Source: Vitrella brassicaformis CCMP3155
Lineage: Eukaryota; Protista; Chromerida
Assembly: GCA_001179505.1 (NCBI GenBank)
Contig: CDMY01001000.1
Span: forward strand, 163,605 to 227,604
DNA: 64,000 nt
Reading direction: 5' to 3'
The stretch's first letter is position 1. The number at the start of each line of letters is the position of its first letter. Position numbers and translations under genes: made by a program. The notes beneath the pieces were generated by a model, which saw only the letters and a list, made by a program, of their open reading frames with translations, had not been told where the DNA came from and did not search any database. Below, piece by piece: positions 1 to 64,000 of the stretch.

Positions 1-1578
1 AATTCCTCATCACCGAACGGTACGCACCCCCCCCACACACACATGTCCCTCCATCCCTCCGTTGTTTGTGCAGATCGTACCTCGATCCGAGTGACATGCT
101 CAAGACGCTTCCCGTGTTTTACGCCATCGGGCGGCAACAGGACGCCACTGAGGCCGGCAGATACATATTCGAGGCTCTTGGCGGACACGCAAAGGTACCG
201 TTCTCCCCTTTCAGAGGCGTGTTTGGTGGTCGGGTGGTCACCAAGACAAAGTGCAAGGAGTGCGGCAGGATCAGCGAGAGGCCTGAGAAGATATATGACC
301 TCGGACTAGCCGTCCCAACCGAAAAGGCATACAAGAAAATGTCGGAGAAAGGTGATCAGTACACACACACACACACACACACAGATGTACAGCGCAGTCT
401 CCTGTCTCTCTGTCTCTCTGTCTCTCTGTCTCTCTGTTTGTGCGTCTGTGTGGCTGTATTTGTGTGACAAACAGGTCGCAAGCGTCTGTCGGTGCAGAAG
501 TTGTTGGAGGACTGCATGAGAGTGGAGGAAATGAGTGGCAACAACGCCTATGCGTGCAGCAAGTGCCTCAAGAAGCAGCCGGCCACCAAGTGGCTGGAGA
601 TTCTCCACCCGCCCAAACACCTCTTCCTCTGCCTCAACCGCTTTGCCTGGGACAGGACCGACGGCCGCTCGAAGAAGCAGAAGACACCCGTCTTCATCGA
701 CAAGACACTTGTCCTTAATGACGGATTCCTCTACGACCTGTACGCCACCATCATCCACACGGTAAGTGACTGGACACACACAAACACACAGACAGAGTGA
801 GTGCATCGTGTGTGTGATTGTCTGTCTACAGGGGCCGACCTCCACCTCAGGCCACTACTACACGATTGGCCGCCGGTCGGAGGGCAGCGCACAGCGCCAC
901 AACGAGTGGTACTGCTTCGACGACTCGCGAGTCACGCCCGTCCCTCACACCGTCATCGACAAGATCGCTTCGTCCACTGAGAAAGACGACAGGCCATATG
1001 TACTCTTCTACAGGTACGCACACTGCGAAAACACACAGAATGCACCATGGATGGATGTGACGTGACCGGCGCACTGTGCAGATGCCGAACGGCGTCCGTG
1101 TCTCCCGTGCCTGCAATTCCTCGGGGCCTCTACGACAAGGCAAGGGCCAAGGAGGAGGCAGCAATCAAGGAGATGACCGAGGCCGGCCGGCAGCAGCATG
1201 AGAAGGAGAAGCACGACAGGACTGAGGAGGCCAAGAAGGTAAGAGACGCCTTCTGCATCCATGTCGTCTGCGGATGACTGTGTGTGCTTGTGATCTGCAG
1301 CTCCGCCTCTCGCAAGAACAAGCGAGCGACGCCGAGCCTTCTCAAAGCCTCGACAACCCCCACGACATCGAAGACCGCGTGTACGAAGCCGCCATCCGAC
1401 AGGCCATGCGGCGGGAGGCCATGCGGCGAGCGGACGTACCGCATGAGGGGCCGCTGAAGGGCTCGGTGGACTTTACCATCAACTACATGACAAGGGTGAC
1501 TGAGTGGCTGGAGGATGAAGGCATGCATGGTCATCTCTCTCCTTTCTGCGTTCGTGTGTTTGTGTGTTTGTGTATTTC

Positions 1579-1609
<31 letters not shown>

Positions 1610-2129
1610 GCGTTGGATACCCTCCAGCCGGGGCAGAATTTGTATATTGTGGGGTCCATCGAGGAACTTGGGGAGTGGGACCCGGCCCGGGCCGCCCCAA
1701 TGAGGTGGACCCCGGGCCACAACTGGACGTGCTGCCTCGACCTCCCGCAAGGGCGTAAGAGACACAGAAGACCACAGGAAGAGAGAGAGAGAGAGAGAGA
1801 TGTCTCCTCCTGTGCCGCGCCTGTCCATGTTCGTGTATGTGTGTGTGTTTTTTTCCATTTGTGTGTCTGTGCCGTCGATCCAGCCATTGAATACAAGTTT
1901 CTCGTCAAGGAGGGGGACGGGGTGGAGTGGGAGTTTGGGGGGAACCACAAGGTGGGCAGACAAGAGCAAGACGGACCACACACACACATACACAGACACA
2001 TGGAGATTGAGACACGACCTCTTTCGTTGGTGTGTCTTCTTTGGTTGGTGAATGCAATGACTGCAGCTGGATGTCTTGGAGGAGGAAGACACAGAGCTGT
2101 TGGATTGGTGGGGGCAGGGCGGGGGCTGA
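1..2129 (+). CDS. Ubiquitin-specific protease (USP/C19), C-terminal part, fused to a CBM20 starch-binding domain; 5' end lies outside the window
   Basis: Spliced exons give QQDATE, CKECG...PEKIYDLGL, YACSKC, LNRF, His box GPTSTSGHYYT, WYCFDDSRV and YVLFYR. In-frame exons (1301-1495, 1628-1754, 1884-1951) then give VDFTINYMTR-PGQNLYIVGSIEELGEWDPARAAPMRWTPGHNWTCCLDLPQGPIEYKFLVKEGDGVEWEFGGNHK, a CBM20 pattern. The 3' end is uncertain (2129 or about 2523). Confidence 0.88.
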
Positions 2130-3411
2130 GGGAGGAGAGGGGAGGGGAGGGGAGGGGGAGAGGGAGAGGGAGGAGGGCCCCTTCTCGACGCCGTCCGAGG
2201 TCGACCTGACGCTGCTGCCAGCCCGACATCGCGGCACCGGCATACGTGACCCTCTCAACCGAGCCGCGGCCGCATACCCCGCTTCCCACGCGAGCACCAA
2301 GGTGGTCTCCAAGTCCGTCCAAGGCAAGGCTCCGTTCCACCCTCACTCATCCGCCACCCCCTCACCCAGAACAACCAGCAGCAGGACTCCGCCTACAAGC
2401 CAAGAGAGAAGCCGCCCTGCCGCACATCGACCGCCGGCGCCATCGCGTCCTCTCCCGCAGCGCCGCATACAAGACGTCCGGCTGGCTGGCCATCTCTCTC
2501 TCTCTGCTTGTCTTCCTCGCTGACTGACTGACTGACTTTGTGCTTTTCTGTCTTTCTTTGCCTTGTGTTGTCAAGTTAGTGGCTGGCTATAGCTATTCGG
2601 TCTGTGTCTGTCGAGTGGATGCAGCCAGCGTTACACGACTGTTCGGCTGCTCTATGTCTGCCCCCATCTCTCTTGATCTCTCTCTCTGGCTGCCCGATAC
2701 TGTGTGTCTGTCTGTCTGTCTGTCTGTCAGAGTGTGTGTCTATCTGTGTGTGGTCTGTCTTGCCGCGTGGGAGTGTGTGCGTTGCGGTGAATGAATTCCG
2801 ACTGGCTGACTGGCTGGCTTGTGGAAACAAAAGCACTTATCAATACCTCTCTCCCACTCCCCTCGCCTCCCCAAGTCGGCTCAGCCGATTCAGACACTCA
2901 GAGAAAGGTCTTCTGCTGAAAAAGCGTCCCCATTTATCACACACATACACACAAACGTCATACTGACACACAAGGAGGCGCCAAACGACCACAGAATCGA
3001 CACAGGAAGGTTGTCTGCAGTGATGCAGTGATTCACTGAATGTAATGCATTTGTACATCATTGATTGATTGATTCATTGCTTGACTGACAAGCACACACT
3101 CGTGTGACTCGACTGGCGCCACGTCACTGCAGAATGGCAAGGTGATCTCTTCGTTTCATGCAGCCGGCCGATCAAATCCCATTGCAAACTGACTATCGTG
3201 ACACTCATGTGAGAACACAAAACAGTAGCAGTGTGACCATATAGTCACTATGTCCTTCTAACTCGTAAATTCCCTTCCTGTCCGACTCGGCTCTGGGTTG
3301 GTCTCTCGTCCATTTTGAAGAGAGATCTCGGAATCAGTTCTCGCCGCTTTCCAGTCCTCACATATTTCCTGCGTTTTCGCCGCCCATCCCACCACCCACA
3401 CCCACAGCACC

Positions 3412-4554
3412 ATGGTGCCGATAGCCGTAGTTTTGGCGCTTTTGGTGGGCCTTTGCGGGACCGTCCAGACGGCCAGTGACCAACCACAGACGGGCGGATG
3501 CATCGGTAGGCGCAGAAAAGCCCTTCACGTCGATGCACGTGTTAATCTGGTGCATTCCTGATCTTTGGTGCGAATGGACGTGTTTGTGTGTTTGTGTGCA
3601 GGGCGGGACGCATCGTGCCCGCTCTCTGAGGGGAAAAGCGCCTTCATCGAGAAACATGGTGGGCCAGATCTCCCAAAACAGCCATTGAAGGGTGGGTGGG
3701 TGGATGGATGGATGGATGTGTGTGTGTGTGATGGCTGTGATGGCTGCAGGTGGGTCTGTGTCGGCCGCCTCCCTGCAGACGGCACTTGGCGAGGCCAAGC
3801 GCATCGCCCAGGCCGCACACACGGTGAGCGGCAAGGCCCTCACGGCCGGCGACAAGGCCCTCACGGCGAGCGGCAAGGCCGTCACGGCACTCGATGCACT
3901 AACTACGACCATACTCAAGCAGACAGGACGCCCCGACACAGGTAGGTACACAAATGACACACGGGCGGTCGGGCGGGTACGATGGATGGATGGATGAATG
4001 GATCTCCTGCCTGCCTGCAGCGTCCGCCTCCCTGCAGGGGGGGCGGATCGGTGCGATGTGCGGTGTGGTCTTCAAGCCAGAGATGAAGTCCCATGAAACC
4101 TTGCTACACGACCAACAAGGGTATTATTTCACAGCGATGTCTACGCCATGCATGGCCTGAAGTACGCCTTCTTCTTCGACGTCGGCGGCGGGCCCGGCGG
4201 GCACCTCGCCAGCTGCAGCAAGAATGAAGGGTGTGTGATCGACGAAGTGGAGTTCGAGAACATCCGTGGTTCGGGGCACCCAGCTAATTCTCACGGCCTG
4301 GTGCGTGGGGGCCCATCAGTGTTGGTTGACAAGTTGCGTGCAAGTCTGTCTCTGTGTGTGTGTGTGTGCAGGGGACCTGCCAGGCCACGTGTGGGGACGG
4401 CCAGGTCTATAACTTGGAATTTGGCGGGGGAAAATTCTGCATTCGTCCCGGCACTGTCAGTACCCACGCACCCACACCCACACCCACACACGCACACACA
4501 CAGTTTGTATTGCAGACACTGCAAGCGACCGATCCCCGTTGATGCGTTCCGACC

Positions 4555-4593
<39 letters not shown>

Positions 4594-4749
4594 TGTGTGT
4601 AGATGATTATGCACGTCAATGCAGACGACAAGAGGATCTTCACGGACAAACCTGCCGAGCCCCTGGCTGTCAGCTACGGCTTTCACATGGCTAAGGGCGA
4701 GAAATACATGTACGACATCATATTCCCCGGCCACCAAAGTACCGACTGA
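3412..4749 (+). CDS. Multi-exon putative secreted protein of unknown function
   Basis: Signal-like start MVPIAVVLALLVGLCGTVQTA, GT-AG bounded exons, a 7-aa repeat (SGKALTA/GDKALTA/SGKAVTA) and Cys-containing exons. Probable last exon is MIMHVNADDK...GHQSTD*. Confidence 0.55.
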
Positions 4750-5475
4750 CGGACGCCCACAGATCCCCGCCGGCCATCCCCCCTTGTTTGCACGCCTCTC
4801 CCTTCTATTCTCTCTGTCTGTCTGTGTGTCTGTCTGTCTGTCGATCAGTGTACCAGTAGCACGCGCCACGGCTGAGAAGAACCAGCCAAGGACTGCAACA
4901 CACCACACACCACACTGGCCACCGGATAGCCAAGGGGGTGAGCTCGTCTCTCTGTGTCCGTCCGGCCACTTCTCGCTCTCTTCCTTTCACAGCCTGACTT
5001 ACTGACTTTGTGTTTTCTTTGTCCCTTTCCCTTTGTGAGTCTGCATGTGGTTTAAGGTTAGTGACCTCCTTCCTGCTTTCGAGGAGCTTGGCTGTCTGTG
5101 TGAGTGGGGGTGCTTTGAAGGCACACACACACACACGCACACGCATGGCCGGGGGGGCGAGTTCGTCACCAAAGGACCTGACAGCCCGACACACACAGCG
5201 GACTGCGTGGCATTCAACGAGCCCACGCGTGCACCACCAGCCATTAGGCTTCAATTAAGCACGGCAGCTGCCTCTCGACGCCCTTGCAATGGGAAAAAGC
5301 CTCCAAAGCGAAAGCATTAGGGCTTGGGGTGGAGGGTTTGCGAGCTTAGAGGTGCAGTGGCTCCGCGCTGCTCTCTGCAACCGGCTGATCTCCCCTTGTG
5401 TAAGCCTCTTTGAACACTCTGCAGCACCTACACACCGCTCCGCTTCTCAATTCAAGTGATGCCGCGCTGTTTGTG

Positions 5476-6195
5476 ATGGCGGTATGGTCGTCTGCCGTCG
5501 CCGCCCGTGTGGCGTCTGTCGGTCTCCTGACCCTGGTGCTGCTGGTGCTGGGCGCCGTGAGCTACTGGGTCGTGCACGCAGCGACCTCCACAGACAGCGC
5601 TGCAACTGAGGACACTGGCAGGGATCGAGGCAAGCACAGGCGCACATCTCTGGATGCGTTGTGTCCATCGTGTTTTGAGTGTGTTGTCAGGTGGGCGTGC
5701 TCTTCTTCGTCGTGTGTCTGCGTCTGCTGCCGTGGTCAATGTCAGGGAAGATGGCACAGGTAGGTGGGCAGGCACACAGTCAGAGAAAGAGGGCAGGGCA
5801 GCAGCGGCACTCACTCATCCACTCGCTGTCCGCGCCTGTATCTGTATCTGTATTCGTCAGGTGCTGACACTCCAGTGCGTCGTTTGCAGAAGAGCCCGGG
5901 TGTGCAGATTACTCGGATAGCCAGAAGCAAAAGGTGAGGAGTACAATGGAGGGAGGGCAGAAGTGTGCACTTCAAGCTTCTTATGCGTGTGTTGGCACAC
6001 CCGCAGTGGTCCTGTGTGCCGCCACACACACAGGCAGCAAAGCATCCCTCTCATCTGTCGTGCGCGTGTCTGTGTGTCAGGTTGTGCCCCGTCTTCTCTC
6101 GGCGTGTGGAGCTGTATCGTCGACACACCCACACACCCGGCACAACCATAGATGAAGGTGCCACTGAGCATGTAGAGGCAGAGGTGGAAGATTGA
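5476..6195 (+). CDS. Small multi-exon putative membrane protein
   Basis: Hydrophobic segments VASVGLLTLVLLVLGAVSYWVV and VGVLFFVVCLRLLPW in GT-AG bounded exons. No family recognised. Confidence 0.35.
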
Positions 6196-8157
6196 GCGCA
6201 GAGATCCATCTCACATGAGTTGATTGGAGTGCACCTTGGCCGTCCATTCATCCATGCGTGATGCCTGTATGTGCGTGTGTGTGTGTGTGAGTGTGTGCGA
6301 CTGAGTGTCTCTTTTTGCGTGTAGTCCGTTCGTCTGCGCAAAGGGGCCGATGGACGGAGGCAGCGTATTCTGTGCTCCGTGTATATGTGTGTGTGTGCTG
6401 GTTTTCGTCTCAAGTCAGGTCACCCAGGTAGTTCGACCTTATGTAGGTTGCGTGATGTGATACCCTCAGCGAGTGTCGGCAGCTCTGTCTGTCGGTGCCG
6501 AAAAATCCACCTGGTTGGATGTTTTGGCTTTTTGTGCGTTGGCAAGGCGACAGAGATGAAGAGAATCAGATAAATGGACAGACTGAGTGAGTGAGTCTAC
6601 ACATGTGCTGTATTCTTTTCCTCTTGTTCCTTTTGTCTGCTGCCGTGTGTGTTGGTTGGCGTGTCGTTTGGTGAAGCGCCGGCACGTCACACACACTGAT
6701 GGGCCGGTGGCTCATTGAGCAACGTGACAAGTGACGGACACGGGGAAGGAGAGCGATGGCGAGATGATGCATGAGCCGTGTTTGGTCCACACGCTTTGGC
6801 GCGGTGTTTGCTGTCTGCTTTGGTCGTACGTCGCCTTCTGCTGCTTGTACACCGAGGGGCATCCCTTCTCGATGAGCGACCGGCAGACACCGATGTGCGA
6901 CCAAAGCAGACAGACAGCAGTGAGTCTGCTGACATGTGGTTGTTCGTCTGCGCGCGGTGGGTGCCATGGGTCACCGACAAAAACAGTGTATGATTAAACG
7001 ACGGTGTAAGTAACTACATTCACGGTAATCATTCTGTTCAGTCGGCCTCCACACAGACATGCAGCTATGTAGAACATATAGAGGCAGACACATGCAGGGG
7101 GTGAGGGATATGATCGATGAGAAGCCCCTCCCCTCCCCTCTCAAACCGCCACGACAGGACGACAGGCCGACCCACACCGATACAAAAGCCACGCACAGCG
7201 CACAGACTCGTCCACTCAGAGCGCGACACACGCACACAAACATTAACGACATGCGATAGCTCCTTAGCTCAGCACCCGAGGCACAAAGTCAGACAGTGTC
7301 AACGAGGGACGAGCCCCAACTGGAGGCCGCCAGACAGACACCCACTGGATGAGAGTCATGACGATGGCATTAAGCCATCGGTGTCATGCCAGGAGTGAAA
7401 CCGTCGTCATGGCAGCTCAACAAAAAATCGTCAGCAGGGCGTGGGAGAGACATGAAGTCTCTCTCGACCAGCAGCACGGCCCACAGGCAGCAGCACCAGC
7501 ACACTCACGGCAGACAGAAAGGGCCACGGGCGGCAGACAGACACACACGCGACAAAGGCAGCGACAACAGACACACACACACACACAGTGAGAGATAAAC
7601 CATCCCGACAACGGCAGGCACAAAGAGGCCCATCAGTGTGTGTGTGTGTGTCTGTGTGTGTGCTGTCTTCGGCTGCGCAGACGTCCATCAGTCTATTGCA
7701 CAAACACAGCACCCACTCGTGTGTCGCCTCCAGCCAGCGACCAAATGACCGGCCCACCCACAAAAACTTCCGTCCACGAAGGCATCTTTGCGCAGCGATC
7801 ATCAAGGCAGACAGACAGACACGCAAAGTCAGACAGAGAGACAGACACGCAAAGTCAGACAGACATTGAGAGAGAGCAACTCTTCCCTCCTCTGCCGACA
7901 CAGCACGACCAACACCATTCAACACACACACACACAGCGAGAGAGACTGTGAGGCAGCCGCACAGACAAAAGTCACTCGCTCATCCACTCATTGCACACA
8001 GACAGACACACAGACAGACAGACAGCCAACACACACACACACACATCGCTCAACGTCGAGGCACTCAGTCAGACAGTCAACGAGTGAGGAGCCCCCGGCC
8101 ACACACATGAATGAGTGTGGCACACACAGCCGCCCCCCGGTGTGTGTGGACTCTTTC

Positions 8158-8357
8158 CTACTCTATGCTGATCAACCGCAGCTGACGGTAGGGGCACCAA
8201 GAGTCGTCTGGCAGTTTGATTTGTCTGACTTCCCCCTCCCGCATCTCCAGAAACGCCCCACGCTGCCACGCACCCCAATCAGACATACGACCCACCCGCC
8301 CACGGACATCGTATGCTTTGACCCGGCCGTCGAAGTCATCCCGCCACCCAATCCAGT
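8158..8357 (-). pseudogene. 5'-truncated FKBP-like cassette
   Basis: WIGWRDDFDGRVKAYDVRG...MREGEVRQIKLP...YRQLRLISIE*; the N-terminal half is replaced by another repeat. Confidence 0.75.
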
Positions 8358-8498
8358 GTCTGTGTGGCTGAGCACTGAACACTCTCGTGTGTCGCCGCCA
8401 GCCAGCCAACCCGGTAGGATAAAGGCAGAACGGCACACAGACATTCCGAGACGCCCTCCCCTCTCAACGCAGCGCGACAGACATCATGAGAATGAACA

Positions 8499-8534
<36 letters not shown>

Positions 8535-8682
8535 CTGTGGGTGGCCGGCCGAACAACACTCTCACTCCTTTGCTCAAAGCCAGAGCACACAGCCACCAAC
8601 TCAGCCAGGCAGCGAAAAAGGAGCTCTCGGCCACACACACAGCCGTCCCCCCGTGTGTGTGTGTGTGTGTGTGCAGTCTCTC

Positions 8683-8765
8683 CTACTCTATGCTGCTCAA
8701 GCGCAGCTGATTGTAGGGGACAACAAATCCGTCTGGCAGTTTGATTCGCCTCACTTCGCCCTCCC
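8683..8765 (-). pseudogene. C-terminal remnant of an FKBP-like cassette
   Basis: EGEVRRIKLPDGFVVPYNQLRLSSIE* followed by the family 3' flank. Confidence 0.7.
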
Positions 8766-9016
8766 TTCGGCCTGATAAGAATGCGCCCTTCTTTATGTGT
8801 GCCCACACACCCCTGCCCTTGCACACGCTGGACAATTCACGACACATCCACGCATAGAGAGTCATATGGCTGACAAAAATCACAACGCATTTCCTCTTCG
8901 CCACTCAGATCTCAGACACACAGTCAGCCAGACACCGAGTGAAGAGCCCCCGGCCACACGCATGAGTGTGTGACACACACAGCTGCCCACTACTGTGTGT
9001 GTGTGTGCACTCTCTC

Positions 9017-10854
9017 TTACTCTATGCCGATCAACCGCAGCTGACGGTAGGGGGCACCAACGCCTCAGTTTGATTTGCCTGACTTCCCCCTCCCGCATCG
9101 ACAGGATCGCTTCATCCAACCACTCATTCCGAAAATCAGACACACGATACACCAGCCCACGGTTATCGCAGTTTTTTTTCCTGGCCGTCGAATGCATCAT
9201 TCCACCAAATCCAGTCGATCTCGACGGTGTCGTTGTCTGTGGGCACTCTGCCGGTGCCCTCCTGCACCACCTCATATCGATAGCCATACGATGGCGATGT
9301 GCCAGTCCGGCGGCCGACAGTGCTGCGATTGGCCGGCTGCCGCTGTGACGATGAGGAGCCCTCCTGCCGCTGACGGACTGTGGCACCACCACCATTGCCG
9401 CCGCCAGCCGCTGCTGCGCTGCACACAGAGAGCAGACACAACGCCAATCACGAGAGAGAGGTAAGGGCTGCTCACCTCAAGTAGCCTCCCCAGCCAGACG
9501 ATGGCAGTGTGCCGGTCCGAGGCGCCACACTGAGAAGAACGGAACAAAGATGGCCAATTGGTGCATCTGCTGGCCCTGTTGGGCTTTACCTGGCCTGTGG
9601 TGTCGGTGTGTCGGTCTTGGCAATGCCGTACATGGCCGCATTGACGTCAAATGGCGCCTGATCCGTCTCGCTAGCCATCGTCAGCACCGCAGCCATGTCG
9701 GCGGGCGAGGCGCCGAGTCGCTTTCTGCGGTAGTAGTCGACCATGCGGCCGATGTGGTCGGGATCGACCACCTCCACCGCCCGGCTGCTGGACCACCTGA
9801 CGGCACACAAACAGTGAGAAGCACATCAGTGTGTGTCGTTGTGTGTTGGTGTGATGGGCTCACAGGTCAAATCGATTGGCCAGTGCGATGTCGCCCATTT
9901 CGTCCACAGTGGACTGAGTGGTCGAGGTGAGCTGTCCGCACACCTCGACCGACCGAATGGCATCGCCGCCACTCAGAGGCAGCAGAAAGGGCTCGACGGC
10001 CTGACACACACAGCCACAACCATCAGACCAACAGACATTTCCCTCTCTCTCTGCTCATAATCATGTCGTCACCTGAATCTCTTTGTCGAGATTGTCGCGT
10101 CGTGTGTTGGCGGCCCGCAGCTGCCGCTCTAGCCGGGCCTTTTCCTTGGCAAAGGCTTTGACGATGGCCTCCATCGCCTTGAGGGCGGCGGCCGCCTCGG
10201 TGCGGCTGTTAGTCAGCGACCCGGTGGGCACTCCATCGGCGCGTGAAGAATCAGCGGCATCCTTGTCGAGAGGCGTCATCATCAGTTTGACCCAGAAGCC
10301 ATGGCGACCTGCAACAGACACACCACACAGGCAGCCAAAGGAAGAATGACGACACAAGGAGACTGTGTCATCGCCTTCATTGCCCTCACCCTTGTCGCGC
10401 TTGGCCACTTCATCGAGCAGATGGCCGACCGACGCCGCCTTGCCGGCGCTGCGAAGGGTCTCCGCATTGAGGATGGCCTTGTGGACGGCCTTGAAGCCTC
10501 CGGGCAGATGTCGACGAACACCCGCTGGCTGTCGTCTTTGACGAGTCGGCCCTCCCAGCAGCCCCCGAAGAGGGCCGCCAGTAGAGTGCCCTCCACTCCC
10601 TCTCCCTGAGTCACGTGCTGCCGCCTGACGCTCATCAGATGGCCGCCCACATTCAGCAGCAAAGTGTCGTCAGGGGAGGCCGCCGAGGGGTCCGATGCGC
10701 CGTGCTGCTGCCTCTCTCGCTGGGCGTCCTCGTCAGCCTGGCGGATCTGTGTGTGCAGCTGGCTGATGGCGTCACCGATGGCCGTCACGGGCACGTGCAG
10801 CTCATTGAGAATCGCATGGGCGCTGAACCGCCGAGCGGCCAACTCGCCCTCCAT
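9017..10854 (-). pseudogene. BTB/POZ-BTB-FKBP-like gene copy with frameshifts
   Basis: DDTLLLNVGGHLMSVRR...RVFVDICP (KCTD-type BTB). Relative to the paralog at 32298-33949 there is a 1-nt deletion near 10497. The FKBP exon (9418-9017) has an extra base in an A-run near 9175 and a second shift near 9050. Confidence 0.75.
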
Positions 10855-11419
10855 CCACAGGGCAACAGATCTCTCTCAGAGGCAGTGCCTGAACCACACA
10901 GACAGACACAGACAGACAGACAGACCGATGTGAACGGATCTGCGCGTTTTTTGATTGCCATCGGTTCGCTTGTCCCACCTGAGGCTCTCCAAGGCGAAAG
11001 GACGTGCCGTCACCGTCTTCAAGTTGCGAGACTCTTCTTCGCGATCGGATTCTCTGCAGGAATACCGCTATTCGTTGCATCATTTGGCGCTTCGAGGACG
11101 TCCGGTGGGAGTGAGGAGAAGTAAGGGATCGAGGAAAAATTCAGATCATTCATCCCACCTTGTGTGGTCTGCGTGTGTGTCCTTCAAGGCGAGAGGCGGT
11201 CTCTCTGTGCGCGTGTGCGTGTGATGTGTGTGCCCGTGTGTTCGCCAAGCGGATTGGCGGCTCTTGGCAAACTTGAAGGCATCAGGTGAGTCACTCTCCC
11301 GACCCGTGATGGATGTGTTGTGCAGTTCCAAACTATCGGCAACAGATGCAGTTATGCCACGTGTTATGCCAGGCCGCCTGTGGCTTGGAGAAACGACGGC
11401 TTCCTTCTTGCCAGCTTCG

Positions 11420-11648
11420 CACCGAAGAGAGAAGGGAAGAGGGGTGAGCTCAGGGCCGAAGGGCGCGTCGATAGTGAGCTGCGTGGGCTGTTTGACCGAC
11501 ATAGGAAGTCGTTTTGGCAGATCACTCATCGGCCTCAACACAGTAGAGGTGAGCACCGCCGAAATGAAAGAGAAGATCTGATGCGACGCGATGCGTCACT
11601 GTGGATGGGCGGCGGCATGTCATGTGTGTGTGTGGGTGTAGGAGGGCC
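11420..11648 (+). repeat. Shared 5' leader exon and intron of module-FKBP genes (other copies about 34170-34392, 38590-38798, 42030-42250)
   Basis: Near-identical text gtgagctg...ttggcagatcactcatc...cagtagag|gtgagc...agaagatctgatgcga...ag|gagggccATGagtga in four places. Confidence 0.8.
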
Positions 11649-12040
11649 ATGAGTGACCACCGTGGTGTCGGACTGCTGGACGGCCATTTCGTCTATGAGG
11701 ACGGCAGTGACGGCTACGAAATGGACGTCAAGGGGCAGCGGGTGGCCATCAAGCCTTCGTTCCATTCGCACATCAAATTCTGCTTCGAACACCACGACGA
11801 GAGAGCGGCTGAGCCACACACAGGTGTGCTGCAGCCTGCCTTGTTGCCCTTTTGTGTGTCAGGCCATCTGGCGCTTCCAAGCGCCGCCGTCAGGACCAGC
11901 ACAACGGGCCACCACCACCACCAGCAGTAGCAGCGGCAGGCATTCCTGACGGCTTCAGTGTGTCGCCATCTGGTGTGCGATATCGCATCTTCGTTCTCGG
12001 CACCGGCAGGATGCCAACTTTAGCCGACCAGACCATATAC
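11649..12040 (+). pseudogene. Unknown ~50-aa module plus N-terminal half of a divergent FKBP-like domain
   Basis: MSDHRGVGLLDGHFVYEDGSDGYEMDVKGQRVAIKPSFHSHIKFCFEHH, then IPDGFSVSPSGVRYRIFVLGTGRMPTLADQ. The usual splice donor is lost and I could not find the rest of the domain (a gap is nearby). Confidence 0.55.
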
Positions 12041-12333
12041 GTGGGTTTGTGTGTCGTGTGTGTGCGTGAATGCGAGAGCTGCGTGGGAAATGAGAGAGAG
12101 ACAACACGATATCCCTAGCTGCCTTGCTGTTTCGTGTGTGCCCTCGTTTGCTGTTTATGTATGAACATTGATCGCCCTCCGGAGCCAGTGCATTCAGCTG
12201 GGCCGGTCAGCCAGGTCACTCAATCAATCAAGCTAACCACCACGTACGTACGTCCCTTCTGATCTGTGATGTGAGAGGTAGACGGAGAACAGTGTGTGTG
12301 TGCACGTGTGTGGGGGGAAGGGGGGGGGGGGGG

Positions 12334-12633
12334 NNNNNNNNNNNNNNNNNNNNNNNNNNNNNNNNNNNNNNNNNNNNNNNNNNNNNNNNNNNNNNNNNNN
12401 NNNNNNNNNNNNNNNNNNNNNNNNNNNNNNNNNNNNNNNNNNNNNNNNNNNNNNNNNNNNNNNNNNNNNNNNNNNNNNNNNNNNNNNNNNNNNNNNNNNN
12501 NNNNNNNNNNNNNNNNNNNNNNNNNNNNNNNNNNNNNNNNNNNNNNNNNNNNNNNNNNNNNNNNNNNNNNNNNNNNNNNNNNNNNNNNNNNNNNNNNNNN
12601 NNNNNNNNNNNNNNNNNNNNNNNNNNNNNNNNN
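12334..12633. other. Assembly gap (300 N) flanked by poly-G on both sides
   Basis: Visible N run. Confidence 0.99.
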
Positions 12634-13076
12634 GGGGGGGGGGGGGGTGTGCACACATGGATGAGCTCACTGGCATGAATTAGGGCCACTTGTTGTGTTC
12701 ACTGGACTGCTATCACTCGCGATGCGAGCCATCGGTTGGTGATGGGACACCTGAGACACGTTACACACTGAAGTCAACGGAACTACGCGACATGCTCTCT
12801 CTCAAGGCGGTCAATCAGATAGCTGCTCGTCTGTCAGAAATGTCAACTTTCGGCCCTCAAGAGATGGAATAAATCCTGAAAGAGTGCCATGTCCTGGCTG
12901 CATGCGCATGGGGGCAAGACCGGATGTCTTGAAGGTGGCCCCCCGTCTGCATGCAGGACGCGCCCTTCCACGCCGCTGCTATTCACCGCGTCTCTTCATT
13001 CCGTCGCATTCCATCCCAATTGTTCCATCCGAGTCAATGATGGCCCCATTTGAGCGTGACTGATAAGTTGTTCACC

Positions 13077-15655
13077 ATGCAGCGCCTGTCCGTCCTTCTC
13101 CTCTTGACAGCGTCATCGGCCGCTTCCCTCTTGGCCCACGACATGGCCTCCTCCGCTGAGATGAGCAATCATCTTGAGCAGTCGGGGCTCGGCGTGCACC
13201 CCGCAATCCTCCACAGACCGGCCCACAATGCCGCGGCCAAGGACGTCCTGCACCTGCTCGCCACTCACAGACAGGCATCAGCAGCATCAGCAGCAACACC
13301 GGACAGAAACGAAACGGCCGTCTCCATGCTGGCCATGCGGCACCCAGGAAGCCATGTCATTGACCTACCGTCTCGGCACAGAAAGGAGAGTAAGGGCCGA
13401 GACGGTAGGAGACACACACACACGGTTGGTTGTCGAGCTGTCGGTCGCGTTAGAGTCTGGAGTTGCGTGTGTGTCTGTCTGTGTCGGTGCAGCCACCAGC
13501 AAGATTGAGACGGGAAGTGAGAGCCAGCGAGCCATCCCCCAGCTGGGCAAAGGTATGTTTGTCATGGCGACGATGCAGTGAGCACAGTGCCGTGATGGCC
13601 TGTCTCGCTCAGATGAGGACCTCCTTGTCGGCTTGTCGGAGGACAACTCGGCCGCCGACGCCCACCACCACCCATCACTCATCGAGAGAAATACAAGTGA
13701 GCCACTTGGCTTCCCTCGTCCCCTTCTCTAGCGGTGCAGCACATTGCTGTCTTTGCCCTTCTCGGCGGTCGCCGCCCTTGTCGTGTGTCATCATGCAGCC
13801 GACATCCATGGGCCTGGTGTTCCTCCCGAGATTCCGAGACAAATGGAGGTGAAGATGGAGGCAATACGGACGCTCACGAAGGGGCAGATCAAGACCGTCA
13901 AAGGCCTCTGCGAGACCGCCTGGATCCATTGCAGTGTGATGCGCAGCCACGTCGTTTCAAAGCCCAAATCTGTGCTGCGCAAAAAGAAGAAGGTAACTAA
14001 GATGGCCACACGCGCAGACTCAGTCCACATGCCCCAGAGAGAGAAGCTCTATATGTATGCGTTGCTGCAGGCGCAGAAGTGGAAAGAAGTGCCCAGTGCG
14101 AAAGGCTTCTGGAATCGGAGGGAGTGTCGCTCCTCGAGGGGTTTGTGGCAACAGGAGACAGCTTTGCCAATTTTCCTCCGTTACCCTCTCCTGTGCAGCC
14201 TTGACGAAGGAGGGAACTTCGGGCCCGGATCAAATTTCAAAATCATGTGAGCAAGGAGATGATGTGCAGGCGTGTGCACCGCGTGTCGGCGGGCAGGTTC
14301 AAAAAGGGCGGCTTTGGCTTGGTGCTCTTCGCAGAGATTGACAGAGGCACGTGGGCATGGACACGCGTGTGCATACTACGGGTCTGTCTGTATCGTTTCT
14401 GTGTGTATGGCTGTGTGTGTGGATTGATGGCATGCAGAGATGCTGATTTCGCCGACGGACAATGTGCCAGGTACCCATGTGCCCACGGCCAATGCTGTGA
14501 GTCGCTATTCATATTCGTGACGGTGTACGTTTTGTTCACATATACGGATGAAGCGAGTGAAAGAGAAAGTGGCATTTTGCGCGTCGTAATCATGCCGCGG
14601 AGTGACTACGAGTCCCAGTTGTACGACGATTCCGATAGGAATGCGCCAACCGAAAACCTCCTGAAGGAGTTAGAAAGTGCGCCAGCTATCGAGATGATGC
14701 AACACACATTGGCATCCGCTAGGGTGTGTGTATGTGTGTGCGTGTGTCTGTGCAGATTACGCGGCCATCTGGGAAGAGATATCATCAGGAGCCATCTCTG
14801 CCGAGAAAATGCCGCAGATTCCTAAGTATTACCTGCCGAAGGAGGAGCTGACAGGTCGGTATGCGCAGACTCATCCACACCCGCACATCGAAGCAAACAG
14901 AGCCTCTGTTGTTTCTCTATCGTGCATACAAACAGCGCTCATCATAGGGCGTCTTCGCGGCATCGAAGTGAAAGACCTACTTTACGTTGACACGAAAGAC
15001 CTGCTTTACGGCCACATTCGACGCGACATCCCGTGGCACCAGGTGGTGCCTGTGCGCCTCAACGGCGAGAGAAAAGACCTGACATTGGGTGCCTTCATAG
15101 TGGCACTCTTGGCTGTGGGAATTTATGGTAAACAACATGCGTGAATCGATGGAGTCCGCGCCAGTCTTACGTCTTCAGGCCTCAACAGAAATGCGGGCCA
15201 TCGACACCAAGACATTGACCATGGTATGGATATATGCGTGAAGCCAGGTGCAAGTGGGACCTCTCTCAGTGAGTGGGTCTCTCTCTATGTGTGTGTGTGT
15301 ATGTGTGGGGGTGTGTCTTCTCAACAACCTGCAGCTGATCGATCTCAGCTCTATGCGCAAGATCCCGTCCGGCAAGACCTATGGTCTTAAGGACATGTCG
15401 GGCGTCAAGACGTGCGCCATGCATACCGCAACACATGACCACAAATGTGTGCAGGTGTACCATTCACTCATTTCATCCATTTGATGCTTGTGCAGGATCG
15501 CCGGGGAGATTGTGGAGCAGCTCCTCAAGAAACAGCCGAAGAACAAGAGCCTCCAAGAGCTGGACAGCCTCCTTGGTTTGAGATCCTTTTCGCTGGACTT
15601 TTTCCAACGGGTGATTGATTTGGCCCTCGGCAGCGCCAACCAACCAGTCGGCTGA
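13077..15655 (+). CDS. Multi-exon putative secreted protein of unknown function
   Basis: Signal-like MQRLSVLLLLTASSAASLLA followed by about a dozen GT-AG exons with protein-like content (e.g. DYAAIWEEISSG, LRGIEVKDLLYVD). It could be more than one gene. Confidence 0.55.
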
Positions 15656-16679
15656 CATGCAGCTGGGATATCTGCCTGTCTGCCCAGTACCAGTCCCCCA
15701 ACAGCAAAAGCGACAAACTACCATTTGCAGACGACACCATGCCGTAGTGCGACTCGCATGGGATGAGAGGACCAGTTGAAGGGAAGATGTACAGGCAGTG
15801 CGTGTGGAAAGCTCAAAGTGAATGCATCAGCTTTGATCTCTCATGGCGGGAGCAGTTTGGGGGAGGGACAGGGAGAGGGAGAGATCAAGGTGATTCGGCC
15901 AGCCAAGCGGCCGAGTCAGCAGGCCTGCTGTCCCTGGAGATGATGCACATCTTTTGATGTCAAGTCCATCTTCGGGATGTTTTGCCTTATCGAGCTCGAG
16001 TGATATGCCTCCGTCCCACTCTACATCTGTCGAGATCGATATCGGTCGCCGGGCAGACACCGACGGCCGACAGAATTGCAAAGGCACACATACAAGAAGG
16101 AACGAGCCCATCATCCACCGTCAGCAGTGCATTCCCCGTCGCTGCATTCATTGATTGATTGACTCCTCGGCCCTCTGTTGCACTCGTCTGTCCACCCATT
16201 CACACGCATTTCGGCCCTCGGCGATGAGTTCGATCCTGCATGCTTGCGAGATTAGCTCGCAGACAAAAGGGGGCTTCCATTCCCTTTTTTTGGGATAAGT
16301 GAGCGAACAATGAGCACATGGGCGTCCACCGACGACAGAAATGAATCGCTTTCCCTGCGTGTGTGTCATTTGTGCAGACAGTGCTCGTCAGATATCTCAC
16401 CGCATTCATTGCCGTCAGATAGACAAAGGCGTTGGAAAGACCTGAGGGCGACAGACAGACAAACAGCCTCACACACAAACAAATACGGGCAGGCGCTTGT
16501 GTTGTGTGTTGATGTGATGGGTGAGCAGGTTCGTGTGGATTGGTGGCCTTGTCCCCGACCGCATCAACAGCGCCTCTCCTCTCTGTCGCCCTCAGATGGG
16601 AGGTGGGCAGCACACCACACTTGACGAGCTGTATATGTGTGTGTGTGTATGGATCCCAGGGTCCCAATCAGCCCGTTTG

Positions 16680-17779
16680 TTGAGTGCTTCCACTGGCGAT
16701 GATGATGCATCGCGGTGTGTGGTGTGCATCCATGAGTACGACACACACACGGGTGCCGCACACACGCCCCTCGTACTCGGCCAATGCGGTACGTACGGGG
16801 GCAAGGATGGTTGGCCGAGACACACACATAGTTTTGCGTATTCCATCGCATCCATGTGTGTGTCTTGTGTTGTGTTGGTGTGTGAAGGTCACACCTTCTG
16901 TGCCCACGTGAGCCGGCAGACAGACAGACAGACAGACAGACAGACTGCAGCGAGAATGTCTTTGTTCTTCATGACGTGTTGGTTTGTTTCATTCAGTGTG
17001 TAGCGCGCATAAAAGGACTCGACGGCAGCGTCAAGTGTCCCACGTGCAGGTGAGTGGGCATGTGTGAAGGTCATGAGCAATCCTGACCCATTCATCTCTC
17101 CCTCTCTCTCTCCCTCTCTCTGTTTCTCAGGGCTGTAAGTCGGGAGGATGTCATCAAGAAGAACAACGCACTCGTCACCCTCCTCGAGTACATGCGGCCA
17201 TCTGACGGCACCGCTGGACGGCAGCAGCAGGCCGGTAATGCGACCACCACCACCACCACCGCAGCAGCAGCAGCAGCAGGGCACGTCAGCAGCAGGGTCG
17301 CCACCACACCACATGGAGCACGGCAGACCAGCAGGTAAGGCTCGCCAGAGAGCAGAGGAGCACTGAACACAGTTGATCTCGCCATCTGTCCTTTTTGTTC
17401 GTACAGCAATGGCGCCACACTCCGTCAGCGGCAGGAGGGCTCCTCACTGTCACAGCAGCAGCCGGCCAACAGCAGCAGTGTCGGCCGTCGGACGGGCACA
17501 TCGCGGTATGGCTACCGATATGAGGTGGTGCAGGAGGGCACCGGCAGAGTGCCCACACTTTTCGACACCGTCAAGATCGACCGGATTGCGTGGGATGATG
17601 GATTCGACGGCCAGCGCAAAGCATGCGATGTCCATGGGGAGGTGATTCGGGTGTCTGGTCGGGGTGAGTGGAAGCGTGAGGCGTTGCTGGCGATGCGTGA
17701 GGGCGAGATTAGGCGAATCACAGCGCCACCCAGATATCCTGCCCGCTTCCGTCAGCTGCGGTTGATCAGCATAGAGTAG
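16680..17779 (+). CDS. RING-HC finger fused to an FKBP-like domain
   Basis: Exons CVVCIHEYD...PLVLGQC|GHTFCAH|CVARIKGLDGSVKCPTCR|AVSREDVIKKNNALVTLLEYM...; a phase-2 intron joins these to FKBP exon 17407-17779. The start codon is uncertain. Confidence 0.75.
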
Positions 17780-18965
17780 GAGAGACTGCACACACACGTG
17801 TGGGCGGCTGTGTGTGTCACACACTCATGTGTGTGGCCGGGGGCTCTGCCCTCTGTCCCTGTCTGACTGTGTCCCTCGGGTGTCGAGTAAAGGAAGGAAC
17901 GCGTCGTTGATGTTTGTGTGCCGTGGCCCAGTCTGTGTGCTGTGTGTGGCTCTTTCTTTCGGTGATAGCTGTATCAGGTGTGTAGGTTTGGGAGGGGCTT
18001 CTCGCCAGTCCCTGTATCGACTCCCAACATGTCCCTGTGTCGACTTCTCATCATGTCCCTGGAGCTTCTGCCTTCATTCTAACTGCATGTCCGTTAGTGG
18101 CTTATCAGCGGACCGAATGAGTTATGAATCACCCATGGAAATGAACCAACAGACAAGCATGAAACTCGCCACACGCCTGACTGAGGAGAAGGTGCAAGCA
18201 TGTCTCATCGGGGGGCGGGTGAGTGAGTGACACACTGCAGTGTGTCATGGTCCCAACGGATGATTCATTGGATGCTCATTGACACATTGGGTCGGTCCGG
18301 CGCACACATGCATGCAAACATCCCCCACTCACACCGACAGCAACACCTCACATCCGACACGAACAACCACATGTTTGCAGACTCACTGCGTTCTCTCCCA
18401 TTTCGTGCTGTCTGTCTGTCTGCTTTGGTCGCCCGTCGGTGTCTGCCGATCGCTCATCGAGAAGGGATGCCTCTCCATGGACAGACGGCAGACACCGCCC
18501 TGAGACGAGAGCATACACCAAGACACACGAAACAGACACAACGCGATTGATGTATGTATCATCTCATAGCCGCTTTCTTCCCTCCCCGTGTCTGTCATTC
18601 GTGTGCCCCCATATGTGCAGGGCAGCAGATCGACGACGAGTCACCGGCCCATCAGTGTGTGTGACGTGCCGGCATTTCATCGAACGACGCGCCACCCGAC
18701 ACACACGGCAGCAGAAAAGGGGCAGAGAGAGCATACCACACGATACATAGTCGGAAGGGAAGGAAAATATGTTTGTGTGTATATGTACAGATCTGGCTGA
18801 CTGCATACGAATACCTACATAGGTGGACATATACATATACATATACACTAGCCGCCCCGTGCACCACACTCAGACACAGGTCGAGATGATATGGCCGCCC
18901 ACCCGCGGGCCGCCCACCAAGTCAGGCAGTCAGTCAGTCAGTCAGGCAGTCAGCCAGGCCGTTAG

Positions 18966-20246
18966 TCAGTTGATGTGCATGCCGGTGAGTGAGGCCACCA
19001 GGTGGCTCAGCGGGTCGCGCGCAGCCCGGGGAATCCGCAGCACATTGTCGCCACGCAGTGACAGCTCCTGTGTGGCGCACACTGACAGACTAACACGGTA
19101 CCTGCACACACACACACACACACACGCACACACACACATGGTGTGTTGGTTCATCTGTGTGTGACCCCCCATTCCCCCTCCCACCGTGTGACGTCCGATT
19201 TGTTGAGTTGTGTGTGTGGCGGCAGGACCTCCTTCACCCTGCCCTCCAGGCCGTTGATCTCCGGCCGACGGACCACACCGCACAACCACACATCATCGCC
19301 AACTCCAACCGAACCAGACCTGGTCACACACAGAGAGAGCGGAAGTTGTGATGGCTGACAGACAAGCGGCTGCATATTCTCTCTGATTCAGTGACGCACT
19401 GACTCACTCACTCGGTATTGTCGTCTTTGCCTTTGGTGAGCTTTCTGACGTGCCCCTGGCACACGGCCATCCTGGCTAGGTGCAGTCGGAGTATTGCTCT
19501 GTCCTGCTCGGCCGGCCCAAACCACTTGAAGGCCTCCATGTTCTCCTCGACCTTCGCCCCCCTCTCTGCCCCAATGATGACGGCCGCCCACTTGGCGGCC
19601 AGCTCACGGCGGCCCGTAATGAGGCCATGGCGACTGAAGAAGAGGCCGTGGTGGGCCGTCATCAGACAGTCGGCATACGACTGGCCCAGGGAGTCGTCTT
19701 CGAGGGCCGTGGCGTAGTAGTAGCTGGCCAGCCATGTGGCTGCCGTGCCGTCGGAGTGCCTGACGGCCACCTCACGCAACGGGCCGCCCAGCTCATCGGC
19801 CACCGGAGCGGCAGACAACGACGAGCCAGAGGGCTTCTGGATGCGCTCAATGACACAGCAATTGTCCTGCAGACAGACAGACAGACAGACAGACAAACAC
19901 TCCACTCAGAGAGTATCTCAATCTGTCTCACCTGTCGGCACGTGGGGCACCTGAAGAGGACCATCTGCTCACCCCGGGCGCCCGTCGGCCGCGACGCAGA
20001 ATCGGCGAAAAACGCCTTGGCCTCGCCACTCAGACACTGCAGTGCCGGCAGTCAGCAAACATACAAACACAAGTGCATCCCTTCCTGCCTGCCTCTCTGT
20101 CTGCCTGCACTCACCTCAAAGCAGAAAAAGTGGTCGCATCTGAGCCTCGCGAGATCGGTCTTGCCTGCAAGTGCCTCATGGCAGATGACACACTGGGCAT
20201 CTTTGGGTGGCATGACATAGCGCCGCGGGAGGACGTAGGCAGCCAT
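18966..20246 (-). CDS. RING finger protein with a C-terminal SH3-like (PEING) module
   Basis: CVICHEALAGKTDLARLRCDHFFCFE|C...CPTCR. Phase-2 splices at 19412 and about 19190 continue in frame to VGDDVWLCGVVRRPEINGLEGRVKEV...RYRVSL...ELSLRGDNVL. Confidence 0.75.
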
Positions 20247-20500
20247 GGGATGCCTTCCTCCTTCCGACGTATGAGTTATCTATGCCCCAACCCAACTCTG
20301 GTGGTCTATGCGTCACACACCAGCTGCACATGCACACACACGGCCAACAATACCTATGAATGCATTGTGCGCATTTCTCTCCACTGCACGTCCTGGCGAC
20401 CATTTGCGAGCTTGAAATCCCCTAGGGCACACGGTGAAACCGCCATCTTGCGTGAGATCTGAGGCTTGTTTCTGTTTCCTTTCTCGTCCTTTTCCCTTCA

Positions 20501-21490
20501 ATGAGTCGGCAGTTGTCAGTTCCCCATGTGGTGCAGCGGTTCTTCAATCCTGCTCTCTCCTCCTCCACCACGGAGGAGGACGATGACACAGTCACCAACG
20601 AGATGGTTCAGGGGGTGCTGGCGGACCACCAGGACACCAAGCAGCAGCTCCTCGCCACACAGAAGCAGCTGATTGACGAGCTGACGAGAGAGAGGGACGA
20701 TTGGAAGAGGCGCTGTGAACGTGCCGAGGCGAAGCTGACCGAGTTCCAGGCACGTTGCGGCTACTTTGGGGCTCATCAGGATAGTGTGCTGACTGTACTG
20801 AGCGCGAGAGATCACGCGCAGCTGATCGAGTGGCTCGGCGGCGACAGGACGCTCGTCCAGCTATACAAGTAAGGCACACCAGCACCGCGATGTCCAGGCG
20901 GTGTTTCTTCATCAACCGTTCTCTCCCTTTGTGTGTGTACTTGTTTCTTTCTCAGGGCCACGCGTGATGGTGGGATGTATGGGAGCCTGCTGGACAGAGT
21001 GGGCGGTGCGCGTGGCCTCCTGTTCATCATCCGCGTCGGGTCACTTCGATTCGGTGCCTATATGAGCGGAGGCATCGACGTGCCCGACACCAATCGCCCT
21101 TGCGACGTATGGTTCTTTTCCCTCACTGGCCATGATTTCAGCGGCCCCACAAAGATCCCTTTGCGGCACAAAAACAATCAGATGGTCAGTATCGCCGCTA
21201 GGGATGGAGCACTCGAGAGCAGAACCGGTGAAAACAAGGCCAGAATGTGCATTGGTGGTGGGGGGATTCTGTGGCTGGGGTATGGCGATAATGATGCCCC
21301 TGCTGCGGACATTCGAAGGATTCAACACTGGGTGCACAAGGATGATGTGCCAGCGGGTTATACAGGGATGCGGGCTGCCGTCGCTGAGATATCGAGCTCC
21401 CAATGCGGCTTCCTGGGCAGCAACGAGCTCTTCACTGCTGAAGAGCTGGAAGTGTGGCATGTGGTTAGACTACATTTTGAGAGTGAATAG
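20501..21490 (+). CDS. Coiled-coil + TLDc domain protein
   Basis: Two exons (20501-20868, 20956-21490) joining LIEWLGGDRTLVQLYK-ATRDG...GLLFIIRVGSLRFGAYM...WFFSL...AEELEVWHV, a TLDc signature. Confidence 0.85.
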
Positions 21491-21897
21491 GCTTGTTTCT
21501 CTCTGCGTGCATCGGTCCGCGTTCGTCTGAGTGCTTCTGCACTGTGTCAGTTTTGTTATTTATACCGTGACGTGTTGACAGTGACGAGATTACCATGAAG
21601 CTGCATACATGTGTGCGGCATGACCATAGAAAGGCAGACTCTCCTGTGTGTGTGTGTAAGTGTGCGATTTCTCGTGGATCATGGATCTGTGCGATTCATC
21701 CTTAGCCGACCAATAATACACAGGCATGTCTCACAACCAAGGGGCTCTCCCCGAAACCGCTGCCTTGAGGGGCAGCCGATAGGTGAGCGAACGAGAAGCG
21801 CATTGTGGAGCAGATCCCAAGGCCACATCGTCCCCACCGACGCTCCCGTTCGTGTGGCGTGTGTGGAGCAGATCTCGGCTGTGTGCATGAGAGTCTC

Positions 21898-23002
21898 ATG
21901 ACGGCTCTTCCACTGGCACAGTGTGGCGTGTGTTTTGAGGACTACCACCACGAGGATACCGACAGGCAGCCTCAGGTGCTGTCGCGATGCGGTGAGTGAG
22001 GAACACACACAGGCAGTCAAGCAAAGGTTCTGAAAAGGAGGGAGGGGTGTTCTTTTGTATGTGTTTCATGCGCCCACCCATCCGTCTGTCAGGTCACTCG
22101 TTCTGCGCGGCGGTACACACACACGACAGGCAGACAGACAGACGGCTTTCATATCTAAATGAGGGGCTCGTGCGTGTTTGGTCGCTGTCCGTCTGTTGTG
22201 TGTCTGCAGTGTGTCCGGGGCCTCATTCGCAACCATCCTCATGACCGCCGCGCGGCTGTCTGCCCAATCTGCAAGCACGCCAACCAACCAACCAACCACT
22301 GTGCTCACAACTGTGTATGTGCATTTCTGTCAATCAGGCGAGAGACTTCACAGTCTGATGTGCACATCAACTACGACCTCCGTGACATCGTGCAGCAGCT
22401 GCGGACGGCCACTGCGGCAGCACCGGCACCGGCACCCAGCAACACGACACACTCGACACCCCCTGCTGTCCCTCCGACTGGCCAAGAAGCACCCCTCACG
22501 GCTCGCCAGCGGCAGGAGGCCGCCGACTATGCCTTAGCGCTGCAGCTGTCCAACGAAATCAATGACACAGACCCGCCGAGCAATCAGACGTGAGCAGCCC
22601 CTGCCTCTCTGCCTTACTAACCTCAATCAGGATGGTCGTTGGCTTTGCGTCTGTTCTGTGTATGTGTGTGTCGTTGGCAGTCCCTTCATTGGCGGCGGCG
22701 CTCCTCTCCGTCGTCGGACCGGCACACTGCCATCGTCTGGCTATCCATATGAGGTGGTGCAGGAGGGCACCGGCAGAGTGCCCACACTCAACGACCGCGT
22801 GAAGTACGACCGGATCTGGTGGGGTGATGCATTCGACGGTCGGGACAAAGTCTACGATGACCGTGGGCGGGTGTGGCGTGTGTATGATCGGTATTACTGG
22901 TTGAATGAGGCGTTGCTGGAGATGAGGGTGGGGGAGGTCAGGCAGATCACAATGCCATACGGCGCCCCCTACCGTCAGTTGCGTTTGGTCAGCATAGAGT
23001 AG
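21898..23002 (+). CDS. RING-HC + UIM-like motif + FKBP-like domain fusion
   Basis: CGVCFEDY...PQVLSRC|GHSFCAA|C...CPICK, then QEAADYALALQLSNE. The phase-2 intron 22590-22680 joins in frame to ...YEVVQEGTGRVPTLNDRVKYD...YRQLRLVSIE*. Confidence 0.82.
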
Positions 23003-23060
23003 GGGAGAGTCCACACACACACACAGGTGGGGCCGGCTGTGTGTGTCACACTTTGAGCGA
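23003..23060 (+). repeat. Conserved 3' flank following FKBP-like stop codons (representative copy; present after most cassettes)
   Basis: TAG-g(ga)n-tcc(ac)n-ggggc(c)ggctgtgtgtgtcacac, usually followed by tcatgtgtgtggccgggggctc. Seen after stops at 8158, 8683, 9017, 17779, 25526, 27283, 32298, 35005, 36956, 39420, 43066 and 51342, and after the mutated stop near 44718. Confidence 0.85.
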
Positions 23061-25525
23061 GTGATGTTCCGTGCCTGGGTGTGAACGGGGTCACAACGCC
23101 GTTGTGATGTATATGGCGGGTGTGTGACGTTCGTCTCGGAATGTCTGTGTGCCCTTCTGCCTTTATCCTACCGGGTCAGCTGTAAGTGGGCCGGTCGGCC
23201 GCTGGCTGGCGGCGACACACGAGTGTTCAGTGTTCTGTGACAGAAAGGCAGAGAGGCAGACGGCCGCTCAGCCACACAGACAGACAGGTACAATGCATCT
23301 GCTGGTTTGTGCCTTTCCGTCGCTGTGTCTGTGTGTGGTCGCTGCCTTTGTCGCGTGTGAGTCTGTCAGCCGCTGGCGGCCCTTTCTGTCTGCCGCGAGT
23401 GTGCGTGGCGTTTGCAAGAGGGGCTTTATTTCTCTCCCCGTTGTGGTGGTCTGCACCAGACACCTCATGCGCATGACTTCCTAATGACACGCAGCGATGG
23501 CCATTGGCTTCATCTCGTGGCATCGTGGTGGCTCGGTGTGACTTAAATGCTGTGGTCGTGTTTGCTCGCTTATGACAGGCAGCGATGACCACATTGGCGT
23601 TGTTTCTTGGCATTCAAGGTGGCTTGGTGTTAAACTGCTGCACACCTTTGTCTTGCTGGGTGTCTGTCTGGTGGTCTCTTGGGGCTGCCAGTGGATGGTC
23701 TGCTGACGGCTTCTCTGTCTGCGATTGTCGGCCGGCAGAGAGGGCGTCAGCAGGTCGACGCTCAGCCACGAGAGACCACATAGACAGACACAACACATTC
23801 ATGCTGGTTGAGTGTGGAGAGGATGACTGACTCGTGTGGGATTCTGTGAGTGAACCGTGAGGTCCTCCCTGTCGGGTGCACTCGGTGGGCGGTGTTCTGC
23901 TTTGAGTGCTTTGTCGACGTCTGCAGACGGCCTCTCTGTCTGTGGTCGACCTGGCAGAGAGACCGTCCGCCGAGGGGGACTTAGCCAAGAGAGAACACCG
24001 ACCATTCACAGACGCATGAGGGGTGTCTTGACGATTTCTGTCTGTCGGGATGGGGGGGGAGGGCATGGAAGGGTCTCAATGTCTCTGTTCGGCTGCCTTT
24101 TTTCTCCCGGGTGGGTCGTTGGTGGGTCGGTGGGTGGCTGGCTGGAGACGACTCGTGTGTGACGGAGATAGACAAAAGGACATCCACTCGGTTCACACGA
24201 ACGTGCGTCTGCACTGCTCGAGATGATTTTTCTCTCAACACAGCTCACGGCAGCTTTTTGTGTGCCGTGGGTGTGGCCGTGGCCGTGCCTGTCGTTTGTC
24301 AAGAGAGGCTTTATTTCTCTCCCCGTTATGCGCGTGTATGTGAGCTGTTATTCTACGCCACAAGCTTCCATGACTGACCCAGATGGGCAATACCTCCCGA
24401 CTGCACGCGCGATGCGTTGAATGGGCTGGCGAGAAGAGAGGCAGACTGTCTGTGCGGGAGTGAGGATATCATGCCGCTGTCATGTGCATGGCGGGTGTGT
24501 CTGTGTCATGTTCTCTTCGTGCTAAGTCCTGTACGTCAGATCCACCAGCCCACGGACATCAATGCATCCTGCACGTGTGAATGGTTGATGTTTTTCTCTC
24601 GGCTAAGTCCCGCTCGCCAGACGGCTTCTCTGTCTGTGGTCGACCGCAGACAGAGACACCGTCAGCCGAGGGGGACTTAGCCAACAGAGAACAACACAGA
24701 CCATGCACAGCCGCATAGAGCGGTGTCTTACGGTTTTTGTCTGTCGGGATTGGCAAATGAGTGCAGACATTTATTCATTCGACATCTGATCAACCGATGA
24801 GTCTCCCACTAACTATAATGACATCCGCCGTTACTCAATTACCGACAAAATTCCCTTACTCCTTTGCTGGGTCATTCAAAGGCAACTGTGTGTGAGTTTG
24901 ATCCCCGAGTATTTGGGCCGGGGCTTAGCAAGGGAGAACACCAACCAATCGCACTCACTTTGGCAGGGGCCTGCGTGGTGTGGACTGACAAGGACTGGTG
25001 GACCACAGACGCATCAATGACTGTCGCGATTGACTCTCATAATAAAGTCGGTCAAGCAGTACTCCTTCATGGCCGCCTCACCACACACACACTGTACCCC
25101 CGTCGATGTGGGGCTGCGCACACAGAGACACCGCCAAGGAACCCCATGCCGCCCATAACGCACTCACACCAGACAAACACCACTCACAAGCAGTGCACAC
25201 ACATTGGTCGACCCCTTTCTTTCTCGCTCCACCAGACAGACAGGCAGGCAGACAGACAGACAGGCGAGAGACAAAGCCATTACACGACGGTTGGATAAAA
25301 GGCGAACGCCTCACGGAGCAATCGGACGCCGAGAGAATGCGGCAACAGGGCTGCAAAAATGCCAGACAGAAACTTTGCCCCTCACAATACACCCACTCAC
25401 TCCACGGCTCAGAACCAAAGCACACAGGCAGACAGGCAAACGACGAGTGAAGAGCCCCCGGCCACACACATGAGTGTGTGACACACACAGCCGCCCCCCA
25501 TGTGTGTGCGTGTGCGCAGTCTCTC

Positions 25526-26171
25526 CTACTCTATGCTGATCAAACGCAGCTCAACGTAGGGGGCATATTCGTCTGGCACTGTGACGTTCCTCACCTCCCC
25601 CTCTTTCATCGACAGCAACGCCTCATCCAACCAGCCAGCCCGACCAGACACACGACGCACCACCCCAAGGAGGTCATAGGCTTTGCTCTGGCCGTCGAAT
25701 GCATCACTCCACCCAATCCGGTCGAACTTTAAGAGGTTGAGTGTGCCGGCTTTGGGCCTTCTGCCGGTGCCCTCCTCCACCACCTGATATGGATAGCCAT
25801 ACCGCGATGTGCCCGTCCGACGGCCGACACTGCTGCGGTTGGCCGGCTGCTGCTGTGACGATGAGGAGCCCTCCTTCCGCTGACGGAGTGTGGCACCGAC
25901 GCCATTGCCGCCGCCAGCCGCTGCTGCGCTGCACACACAGAGATCTCAGGCAGACGCAGCACAAGGAGATCTGATCTGTGTGATGGCCTCTGCCCCTCGT
26001 CGCCTACGTGAGCTGTCTGAGGTCGTCTGTGACGTTGGCCGCCAGTCTGATGTCGCCGTAGTGCTCCGGGCGGATGGCCATCTGCTGCTCTTGGGCCTTG
26101 TAGTAGAAGCCGCCGCGGCCGTCGGTGAAGGTGTTGCGGCCCCAAAAGAGACCGACCAGCCGATCACTCAT
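25526..26171 (-). CDS. Unknown ~50-aa module + FKBP-like domain, apparently intact
   Basis: MSDRLVGLFWGRNTFTDGRGGFYYKAQEQQMAIRPEHYGDIRL..., a phase-2 intron, then FKBP exon 25928-25526 ending YVELRLISIE*. Confidence 0.75.
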
Positions 26172-26614
26172 CGCGACGAGAGGCTGCTGATGGCGTCACT
26201 GCACACACACAGAGGACACAGACAGAGCGATGAATGAGAGAGAGATCTGTCACTGCATCGATCTGTACGGCTTCTTTGTTGACCTCTTGAGTGCTGTTCC
26301 GTGTCTGCGTCCACTGGCGATGGATTACTGACGGATGGCGACAGCGCAGTGCCTGAGCACATCAGCAAGAAGACAGAATGAGTCGCCTCACAGATAGCCC
26401 TTATCGCCGGCTGCCTGAGGCCTCCATGACCCACCTGATGCCCCAAGACGGAGTCTGCGAGCTTAGCTGCCGACCGGGAAAGAAGTGTCCCGGCGGAACG
26501 GGCAAAGGAGCACAGCGGTGAGCCACAGAGAGGCAGCGCACACGTAGATTGCAAAGCAGAGCGAGATCAGTTGCATCATCGCCTCTCTGTGCTGTGTCGT
26601 GTGTGTCGCTGCAG

Positions 26615-26905
26615 GCATCATGACCACGTTTGGCCGCACGTTGGTCGGCCTCACTGTGTGGGGCGAGGGCAAGGCTTACAGGTCCCCTGCGGGTGAGCTG
26701 TTGTGTGACCGTCGTGGACAACGGACTGCTGAGGGAGGTGCGGCTGCCCGACAACAGCGGGGTGCGCTTCTTCGATGGCCCCATTAGCAACCGGCCGACA
26801 CTGCTGCCGTTGCCGCAAGGACCACCGAACAATCAGATGTAAGCAAGAAGGACACCTCAGTCTCAGTCATGCCGCAATTGTGGCTGATGATTGGCGCTGT
26901 GTCTG

Positions 26906-26940
<35 letters not shown>

Positions 26941-27283
26941 TGTGTGTGTCGTCGGCAGTCCCTTCATTGGCGGCGGCGCCACTCTGCGCCGTCGAACCGG
27001 CACACTGCCATCGTTTGGCTACCGGTATGAGGTGGTGGAGGAGGGCACCGGCAGAGTGCCCTCACTCAACGACACCGTCAAGTACGACTGGATTGAGTGG
27101 CGTGATGCATTCGACGGCCGGGACAAAGTATTCGATAGGCGTGGGGAGGTGTATCGTGTGTCTGTTTATAGTGGGTGGTTCCGTGAGGCATTGCTGGAGA
27201 TGCGTGAGGGGGAGGTCAGGCAGATCAAAGTGCCATACGGCAGAGGCCCCTACCGTCAGCTGCGGTTGGTCAGCATAGAGTAG
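26615..27283 (+). pseudogene. Variant module (VGLTVWG type) + FKBP-like domain, with a frameshift in the module
   Basis: GIMTTFGRTLVGLTVWGEGK...ELL / shift near 26703 / VTVVDNG...GVRFFD. A phase-2 intron leads to the intact FKBP exon 26959-27283. Confidence 0.65.
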
Positions 27284-27496
27284 GAGAGAGTCCCCACACA
27301 CACACATGTGGGGGCGGCTGTGTGTCACACACTCATGTGTGCGGCCGGGGGCTCGTCACTCGTCACCTGCCTGGCCGTGTGCTCTGGCTTTGAGCGAAGG
27401 AGTGAGTACGTTGGCTGTGTGTCTGTCTGTCTGCGATGAGTGGATGAGCGAGCGTCGTCTGGGTGGCCGCCTTGTTTATCGGTCGGCCGGCCACAG

Positions 27497-27530
<34 letters not shown>

Positions 27531-28589
27531 TGTGTCCGATCTCATTATGTCTGTCGCGCTGCGTTGAGAGGGGAGGGCTGCCGTCTCGGAATGTCTGTGT
27601 GCCGTTCTGCCTTTATCCTACCGGGTGAGTTGTAAGGGTGTCGGTCTGTCAGTTGGCTGGAGGCGACACACGAGTGGGTGCTGTGCTCTGTGTGTACCAT
27701 AGGCAGACTTTCGCTCAACCAAAGAGAGACAGCACACGACGGCTCACAGACTGGATGGGCCTCTTTGTGCCTGCCGTCGTCGGGATGGTTTATCTCTCAC
27801 CGTGTGTGTGTCTGTTGTCGCTGCCTTTGTCGCGTGTGCGTCTGCCAGACACTCAGGGCAACTTTGTGTCTGCCGTCAGTGTGCTGATGCTGCTGCCTGT
27901 GGGCCGTGCTGTTGGTCGAGAGAGCCTTTATTTCTCTCGGTGGTCGTGTTAACTCGCTAATGACAGGCAGCGATGACCACATTGGTTTTTTTTCATGGCA
28001 TTCATGGTGGCTTGGTGTTACACTGCCGCACACCTTTGTCTTCCTGTGGGTGTCTCTGATGGTCTCTTGAGACTCACAATCGATCGGCTGAGGTCTTTTC
28101 TGTCTGTGGTTGACGGCCGGCAGAGAACACGCCAGCCGATCGGCGCTGAGCCGCGAGAGACCACATAGACAGACACAACACATTCATGCAGATTGAATGT
28201 GGGTGGGTAAGTGTGTGTGGTGCCCTCTTATGCTATGTCCCTCACTGCAGACGGCTTCTCTGTCTGTGGTCGACCTCAGGCAGAGACACCGTCAGCCGAG
28301 GGGGGCTTAGCCAACAGAGAACATCAGCCATTCACACACACATGGAGGGGTGTGTGTTGACGATTTTTGTCTGTCGGGATTGGCGATCGAATGAGTGCAG
28401 ACATTTATTCACTCGACATCTGATCTGATCAAGCGATGGGTCTCCCACCAAATATAATGACACACATAAGAGTCAACCACCCACTCACCCACTCACAAAA
28501 CTCCCCTACTCATGCTCCATGGCTCGCTTCATCTCACAGACACCCACCACTCATCCATTCATCCATCTGTTTGGGTCGATCCATCACTG

Positions 28590-29461
28590 TCATGACGAGA
28601 GTATGGCGTTGAGTTTGATCTCCGAGTACTTGGGGCCCTTGAAGCCCGTCATCTCGGTCGGCACCACTATAAGACGCACCTCACCCACACTGACACGCAC
28701 ACAAGAGGCAGACATCGATGTGTGTGTGGATGGGTGGCTGCAGGCCGACTCACCGCATAGCTGTGAGTGCCTCTCTCTTCCAGTCGTAGGGCACGTCAGA
28801 CACACGCCACTGACGACGGGACTCCTCCAACCACCTGCACGCAACACACACATCCAGCCATCCATCCGTCGATATAGTGAGTGCACCTCTGTGTGAATGC
28901 ATGTGTGTGTACCTCTTCTGGCCATTGAATGTGTCACGCCAAGCCTTGTCATCGAACCTCACTGCACACCCACGCACATACGCATGGCGTCCGAATGCAT
29001 CAACGGGCGGTTCACGGACTCACTCACCCACTCACCCATGTCGTCGATTGTGGGCGATGGTCCCTCTCCGGGGGTCACGATCTGATAGAACGCGCCACTT
29101 GGTGCCTCAGTGAACCCTGCCAACACACTCCGACGGGCACTGCACACACACACAGAGCACTGATGGACACACAGCTTTTCTTTCTGCACGTGCGCGTCTG
29201 TGGTTGGCGTGTTCTTACGCGGTCTCGTCTTCGGTCTCAAAGCAGAATTTGATGTCCTGATAGAACTGTGGCTTGATGGGCAGCCTCTCGCCCTCAAAGT
29301 TGACCTCTATCGTATAGCCACCTGCATACACAGGTACGTGGATGTGCGTGGATGAGTCTTTGTTTGTGTCAGCGAGTGTGTTGTGCGCACCATATCCATC
29401 TCTGTAGACATTCCTGCCATCGAACAGCCCCACAGCACGCTCACCAACCGGCCATGGACTC
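28590..29461 (-). CDS. Intron-rich module + FKBP-like gene (putative progenitor)
   Basis: Exons about 29461-29391, 29321-29219, 29139-29036, 28961-28913, 28834-28754 and 28689-28590 splice in frame to ERAVGLFDGRNVYRDGYGGYTIEV...IKFCFETEDETAARRSVLAGFTEAPSGAFYQIVTPGEGPSPTIDDMVRFDDKAWRDTFNGQKRWLEE...DWKREALTAMRVGEVRLIVVP...YSEIKLNAILSS*. The 5' end is unresolved. Confidence 0.75.
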
Positions 29462-29970
29462 GCTGCACACTCACAGACACCACACACACAGAGAGAGAAA
29501 GAGATCCATTCATCCATCCATCAGTCTGCTTTGCTCAGCTCACTGCTCTTCTGCTGCTGCTCTGGCCATGCTGTCCATGGCTGCTGCGCCGTCACCATCG
29601 CCCTCCTTGTGTGCATCTGCCTCTGTTGCATCATCTGCAGGTGGCCGCTGCCGCTCCTTTGCTGCAGCAGGAAGGCACTCACGCATCCAGAGGACCACAG
29701 CAGCACGTGCCACACGACGAATCGGATGCTTATGGCTGCTGAGATCTGTATCCGCTCGCCGGCCTCCATCACGCAGCCCTCTCAGAAGCTTGGGATCTTG
29801 GGTGTCGAAAGTGCGAGCTGGAATGGCTTTTCCCCGCTAAGCTTGCAGACGAACTGGGCAAGAAGGAGAAGGCAGCGCGAAGGCTGGATGGCTTGATATG
29901 GCCAGAAGTGTGTAGATCTGTGCTTGCAACACACGCCTTCTCTGATATTGCTCTCGTTCTTTCGTTATGC

Positions 29971-30914
29971 ATGAGGATGCATGACGTGACATCAGCATCT
30001 CTCCTCCTGCTTTCCTTCATCGCCGGCATCTCCCTCGCCGATGGCTCTGCAGCCTCTTTGCATCCACGGCGGCCGTCCTCCTTCCTCCAGCCACTTCCTC
30101 CTTGCTGTCAGCAGCGGCTAAGGCTCACAACCACCCGGCTGCACGCAGAGGAGAGGCCACGCGCGAGGAAGAAGGTCGACTCTGCGTACTATCTGCCGTC
30201 AGATCCTGGGCAGTTCGTCAAGTCGGTAAGAAGCCCTGCGCGCTGACAGGTGCCTGACCGGTGAGATGAATGTGTGTTCGCTCGTTTCTGGTGTGGTATG
30301 TGGCCTGCTTGTCAGGTGGATAGCAAGCGTGTCAAGAGGAAGCCGAAGCTGGAGAGTGCATGGGACGAGCCGGAGCCGGCATATGCAGAAGAGCAAGAGC
30401 CGCAGGAGGAGTGGCCACCGGCGACAGCCACCAGGCCACCACCATCACCACAAGCAGCGGAGCCTGCCGAGAAGAAGAAGCCTTTGATGACTATATTCGG
30501 TATGATCGATATGGTTGAATGTGCACACACCCAACACGTGTGCCTGCCTGCCTATGTGTGTGTGTGTCAGGTGTGGATCTGTCAGTGCCTAGTGTGAGGG
30601 CTGCCTCCAGCAGAGGGAGGCAGGTCAGAGAGGCCATCGAGACTCTGCCCGCCACACCCAGCACACCCACCGCACCCATCCCACCAGCCCCACCGACCCC
30701 ACCGGCCAGACCAACCCCACCGGTCCCACCGTTGAGACGGATCGCACCGACGACACCGCGTGAACCCGGGGATCAGTACTATCAAGAGACGGTGCCTCGC
30801 GCGGCGCCTGATGCGTTTGTTACGAAGAGGCGACGGCCGCCTGCGGATATTACGTTTGAGAGATATGTGGTGGGCAGCAGGGCTGTCAGGAAGGCATATG
30901 CAGGTATGTATGGA

Positions 30915-30950
<36 letters not shown>

Positions 30951-31725
30951 TGCGTCCGTCAGGCCTTCTCGGAGGAGGATGCAGAAATCGCAGAGCTTGA
31001 GGCAGAGGTGAGGGAGAGGAAACCACACATGTGTTTATGTGTATCTGTGTGTGTTGCCTTGTGCTGTCTTGTCTGTGTGTGTGCAGGTGTCCGGTCTGCA
31101 GCGTGAGTTGTCTTCGATCAACGCGGCCGCAGCGGAGAATATGAAGCTCAAAGCTGAGCCGGGATTCTACTTCAAGTACACACACATGCACAGACAGACA
31201 GACAGACACGCAGAGACAGGCAGACAGCGACGATTGCTTGTGTCACGGTTGGTGTTGGTTCAGTGTTGAGTATCTGAAGGAGGAGATCGACATCAAGAAG
31301 GAACTGCTCAAGGCGCTCAAGAAGAAGAAAGACGAAAGAGGTGAGTACGTATGTGTGTACATATATGTACAAATGTGTACGAACGTATGCGTGTATATGT
31401 ATACAAACGTGTACGTGTACATGTACATGTACATATGTATGCGTGTACGTATGCGTCCATGTGTACATATATGTACGTATGACATATATGTACGTATGTA
31501 CGTATGTATGTATGTACATGTACATATTTGTATGTATAAATGTCTGTACGTTTGTGTATGCGACGTGTGTATGTGATCTGTGTCTCCGTTGCAGCTTTCG
31601 AAGTGGGCAGAATTGCCAAAAGGCATCGTAAGCAGCGGCTGAATGCGACACACACGCATCCATCCGTCCACACGCCGGTGTTCTGTATGTGTTGGTTGGT
31701 TCAGGTGACAAGGTGGATTTTCTGA
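29971..31725 (+). CDS. Putative plastid-targeted, Pro-rich and coiled-coil protein
   Basis: Signal-like SASLLLLSFIAGISLA, an S/R-rich transit-like stretch, a Pro-rich middle and coiled-coil exons (EDAEIAELEAEVRER; EYLKEEIDIKKELLKALKKKK). Confidence 0.55.
31341..31580. repeat. Intronic alternating purine-pyrimidine low-complexity tract (gtac/atgt/acgt units)
   Basis: Directly visible and distinct from the usual (GT)n introns. Confidence 0.85.
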
Positions 31726-32297
31726 TGCGAACCGAAGAGATCAGAATTAAGAGAGGACGCTTTTGACCCCCTGAGCGAAGAGAGTGAGTGAGTGAGTGAG
31801 TGAGCGATGTTGTTGGTGTGGATAGACTGACCGAGGCATGCGCATGCATACGGATGAGGCAATCGACTGACGAGCAGGCACTCATAGCTGTGCTGTGCAT
31901 GCCCTGACGCCAACAGACTTTGCAGGCGTATGAATGACTTTCCTTTACGACAAGGGTTCTTTGCGCTGCGCAAACTGTGTACGTGATTCCTGCAGGCAGT
32001 GACCAGGCAGACAGCCGACAAACCCAAATCACGGCCGGGTCATGTCAGTGTCTTGAGTATTTATTTGTCATGTCAGGCATGTACACGGGACAAAAAACTG
32101 ACTTGACAACACACTGTCCTTACACCATACACACACACAGAAACCACGAATCGCACACAAACATCAACAACGCATTCCCTCCTTTACTCGACACCGGAGG
32201 CACACAGTCAGCCAGTTAACGAGGGAGGAGCCCCGGCCACACACATGAATGTGTGGCACACACAGCCGCCCCAATGTGTGTGTGTGTGGACTCTCTC

Positions 32298-33949
32298 CTA
32301 CTCTATGCTGATCAAACGCAGCTGACGGTAGGGGGCATAATATCCGTTTGGCACTGTGATTCGCCTGATCTCGCCCTCCTTCATCGACAGCAACGCCTCA
32401 ATCAGCCACCCACGCAGATCAGACACACGCTTCACCAGCCCACGATCATCGTATGCTTTGACCCGGCCGTCGAATGCATCCCGCCACCCAATCTCGTCGA
32501 ACCTGACGCGGTCGTCGCGTGTGGGCGCTCTGCCGGTGCCCTCCTGCACCACCTCATATCGATAGCCAGATGGCAGTGTGCCAGTCCGAGGCGCCACACT
32601 GAGATGAACGGAACCAAGATGGCCAATTGCTGCAGTCTGCTCCCTGTTGGGCTTCACCTGGCCTGTGGTGTCGGTGTGTCCGTCTTGACGATGCCGTACA
32701 TGGCCGTGTTGATGTCAAATGGCGCCTGGTCCGTCTCGCCAGCCATCGTCAGGACGGCGGCCATGTCGGCCAGCGAGGCGCCGAGTCGCTTTCTGCGGTA
32801 GTAGTCGACCATGCGGCCGATGTGGTCGGGATCGACCACCTCCACCGCACGGCTGCTGGACCACCTGACGGCACACAAGCAGTGACCAGCACATCGGTGT
32901 GTCGTTGTGTGTTGCTGTGATGTGCTCACAGGTCAAATCGGTGGCTGAGTGCGATGTCGCCCATCTCGTCCACAGTGGACTGAGTGGTCGAGATGAGCTG
33001 ACCGCACACCTCGACCGACCGAATGGCATCGCCGCCACTCAGAGGCAGCAGAAAGGACTCGACGGCCTAAGACACACACAGCCACAACCATCAGACCAAC
33101 GGCCTCTCTCTCTCTCTCTCTCTCTCTCCCCCACCCTCTCTGCTCATGTCGTCACCTGAATCTCGTTGTCGAGGTTGTCGCGTCGTGTGTTGGCGGCCCG
33201 CAGCTGCCCCTCCAGCCGGGCCCTCTCAGCGGCATATGCCCTTACAATGCCCTCGAGCTTCCTGACTGTGTCGCCGCTGCCGGGAGGCATGTCAGTGGCC
33301 GTCAGCCGGGGCACAGAAGTGCCACTGTGAATGGCCTCTGTGGCATCCTTGTCGAGAGGCATCATCAACAACTTGACCCAGAAGCCATGGCGACCTGCAA
33401 CACACACACCACACACAGACAGCCAAAGGAATAATGACGACACAAGGAGAGTGTGTCATCGCCTTCATTGCCCTCACCCTTGTCGCGCTTGGCCACTTCA
33501 TTGAGCAGGTGGCCGACCGACGCCGCTTTGCCGGCGCTGCGAAGGGTCTCGGCGTTGAGGATGGCCTTGTGGACGGCCTTGAAGGCCTTTGGGCAGATGT
33601 CGACGAACACCCGCTGGCTGTCGTCCTTGACGAGTCGGACCTCCCAGCAGCCGCCGAAGAGGGCCGCCAGCAGAGTGCCCTCCACCCCCTCTCCCCGAGT
33701 CATGTGCTGCCGCCTGACGCTCATCAGATGGCCGCCCACATTCAGCAGCAAAGTGTCGTCAGGCGAGGCCGCCGAGGGGTCCGATGTGTGGTGCTGCTGC
33801 CTCTCTCGCTGGGCGTCCTCGTCAGCCTGGCGGATGTGTGCGTGCAGCTGGCTGATGGCGTCACCGATGGCTGTCACGGGCACGTGCAGCTCATTGAGAA
33901 TCGCATGGGCGCTGAATTGGTGAGCGACCAACTCGGCCTTCATCGTCAC
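32298..33949 (-). CDS. BTB/POZ-coiled coil-BTB-like-FKBP-like fusion, apparently intact
   Basis: All junctions I checked by hand are in frame: BTB1 (LLLNVGG...VFVDICP), GRHGFWVKLLM, a coiled coil, a BTB2-like region (IRSVEVCGQLISTTQST...PDHIGRMVDYYRRKR), then a phase-2 intron into SVAPRTGTLPSGYRYEVVQEGTG...YRQLRLISIE*. Confidence 0.82.
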
Positions 33950-34392
33950 ACCGCAACAGATCTCTCACCGGCAGTGGCTGAACCACACACAGACAGACCG
34001 ATACGAACGGATCTGTGTGTTTCTCTATTGCTTTTGCTTCGTCTTTCCCACCTGATGCTCGCGCCTGTCCCCTTTCAGCCCTTTGAGTAGCGGCAGCGGT
34101 TCCTGGCGGGGTTTCAGAGCCCTTTCGAGTGAGAGAGCGGTTTCACGGAATGAGTTCACTGCGAGCTTGACGGAAAGAAGGGAAACGGCGTGAGCTGAGG
34201 GCCGAACGGCGCATCATAGTGAGCTGAGTGGGCTGGTTGACCGACATCAGAAGTCGCTTTGGCAGATCACTCATCAGCCGCAGCGCAGTAGAGGTGAGCT
34301 CCTCCAAAACGAGAGAGAAGATCTGATGCGACGCGATGCGTCACTGTGGATGGGCGGCGGCATGTGTGTGTGTGTGTGTGTGCAGGAGGGCC

Positions 34393-35005
34393 ATGAGTGA
34401 CCGTGTTGTCGGACTGCTGGACGGCCATTTCGTCTATGCTGATGGCCATGGCGGCTATGCTGTGAAGGTTGAGGGCGAGCGGGTGGCCATCGACCCGTCA
34501 TTCAACAGAGATATCAAGTAGCACAAACACCAGCAGTGAGCGACCGAGCCGCACTCAGCCGTGTTGAGCATTTCTGATTTGGTGTGCCATTCTGTGTGTC
34601 AGGCCATCTGTCGCTGGTGCCAAGCGCCGCCGTCAGGACGATCACAACGGGCCACAGCAGCCGGCAGCAGCAGCAGCGGCGGCGGCCAGTGATAGCAACG
34701 GCATCACCATCCCTGAGGGCTTTGTGCGCCTCCCCACTGGCGCGTATCACAAGGTGGTAGAGGAGGGCACCGGCAGAGTGCCGACCCTCAATGACCGCGT
34801 CAAGTTCGACTGGATTGCGTGGCGCGACGCATTCGACGGCCAGAACAAAGCATTCGATGATCGTGGGTGGGTGATTCGTGTGTCTGATTGGGCTGAGTGG
34901 TTTCGTGAGGCGATGCTGTCGATGAGGGAGGGGGAGGTGAGGCGGATCCGCCTGCCAGACGTTGATATCCGCTACCGTCAGCTGCGGTTGATCAGCATAG
35001 AGTAG
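34393..35005 (+). pseudogene. Module + FKBP-like gene with a premature stop in the module exon
   Basis: MSDRVVGLLDGHF...FNRDIK* (TAG at 34519-34521); the FKBP exon 34603-35005 is still open. Confidence 0.7.
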
Positions 35006-36955
35006 GAGAGAGAGAGTGCACACACACACTCGTGTGTGTGGCCGGGGGCTCTTCACTCGTCGCCTGGCTGACTGTGTGCCTCGGTGTTGAGCGATGGAGT
35101 GAGCGTATCGTCATGGCTGTCTGTAAGATCTGTCTGCGATGAGTTTAGAAGCGAGTGAGCCGACGAGTTGCTTATCGGTCGGCCACTCACAACCTCTCTC
35201 GCTCTGTGTGTGTGTGTCTGTCTGTCTGTCTGTCTGATTGGTCTTCTTTTTGTCTGCTTGTTCGTCAAGTGATCTCTTCGTCCGCTGTGTGTGTGTGTGT
35301 CTGTGTCTGTCTCTACGCGTCTGTTTATATGGAGGTTGGAGTGTGGGGCGGTCAATTGAGCACCGGCGGGTCAGTCAGTCAGTCAGTCAGTCAGTCAGAT
35401 AAACGGCCTCTCCTCTCTTTCTCTACGCCCTGACAGATAGACAGACAGACAGCCATACAAAGAGACCTGTTGTGTTTGTTTGTCTGCATATGGCGGCCGC
35501 CCGACTGATAGACAGACAGCCGAGTGGCCCTACCTCTGTCTGTCTGTGTGCCTTTCCTTTGCACCGGTCGGCTGTGTCGACGGCCGACATGGTGTGTGCA
35601 GCCGCTGACTGACTGAATGGATAGCTGGCCAGCGAGAGGAACGGACGGAGGCACACACGACAGAGCAGCCGAGGGATTCAGACAGCCTGAAATGTGAGAT
35701 ACCCTTTTGAGCAGCCGGCCATTCTGATATGATGTTCGTTGGTGCTGCTGGACAGACAGACAGACAGCGGTGGATGGCTAGATGGTCCCTTCTCGGCAGC
35801 AGACTGCTTAGCTAGGGCGAGTGCCCTCTGGGGGGGGGGGGTGAGGGAGGTGGGGGTGTGTGTCGGCTGCATCTTCCTGACTGCTTAGATGTGTCGATAG
35901 CAAACGGATCGATGCGATTAATCCGATCAATGCAGTGAGACACATTATTGCATCTCGTCGACACAGTCAGTTTGATGGACACTGCCATGTAGAGTCGATG
36001 TCCACACGCACACACACATTCACCCCCGATGAGGTCTGCCTGCCGACAGTCACAGACACAGACACTAAGGAGATCAGCCGGCCGTCGCCCGCAGCCAGGC
36101 AGACATGCATTAAGTGGATGGATGGACGGGCGAGGGAAGTGGCTTCTGTGCCGCAATCATGCGTGGATGTATGTAGTTGTACAAGCAGGCGACAGCCGGT
36201 GACAACCGCCCAGAGCCGCCTTCGTTTCTCAACATTGTAACGTCAACTGATGGCAGACACACAAATACACACGGCAAGAGACGTGTGTGTATCTGTGTCT
36301 AGGTGGAGCGCTCGAAGTGGTCGGCATGGCACGCTCTGGATGGCCTGCCATGTCGCGAGGCGATGCACCAGTTTGTGAATATGATGGACAGGGTTGTGCC
36401 CGACTGGCGGGCGCATGCTAAGTGGGGGGATCAGGGACGATAGATAAGCCGTCATCGGCTGATAAGTCGTTTGCGCTATCTCTCTCTCTCTCTCCCTCTC
36501 TCTCTCTCCCTCTCTGCGTGCGTGGCGGGTGTGATTTGTGGGAGCGTTTTGTGTGTGAGATGGATGAGGGTACGAGAGCATTCATGGAACAAACAAATGC
36601 TACACCGAAAAAAGTCATCACGGTCCGATACAGCTCACGGCAGAGGACACTCACCCATCCCCTCATGACATGAGTGGACATCATGCACACCAACATCAGC
36701 GGCCTGATAAAAATGTGCGCTTTTCTTCATGCCCCTGCCCTTGCACACACGCTGGACAATTCACGACACATCCACGCATAGAGAGTGATATGGCTAGTAA
36801 AATCACAAGGCATTTCCTCTTTGCCACTCAAATCTCAGACACACAGTCAGCCAGACAACGAGGGAAGAGCCCCCGGCCGCATGCACACGAATGTGTGACA
36901 CACACAGCCGCCCCCACGTGTGTGTGAGTGTGTGTGTGTGTGGACTCTCTCTCTC

Positions 36956-36990
36956 CTACTCTATGCTGATCAAACGCAGCTGACGGAAGG
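36956..36990 (-). pseudogene. Orphan FKBP-cassette tail with its 3' flank
   Basis: PFRQLRLISIE* followed by the family flank, but preceded by unrelated sequence. Confidence 0.65.
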
Positions 36991-37272
36991 GAGGTACTTT
37001 CTGTGTCTTCCACCGCCCCCGGCTGGCACCGCCTCGCCGGCTCTCTGTTGTCAAGAACCGACCAAGAAGGTGAGAGCCGCCAGAGAGAAGACGCAGCAAT
37101 CAGCACGGCCACACCAGCGTCACATCCACACCAACCAAACAAGGCGACACCACCAAAACCAACAGGCTCTCTTTCGACCGGCAAGCGAACATCATCCCAG
37201 CACACACATTGACGGCACCATGGTTTGTAGACAGCAAGCATACACATACACACACATACACACACATACACA

Positions 37273-37314
<42 letters not shown>

Positions 37315-37481
37315 ACCTGCCACTATCTTCAGGCACCGGATGAGCGTCACGTGCACGCAGACCCTTTTTCCACTACCCCTACATACTCTCAGCTACCGAG
37401 GAACAGCCTTTGGTCGAGCTCTTCACCGACGCCTGGTGTCGCTTGAGCTGGTGGATGAGGGCGTGGTAGTGCTGCAGCGGC

Positions 37482-38500
37482 TCACGCAGCTTGGGGTATA
37501 GCACCACCCGAAGTCGGGGAAATTGGCGGAATCGCCTGGAAAATCGGCTGCGGGAGCGGCGAGGGATCGATCCCCGGCAGCCTGGGGCTGTAAGTCGGCT
37601 GCGTGATCGGCCGGAGCGGCGGGGGATCGATCCCCGGCAGCCTGGGGCTGTAAGTCGGCTGCGGGATCGGCCTGGGGCTGTAAGTCGGCTGCGGGAACGG
37701 CGAGGGATCGATCCCCGGCAGCCTCCCGCCGTCAGTCGGCTGCGGAATCTCCAAGACGACGTCCTCGATGCCGTATTGTCCGAAGGGGGTCTCATATACG
37801 TCGGCCCCCTGGGACGCATTGCTGTCCTTGACCAGCCACCTGCAGCAAAGAAACAGACAGACAGACAGACAGACAGACAGCCAAATAGAGAGAGGGAGAG
37901 AGAGAGAGACGGAGAGCCGAACAAAGTGCCTCCTCCTCACTTACATCAACTGGCCGTCTTCTGTTGTCTTATAGCCAAAGATCACCACTGCATGAGCGCC
38001 GGCAGGCGTTTGATAAGCGACTGAATCAAGGCAAAGTACAGAAGCCAGCATCTCGCTTGTTGTTGTTGCTGTTGGCTGTTGTTGCCGGTCACCTGACACG
38101 ACAGGCCCTGACCGTTTGAGAGACCTGAGGCCACATGAACAGAGGAGAAGAACAGAGCTCGTCGAAAGTGCGGCTGCGGCATTGGCTTTGCAGGCCGCTA
38201 CCTGCGGATCTCGTCTTGCCCCTGAAGGCGCTTTGGGGGGATTCCAGTCAGAGATTCCAGTACCTTCTCAGGATACCCCTCCCTCTCAGACCCGCAGTGA
38301 GGCATCGCCTGGGGAGGTACTGGAACCAGTCGAGTGTTGCTGGGGATGTTGCTACCCGACAGGAACCAGCACCTCAGTGCCGTGACCGCCGAGTGGAACC
38401 AGCACGTGCCGAGGTGTTGTTGGATGGGTTCCTCAAGGACCGGGCAGAGAGCAGGGAAGGCATCTCGGCAGTCGAAGCTTGGTGGCAGCCAGTCCGACAT
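37482..38500 (-). CDS. Minimal papain-like (C1A-type) cysteine protease with a Pro-rich repeat tail
   Basis: Exons 38500-38202, 38124-38093, 38020-37945 and 37839 onward splice in frame: LPPSFDCRD...PIQQHLGTCWFHSAVTAL...EIRRSLKRSGPVVSV...AHAVVIFGY...MWLVKDSN...FGQYGIEDV. Both ends are uncertain. Confidence 0.8.
37530..37745 (-). repeat. Coding tandem repeat (PQPTYSPR / LPGIDPSP units)
   Basis: Repeated gggatcgatccccggcagcct and gggctgtaagtcggctgcg units. Confidence 0.9.
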
Positions 38501-38798
38501 CTCTCAGTTCGCTTGGTCTGTGTTTGGCCGTGGGACTACGCTGATGTTGGCACGCAACAGTCAGGATCCATTGCGAGCTTGGCAGGGAGAGGGCGTTGCA
38601 GAGGGCGAAGGGCGTGCCGATAGTGAGCTGAGTGGTTTGCTTGACCGACATCAGAAGTCATTTTGGCAGATCACTCATCGGCCGCAACACAGTAGAGGTG
38701 AGCTCCTCCAAAACGAGAGAGAAGATCTGATGCGACGCGATGCGATGCGGCGCTGTGTGTGTGGGCGTCATGTGCCCGTGTGTGTGTGCAGGAGGGCC

Positions 38799-39420
38799 AT
38801 GAGTGACCGTGTTGTCGGGCTGCTGGACGGCTATGCCGTTTATGAGGACGGCCACGGCGGCTATGAGGCGGACGTTAGAGGGCAGCGAGTGGCCATCAAG
38901 CTCTCGTTCCATTCGCACATCAAGTTCTGCTTCGAACACCACGACGTGAGCGGCCGAGCCTCACACAGGTGTGTTGCACTCTGACTGACTTGCTGCCCTT
39001 TTGTGTGTCAGGCCATCTGCCCGTTCCAAGCGCCGCCGTCAAGACGACCACAACGGGCCACCAGCAGCAGCAGCCGCCGCTGCAGCAGTGGGCGAGGGAG
39101 CGGCGGTCAGCAATGGCAACATTCCTGAGGGCTTCGTGCGGCTCCCCAGCGGTCGCTACCACAAGGTCGTGCAGGAGGGCACCGGCAGAGTGCCCACCGC
39201 CGACCAGCGCGTCAAATTCGACGAGATTGGGTTTACTGATGCATTCGACGGCCAGAACAAAGTCTCCGATTACCGTGAGTGGGTGATTCGTGTGTTTGAT
39301 GGGATTGAGTGGTTCCGTGAGGCGGTGCTGTCGATGAGAGAGGGGGAGGTCAGGGAGATCATCACGCCAATCGGATCTGCGCCCACCTACCGTCAGCTGC
39401 GGTTGATCAGCATAGAATAG
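38799..39420 (+). CDS. Module + FKBP-like gene; the splice phase between the exons may be broken
   Basis: MSDRVVGLLDGYAVYEDGHGG...IKFCFEHHD with a donor one base later than in the 42251 copy. The FKBP exon 39013-39420 is intact. Confidence 0.6.
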
Positions 39421-40579
39421 GAGAGAGTGCACACACACACAAATGAGTGGGGGCGGCTGTGTGTGTCACACTCATTCATGTGTGTGGCCGGGGGCTCTTC
39501 CCTCGTCGACTGGCTGACTCTGAGCCTCTCGGTGTTGAGCGATGGAGTGAGCGTCTCGTCAAAGCTGTCTATAAGATCTGTCTGCGATGAGTTTCGAAGC
39601 GAGTGTTGTCTGTCTGATTGGTCTTCTTTTTGTCTGCTTCTTCGTCAAGTGATCTCTCCGCCCGGCTGTGTGTGTGTGGGTGTGTTATGTAGATACATCA
39701 CTCCAGGTTGGAGTGAAGGGCGGGTAAGTGAGCACCAGCGAGTCAGTCAGTCAGTCAGATAAACGGCCTCTTCTCTCTTTCTCTACAGACAGCCATACAA
39801 AGGGACTCGTTGTGTTTGTTTGTCTGCATATGGCGGCCTCCCGACTGATAGACAGACAGCCGAGTGGCCCTACCTCTGTCTGTCTGTGTGCCTTTCCTTT
39901 GCACCGGTCGGCTGTGTCGATGGCCGACATGGCTTGTGTCCAGCCGCTGACTGACTGGATAGCTGGCCAGCGAGAGGGAGGGAGGCACACAGGGTGTGGG
40001 ACAGGGTTTTTGTGTGCACTCTCTCTCTCTCTGTCTGTGCGTGTCAGGGTGGGTGTGCGTAAGTGACACGAATAATGCGACTCGTTGTGTCTGTTTGCAC
40101 GGCGGCCGATCGTTTGATAGACAGCCAAGCGGCCCTGTCTGCTCACCGATGGAACGAGGGATGGATACCTCTCTGCTGTGATGCTGCGGTCCATCCATCC
40201 ACACGGTGTACCGACATATAGAGCAGCCGAGACAGATCGGTGGATGGACGGATGGGCCATTCACTTGACGGATTTAGGCGATTGTATGTGCAGCATATTG
40301 CCAATAGGCTTACTGACTGACTGAGAGAGAGAGGGGAAGGGGAAGCCAGCCTCTCTGTGTGTGTGTGTGTGTTGTGCTGCGTTATATAGCTTGCTGCAGG
40401 GAGGGAGGGTGACGATGTGCCCATCATGGACTCTCTCTCTCTCTCTCTGTGGTGTGGTCAATTCATTCAGTCAGCCATCGTGGGGGAAGCCGTGCATCAG
40501 TGAGTCTGACAAAAAACGGGAAAACACTCATCAGTCCACGGCATACAATCAGTCCGATAGCCAGGCACCAGTCAAACCC

Positions 40580-41758
40580 TCACCCAATTGGCGGCCACCA
40601 CCCCAGCCCCACCCCCACCAGTGTGCCCCCACTGATCACGTCGGTCTCCAGGTCAAAGTGCCGCAGCACGCCACACCACAGGGGCATCGACATCGGGAAG
40701 CGCTGGGCGAGCGGCTGTGACGGATCGTCGACAGGTGCCTCGGCGGTCCACAGATGCATGGCGTGAGGCCCCACCGTCAGATGTGCAACAGCGGTCTCGC
40801 CCGGCCGGAATCCGCTCGCTATCACCCGTCGATGGTCACTTGCATCAGCAGCATTCAGATTGCCTTGGTCGTAGCGATGGTCCACAGCGATACCCAGATC
40901 CTCGGGGATGCCCTCGGTCAGCAGACGGTCACGGCGAGAGTCGCCATGGCCGATGGGCGCGATCAGCACCACATTATAGTTCCACCAGCAAAGGATATCG
41001 TGCAGCAGAAGCGCCGAAAAGGCGGGAAAGAGTTCGTGGTCGCCCGAATTAGCAAATCGGACGGCGGGGTCGGTCCGCTTGTAGCCGCGAGCATAGCGAT
41101 GCCCAACCGGGAGGTCACCAAAAGGCACCACGCGAAACGACCTATGGCCGATCCGATAGCCCCCATAGCGCCGATCCGATAGCCACAGCGCCAGGCTGGT
41201 CCCATTGTTGTTGAGTAGGTGGCCGAAGAGGCGGCCATTGTTGTTGAGTAGGTGGCCGAAGAGGCGGTAGATGGCCATGGCCAGGGGCAGCTCGTGGAAT
41301 GTCGCCATCTCCCACGAGTGAGCCGACAGCCGCAGGGGCAGAGCCGCATTGGGTGTGAGCCGACAGATGGCGGCCAGCCGAATGAAGTGCCCCATCGCCC
41401 GCCACTCGTCGCCACTGCCGGCTGCAAGCACGTAGGCCACCTTCAGGCCGCCCTCCAGATCGCCGATGTCGAAGTCCAGGACGTCCTGCACGCTCAGACG
41501 ACTCATTACCGCCTCGACGTGCTGCTTGACGAGCTGCAGCATCATGTCCACTTTGTGGGGGTGGCTGTTGCTGCTCTTGGCGATGAGTGAGAGGAGTGTA
41601 GCCCGTCTGGCGGCGTGAGGCGACATTGCCATGTCGGCCGCCCTGCCGATGGCCATGCCGAGCAGAGAGGGGACCGACGAAGGAAGAGGCTGGGATGAGG
41701 GCGTCGCACCAGTCGGCTGCATGGCCGTCACACTCAGCCCTGACGTGATCAGAAACAC
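40580..41758 (-). CDS. Intronless 392-aa member of a lineage-expanded family of unknown function
   Basis: Long ORF free of microsatellites. Motifs LPVGHRY...DPAVR and LWTAEAP...QRFP are shared with the gene at 56930-58445. It carries an in-frame 33-bp tandem duplication (LFGHLLNNNG x2). Confidence 0.75.
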   Translation of the reverse strand: MFLITSGLSVTAMQPTGATPSSQPLPSSVPSLLGMAIGRAADMAMSPHAARRATLLSLIAKSSNSHPHKVDMMLQLVKQHVEAVMSRLSVQDVLDFDIGDLEGGLKVAYVLAAGSGDEWRAMGHFIRLAAICRLTPNAALPLRLSAHSWEMATFHELPLAMAIYRLFGHLLNNNGRLFGHLLNNNGTSLALWLSDRRYGGYRIGHRSFRVVPFGDLPVGHRYARGYKRTDPAVRFANSGDHELFPAFSALLLHDILCWWNYNVVLIAPIGHGDSRRDRLLTEGIPEDLGIAVDHRYDQGNLNAADASDHRRVIASGFRPGETAVAHLTVGPHAMHLWTAEAPVDDPSQPLAQRFPMSMPLWCGVLRHFDLETDVISGGTLVGVGLGWWPPIG

Positions 41759-42250
41759 ACAAAATAGCAGTTGTTTGCAGCATCAACAGGCTCCCGGTCG
41801 GTCCCTGCCCTCTTACCCTCGCTAAGCGGCACAAACAACGGCCAACTCGGCCTCCATCATCGCAGCACAACAAATCCCTCACCGGCAGTGCCTCAACCAC
41901 ACACAGACACACAGACACCGATGTGAACGGATCTGTGAGTTTCGATTGCCTGTGGCTCTCCAAGGGGGGAATAAAACGCCTCCTTCTCCGAACCCTTCTC
42001 CGTTACGTGCGAGCTTGACCCCGAAGGAGAAGAGAAGCGGTCATCAGCTGAGAGGAAGGTGTCGATAGAGTGAGCTGAGTTGGTTGGCTGTCGAGATCTG
42101 ACGTCGCTTTGGCAGATCACCCATCGGCCGCAGCGCGCCAGTAGAGGTGAGCACCGCCGAAATGAGAGAGAGAAGATCTGATGCGATGCGATCTGCTCAC
42201 TGTGGATGGGCGGCGTCGTGTGCCCGTGTGTGTGTGTGTGCAGGAGGGCC

Positions 42251-42532
42251 ATGAGTGAGCGTGTTGTCGGGCTGCTGGACGGCCGTGATGTCTATGAGGA
42301 CGGCCGTGATGTCTATGAGGACGGCCACGGCGGCTATGCTGTGAAGGTTGAGGGCGAGCGGGTGGCCATCGACCCGTCATTCAACAGAGATGTCAAGTTC
42401 TGCTTCAAACACCACCAGTGAGCGACCGAGCCGCACACAGCCGTGTTGAGCATTTCTGACTTGGTGTGCCATTCTGTGTGTCAGGCCATCCAAGCGCCGC
42501 GGTCAGGACCAGCACAACGGGCCACAGCAGCC

Positions 42533-42587
<55 letters not shown>

Positions 42588-43066
42588 GCGGCGGCGGCGG
42601 CCAGCGATAGCAACGGCATCACCATCCCGAGGTGAGGAGCCCTTGCCTCTCTCTGTTGCTTATGCCTCGTGTGTGGCTGGTGATTGGCGTTGTGGCTGCT
42701 CTCTCTTTCTCTCTGTGTGTGTGTGTCATCGGCAGTCCCTTCGTTGGCGGCGGCGCCACTCTGCGCCGTCGGACCGGCACATTGCCATTGTCTGGTGCGC
42801 GATATGAGGTGGTGCAGGAGGGCACCGGCAGAGTGCCCACACTCAACGACACCGTCAAGTACGACTGGGTTGAGTGGTCTGATGCATTCGACGGGCGGGA
42901 CAAAGTCCTCGATAGGCGTGGGCTGGTGTGGCGTGTGTCTGGTGTGGCGGGTAACTGGTTGAGTGAGGCGTTGGTAACGATGAGGGAGGGCGAAGTGAGG
43001 CAAATCAGACTGCCAGCGGAATGGCCTGTCCCTTACGGTCAGCTGCGTTTGATCAGCATAGAGTAG
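42251..43066 (+). CDS. Module + poly-Ala linker + FKBP-like gene, apparently intact
   Basis: Three exons joined by phase-2 introns; a 21-bp duplication (DGRDVYE x2); a (GCA)n tract; ends YGQLRLISIE*. Confidence 0.78.
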
Positions 43067-44616
43067 GAGAGAGAGTCCACACACACACAGACACAGACAC
43101 ACATGGGGGCGGCTGTGTGTGTCACACACTGATGTGGGTGGCTGGGGGCTCTTCACTCGTCGCCTGTCTGACTGGCTGGCTGTGTGCCTCACTTTGAGCG
43201 ATGTGTGTGTGTGTGGGTCTATGGGGCATGTGGTTATCTTTCTCCCTGTCTATAGGTGTCGATACAGCAGAGCAGTGAGACCCCCACAGTCAATCGCCTG
43301 CTATGCCTGTGACAGTGTACTGCGTAAACAGACACACGAGAGCTGAGATGCCTTTTGAGCTGCCGTAGATGGGATGGCTGTGGTTTGATTTCACACTGAC
43401 TGACCCAAGTTAGTCTTGGACTGACCGACAGAGACACTGACTGTCTGACTGACTGACTGACTGTGGTATGCTGTGAGACCAGTCAGCCAGCCACGGGAGG
43501 GAGAGAGGGAGGGGTGGTTCGCATCTCTGTCTGCACACTCACACCGATGCCATCACACACACACATGAGGGGTTTTGCCCGCCTTTTCCTTTGCCTGTGG
43601 CACTCCCATCGATGTCAAAACGCACGCACACACACACACACACACACTTGTCGGTGTGGTTTTGCTCCCGTGTGTTGTTTTGACCGCCATTGCTTTTGGC
43701 ACATGAGCGACCTCTCTGTGTTTCTCTGTGTCTCAATCTGTGTGTGTCGCTGTGTGCGTGTGTGTCTCAATGTGTGTGCGGATACAGTCGTCCATTGTCT
43801 ACAACGTGATGTGTTGACATAGAGGGGAGAGTGAGGGACTGTCAAGTGGGCACCGACGGAGTCAGCCAGACAAATGGCAAATGGTCTCTTCTCTCCTTCT
43901 CGACACACACAGACAGACAGACAGACAGACAGCGGTGGATGGCTAGACGGCCCCTTCTCGGCAGCAGACTGCTTAGCTAGGGCGAGTGCCCTCTGGGGGG
44001 GGGCTGAGGGGCTGGCTGGTGTGTGTCGGCTGTGTCTTTCCTGACTGCTTAGACGTGTTGATAGCAAACGGATCAATGCGATTGAGTCAATGCAGTGAGA
44101 CACATTATTACATCTGGTCGACACACCTTGATGGACACGGCCACGTCGAGTCGATGTCCACACGCACACACACACATTCGCCCCCGATGAGGTCTGCCTG
44201 CCGACAGTCACAGACACAAAGGAGATCGACCGGCCGTCGCTGAGCCCCAACTTGAGGCCACCAGACAGACACCCACTGGATGAGAGTCATGACGATGGCA
44301 TTAGGACATCGGTGTGCCGCAATCACGCCAGGAGTGAAACCGTCGTCATGGCGGCTCAATAAAGGATCGTCAGCAAAGTGTGGGAGACATGTGTCTCTCT
44401 TGACCAGCAGCACGGCACACAGGCAGCAGCATCAGCACACTCACGGCAGACACAAAGGGCCACGGGCGGCTGACAGACACACACGCGACAAAGGCAGCAC
44501 AGACACACACAGTGAGAGAGACTGTGAGGCGGCCGCACAGACAAAACTCACTCGCTCATTGCACACAGACAGACAGACAACGCACTCACTCCATCGCTCA
44601 GAGCCAAAGCACACAG

Positions 44617-45356
44617 TTAGCCAGACGAGGAGCGAGGAGCCCCCGGCCACACACTCATGAGTGTGTGACACTCACAGCCGCTCACACGTGTGTGTGCGTG
44701 TGTGTGGACTCTCTCGAACTCTATGCTGATCAACCGCAGCTGAACGTAGGGGCCGCAGCCTGGCAGTTTGATTTGCCTCACTTCGCCCTCCCGCATCGAC
44801 AGCAACGCCTCACGCATCCACTGACGCCAATCAGACACACGTTTCACCAGCCCACGGTAATCGCATGCTTTGTTCTGGCCGTCGAATGCGTCCCACCACT
44901 CAACCCAGTCGATCTTGACGCGGTCGTTGAGTGTGGGCACTCTGCCGGTGCCCTCCTGCACCACCTCATACCGCGCACCAGATGGCGATGTGCCGGTCCG
45001 ACGGCGCAGAGTGGCACCGCCGCCATTGGCCAGACTGCCGATGACACACAAACACACACACAAAGCCAATATATAACCGTTCACACACGAGGCATAGGCA
45101 AGAGAGAGGCAAGGGCTCCTCACCTCGGGTTGTTTGATGGTCTCTGCCCTATCGGCAGAGCGATGGGCGGGCTGGTGCTGAAGTCGAGGAAGCGGACGCC
45201 CTTATCGCCCTCTGCCAGCCGGGTCACAATCGCGTCGCCACTCAGAGGGCTCGTGACTTCGATGAACAGCTCGCCGGGCCGGTTGGGGTACTCGAAGACG
45301 TTCTCCTTGCCCCACACAGTGATGCCCACCCACCCGAGGCCAGCTGCCAACGCCAT
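44617..45356 (-). CDS. Variant module (VGITVWG type) + FKBP-like gene with stop-codon read-through
   Basis: MALAAGLGWVGITVWGKENVFEY...GVRFLD, a phase-2 intron, then the FKBP exon. The family TAG after ISIE is TTC here, extending the ORF to 44617. Confidence 0.72.
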
Positions 45357-45494
45357 GATACCTGTCACAGAGTGTGGATAATCCATCAGATCTCTCTCTC
45401 CTTTGCAGTCTACACGTGTGCTGCCTCTCTGTGGCTCACCCTGGTCCTTCGCTGCCCTCGAGAGCCGCCGAAACACGCAAGATCTGCGTGCCCG

Positions 45495-45533
45495 GAGGGT
45501 TTGAAGGGGTCAAAGGGTTTGTTACCCTGGAGC
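45495..45533 (+). promoter_or_regulatory. Telobox-like upstream motif (second copy at 59058-59100, minus strand)
   Basis: gagggtttga-aggggtcaaagggtttgttaccctggagc versus gagggtttga-ctgacg-aggggtcaaagggtttgataccctagagc. The regulatory role is inferred from position only. Confidence 0.35.
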
Positions 45534-45607
45534 GGGAAGCAAGTTTGGCCCGAGATCTTCGCATACCTCACCCATACCTCACCCACCTCCCTGCGCCATT
45601 GTGGGCG

Positions 45608-46534
45608 ATGCCGCAGCAAGCCGCTCTCCTTATTCCCGCAGGAGTCATCGCCTCTGCGTTGGCCAGCGCGTTTCAACCCCCCCTGGTGGCTCGCCCGCTC
45701 AAGGCCGTCATCCCAGTCCACTCCACAGCCCGTGGGAAGGCCACACACTTCCTCTCAGTCCTGAAGAGGAGAGAGAAGGGGCAAAACCAAGACACTCGCA
45801 CTCAGTTACACGCCGAAGAGGTCAGTCAAAATGAATCATCAAAAGACCTGCTCAACCTTCCCAATACGCTCTCCCTGTTGTTGTCGCAGAGCTCTGGCAA
45901 TGACGAGCGGAAGACGTCCGAGCCACCAGACAGCACCTTGCCGTCGAGTGCTTGTCTTCCCCCAACCTATGGTCAGAAAGGTCGTCAGCCACAAGACGAG
46001 TGCAAGTGCATCTCTCTCTGTGTGTTTGCGTGTGTGTGTGTGGGCTGGTTGCAGGTGCTCCTCTGCAACTCCAAGTCGTTAACTACGGAGACGAGCAAGT
46101 CGCTGAGAAGTGGCTGGGGGATCCTGTCCGCCGAGCTTCTGCCACCCCTGGTCAGTCAGCGAACGAGTGATAGCGAGGCGGAAATGAGATCACCCCACCC
46201 ACATGTCTGTATCGCTGTGCACTCGGTCCATGCAGCTCCCAGCGAAGCCCCCCCTCCAATCACAATCACTGGACTGGAGCGTCCAGTCGAGCGCTTTTCC
46301 CAGGGCGTTTCCAATGGCGGCACCGGGATCATCGCCGTGGGCGTCGGGATCATCGCCGTGGGCGTCGGGATGATCGCCGGGGCCATCATCACTGGTGCTG
46401 CCTCCCTCCTCGAGGCACTCATCAAGGCCGGCATGAAGGGTCCCGGTGCGGTCATCGCCGCCCTCCTCATCTCGGGTGCGTTCCTCTATGTGGCGTTTGC
46501 CCTGGTATGGTTGCTCAAAGCACTGCAGGAGTAG
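45608..46534 (+). CDS. Putative plastid-targeted membrane protein
   Basis: MPQQAALLIPAGVIASALASA-FQPPLVARPLK (ASAF-type bipartite signal) and C-terminal hydrophobic helices with a 21-bp repeat (GIIAVGV x2). It may contain an intron near 45965-46055. Confidence 0.6.
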   Translation: MPQQAALLIPAGVIASALASAFQPPLVARPLKAVIPVHSTARGKATHFLSVLKRREKGQNQDTRTQLHAEEVSQNESSKDLLNLPNTLSLLLSQSSGNDERKTSEPPDSTLPSSACLPPTYGQKGRQPQDECKCISLCVFACVCVGWLQVLLCNSKSLTTETSKSLRSGWGILSAELLPPLVSQRTSDSEAEMRSPHPHVCIAVHSVHAAPSEAPPPITITGLERPVERFSQGVSNGGTGIIAVGVGIIAVGVGMIAGAIITGAASLLEALIKAGMKGPGAVIAALLISGAFLYVAFALVWLLKALQE

Positions 46535-47501
46535 GCACCACGTCGTGACACACTACGCACGTGTGAGACAGCTAGACAGACAGGTGCTCAGAAAGGGGGA
46601 AGGGATCTGAAGGGCTAGTGGGGGTGACTATCTCTTGTACAGACATACGGTTTTGCTTACTTGAACCACGGGAGGGAGGGAGCGGGTGTGTAGAGTCTGG
46701 GACTCTCATGGGGCTCGGATCCATTGGCTGACGTCGTTTCTGTCTATGAGTGTCGGCAGGCAGAGGAGGCGTCGGCCAATCGACAGCCTGAGCCGCGAGA
46801 GACCACATACAGACACACGTTTGCGTGGCGGTTTGACGGCTGGCTGATATGACGTGTCGTGAGCAGCATAGACGTGGGAGGGTGGGTGAGCGGGCTTCAT
46901 CACTCGATAGAATAGCTGGGTTATCGAGCTGATTGATTGTCTGCTCGATGGGGATTGATCTGTGTGTAAGTCAGTCGGTGTCTGTATATGTATGTATATC
47001 AAAGCACACACATATGTGATGTGCCTTCCTTTCGCGTTCTAACCGGCCATTCAGTCGCGACGGTGTGTGAGTTTGTGTGATGACCGATTGGTTCTCTTCT
47101 TCCGCACCGATTTAGTCAGTCGACACAGTTTCTGTCAACAGGCACGCACATGAAAGCGTCATCAAGCGAGCGAGCAGCCAGTCGAGCTTATCTACCAGTC
47201 ATCTACTTAATGCAGTGCAGTCAAGTCAGCCGAGTTAGTGACTTCCTGAACTACAAGTAAAGTGGCGGCCAGCAAAGCCAACAAACGGCATCCCATCTCC
47301 CTCACTCTCCTTGATCAATACATGCATCGATCCATCAAGCCGTCACCAAATGCAACCCATCGACCCATCCAATACGCAAACGGCAGCCCCCCGCCGCCAC
47401 TGCCACACGCACATCCATCCGCCCACACACACATGCAGCCCGTCAAGCCAAGTGCTTCAAACTACTCACCCGCTCTACTCGTCAGCTGTGTGTCTCCCTA
47501 G

Positions 47502-47999
47502 CTACAGAATGCTGATCAGGTGCAGCTCCACATAAGGCGCCGCAGTGCCTCCTCCCTCGCAGCTGCAGCAGGGCAGCATGATGCGCCGCACCTCCCCCTC
47601 CCGCATAGCCATCATCGCCTCTCGCAGCCACTCATGCAGATCGGACAGCTGGCGGATCTCGCCCAGCCGCTGCTGCCTGCCGCCAATGCCATGTCCGACG
47701 GTGGTGTAGTCGTACACGACGGTCTGGTCGATGGATGTGGGTGTCCGGCCGGATGGGCTGCCCTCGCGTATCGTCTGATGGAGTGCACCTGAGGGCATTT
47801 CGGTGATGGGGAAGCCACTGTGGCTGCTGAATGCATGTCTGTATTCATGAGCAGAGAACAAAGGGAAAGAAGCCTGCCTAGTGCTGCTCCCAGTCACTCA
47901 ATCACCCACCTGGTCTGTGTTTGTGTCTGTGCGCCATGTTGTGTGGATGTGGGTGTGTTGGCCATGGTGACATCGGAATCAGCGGCCGACTGCTCCCCG

Positions 48000-48046
<47 letters not shown>

Positions 48047-49360
48047 CAGACGTGACGCACACACGAACACGAGCGGCGGGTCTGTGTGTATTTGCTCACG
48101 CACCCTCTCATGATGCTGGCAAGCCGCAGCTCGACATATCCCTTCTCTGGCAGTATAATCCGCCGGGTCTCTCCCTCCCTCATGGCCATGATCCGCTCCC
48201 TCAGCCACTCTCCCATGTCCGTCACACGGCGCACCACCCCCCGCTGCTCGAAGTCTGTGTCGGTGTCGAATCCGTCCCGCCAGGAGGCGATGTCGTATCT
48301 GACGGTGTCGTTGAGTGTCGGTCCATTGCCGGTGCCGCGCTGCACAACTCTGTGGTAGGCGCCAGATCGATGGCGGACAAATCCTTCATGACCGCTGCAA
48401 ACCCATCACAGACACGCACAGCGCACAGAGAGAGAGATGTGTCTCTGATCCACACCGACCCTTCCCCAAATGGACATGTACGTGGGCGTGTGAGTACCTG
48501 TCCACAATATGGATAAGCCGGATGTGTGCGAAGGCGAATCCAGGTGTGATGATCCGCCGGATCTCCCCCGTACGCATGGAAAGCAGCGCCTCACGTAGCC
48601 ACTCCTGCGTGAAGTCCGCCACACGGGACTCCGCCCCATGAGCGTCGAGTATCGTCTGGGTGCCGTCAAATGCGTCTCGCCACACACGGGCATCGTACTG
48701 GACGGTCTGGCTGAGTGTGGGGCTGGTGCCGCAGCCCTCTGTGGTTGTGCGATAGCGAGCACCCGATGAGGGCGATAAGGTGAAGCAGTCGTCACTGCAC
48801 ACACACACACACAAGGACAGCACACAGCCATCCATTCATTAGAGAGTTGTTGTGCGTTGGCGTGCGTCCCATCTGTCTGTGTCACCTGTGTGTTGTACCT
48901 ACCTACCTTGTGGGTGTGTTGGAGGGGTGCTGAGTTACATAGCCATCCAGCATACAGACATCCGATTCGCTGCACACACGCCACGCCATCAGCAGACACA
49001 TACATCCACGCATCCATCCTTCATCTCTCTGTGTCATCTATGTGGCCCTTCTCATGATTTACCCACCTGCCGTCCGTCTGGGAATTGGTTACCATCTCAT
49101 TCGCCGACAAACCTCCATGACTCGCCTTTCCCGGTGTGAGTGTGAGTGTGTGTGCCGTGGAATGGGTCTGCATGTCCGTGTCTATGGGCAGCTGCGGGTG
49201 CGTCGGGGTGGGTGTGGGCAGCAAAGGCGGGGGGGCTGGTGGGTGAATGACCAGCAACTTGTCTTGTGCTGGCCGCATCTGCTGGTGAGGCGGGCTGTCA
49301 GCCTTGCGCTTTGTTCCTGTCCCTGCCAACGATGCCGCGGTGGCACGTCGCCCCTCCTGA
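47502..49360 (-). CDS. Protein with three tandem FKBP-like domains
   Basis: Domains at about 48795-48498, 48395-48104 and 47830-47502 are joined by phase-2 introns that keep frame. Each shows the xSGxxY/H...G...PT...YD...WLRE..M.MRxGExRRI..P...LxLxxI pattern. The 5' end is unresolved. Confidence 0.78.
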
Positions 49361-50399
49361 TCGAGCGACACAAACACACACAATACACACATAATGAAAC
49401 AGGAGCCGGCGATGATTTCAATGAGTCTTTCTACCTTCAAAGCTAGCGCAGCTGCACAGCCTTCTGTGAAGGCCGCCGTTTTTTTCTCCTCTGCTGATGC
49501 GATGCCGCTCAGCTAACCACTGCACACACAACACAACGATGCAGACACACAGACAGATGATCTATGTCGTTCATGGCGCTGGTTTGGTCTGCGTCTGCTT
49601 TCGTGAAAATTTTCCAACAATTCACCTGTCCTCTCTCCTGCAGAGCATCTGTGAGGCGAATGGCTCCGTTTTGGCTCTCCTTTTTCCCCCTTTCCCTTGC
49701 GAGCTTTGTAATCAATGGATCGCCGATCGCGAGAAGCAACACCGAGAGTGGAAATGGCACGCTGGGTTGGGGAATCGGTGGCTTTGCTACGGGAGTGAGG
49801 GAATCAGCTTCGTCCCTGCCGTATGGGAATCTATCGTTGATTGGCCCATCTATCTGTCTACACATCTATCTGCTGCGGACAGTACGGGTGGTGTGGCGCT
49901 GATCTGGCCAGCTGGTGTGAGCGAGCTGACTCAGTGAGTGAGCTGAGTGAGTGGGTGTATCTATCGTGTTGATTGACTGGTTTCTTTCAGGTGGAGGAGC
50001 AGCGTGATGAATGGATTCCACGATGACGCTGCTGCAAGCACAAGCAACGATGACACGTAAGCACACAGACGCGCACGAGATACACAACGTTCAACAGAAC
50101 AGATCATGGACTGCGTCGCTACATCTCTTTCTCTCTGTTTTCTTCTGTGTGTGTGTGTTTGTGTTCCATCCGCATGTGTGTGTTCAGTGGTTCGTGTGTG
50201 GGTGGTGGGGATGTGCGTTACACGAGTCACGGTGAGGGAATTGCCTGTGAGAGCCGACTCTGTGAGGAGCTGGAGAGGGCCGTCAGGGAGGGCAATGTCG
50301 GCGCTGCAAAGGTCTGCGGGTGGGGGGGATGGCTGGATGTGTGATGTGTCACATGCTTAGTCACGCTTTGTGTGCGGATGGCTTTAATCGTAGATCTGA

Positions 50400-50435
<36 letters not shown>

Positions 50436-50627
50436 TGTTGTGTGGCATCGCTTGTTCCTTCGTTGGTTCGTTCGTCAGGCGTCAGTCATCTCTCTGGCTC
50501 GGCTCAAGTCGTCATCTCTGCAGGTGCGGGTGAGGGACAGGTACTACGCCAACAGACACTCATCCGCATCAGCAGCATCGGCGTCGAACCCTTCGCACAC
50601 CTTGATGAATGGGTAACCTCCCCTCCC

Positions 50628-50927
50628 NNNNNNNNNNNNNNNNNNNNNNNNNNNNNNNNNNNNNNNNNNNNNNNNNNNNNNNNNNNNNNNNNNNNNNNNN
50701 NNNNNNNNNNNNNNNNNNNNNNNNNNNNNNNNNNNNNNNNNNNNNNNNNNNNNNNNNNNNNNNNNNNNNNNNNNNNNNNNNNNNNNNNNNNNNNNNNNNN
50801 NNNNNNNNNNNNNNNNNNNNNNNNNNNNNNNNNNNNNNNNNNNNNNNNNNNNNNNNNNNNNNNNNNNNNNNNNNNNNNNNNNNNNNNNNNNNNNNNNNNN
50901 NNNNNNNNNNNNNNNNNNNNNNNNNNN
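50628..50927. other. Assembly gap (300 N) at a poly-C tract
   Basis: Visible N run; the two flanks resemble each other (aatgggtaacctcccc / aatggtaacccccc). Confidence 0.99.
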
Positions 50928-50991
50928 AATGGTAACCCCCCCCCCCCCCCCCCCCCCCCCCACACACACACACATACACATGACAGACACG

Positions 50992-51469
50992 CTCAAACAT
51001 CCATTCATGGTATTGCCCATGCGTGTGTGCAGCACTGTCGGCCGTCGGAGCGGCACATCGCCATCTGGCAACCGGTATGAGGTGGTGCGGGAGGGCACCG
51101 GCAGAGTGCCCTCGCTCAACGACCGCGTCAAGTTGTCGTGGATTGGGTGGCGTGATGACTTCGACGGCTGGGACAAAACAAACGAGGCCGTTGGGGTGGA
51201 GCGGCGTGTGTCTGATCTGACTGACTGGCTGGATGAGGCGTTGGTGGAGATGCGCGAGGGCGAGGTCAGGCGAGTCAAACTGCCAGGCAGCGGATCTTAT
51301 TTCCCATACCGTCAGCTGCGGTTGATCACCATCATAGAGTAGGAGAGACTGCACACACACACAAGTGTGAGCGGCTGTGTGTGTCACACACTCATTCATG
51401 TGTGTGGCCGGGAGCTCCTCGCTCCTCAAACATCCATTCATGGTATTGCCCATGTGTGTTTGCAGCACT
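50992..51469 (+). repeat. 45-bp direct repeats (50992-51036, 51425-51469) bracketing an FKBP-like cassette
   Basis: ctcaaacatccattcatggtattgcccatg(c/t)gtgt(g/t)tgcagcact, with 2 mismatches; each copy contains a splice acceptor. Confidence 0.92.
51033..51342 (+). CDS. FKBP-like terminal exon (candidate alternative last exon of the upstream RBR-gene exons)
   Basis: TVGRRSGTSPSGNRYEVVREGTGRVPSLNDRVKLSW...WLDEALVEMREGEVRRVKLP...YRQLRLITIIE*. Confidence 0.8.
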
Positions 51470-54400
51470 CATGGTGGTCGGCACTCCAGCGGCTCCTCGG
51501 CATCGCCTTCGTCGGCATCGGCATCATCGTCTTCTGTGCCCAAGCACACCCGACACACCATCAAGGGCGGCAGCAAAGCCTGCGGGGTACGATACGCCTG
51601 CATATGACACTCAGACAGACAGACAGACAGACAGAAGGATGTATGCTGGTGTGGTTGTTGGTGTGGTTGGTGTGGTTGGTTGGTGTGTCCATTCCTCCCT
51701 CCCTCCCTCCCTCCCATCAGCTGTGTCGGCGTCAGTTCGCTCGCGAGCAGCTCGTCAATCCGGACTGCAACGTACCCATACACACATACGTTGACACACA
51801 CGCGTGCCTTCTTTCTTTCTGCGTCACTCAATCAATCAATGATCTTCTTCCCTTCTTTCAGGTTCACTTCTACTGTCTGCCCTGTCTGTCTGAGTGGATC
51901 GAGACACAAGCGCCTAACGGAGACTTCGTCAAGTGGGAATGGACACCCACCCATGTCACACACACGTGCACACACGACACACGCACTCTCATGGATGTGT
52001 TTGATTGTCGATGGGTTCGACAGCCATCAGGTGTCTTGTCCGGAGTGCCCACACGTCCCGCTCACTGTTTACCAGCAGAAGTAGAACCACACACACATGA
52101 GATGGGCCACATACAGACACACACATGGATGGATAGACACATGTGCTCACCTGTTGTCTGGTCTGTGTGTGGTCAGGTATTGCATTGGCACCGAGAGCTG
52201 GTCAGCAAAGGAGGCCGAGCTGACCCAACAGCTGCTCCAACAGATCGCACAAAGTACGGAGGCGCCACAAATCATCGACAATCGCTGCACTTGGGCAAAC
52301 AGATCTCTCTCGCTTCCTCTGTGTGTGTGCAGGTGAGCCTCCCGTGGCGTATCAAGGGTCGACCGACGGTGCGTCGCCGTATCTGGAGGGTTCGTTCCAC
52401 TGCCCCGTGTGTCTGGAGGACAAACGCGTCGACGGCTCCATCCAAATCGACTGCGGACATCGCATATGCGGGTCTGTGGGTGGGTCTGTTGAGAGGAGAG
52501 AGATCCACACACACACACACACATCGACACACAGACACATGGATGGACACATACTTGTCGGTGTGGTGTGGTGCTGTGCTGTGTGTGTGCAGTCATTGTT
52601 TTTGTCAGTATGTGTCGTCGCTGGTCAAGGAAGCCAAAGTCTCACGTAAGCCCTCCCTCCCACACACACACACACAAACACACGAACACACGCATCCATC
52701 CAGCCATCTATCCATCCATCCAGCCATCCATCCATCCACCATGTGTGATGTGCAGAGAGCGACCTGAAGTGCCCGTACGAGAACTGCGGGATGCCGCTGA
52801 CGAATGAGCAGATCCAGGGCGCCCTGTCAGACGAGCTCAAACAGAAATTCCTCGACTACCGGTGCGTGAGTTGCTTGGCACATGTGGCCCTCACATCGAT
52901 GTGGAGGTGTGTATGTCTGTGTGTGTGGTCAGTGCGCGTCAGTACCAGCCCGAGGGCCAGGAGATCATGGCCAGCTGTCCCACACCGAACTGCGGCACCT
53001 TCCTCGTCCCCAAAGACATGAAACGAGTACCCACCGACCTACAGAAGACAACAAACAGAGAAGCATTGATGTTCGTCCGTTCTGCGTGTGATGGTGTGCA
53101 GGCCAAGTGTCCCGTGTGTCTGATCGAATTCTGCCCTCACTGCTCCAACTTGGTACACACACGCGGACAGAACACACCTACCTGCACACACAGAGGGTCG
53201 GTCGATCTGTGTGGCGACATGTACATGTACAGGCGCATGACCCGCTGACGTGCGAGCAGGCTGCGGCATCGACTGAGGGAGAGAAGCAGCTCAAGTCACT
53301 CGGGGAGGAAAAGGGCTGGAAGGTGGGCACGACACACACACACACACACATCCGTGTGCCATTGATTGTGTGGACGGTGTCCTTCGTCAGCCGTGTCCCA
53401 AGTGCAAGGCGATGTGCGAGAAGGTAGGTCCTTACAGCACACAGTTTGGGGCGACAGACAGAGAGATTGAATGCTTTCTGTCATCATGCAGGTCCTCGGG
53501 TGCAACTTCCTGACTTGCTGCGTACGCGTAAAGACGCCATGGCCATACCCACAGATGCACTGCACGCCAATTGTCCATGTTGCTCTGTGCGTGTGTGTGT
53601 GTGTGTGTGTGCAGTCGCCCAGGTGCCGTGGTCAGGGGATCCATTTCTGCTACATCTGTGGATCGCAACTCACACGCAAAGAGGTAGGTATGCATGGGAG
53701 AGAGGAAGGAAGGCCACACAGAAAAGACACACGCGGACAACACACCGACCGGTGCACATGTACGTACATGTGTGCATACGTGTCTGTCTGTCTGCAGCAT
53801 TACGATCACTTTCCGAAAGGGCCCTATGAGTACAGCTGCGTCAATCTGCCCAAGCCGCCCAAAATACCGCCAAGCGAACAAAACGGAGAGTCGGGCGAAC
53901 CAGGTACAGTACGATCAGTGTGTGGGTGGGTACACATGGGACACGTGTGTGTGTGTGTGTGTGTGTGTCCAGGCATCCGCATTCTGTTGCGGGGTCAGCG
54001 GTTGGGTCCGCTGGGCGACCGTTTGATCAACGAGATGCGACGGGCGGGAAGCGGCGAGCTGCGGGAGGGAGGAGGAAGGCTCAACCAACGAATACACGGT
54101 GGGTGGGCGGGGCGGGTGAGAGGGGACACATGTGCGCACACACACATGAAGGGCTTGATGGATGGCTGTGTGTGTGTGAATATAGATTTGCTGCCCATGT
54201 TCCCTGCCCCCGCCCCGCGAGCTCCGCCACCGCCTCCTGCTGCTGCGCCTGGGGCTGCGCCGCTGGGTGACAGAGTGCCGCAGCTGCTCAACCGGCCGGC
54301 GGAGAGGCCTGAGAGGCCCCCGCTGGTGCGGCTGCTGCAGAGACAGCACAACCCACCAACACCAAATGCACAGGTCGGTGGGTGACACACAGACACAGAG

Positions 54401-55948
54401 GCAGCAAAGGAGAGAGACGTACATGGACAGATGTGACGGACAAATGGATGGATGGATGGATGGACGGATGTGTGTGTTATCTCAGCCACTGCCTGTCCAC
54501 CGCGGATCCATTCCACAGCCACAGCCGTACCCACCCCACCAGCAGCTGCAGCCGGAGCCCTTGCCGGAGCCCTTGCCGGAGCCTTTCCCCCCTGCTGCTG
54601 CTGCTGAGCCTGGTCCCCCTCTCAACAGCAATCAGCTGCATCCTTGGTTCAACAACGGCATCATGGCTGGCTTTAGGGGATTCTTCCGTACGCAATGACG
54701 CAACACACATACGGACTGGGTGATGGGTGCACAAGGGTGGATGGATGTCTTGGTGTAGGTGGGGGCGGCGGTCTGCTGCCCACTCCCTCTCCCATTCCCT
54801 TGATTGACGGAAGCCCAGCAGCATCGCCCTTTTCACAGCAGCAGCCGATGGCAATGGATGCGGACCAACAGCAACACAGGCCAGCGACCCCTCTGCCATT
54901 CGCTGTCAGCCACCCTCCCCATCGCATCAACATCTTGCAGCCGCCACCACCACCACCGCCACCGCCGCCGCCACCCGTATACGTCATCACACAAGGGAAG
55001 TGCAGACAGACATGAGCGGGTGTCTGGTGTGTGTGTGCAGGATGGTGGTCTTGGTGCATCACCGAGCAGGCTTGATCCAAGGACACCCCCATTCATCCCA
55101 TCTGCTGTGGCCGCTGCTGCTGCTGGTGGGAACCACACTCTCACATCGCTGAGTGGAGCTTGGGTGATGGATGGATGGATGGATGGATGGGCATGTGATG
55201 TGATGTGTGTCCGTCCATCAGAGAGGGCGTCATCGTCTGTCATATCACAGGGCGATCCAGAGCCAGCAGAGCCGCCCTCGCCCATACCAGGCAAACACCC
55301 CTCCCACTCTCCCTCCACACACGCACACACACACACACACACGGATGGATGAATGGATGTGTGTGTGTGTGTGTGTGTGCAGAGTGGGAGAGTGAGGAAG
55401 TCGGGCCGCACGTGCCGCCCTTGCCGATGGAGCACTTCATGTCGTCATCCGGAGGCATGTCCCTCTCCGGCCTTTCTCTCTCGTCGGCATCTGCCTCTGC
55501 GGGGAGGGCTGCTGCTGAGGACAGCACCAACAACACCAGCAATAAGCCCCCTCAGCAGCAGCAGGCAGCGCCATCTATGAGTCTGTTCTCCCGCAATCCC
55601 TTTCTGCCCGACAACCACAACACACCACCCCGCCCACCTGCTGCTGCTTCGTCCTCTTCCGCCGCTGCCGCTGCTGCTGCTGGTGGTGGTGCTTCTGACA
55701 TCAACAGCAACAGCGATGATGAGTCGCCCGTCCCTCTGCCTTTGCTCTGTCTGCCCATGCCGGGGCTGGCGCATCTGTCAGGCGAGTACGCGAGTGAGCA
55801 GCCGTTCATCATGCCACACGCAGGCGGGCCGCTGATGGAGCGGCCTGTCATGTGGGCCGACCGAGAGAGCCGACACACCGAGAGAGATGGTCAGGGGGTT
55901 GACGAAAAGCGGCAAGAGGGAGAGGGGAAGAGTGGGGAAGGGACGTAA
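51466..55948 (+). CDS. RBR (RING1-IBR-RING2) E3 ubiquitin ligase with an extra N-terminal RING and a Pro/Ala-rich tail; possible 5' exons at about 50007-50612
   Basis: CGLC...CNVHFYCLPC...CPEC; CPVCLED...CGHRIC..C...KCPYENC; IBR CPTPNC...CPVCLIEFCPHC...HDPLTC; RING2 CPKC...GCNFLTC...C...FCYIC...H. The tail exon structure is uncertain. Confidence 0.85.
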
Positions 55949-56929
55949 GTAGTCGGCTATTGACTGGGTGCACATTTATGGCAAACAAGGACGTGCACAC
56001 GCTAATATCCACATGCGCGTGTGATGGACAGAGAGACTGACGGACGGAGAGGGCAACGAGCCTTCTGCCCTCGGCATGTATCGATGTCTTTCTTCTGATT
56101 GAGCGTGGATGAGGTTTTATCATATGTGTGCGTCTGTCAGTGTATTTGTATATGTGTGTGTACATCTATGTAAGTGATGACACAAAGGGACGTACGGTCA
56201 AGTGTCTTCACCGATTGGATCCCATGAAACCAACCTGTCTTCGTCTGGGCCGATAGGCGGTAGAATGAGGGATGTCAAAATAGTTGCAGTCGTCTTAATT
56301 AATCTCAGAAATGGGCATGCCGTGAAGACAGTGGAACAAAGAAAGGACAGACACACAGAGCAGCTCAACGATGCTGTCTGCTTGACCCGGTTGGCCTTTG
56401 CTCCCCCGGCTGCTGGAATTTTCTGTCTGTTGGCAGTGCACACACACACGACCACAGACACAGACGCTCAGACGGCCATGTCAACAGAGAAGAGCGTTGT
56501 CATTGACGAGTGGGGCTCCAATGGGACGCCTTATGTAATTGCGCGCACGCAGCGTCAAGTGGTCTGTCTGATCAATGGTGTCGGCAGCATCTCTGTCTGT
56601 CTGTGTGGCGGGAGGGGCCGGGCCATTTGTGAGTGTGACCAATTCACTAGGTCAACTCAGACACTCCACGGCCGTCACCCGCGAGACACACACACCCACA
56701 TGCAGACACACTCCACCACACAGTCACCACGAGAGAGAGATATGGCGGGCAGGTGAGTCAGCTAGGCAGCCAAACACACTCACAGATCGGCCGGAGCGTC
56801 ACATCAAAATCGGCCGGCAGCGAATCGGACCGCACGATAGACGCACTCACACCCATACCCACAGCCATCAGAGCCAAGCCAGCCATTCGGTCACACAGCA
56901 CCAGCAGCTGGTCCACCCAGCCACATCAA

Positions 56930-58445
56930 TCACAGCTCGTCTATTGCGCCCAGCCCCGCCCCCGCCCCGCCACTTTGTCCACTGCCAATCTTGGGTGCGA
57001 GTGGTGGGCTCCACATGAGCACTATCAGCAGCACTACCACACACCCCAGCAGAAACAGCATCAAGCATGCCCTGCTGTTGATGAGCTGCTGCTGCTGCTG
57101 TTGCTGCTGCTGTTGCTGCTGCTGTTGCTGCTGCTGTTGCTGCTGCTGTTGCTGTGGAGCTTGTCCGTTGAATACGAACGGCCCCACCGCCCTCAACGCC
57201 ACGCGAGCCAGCTCAGTGGTCAATGGGAAGCGGTGCTTGAAGGGACCATTCCCACACACAGCCGCCTCAGTCGTCAGAATCCACACATAAACTGCAGACA
57301 ACGTTGGACCAGATGACATTTGACCAGCAGCACTGCCTCTCGGTCACGCTGACCGTAGTTTCCAAATGTCCGAATCTCAACCCATGCGACGAAGGGATGG
57401 CTGCTGTCGGTGAGAACCAGCCATTGCCAGCCACCATCGCCCCGGCCCATTGTAGTCGTGCAGCCGGCCACCGGTGTGTGAGGCGATTGGGTGAGGAGGC
57501 CATTCAGATGGCCACCGACAGTCCTGAACAGACAGACACAACCAAATGACTTATGCTCTGACCCTGCCGCCCCATTGCTGTCATTGGTGTGGAACCTCTC
57601 GAGTAGAGTGAATCTGTCATTGCTCTGATGGGTATTCCTGAAGTGGTTGAGGATCTTGTCCTTGGCGAACGACGACACAGACGCATCGGTGAACTGTTCG
57701 CCCATCGACACCCATCGGCTGTGGTTGAGCGAGTAGCCGATGCGGCTGCGCACCGGTGGGTCGTGTGGCTGTCTGTGACGCAGGTACAGGTGGCCGGCAG
57801 GGAGGGGGGGGTCGACCTGCACGTAGAAGTTGGGGTCGTCCTTGATGGCCCGCACCTCACCGTTGCCGTGGTGGAACAGCTGGAGGCAGGTGCCGTCACT
57901 GAAGTGAACGTGGGGGCCGACCATCTTGAGCTGCGCCATCACACGGGGAGCCGACACATACGCCTACGCACACAACCACACACAGACAGACACACAGAGA
58001 GAATGAGGCCCTCTCTCTCCCTCCCCTCCCGGCTGTTTGCCGGCTCACCGTTTTGTTTGCGTGTGTGTTGATGTCAGCCCCACTGAGGGTCACAGGCAGC
58101 TCAGTTGCCGCACTGCCCCCCCAGCTCAATCACTTCGGCCATCTCACCCCAGTCCCCCTCCTCAACCACACACACAGCCGCCAGCAGATCATGTGTGCCG
58201 AACTGGTCGTCGTCGAACCGCAGCAGCTGCACTTGCTGCCCATTCACATTCGCCCGCCGCAGCCCCGCCTGTGAGCCCAGCGAGTGGCTGAGCCGATCTC
58301 TCAGCTGCGCTTCTCCGAAGAGCTGTTTGAGCCAGGTGCAGGTGGCCCTCAGCCGCACGACGTCCTTGACGCTGAGGAGGTAGCGGCTCCTCCGGCCCAC
58401 ACACAGGTATGACACGGGGTGCTGCTGCTGCTCGTGGTGCTGCAT
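56930..58445 (-). pseudogene. Lineage-expanded family member (F-box-like start) with polyQ and a C-terminal TM helix; frameshift near 58102
   Basis: YLLSVKDVVRLRATC...VIELGGQCGN* continues in another frame as ELPVTLSGADINTHANKT. Downstream exons include LPAGHLY...DPPVR and WILTTEA...RFPLTT, about 24 Gln, and LMLFLLGCVVVLLIVLMW. Confidence 0.65.
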
Positions 58446-59899
58446 GGGATGGATGGGCCAAGACGGTCAGATGAGTGAGGCAGTGGTCGACGACAGGCTG
58501 CACAGAGCGACAGAGCCGACAGACCGAGGATTATGTCCATCAAGCATGCTGCTCACACAGATCTGTGTGCTGCTCACCTCGTTCGATGCTCAGATGGACA
58601 GATCAGAGAGAGGTCAATGAGCTAACACAACCACCATCAGCACCAGCGGCAGATGAGGAGGCCCTCGTCGCTCCTCAGCCACACTGCACCGATGGGCCGA
58701 CAGACGTGCCGACAGACAGACACACAGAGAGAGAGGCACACAAACAGACAGACAGACACACAGAGAGAGAGGCACACAGACAGACAGACAGACAGACAGA
58801 AAGGCCAACGCATTCATTGAGGTCAGTGAGTGGATGAGCGCATCAGTGAGTCAGTGAGTCAGTGAGTGCTCGGGACTCCCTCACCTCTGATGTCTGTCAG
58901 CTCAACGCCCCGCCACCGCACGGCAGCAGTCGGAAGGACGACTGACTGACTCCAGGGACTCTTCTCGCCCTCTTGTCGGCCGAGTGCCTCACTCTCGCAA
59001 CGCACAGCTGTCCGACAAGCCGCACAAACTCCGCACTTTGCCTCTCGGGCGTGGGGCTCTAGGGTATCAAACCCTTTGACCCCTCGTCAGTCAAACCCTC
59101 TGGCTCTTTCGGTTCGTTCGGTGCGCAGCCCTCCTGACGGCTGTGTGCTGAGATCTGTCGTCCTTTGGCGCCCACTTTGCCTTAATTGTCAGCTGAGGTC
59201 GGCGACACAGACGCACACACACACGTGGCGAGTCAGTCAGGTCAGTGAGTGAGTGAGGGACAAACCCTCGAGCATCGCCATGATGTCACACAGGCCGTTC
59301 TGCTCTGTGTGGTGTGCTGCAGATGTCTGTCTGTCTGTCTGTCTGTCTGTCGACAGACAGACAGACAGTGCTGCAGCTGAGGGCGCCGAGGTTACCGGCG
59401 ACTGCACTCGAACGAACACCGCAGCGGTGCGCAGACAGACAGACAGACAGACAGACAGACACACACACACAGATGGGATGGATGTGACACACGACAGGAG
59501 AGAATCAGCCGACTGTCTGTCTGTCTGTCTTCTGTGTGGTTTGTGTGGCGTGCAGGTGTGGTTGGCTGGCGGGTTTGACGACTGACGATGGCCGCGAAGT
59601 GCTGCTCGTCTGTGCGTGCGTGTGTGTGTGTGTGTGTGTGTGTCGGCCGATGTGTCGACGACTGACTCACTCGACTTAACTGAATCGCTTTGTGTCTCTC
59701 GTGGGCTGGCCGCCCTCTGTGTGCCGCGGGGGGGTCTTTGTTGTGCCGTCCTGAGTGAGGGGATGGCTGCCGTGGTTTGTATGTGAGCTTGTCAGTCAGT
59801 CTGGCTGGAGGAAGGTGCATTGTCACATCACGTGGGGCTTTCTACCGGGTGTGTGATGGAAGAGAGAGAGATGGCAAAACTGATGGACAGACAGAGTGA

Positions 59900-61381
59900 T
59901 TTGGTTCGGTGCTGGCTGTCAGACTTCATGCGGAGACCTCACAGAGTGAGTGTTGATCATCACTCTCTGTGTGCGGTGGCCGTGTGGTGTCTGGCAGACA
60001 GACTGACACCACACTGGGCAGGCACACAGAGGAAAGGCAAAGGCACAACTGTGACTCATAGTGCTGGCTGCTATATGTGTGTGAGAGGGGCTGGCTGTCG
60101 TGTGTTAGTCGCTTTGTCAGTGTGCTTTCATTCAAGTGTGTCGGTCTGTGCATCGTCAAGCTTCTCTTGCTTACACTCCTCAGTGTGTCGGCCGATGCAC
60201 GACAGACAGCCATCACAGGAGAACAGACAGACAGACAAACAAAGAGACAGAGAGAGAAGGGGACGATTGGCTGATTGGCTGCACAGAAAATCGCTGTGTG
60301 GGGCGGTGTTTGGGCTGCCGTCTGTCTTTAAGTTGTCCGTTTTGGACGTGTGTCGGCGAGAGTGTGTTGATCTCTCGTCGGTGCATCCGTCACACACGGG
60401 CGGCTCACAGACAGACAGACAGACAGACAGTACACACACGCATCTGTCTTTCTCTTCGTCTGCGTATTTTCTGTTTTTGCCAGCTGTGCTGTGTCTGGCA
60501 CGAGTGTGTCGTCCCCTCTCCGTCCCTTTGTGGGCATCTAGTCTGTCACTCGGTGACTCTAGAGCATCAGCCCACGTCAGGTGTTGGTGCTTTGGGGTTG
60601 CCGGGCGGCGACAGAGATGCCCACAGAGGGAAATGGACAGACACTCGCCAATGAAGTGCGATGATGATGTGAGCAGTGAGCACACTGACAGTGAGACGAA
60701 CCTCCCCACATCGATGTGTGTGCAGTACTGCAGTGTATACCCGAGTGGATGAGAAGAACGTGTGGGTGCCATGTTAAGATGGAACGATGTGTGCACTGTC
60801 TGCTCTTACGTGTCGATTGCGTGTGGTTTAGTGCTGACGTGGGGTGTGGGTGTTTCTGTTGGGTGTGGGTGCCTGGCGTACTGGTGAATGGACACTGGAT
60901 GGGCGACAAGTTAAGTGGGAAGGAGAGAGAGTGAGAGAGAGAGGTTTGTCGGGTTCTTCTTTGGTGAGCCTGGCTGCGTCGTGTGTGTGAGTGGGATGGA
61001 GAGAGAGTGTGGTGGCGCTGGACACCGAACAGATTGAGGCTTTGGTGCCTTCTGTGTTGTCTTGTATCGTGTGTGTCCTCCCCCTCTGTGGGCATCTGTT
61101 GTACTGTCTCGCAGCGCTAGAGCGTCAGGCCATGAAGGGTGTTGGTGCTTTAGGGTTGCCGGGCGGTCACGGAGATGCACACAGAGGGGAACGGGCGAGG
61201 GAATGGACACACACACGCAGAGAGAGAGAGACCTGTCTGTTTGACTGCCCGTCTGCCTGTTGGTGTGTCACTCATGGTTCACTGGGCTGTGAGTCATGTG
61301 TGTCTGTCTGTCTGAGTGGAAAGATCGGCCGATACGCCGACTCCTTCCCAATACCTGACTGCCTGGCCTTAGCTGACATCT

Positions 61382-61418
<37 letters not shown>

Positions 61419-64000: not shown

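What the first reader, a model, noticed from the sequence alone, without database searches (positions are those of the whole stretch)
474..2129. Deubiquitinase fused to a CBM20 starch-binding domain
Seen: continuous in-frame splicing from the USP His box through a helical linker (EDRVYEAAIRQAMRRE, loosely UIM-like) into a CBM20 with conserved Trp residues (LGEWD, MRW, NW, VEW). Known: CBM20 targets laforin and STBD1 to glycogen, laforin works with the E3 ligase malin, and apicomplexan relatives store amylopectin. Inference: a granule-localised DUB regulating storage-polysaccharide enzymes or glycophagy. I do not recall this architecture being characterised.
Basis: partly seen in the sequence, partly recalled or inferred. 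Interest (0 to 1): 0.75.

Follow-up and report, generated by a model that had tools for sequence, protein, structure and literature searches.

The report
Starch-tethered deubiquitinase gene in Vitrella
The alga Vitrella brassicaformis has one real, transcribed gene that joins a ubiquitin-removing enzyme to a starch-binding module, which makes it a candidate for ubiquitin control on the surface of starch granules; its function has not been tested.

Summary
Window 3-2129 (+) holds the last nine exons of a gene cut off by the window start. All introns are GT..AG. My spliced model equals residues 442-898 of the public protein CEM38811.1 / A0A0G4H4U3 (Vitrella brassicaformis, 898 aa).

Pfam finds a full USP domain (residues 382-695, 114.6 bits) with intact Cys box, His box and Asp. 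It also finds a C-terminal CBM20 (803-886, 67.3 bits) with all five site-1 glucan-contact residues.

A spliced 2666-nt contig in run X6 crosses the disputed 1238|1301 junction and runs from the 5' end of the gene into the first CBM20-only exon. The linker and the first CBM20 strand share one exon, so this is a single transcript.

Upstream of the window there is a probable CBM48/AMPK-beta-like module, but its Pfam score is below threshold.

No other USP+CBM20 protein turned up. The nearest USP relatives (36-41% identity) lack the tail. No paper that I found describes this architecture.

Best reading: a cytosolic deubiquitinase tethered to Vitrella's cytosolic starch. Whether it acts on granule proteins or on ubiquitin esterified to glucan is untested.

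The scan also noted this gene from an overlapping window (s1-231078). Its notes of CBM20-bearing E3 ligases elsewhere in this genome were not tested here.

The parts
3..1011 (+). C-terminal two thirds of the USP (peptidase C19) catalytic domain, residues 442-695 of the 898-aa protein. Coding exons are 3-19, 74-351, 475-761 and 832-1013. It includes the QQDA motif and two CxxC pairs of the zinc ribbon.
   Evidence: Pfam UCH covers 382-695 of P0001 at 114.6 bits, the full profile 1-254.
832..924 (+). His box and catalytic residues: His643 at 853-855 and Asp666 at 922-924.
   Evidence: Coordinates were mapped. The His aligns to the catalytic-box His of USP36 (8bs9).
1012..1462 (+). Charged, Ala/Glu/Arg/Lys-rich linker of 107 aa (residues 696-802). 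It is encoded by the end of exon 832-1013, exon 1082-1238 and most of exon 1301-1495.
   Evidence: Composition is. Pfam found no significant family. The 1238|1301 junction is present in the spliced contig of run X6.
1463..2090 (+). CBM20 starch-binding domain (residues 803-886), split over exons 1301-1495 (first strand), 1628-1754, 1884-1951 and 2067-2129. Site-1 residues: W830 (1676-1678), K860 (1895-1897), W871 (1928-1930), E872, N876 (1943-1945).
   Evidence: Pfam CBM_20 67.3 bits on P0001. The Atlas model of 802-898 matches CBM20 clusters at TM 0.84-0.89.
2127..2129 (+). Stop codon TGA.
   Evidence: It matches the C-terminus of P0001.
1239..1300 (+). The 62-nt GT..AG intron whose removal joins the USP/linker exon to the linker/CBM20 exon.
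   Evidence: read laying joint 1236->1299 (cut +2), skips 62, GT..AG. It is in contig record 23 of X6 with 158 letters on the shorter side.

Best explanation
This is the 3' part of a single, expressed nuclear gene of Vitrella brassicaformis (CEM38811.1, 898 aa). The protein has no signal peptide. In order it carries a sub-threshold IQ-like motif, a probable CBM48/AMPK-beta-type glucan-binding module, a Ser/Thr-rich spacer, a complete USP-class deubiquitinase domain with an intact catalytic triad and zinc ribbon, a 107-aa charged linker, and a C-terminal CBM20 with a complete site-1 glucan-binding pocket.

The most likely mechanism is tethering. The CBM20, probably helped by the N-terminal module, holds the enzyme on the cytosolic starch granules of this alga. 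The two long flexible spacers let the USP domain sweep the granule surface and remove ubiquitin from whatever carries it there.

I rank granule-bound proteins of starch metabolism or turnover as the likeliest substrates. Ubiquitin esterified to the glucan itself is the less likely but more novel substrate.

Shown here: the gene structure, transcription as one unit, domain identity, and conservation of catalytic and binding residues. Inferred: starch binding, localisation, enzyme activity and substrate.
For: Gene model and frame. The model is identical to residues 442-898 of the public protein. The organism and record are given.

Transcript: X6 contig record 23 (2666 nt) joins 73-349|473-760|831-1010|1079-1236|1299-1494. 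It extends 1523 nt upstream of window position 73, enough to cover the whole N-terminal coding region. The X6 depth of 28.7 (of 68.4) in bin 1601-1700 fits about 42 further nt in exon 1628-1754. X1, from another study, holds the 349|473 junction.

Domains: UCH 114.6 bits and CBM_20 67.3 bits. The Cys box, His box and Asp align with USP36 and USP35.

CBM20 site 1: W830, K860, W871, E872 and N876 align with CGTase W616, K651, W662, E663 and N667 (the roles of these residues come from the established CGTase and glucoamylase literature).

N-terminal module: AMPK1_CBM E 3.9e-4. Language-model scores are 0.95-0.96 and TM is about 0.5 to AMPK1_CBM/CBM48 clusters.

Biology: Vitrella starch lies in the host cytosol (bioRxiv 10.64898/2026.09.25.754361), so a cytosolic ubiquitin enzyme can reach it. 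CBM20 is fused to non-hydrolase regulators in the related Toxoplasma (PMC11414933) and to phosphatases, a formin and PP2C among the CBM20 hits.
Against: No binding, localisation or activity data exist. Only one species carries the fusion in everything I searched, so there is no conservation to show that the combination is under selection. The N-terminal module is below Pfam's gathering score (21 vs 26.8 bits), and my single-sequence AF2 model of it was unusable (pLDDT 33). CBM20 site 2 is shortened relative to CGTase and could not be judged. The junctions 1754|1884 and 1951|2067 rest on frame, GT..AG sites, Pfam continuity and the public model, not on a transcript contig. CBM20-like domains also occur in proteins with no known link to starch, for example RNF213 (PMC12203941).
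Confidence: 0.6

Rival explanations
1. It is a glucan-directed ubiquitin esterase, an 'eraser'. The two glucan-binding modules place the USP domain on alpha-glucan chains so that it cleaves ubiquitin ester-linked to glucose hydroxyls. That would reverse a HOIL-1-like glucan ubiquitination and control granule turnover or clearance.
For: HOIL-1 ubiquitinates glycogen and unbranched glucosaccharides on the C6-OH, and no dedicated DUB for this mark is known (PMC12203941). The deubiquitinases for this mark are named as an open question in PMC13345935. Most DUBs tested show both esterase and isopeptidase activity (PMC7848729 abstract). A catalytic domain bracketed by glucan-binding modules is the layout of enzymes that act on the glucan itself, such as laforin and SEX4 (established knowledge). 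An earlier scan note reports an RBR ligase with a CBM20 tail 33.6 kb upstream (s1-231181), but I did not test it.
Against: There is no evidence that glucans are ubiquitinated in any alveolate. The long flexible linkers suggest tethering rather than precise positioning of a glucan chain in the active site. The putative writer was not verified here. I did not look for any USP feature that would mark esterase preference.
Confidence: 0.2
2. It is a glucan-sensing DUB. The CBMs act as an AMPK-beta-like storage-carbon sensor, and glucan binding (perhaps with Ca2+/calmodulin at the IQ-like motif) switches the activity of the USP domain toward substrates that need not sit on the granule.
For: The N-terminal module resembles the AMPK-beta glycogen-binding domain. 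There is an IQ-like motif at residues 129-145 (Pfam IQ, E 0.023). Glycogen sensing by the AMPK-beta CBM is established knowledge.
Against: Both the AMPK1_CBM and IQ matches are below threshold. There is no sign of an autoinhibitory contact. The simple tethering model explains the same features.
Confidence: 0.12
3. It is an annotation or assembly artefact. On this view two neighbouring genes, a USP and a small CBM20 protein starting at the in-frame ATG at 1274, were wrongly merged.
For: An ATG at 1274, inside the 62-nt intron, is in frame with exon 1301-1495. The last two junctions lack direct transcript support.
Against: A spliced contig removes exactly 1239-1300 and runs on through exon 1301-1495. 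That exon encodes both the linker and the first CBM20 strand. Genomic contigs from two DNA runs, labelled as different organisms and from different studies, match the assembly without gaps across 446-1546. There is no room for a terminator and a promoter.
Confidence: 0.03

Closest known systems
Human USP35/USP38 and USP36 catalytic domains (PDB 5txk, 8bs9)
   Same: They share the USP fold, with aligned Cys box, QQDA motif, CxxC zinc-ribbon pairs, His box and Asp. These were the best solved-structure matches, at 91.8 and 76.7 bits.
   Different: The similarity is family-level only, not orthology. None of them carries a carbohydrate-binding module. The flanking regions are unrelated.
Marine metatranscriptome USPs P0151/P0152 and loci L003-L008
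   Same: They are the closest relatives of the catalytic domain, at 36-41% identity, and they share the same C-terminal ending motif.
   Different: Where the sequence runs far enough (P0151, P0152), the protein ends about 20-30 residues after the USP domain. None has a linker or CBM20, although L003, L005 and L006 have only about 20-200 nt left to judge. Their N-terminal halves are unrelated to the Vitrella protein.
Laforin (CBM20 + dual-specificity phosphatase) and plant SEX4 (phosphatase + CBM48)
   Same: A signalling-type catalytic domain is fused to a starch/glycogen-binding module and works on cytosolic or plastid glucan granules. DSPc+CBM20 proteins are among the nearest CBM20 hits. Laforin occurs in starch-storing protists (PMC2064834, listed).
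   Different: The catalytic chemistry differs: a thiol protease acting on ubiquitin versus a phosphatase acting on glucan phosphate. Here the modules are separated from the catalytic domain by long flexible spacers.
HOIL-1 (RBCK1) / LUBAC and the malin-laforin system
   Same: They are ubiquitin machinery acting at glycogen. HOIL-1 esterifies ubiquitin onto glucans (PMC12203941, PMC13345935).
   Different: They are ligases (writers), not DUBs, and HOIL-1 has no CBM20. No dedicated glucan-directed DUB has been described.
STBD1 and RNF213
   Same: Both carry a CBM20 on non-amylolytic proteins tied to autophagy or ubiquitin. STBD1 is the glycophagy receptor (PMC11406230, listed). RNF213 is an E3 with an N-terminal CBM20 (PMC12203941).
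   Different: Neither has deubiquitinase activity. The role of the RNF213 CBM20 is unclear.

Membership tests
USP deubiquitinases (peptidase C19, Pfam UCH PF00443) | Full-length match to the family profile above the curated cut-off | tested here: met
   114.6 bits against a cut-off of 23.9, profile 1-254/254, residues 382-695.
USP deubiquitinases (peptidase C19, Pfam UCH PF00443) | Catalytic Cys in the Cys box | tested here: met
   C391 in the GSMCY motif aligns with the NTCF Cys of USP36. It lies upstream of the window and was seen in P0001 and L001.
USP deubiquitinases (peptidase C19, Pfam UCH PF00443) | Catalytic His (His box) and the Asp/Asn that follows | tested here: met
   H643 (window 853-855) and D666 (922-924) align to USP35 and USP36.
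USP deubiquitinases (peptidase C19, Pfam UCH PF00443) | Hydrolysis of ubiquitin conjugates | not testable with these tools
   Needs a Ub-AMC/Ub-rhodamine assay or a di-ubiquitin panel.
CBM20 starch-binding domain (Pfam PF00686) | Profile match above the curated cut-off | tested here: met
   67.3 bits against 23.3, profile 3-92/97 on the spliced protein. Exon 1628-1753 alone gives 37.9 bits.
CBM20 starch-binding domain (Pfam PF00686) | Binding site 1: two Trp plus Lys, Glu and Asn | tested here: met
   W830, K860, W871, E872 and N876 align with CGTase W616, K651, W662, E663 and N667. The residue roles come from the literature, not from a test here.
CBM20 starch-binding domain (Pfam PF00686) | Binding site 2 aromatic residue (CGTase Y633) | tested here: inconclusive
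   By my hand comparison with the CGTase sequence recalled from memory (one search does not print this stretch), the loop between the two aligned blocks is about three residues shorter than in CGTase. W840 or W846 might substitute. No alignment covers it.
CBM20 starch-binding domain (Pfam PF00686) | Beta-sandwich fold | tested here: met
   The Atlas model of residues 802-898 matches CBM20 clusters at TM 0.84-0.89. Both sides are predicted models.
CBM48 / AMPK-beta glycogen-binding domain (PF16561), N-terminal module outside the window | Profile match above the curated cut-off | tested here: not met
   21 bits against 26.8, E 3.9e-4, residues 170-244. I therefore call it 'CBM48-like, probable' rather than a member.
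CBM48 / AMPK-beta glycogen-binding domain (PF16561), N-terminal module outside the window | Fold and feature similarity | tested here: inconclusive
   Language-model hits score 0.95-0.96 to AMPK1_CBM clusters and TM is about 0.5. My own AF2 model had pLDDT 33.
UIM (ubiquitin-interacting motif) in the linker | Match to the UIM profile or consensus, including the conserved Ser | tested here: not met
   Pfam gave no UIM hit on residues 690-810 at E<=10. Read by eye, the position of the conserved Ser holds Gln/Ala.
IQ calmodulin-binding motif (PF00612) | Profile match above the cut-off | tested here: not met
   14.9 bits against 20.3, E 0.023, residues 129-145. This is a lead only.

The most novel reading that the evidence does not exclude
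The protein is a dedicated eraser of glucan ubiquitination. It would be a USP that its CBM48-like and CBM20 modules dock onto starch so that it hydrolyses ubiquitin esterified to glucose units. It would work opposite CBM20-bearing E3 ligases of the same genome, such as the reported but untested RBR-CBM20 gene 33.6 kb upstream. That would mean ubiquitin marking of storage polysaccharide is ancient and has its own writer-eraser pair outside animals.
Probability: 0.2. Interest if true: 0.9.

Novelty: new variant of a known kind. Interest (0 to 1): 0.62.

Why it matters
Ubiquitination of glycogen has only recently been shown in cells, and reviews state that no deubiquitinase dedicated to it is known (PMC13345935, PMC12203941). 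A natural protein that joins a complete USP domain to glucan-binding modules, in an organism whose starch lies in the cytosol, is a ready-made candidate for testing. The test would show whether ubiquitin signalling acts directly at, or on, storage polysaccharide granules outside animals. Even under the conservative reading, a DUB for granule-bound proteins, it would be the first described deubiquitinase targeted by a carbohydrate-binding module. It would also add a ubiquitin layer to starch regulation in the lineage that includes Toxoplasma, where amylopectin turnover matters for chronic infection. The limits are that only one species carries it in everything searched, and that there is no functional data.

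Tried and rejected
1. A word-index homolog search with the unspliced open frame 1301-1951 found nothing, because its length window excludes the 898-aa protein. The exhaustive search then found the protein.

2. A single-sequence AlphaFold2 model of the N-terminal module (residues 120-290) reached only pLDDT 33 and was not used for fold search. A PDB sequence search of the same piece gave only chance hits.

3. The UIM-like reading of the linker is rejected.

4. I looked for USP+CBM20 in other organisms. Only P0001 has it among 16 USP hits. None of the top 150 CBM20 hits has a USP domain. None of 64 multidomain CBM20 proteins shows UCH among the 25 of 42 families that the output listed. No Atlas cluster has both. 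Nine metagenome loci with related USPs show no CBM20 downstream. These searches are not exhaustive: only 150 of 382 CBM20 hits were listed, and I could not run an InterPro architecture query.

5. The fetched locus L001 reaches only 11.9 kb upstream. Walking further needs the exact spliced product of an intron-containing neighbour, which has no reference and would have to be typed, so I left the step out. No Cys-rich RBR-like protein is among the 166 proteins fetched.

6. Motif searches failed to pinpoint the one CBM20 protein with a UQ_con hit.

7. The repeat downstream of the gene (2187-2500) has no Rfam, tRNA or Pfam match.

8. The odd 'joints' in X2 and X4 (48->773, 796->1856, 2538->2803) have 20-24-letter sides in CA/TG-rich sequence, and I treat them as low-complexity artefacts.

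Full report
WHAT IS IN THE SEQUENCE

The window starts inside a + strand gene. Reading the DNA and assembling exons by frame and splice signals gives nine exons: 3-19 (partial), 74-351, 475-761, 832-1013, 1082-1238, 1301-1495, 1628-1754, 1884-1951 and 2067-2129. The stop codon TGA is at 2127-2129.

All eight introns are GT..AG and 54-132 nt long. Several are rich in CA/TG/CT microsatellites. The spliced frame is open for 457 residues.

Pfam run on single exons by reference gave UCH at 35.3 bits on 832-1011. It gave CBM_20 at 37.9 bits on 1628-1753 and 49.7 bits on the unspliced open frame 1301-1951.

IDENTITY

The word-index search with the unspliced frame found nothing, because of its length window. 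I then used the one exhaustive search. The top hit, P0001, is 898 aa and 99% identical in three stretches.

P0001 is CEM38811.1 / UniProt A0A0G4H4U3, 'unnamed protein product' / 'Ubiquitin carboxyl-terminal hydrolase', from Vitrella brassicaformis CCMP3155. It is encoded on contig CDMY01001000.1 of GCA_001179505.1. The window begins at position 11945 of locus L001, and the gene occupies L001 10001-14073.

My independently built model equals residues 442-898 of P0001 exactly.

ONE TRANSCRIPT OR TWO

Read laying shows that runs X2 and X4 hold unspliced genomic contigs covering 446-1546. Run X6 holds a 2666-nt contig (record 23) laid as 73-349 | 473-760 | 831-1010 | 1079-1236 | 1299-1494.

Three of its joints are listed explicitly as GT..AG skips of 70, 68 and 62 nt, with sides of at least 158 letters.

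The contig continues 1523 nt upstream of window position 73. That is enough for the 1341 nt that encode residues 1-447 plus about 180 nt of leader. It also has 44 further letters beyond 1494. The X6 depth in bin 1601-1700 is 28.7, which is 42% of the contig's 68.4. This is what about 42 nt of exon 1628-1754 would give. I infer from the depth that the contig also crosses 1495|1628, but that joint is not listed.

Run X1, from another study, holds a 293-nt contig joining 349|473.

Exon 1301-1495 encodes residues 749-813, and the CBM20 match starts at residue 803. The linker and the first CBM20 strand are therefore in one exon, and that exon is spliced to the USP exons. The two-gene artefact is effectively excluded.

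The last two junctions (1754|1884, 1951|2067) rest on the frame, the canonical splice sites and the public model. They are also supported by the fact that only the spliced product gives a contiguous CBM20 match: 67.3 bits over profile positions 3-92, against 49.7 bits unspliced.

DOMAINS

Pfam on P0001 gives UCH at 382-695 (114.6 bits, whole profile) and CBM_20 at 803-886 (67.3 bits).

Against solved structures, the USP domain is nearest USP35 (5txk, 91.8 bits) and USP36 (8bs9, 76.7 bits). In those alignments the Cys-box Cys (C391), the QQDA motif, both CxxC pairs of the zinc ribbon, the His-box His (H643) and the following Asp (D666) are all in place. It looks like an active enzyme, not a pseudo-DUB.

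The CBM20 aligns to domain E of Bacillus circulans CGTase. W830, K860, W871, E872 and N876 sit opposite W616, K651, W662, E663 and N667. Those are the maltose-binding site 1 residues according to the established CGTase literature. Site 2 could not be judged because the loop is shorter.

The ESM Atlas model of residues 802-898 matches CBM20 clusters at TM 0.84-0.89.

The 107-residue linker is rich in Ala, Glu, Arg and Lys and matches no Pfam family. In particular there is no UIM hit.

OUTSIDE THE WINDOW

An earlier scan note (s1-231078) described the same gene as bracketed by two glucan-binding modules and IQ motifs. I tested this in part.

Residues 170-244 match AMPK1_CBM at E 3.9e-4, but at 21 bits this is below the gathering score of 26.8. 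Residues 129-145 match IQ at E 0.023. Atlas language-model neighbours of 155-275 are AMPK1_CBM/CBM48 clusters (0.95-0.96), with structural TM of about 0.5. My own single-sequence AF2 model was useless (pLDDT 33).

I call this module 'probable CBM48-like', not a member of the family.

The N-terminus is hydrophilic and has no signal-peptide-like stretch (read). This fits a cytosolic protein.

HOW COMMON IS THE ARCHITECTURE

- Among 16 USP relatives found with residues 380-898, only P0001 carries PF00686.
- None of the 150 best CBM20 hits has a USP domain.
- Sixty-four multidomain CBM20 hits carry amylase, GH77, GH15, DSPc, FH2, SAP, PP2C and, once, UQ_con. UCH is not among the 25 of 42 families that the output listed.
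- No Atlas cluster of 50 or more members combines the two domains.
- The closest USP relatives are P0151 and P0152, at 36% identity. The P0151 ORF lies wholly inside its contig, and both proteins end about 20-30 residues after the USP domain. Their N-termini are unrelated to the Vitrella protein.
- Nine metagenome loci with related USPs (30-47% identity) show no CBM20 downstream. L004, L007 and L008 have 0.6-1.7 kb of downstream sequence and L009 about 0.4 kb; L003, L005 and L006 have too little downstream to judge.

The tail therefore looks like a lineage-specific addition. The limits are that only 150 of 382 CBM20 hits were listed, the word search is insensitive, and I could not query InterPro architectures.

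LITERATURE

No paper in the held library links a USP or DUB with CBM20 or another starch-binding module. The only paper that holds both 'Vitrella' and 'CBM20' never mentions ubiquitin. That preprint reports that Vitrella starch is made in the host cytosol, around the pyrenoid.

HOIL-1 esterifies ubiquitin onto glycogen and unbranched glucans. A 2025 review states that DUBs for most non-protein substrates are unknown (PMC12203941). The 2026 Nature paper lists the deubiquitinases as an open component and uses USP10 and USP21 catalytic domains in cleavage assays on Ub-maltoheptaose and Ub-glycogen (PMC13345935). I did not see the outcome stated in the text I read. Most DUBs tested have both esterase and isopeptidase activity (PMC7848729).

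MECHANISM

Shown: one expressed gene encodes an apparently active USP with a CBM20 that has a complete site 1.

Inferred: the CBM20, and probably the CBM48-like module, tether the enzyme to cytosolic starch. The two long spacers let the catalytic domain reach ubiquitin on the granule surface.

I put about 0.6 on granule tethering as the function. Within it, protein substrates are roughly twice as likely as Ub-glucan esters. The eraser reading (0.2) is the most novel one that my evidence does not exclude. A glucan-sensing switch (0.12) and an annotation artefact (0.03) are the other rivals.

LEADS FROM THE SCAN THAT I DID NOT TEST

The scan's notes report an RBR ligase with a CBM20 tail 33.6 kb upstream (s1-231181). 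They also report RING+CBM20 and F-box+CBM20 genes elsewhere in this genome (s1-231085, s1-205621, s1-221736). If these are real they would strengthen the idea of a granule-directed ubiquitin system.

I could not reach the RBR locus. L001 stops 11.9 kb upstream of the window, and walking further needs an exact spliced neighbour protein. That protein has no reference and would have to be typed, so the step was left out.

VERDICT

The gene model is already public with an automatic name, but the architecture appears undescribed and, in these searches, unique. I class it as a new variant of a known kind, with interest 0.62.

Noticed in passing
window 2187-2500: The stretch just after the gene's stop codon has summed contig depth 100-400 times that of the flanks in the DNA runs (X2: 6,600-21,700 against about 55). 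Many contigs there are 90-95% alike and share the same variant letters. This points to a high-copy dispersed repeat family. It has no Rfam, tRNA or Pfam match and no second full copy in this window.
   Followed up: partly
window 1496-1627 and 1755-1883: The two introns inside the CBM20 coding region are 132 and 129 nt, both multiples of three, and have no in-frame stop, so frame 1274-2209 stays open for 311 codons. If retained they would insert 44 and 43 residues into the CBM20 without breaking the frame. This may be chance in TG/CA-rich sequence.
   Followed up: no
window 3412 onward (L001 15356-16803): The next + strand gene starts with a signal-peptide-like hydrophobic N-terminus. Its 258-aa product has no Pfam family on record.
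   Followed up: no
alignment A1 (CBM20 hits): Among 64 multidomain CBM20 proteins from many organisms, one matches UQ_con (ubiquitin-conjugating enzyme, E 3.4e-19). It would be another fusion of a ubiquitin-system domain with CBM20. Four carry a formin FH2 domain and one carries PP2C. I could not identify the UQ_con member by motif search, and it seems to lack the HPN...C active-site motif.
   Followed up: partly
L001 9224-9766 (- strand), 235 nt upstream of the gene start: A single-exon GNAT acetyltransferase gene lies head-to-head with the deubiquitinase gene.
   Followed up: no
P0151, P0152; loci L002-L006: The closest USP relatives come from marine metatranscriptome or metagenome contigs. 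P0151 and P0152 share with each other, but not with Vitrella, a conserved N-terminal region of about 500 residues that has no Pfam family.
   Followed up: partly

What the first reader, a model, noticed from the sequence alone, without database searches (positions are those of the whole stretch)
50992..51469. Cassette caught in the act: FKBP exon inserted in an RBR ligase gene between duplicated splice acceptors
Seen: 45-bp direct repeats (43/45 identical) bracket exactly the FKBP exon plus its conserved 3' flank. Each repeat ends in tgcag|cact. Both acceptors are phase 2 and in frame with an upstream donor near 50612, giving either FKBP (TVGRRSG...) or the RBR body (THGGRHSSG...KACGLC). Inference: an acceptor duplication, resembling a target-site duplication, created an alternative terminal exon. 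One promoter could then yield either a short N-term-FKBP protein or the full E3 ligase. This suggests how the other fusions arose.
Basis: partly seen in the sequence, partly recalled or inferred. Interest (0 to 1): 0.85.

Follow-up and report, generated by a model that had tools for sequence, protein, structure and literature searches.

The report
FKBP exon inserted into RBR ligase
In the alga Vitrella brassicaformis a small FKBP-like domain exon sits in an intron of a ubiquitin-ligase gene between two copies of that intron's 3' splice site; RNA data show it spliced in frame into the ligase because its apparent stop codon is its splice donor, which leaves an unusually clear footprint of exon shuffling.

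Summary
50992-51036 and 51425-51469 match at 43 of 45 bases, and their 30-base core occurs only twice in the window (0 expected by chance). The repeats bracket one of about 17 FKBP-like exon cassettes, and the second copy starts exactly where homology to the cassette family ends. DNA contigs from two culture studies and one sediment metagenome support the junctions, so this is not a misassembly.

A spliced 4195-nt contig in run X10 joins exon 3 (to 50612) to the FKBP exon (51033-51338) to the ligase exon (51466 onward). The two acceptors are used in series, not as alternatives. The exon is 306 nt and phase 2-2. Its TAG (51340-42) overlaps the donor GA|GTAGGA and is spliced out. The product reads N-terminus, FKBP-like domain, then RING/IBR/RING2.

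Most likely a paralogous cassette was copied into a phase-2 intron of the ligase gene, duplicating 34-45 bases of the acceptor, with 4-8 and 2-3 bases of microhomology at the junctions. I found no empty site and no donor copy. The nearest copies have dS of at least 0.17, against 0.044 between the repeats.

The scan had already noted this family on other DNA (s1-205476, s1-209539). I rate this a new variant of exon shuffling, interest 0.6.

The parts
50007..55948 (+). Whole host gene. The public annotation of Vitrella brassicaformis CCMP3155 (CDMY01001000.1) calls one gene with exactly these limits and a 1071-aa product. My transcript-guided model has about 1074-1084 aa with the FKBP exon.
   Evidence: annotation limits; exon chain, open frame
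50479..50612 (+). Exon 3, the last N-terminal exon. It ends in phase 2 (GG|gtaacc).
   Evidence: RNA contig piece 50477-50611; translation
50613..51032 (+). Intron 3. It contains the 300-N scaffold gap (50628-50927), whose two edges repeat the same AATGG(G)TAACC + C-run, so the real intron is probably about 100 nt.
50992..51036 (+). Left copy of the 45-bp repeat: the 3' splice-site region used by the FKBP exon.
   Evidence: used as an acceptor
51033..51338 (+). FKBP-like cassette exon: 306 nt, 102 codons, phase 2-2. It encodes one complete trimmed FKBP fold.
   Evidence: RNA contig piece 51032-51338 with 0 differences. Family profile against PDB FKBP/Mip chains, E 1.7e-7. AlphaFold pLDDT 90.5 and Foldseek TM 0.72-0.77 to FKBP/Mip domains.
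51339..51344 (+). 5' splice site GTAGGA, which overlaps the in-frame TAG (51340-51342). Splicing removes the stop.
   Evidence: Joint 51338 to 51466 in the RNA contig. The motif is near-invariant in 14 cassette ends.
51339..51424 (+). Cassette-derived 3' flank, which here forms the 5' part of intron 4. It is 80-88% identical to the flanks of other copies and is cut off at 51424, whereas paralog flanks run on.
51425..51469 (+). Right copy of the 45-bp repeat: the 3' splice-site region used by the first ligase-body exon.
51466..51586 (+). Exon 5: a Ser-rich linker that leads into the first zinc finger (…KACG|LC…).
   Evidence: RNA contig piece 51466-51586
52333..53683 (+). RBR core, spread over eight short exons: RING1 (52333-52861), IBR (52933-53322) and the RING2/Rcat-like part (53391-53683).

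Best explanation
A roughly 390-bp unit was copied from a paralogous cassette into the phase-2 intron 3 of an RBR-type E3 ligase gene. The unit comprises one FKBP-like domain exon, its own 5' splice site and 82-86 nt of family-specific downstream flank. The event duplicated the last 34-45 bases of the target, namely the intron's 3' splice-site region and the first bases of the next exon. The new exon therefore received a copy of the host acceptor, and the host exon kept its own. The cassette is symmetric (phase 2-2, 306 nt) and its stop codon lies inside its splice donor (GA|GTAGGA). The exon is therefore spliced in as an internal exon and the mRNA encodes N-terminus (104 aa), FKBP-like domain (102 aa), Ser-rich linker, then RING/RING1-IBR-RING2. 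The exon chain, the splicing and the open frame are shown by data. Three points are inferred: the direction of the event (insertion into a pre-existing ligase gene), the mechanism (a microhomology-guided template switch or fill-in repair rather than a transposase or reverse transcriptase), and the function of the FKBP-like domain as a binding or targeting module of the ligase.
For: The repeat is real and unique. The second copy starts exactly where family homology ends. DNA contigs from two studies cover both junctions, and a metagenome contig covers the right one. The spliced RNA contig has consecutive record positions 369-503 | 504-810 | 811-931 on 50477-50611 | 51032-51338 | 51466-51586. 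The exons not listed in its table sum exactly to the record gaps: 256, 54 and 50-51 nt. The frame is open through all 15 confirmed exons and onward to the annotated stop. Leaving out the FKBP exon also gives an open frame, as expected if exon 3 once joined exon 5 directly. The junction bases are shared between target and family: GCAGCACT is coding sequence in copy 9321 and CACT occurs in several others, and CTC continues the flank of copy 45012. Nothing at the ends resembles terminal inverted repeats or a poly-A tail. Among 47 cassettes in the window and four other loci, this is the only one whose flanking repeat is followed by a non-cassette exon. The other flanking repeats belong to tandem cassette arrays. 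Internal use of cassettes through the same stop/donor is routine in the family: P0006 next door has three in series, P0001 has six stretches, and the P0151 gene has donors GA|GTAGGA and GA|GTAAGA followed by short introns.
Against: I found no empty site (a ligase allele, paralog or ortholog with a single 45-bp copy). No donor copy was found. The closest copies in the window are 75-78% identical in the exon, with dS 0.17-0.26, against 2/45 differences between the repeats. The best cassette in the 1.84-billion-protein library is 63-69% identical. So either the donor is lost or unassembled, or the repeats are kept alike by selection or conversion, or the repeat is younger than the exon's arrival. 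The RNA evidence is one assembled contig from one run whose kind is not on record; it is RNA-like only because it lacks introns at GT..AG borders. The public 1071-aa product could not be retrieved, so I could not compare it with my model.
Confidence: 0.7

Rival explanations
1. One reading: the FKBP exon is an alternative terminal exon. One promoter gives either a short N-term-FKBP protein (stop at 51340, cassette flank as 3' UTR) or, by skipping the exon, an FKBP-less ligase.
For: The in-frame TAG is present, and the flank is the sequence that paralogs carry after a terminal cassette. RNA contigs of paralogs cover that flank at high depth in X10 (bin 51304-51420, indel row at 51392). The skipped form keeps the frame. 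Neither protein search returned a public protein containing this exon, which could mean the annotated model skips it.
Against: The only spliced contig over the locus includes the exon and splices out the stop. The flank here is cut at +82 while paralog flanks continue, so signals for 3' end formation may be missing. By length, the annotated 1071 aa is closer to my with-exon model (1074-1084 aa) than to the model without it (972-982 aa).
Confidence: 0.12
2. The FKBP exon has been in this gene for a long time, and the 45-bp identity is secondary: a later local copying or gene conversion of one intron's 3' end onto the neighbouring intron.
For: The repeats differ by 4.4%, whereas the cassette is at least 17% (dS) from any copy I could see. 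The probability of 2 or fewer differences is 0.04 if the true divergence were 14%, and 0.003 at 20%.
Against: The right copy begins precisely at the point where cassette-family homology breaks off, and the left copy ends precisely where it begins. A later, independent 45-bp copy would have no reason to respect both limits. A 45-bp tract with no flanking homology is a poor substrate for conversion.
Confidence: 0.12
3. A mobile element moved the cassette: L1-type retroposition of an mRNA 3' end, or capture by a Helitron or Pack-MULE. The 45 bp would then be a true target-site duplication.
For: Direct repeats flank the insert. LINE-mediated insertions can leave long, variable duplications (own knowledge). 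The insert is a 5'-truncated copy of a terminal exon plus its 3' flank.
Against: There is no poly-A tail or A-run at 51424/25. There are no terminal inverted repeats and no Helitron-type termini. The insert stops within the family flank, which continues for at least 50 nt further in paralogs. Bases are shared at both junctions. None of the other cassettes examined has such a duplication.
Confidence: 0.04
4. Assembly artefact: two loci or haplotypes were joined beside the gap.
For: A 300-N gap lies 64 bp upstream, and short-read contigs break at the (CA)n and (TG)n runs inside the cassette flank.
Against: Contigs from two independent DNA data sets overlap across 50987-51603 with no differences, and one contig (51383-51603) joins the copy-specific flank, the right repeat and ligase exon 5. 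A metagenome contig does the same. The RNA contig joins all three exons. The two repeat copies differ at two positions.
Confidence: 0.02

Closest known systems
Classical exon shuffling by insertion of a symmetric, phase-compatible module into an intron (Gilbert; Patthy's phase rule); own knowledge
   Same: One exon equals one complete domain. The exon is symmetric (2-2) and sits in an intron of the same phase, so the reading frame is preserved both with and without it. The same module is found on many unrelated genes (RING, BTB, SET, CBM20 by the sources' own names).
   Different: The animal cases are mostly phase 1-1 and are inferred from domain distributions. Here the junctions themselves survive: a duplicated acceptor and short shared bases. 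The module also brings its own donor, fused to a stop codon.
Composite terminal exons / intronic polyadenylation switches (e.g. immunoglobulin mu secreted versus membrane forms); own knowledge
   Same: An exon whose 3' end can act either as a 5' splice site (internal use) or as the end of the coding region followed by a 3' UTR (terminal use). In this family both uses occur, in different genes.
   Different: At this locus only the spliced use was seen. The dual signal is compressed into GAG-TAG / GA|GTAG and travels with a duplicating cassette. No switch within a single gene was shown.
Microhomology-mediated templated insertion (FoSTeS/MMBIR, or fill-in of a staggered break with captured DNA); own knowledge
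   Same: Insertion of an ectopic copy, 2-8 bases shared at each junction, duplication of the target beside the insert, and no transposon hallmarks.
   Different: The mechanism is inferred from the junction anatomy of one old event. No donor sequence was identified, and the enzymology in chromerids is unknown.
Introner elements and other transposons whose insertion duplicates or creates splice sites in algae; own knowledge
   Same: A repeated unit spreads through genes of an alga, and splice signals are supplied partly by the element and partly by duplicated target sequence.
   Different: Introners create introns and carry no coding exon. This unit adds an exon. No element termini or recurrent target duplication were found among the 47 cassettes examined.
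Gene-fragment transduction by L1, Helitrons or Pack-MULEs (PMC4778049 and PMC5860796, seen only as titles and abstracts)
   Same: Exon-sized fragments are moved into other genes and can be spliced in.
   Different: The defining features (poly-A, inverted repeats, Helitron ends) are absent here.

Membership tests
FKBP-type domain (PF00254 fold) | Significant sequence match to FKBP family models | tested here: met
   The single exon scores only 15.3 bits against a cutoff of 21.1. A profile of 22 cassettes hits FKBP/Mip chains in the PDB at E 1.7e-7 and below, 37 chains in all.
FKBP-type domain (PF00254 fold) | FKBP fold: a five- to six-stranded sheet wrapped round a short helix | tested here: met
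   The model has pLDDT 90.5 and pTM 0.82. The top 50 Foldseek PDB matches are nearly all FKBP/Mip/FkpA domains, probability 1.00, TM 0.61-0.77 by query.
FKBP-type domain (PF00254 fold) | Intact prolyl-isomerase / FK506 pocket, including the 80s loop | tested here: inconclusive
   The profile alignment ends at position 85 of 99. The stretch between the PxxG motif and the last strand is much shorter than in Mip or FKBP12 (alignment, read against my own knowledge of FKBP12). Activity was not assessed.
RBR (RING-between-RING) E3 ubiquitin ligase | IBR domain | tested here: met
   PF01485, 25.8 bits against a cutoff of 24.3, E 1.1e-5, on 52934-53152 even with a translated in-frame intron inside.
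RBR (RING-between-RING) E3 ubiquitin ligase | RING1 of C3HC4 type upstream of the IBR | tested here: inconclusive
   Only half-domain exons could be submitted by reference; they gave RING models at E 0.015-0.04, below the cutoffs. The full cysteine/histidine pattern is visible in the spliced translation.
RBR (RING-between-RING) E3 ubiquitin ligase | RING2/Rcat with the catalytic cysteine | tested here: inconclusive
   The motif CPKC...GCNFLTC...C..C...FCYIC is present in my predicted exons 53391-53683. There was no Pfam hit on the intron-interrupted reference. Phe stands where the His after the catalytic Cys is usual (own knowledge).
Transposon or retroposon insertion with target-site duplication | Element termini (inverted repeats, poly-A, LTR or Helitron ends) and recurrence of similar duplications at other copies | tested here: not met
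   No such termini are visible. No comparable flanking repeat occurs at 46 other cassettes, except those produced by tandem arrays.
Composite (dual-use) terminal/internal exon | The same exon end is used as a 5' splice site | tested here: met
   Joint 51338 to 51466 in the RNA contig.
Composite (dual-use) terminal/internal exon | The same exon end is also used as a terminal exon with polyadenylation at this locus | not testable with these tools
   Only assembled contigs were available, and they cannot show RNA ends.

The most novel reading that the evidence does not exclude
The FKBP-like cassette is a self-sufficient 'mobile exon'. It is a phase 2-2 domain exon with a built-in stop-in-donor signal, and it spreads into phase-2 introns by a copy-in process that duplicates the host acceptor. 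Any landing is therefore immediately viable, either as a new C-terminus or as an internal domain. This locus would be the one insertion young enough to still show the mechanism by which Vitrella attached the module to RING, BTB, SET, CBM20 and RBR genes.
Probability: 0.25. Interest if true: 0.85.

Novelty: new variant of a known kind. Interest (0 to 1): 0.6.

Why it matters
Exon shuffling is usually inferred long after the event, from intron phases and domain distributions. Here the DNA junctions of one event are still readable: a duplicated 3' splice site, a few shared bases at each end, and a flank cut mid-way. RNA shows that the result is used in frame. The locus also shows a simple way for a module to be portable. 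Its stop codon lies inside its 5' splice site, so the same exon can end a protein or sit inside one. For Vitrella biology, it adds an RBR ligase to the ubiquitin-system genes that carry this fast-evolving FKBP-like domain, which fits a role for the domain in target recognition. It also indicates that the protein with this domain may be missing from the public protein set.

Tried and rejected
1. Empty site or relatives in JGI metagenomes. An exact 22-base pattern from the repeat found nothing. The exon-3 peptide gave 599 pattern matches but no relative by tblastn.

2. Retrieving the annotated 1071-aa product. It was not among the 150 best of 270 hits in the exhaustive search with the FKBP exon, nor in a region-restricted search with P0014 (which had only 71 candidates and also missed known family members). 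The spliced protein has no reference and I did not type it in. As a result, the whole-protein Pfam scan, the homolog search and the ortholog comparison for the ligase were left out.

Manual models gave 1084 aa, or about 1074 aa (hand estimate, not computed) with a shorter exon 25 and a GC donor, against 982 or about 972 aa without the FKBP exon. This does not settle the question.

4. A conserved RNA hairpin in the cassette flank. RNAalifold found 11 pairs and no compensatory change, so I rejected it.

5. Extension of the repeat into the exons. An anchored alignment scored 0. A shifted local match (51043-51067 against 51510-51536) was reached by 6 of 2000 codon shuffles, but both sides are (TCGGC)n-like. 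I treat it as low-complexity sequence.

6. The same footprint at other cassettes. There was none in the window. In L002-L005 the flanking repeats come from tandem arrays.

7. Literature. No paper links Vitrella and this FKBP family. The search on splice-acceptor duplication returned only transposon papers.

Full report
**What is in the sequence.** The window is eukaryotic, 57% G+C, with short GT..AG introns rich in (TG)n and (CA)n. It lies in contig CDMY01001000.1 of Vitrella brassicaformis CCMP3155: locus L001, fetched through a neighbouring protein, is identical to window 37502-59095. 50992-51036 and 51425-51469 match at 43 of 45 positions (family D13). The first 30 bases are identical, are not simple sequence, and occur exactly twice in the window even when 3 mismatches are allowed; 100 shuffles gave none.

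**The cassette family.** The FKBP-like exon between the repeats is one of about 17 copies in the window, on both strands (tblastn; blastn). Homology of this copy to the others starts at the GCAGCACT that ends the left repeat and stops at 51424, the base before the right repeat. In the paralogs the flank continues for at least 50 more conserved bases.

**Not an assembly artefact.** Logan contigs of two DNA data sets from different studies (X1, X2) lie on 50987-51362, 51333-51407 and 51383-51603 without a single difference. The last of these joins the copy-specific flank, the right repeat and the ligase exon in one contig. A contig from a marine-sediment metagenome (X9) covers 51389-51493 with three differences. 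The 300-N gap upstream is probably empty: both of its edges read AATGG(G)TAACC followed by a C-run.

**How the exon is used.** Run X10 holds a 4195-nt contig that lacks the introns at GT..AG borders, so it is a spliced transcript. Its consecutive record positions 247-368, 369-503, 504-810 and 811-931 lie on 50188-50309, 50477-50611, 51032-51338 and 51466-51586. Further pieces lie on 52333-52470, 52756-52860, 52932-53026 and 53232-53322, and there is a joint 50056>50188. The short exons that its table does not list (51721-51771, 51862-51932, 52024-52080, 52177-52253; 52593-52645; 53102-53152) add up exactly to the record gaps of 256, 54 and 50-51 nt.

The FKBP exon is therefore internal. It is entered through the left acceptor from the donor after 50612. 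It is left through its own donor at 51338|51339, and the right acceptor at 51466 follows. The exon is 306 nt, so it enters and leaves in phase 2. The TAG at 51340-42 is the TAG inside GA|GTAGGA and is spliced out, and the junction codon becomes GAC. From the ATG at 50007, which is also the annotated start, the 15 confirmed exons give an open frame of 508 residues: 104 N-terminal residues, the 102-residue FKBP-like domain, a Ser-rich linker, and then zinc fingers. With my own predicted exons the frame stays open to the annotated stop at 55946-48. Leaving the FKBP exon out also keeps the frame.

The test here is the RNA contig.

**Identity of the two parts.** A profile of 22 cassettes matches FKBP/Mip isomerase chains in the PDB at E 1.7e-7. 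The exon alone folds with pLDDT 90.5 into a structure whose best 50 PDB matches are nearly all FKBP-type domains, TM 0.61-0.77. The region corresponding to the 80s loop is shortened, and I did not assess activity.

The host is an RBR-type ligase. The IBR passes Pfam's cutoff (25.8 against 24.3 bits) even with an in-frame intron translated inside it. RING models hit the half-domain exons below threshold. The spliced translation shows the RING1, IBR and RING2 cysteine patterns in order. The whole spliced protein could not be submitted to any search because it has no reference, so that step was left out.

**The cassette carries a dual signal.** Of 14 cassette ends in the window, 11 read GAGTAG and one reads GAGTAA (stop plus GT). 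One reads GAATAG (stop only) and one reads GAGTTC (GT only). Many public Vitrella proteins end with the domain. Others carry 2-6 domains in series, which requires the stop to be spliced out: P0001 has six stretches, P0002 has four, and P0006 next door at 47502-49095 has three. In the P0151 gene the same GA|GTAGGA and GA|GTAAGA ends are followed by short introns. In X10, paralog-derived RNA contigs cover the flank at high depth, which is what a 3' UTR would look like. So the family uses the same exon end either as a protein end or as a donor. At this locus I saw only the donor use.

The flank (80-88% identity to the other copies) is better conserved than the exon (70-78%). Pairwise dN/dS of the exon is about 0.7-2.1, in line with the earlier follow-up on the family (s1-205476). 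A conserved hairpin in the flank is not supported.

**Origin.** The simplest history is a copy-in of a paralogous cassette into intron 3 of a pre-existing ligase gene, with duplication of the acceptor region. Five observations support it:
- The limits of the repeat coincide with the limits of family homology on both sides.
- Exons 1-3 and the ligase body have no homology to any of 154 family proteins outside the FKBP domain.
- Exon 5 has no start codon of its own in frame (seen directly in the sequence), and the skipped form is a complete open frame.
- The junction bases are ambiguous between target and family. GCAGCACT is coding sequence in copy 9321 and CACT occurs in several others, while CTC continues the flank of copy 45012. 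The true duplication is therefore 34-45 bases, with 4-8 and 2-3 bases of microhomology.
- There is no poly-A, inverted repeat or other element terminus.

This anatomy fits a microhomology-guided template switch, or fill-in repair of a staggered break, better than transposition. That is an inference from one event.

**Limits.** I found no empty site and no donor copy. The nearest copies have dS of 0.17-0.26, while the repeats differ at 2 of 45 positions. The probability of so few differences is 0.04 at 14% true divergence and 0.003 at 20%. The donor may be lost or unassembled, the repeats may be constrained, or the repeat may be younger than the exon. The right junction (flank, repeat, ligase exon) is shared with an environmental lineage that differs by a few percent, so the event is not very recent.

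Among 47 cassettes in the window and four further loci, this is the only one with a non-simple flanking repeat followed by a foreign exon. Elsewhere such repeats come from tandem cassette arrays. The footprint therefore cannot yet be generalised to 'how the other fusions arose'.

**Annotation.** The public record has one gene with exactly my start and stop and a 1071-aa product. Its length is closer to my model with the exon (1074-1084 aa) than without it (972-982 aa). Yet no protein containing this exon surfaced in an exhaustive search of 1.84 billion representatives. I could not resolve this.

**Verdict.** The acceptor duplication is real and probably marks the insertion. The 'alternative terminal exon' reading is replaced by serial splicing through a stop-in-donor signal, giving an N-term-FKBP-RBR protein. 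This is a new variant of exon shuffling with unusually legible junctions. No paper that I could find describes it.

Noticed in passing
window 50628-50927 and its edges: The 300-N scaffold gap is flanked on both sides by the same motif (end of exon 3, then GTAACC, then a C-run; one G differs). The two contig ends probably overlap, and the gap hides little or nothing apart from a poly-C tract.
   Followed up: partly
window 44719-45012 (-) and 39118-39417 (+): Two cassettes have separated the dual signal. Copy 45012 reads GAGTTC (donor kept, stop lost) and copy 39118 reads GAATAG (stop kept, GT lost). This suggests they have become fixed as an internal and a terminal exon respectively.
   Followed up: partly
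window 8925-9321 (-): Cassette copy 9321 has frameshifts and stops in its middle, so it is probably a decaying copy. Its upstream coding sequence contains the GCAGCACT that acts as the acceptor at 51026-51036.
   Followed up: no
cassette 3' flanks, e.g. window 51339-51424, 27281-27375, 44624-44718 (-): The roughly 85-nt non-coding flank (GTAGGAGAGAG, (CA)n, GGGGGCGGCTGTGTGTGTCACA..., GGCCGGGGGCTC) is better conserved between copies than the coding exon. No covariation supports a hairpin. Its function (3' end formation or splicing control) is unknown.
   Followed up: partly
window 53492-53521: The RING2/Rcat motif of the ligase reads GCNFLTC, with Phe where parkin, HHARI and HOIP have the His next to the catalytic Cys (own knowledge). 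The ligase may have altered chemistry.
   Followed up: no
window 53471-54382 and 53027-53101: Several introns of the ligase gene (25, 38, 23 and 29 codons) are in frame and free of stops, so retention or mis-annotation would go unnoticed. This may explain the odd length of the annotated product.
   Followed up: no
window 47502-49095 (-): The neighbouring gene (P0006, 348 aa) carries three older, more diverged FKBP-like cassettes in series. The two internal ones have plain donors and no stop.
   Followed up: partly
runs X9, X12-X15: Marine-sediment metagenomes from 2023-2025 hold near-identical pieces of this locus (0-7% different). A close relative of the cultured Vitrella strain therefore occurs in sediments and could provide natural alleles.
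   Followed up: no
L002 11125-11260 and 11535-11660: In the RING-FKBP gene P0151 the introns after internal cassettes differ. One replaces nearly the whole flank with a short intron. The other uses an AG created inside the family flank itself (…ctgacag|) as the next acceptor.
   Followed up: no
window 51043-51067 vs 51510-51536: There is a weak local similarity between the cassette leader and the Ser-rich ligase linker (reached by 6 of 2000 codon shuffles). Both are (TCGGC)n-like, so it is probably compositional.
   Followed up: partly
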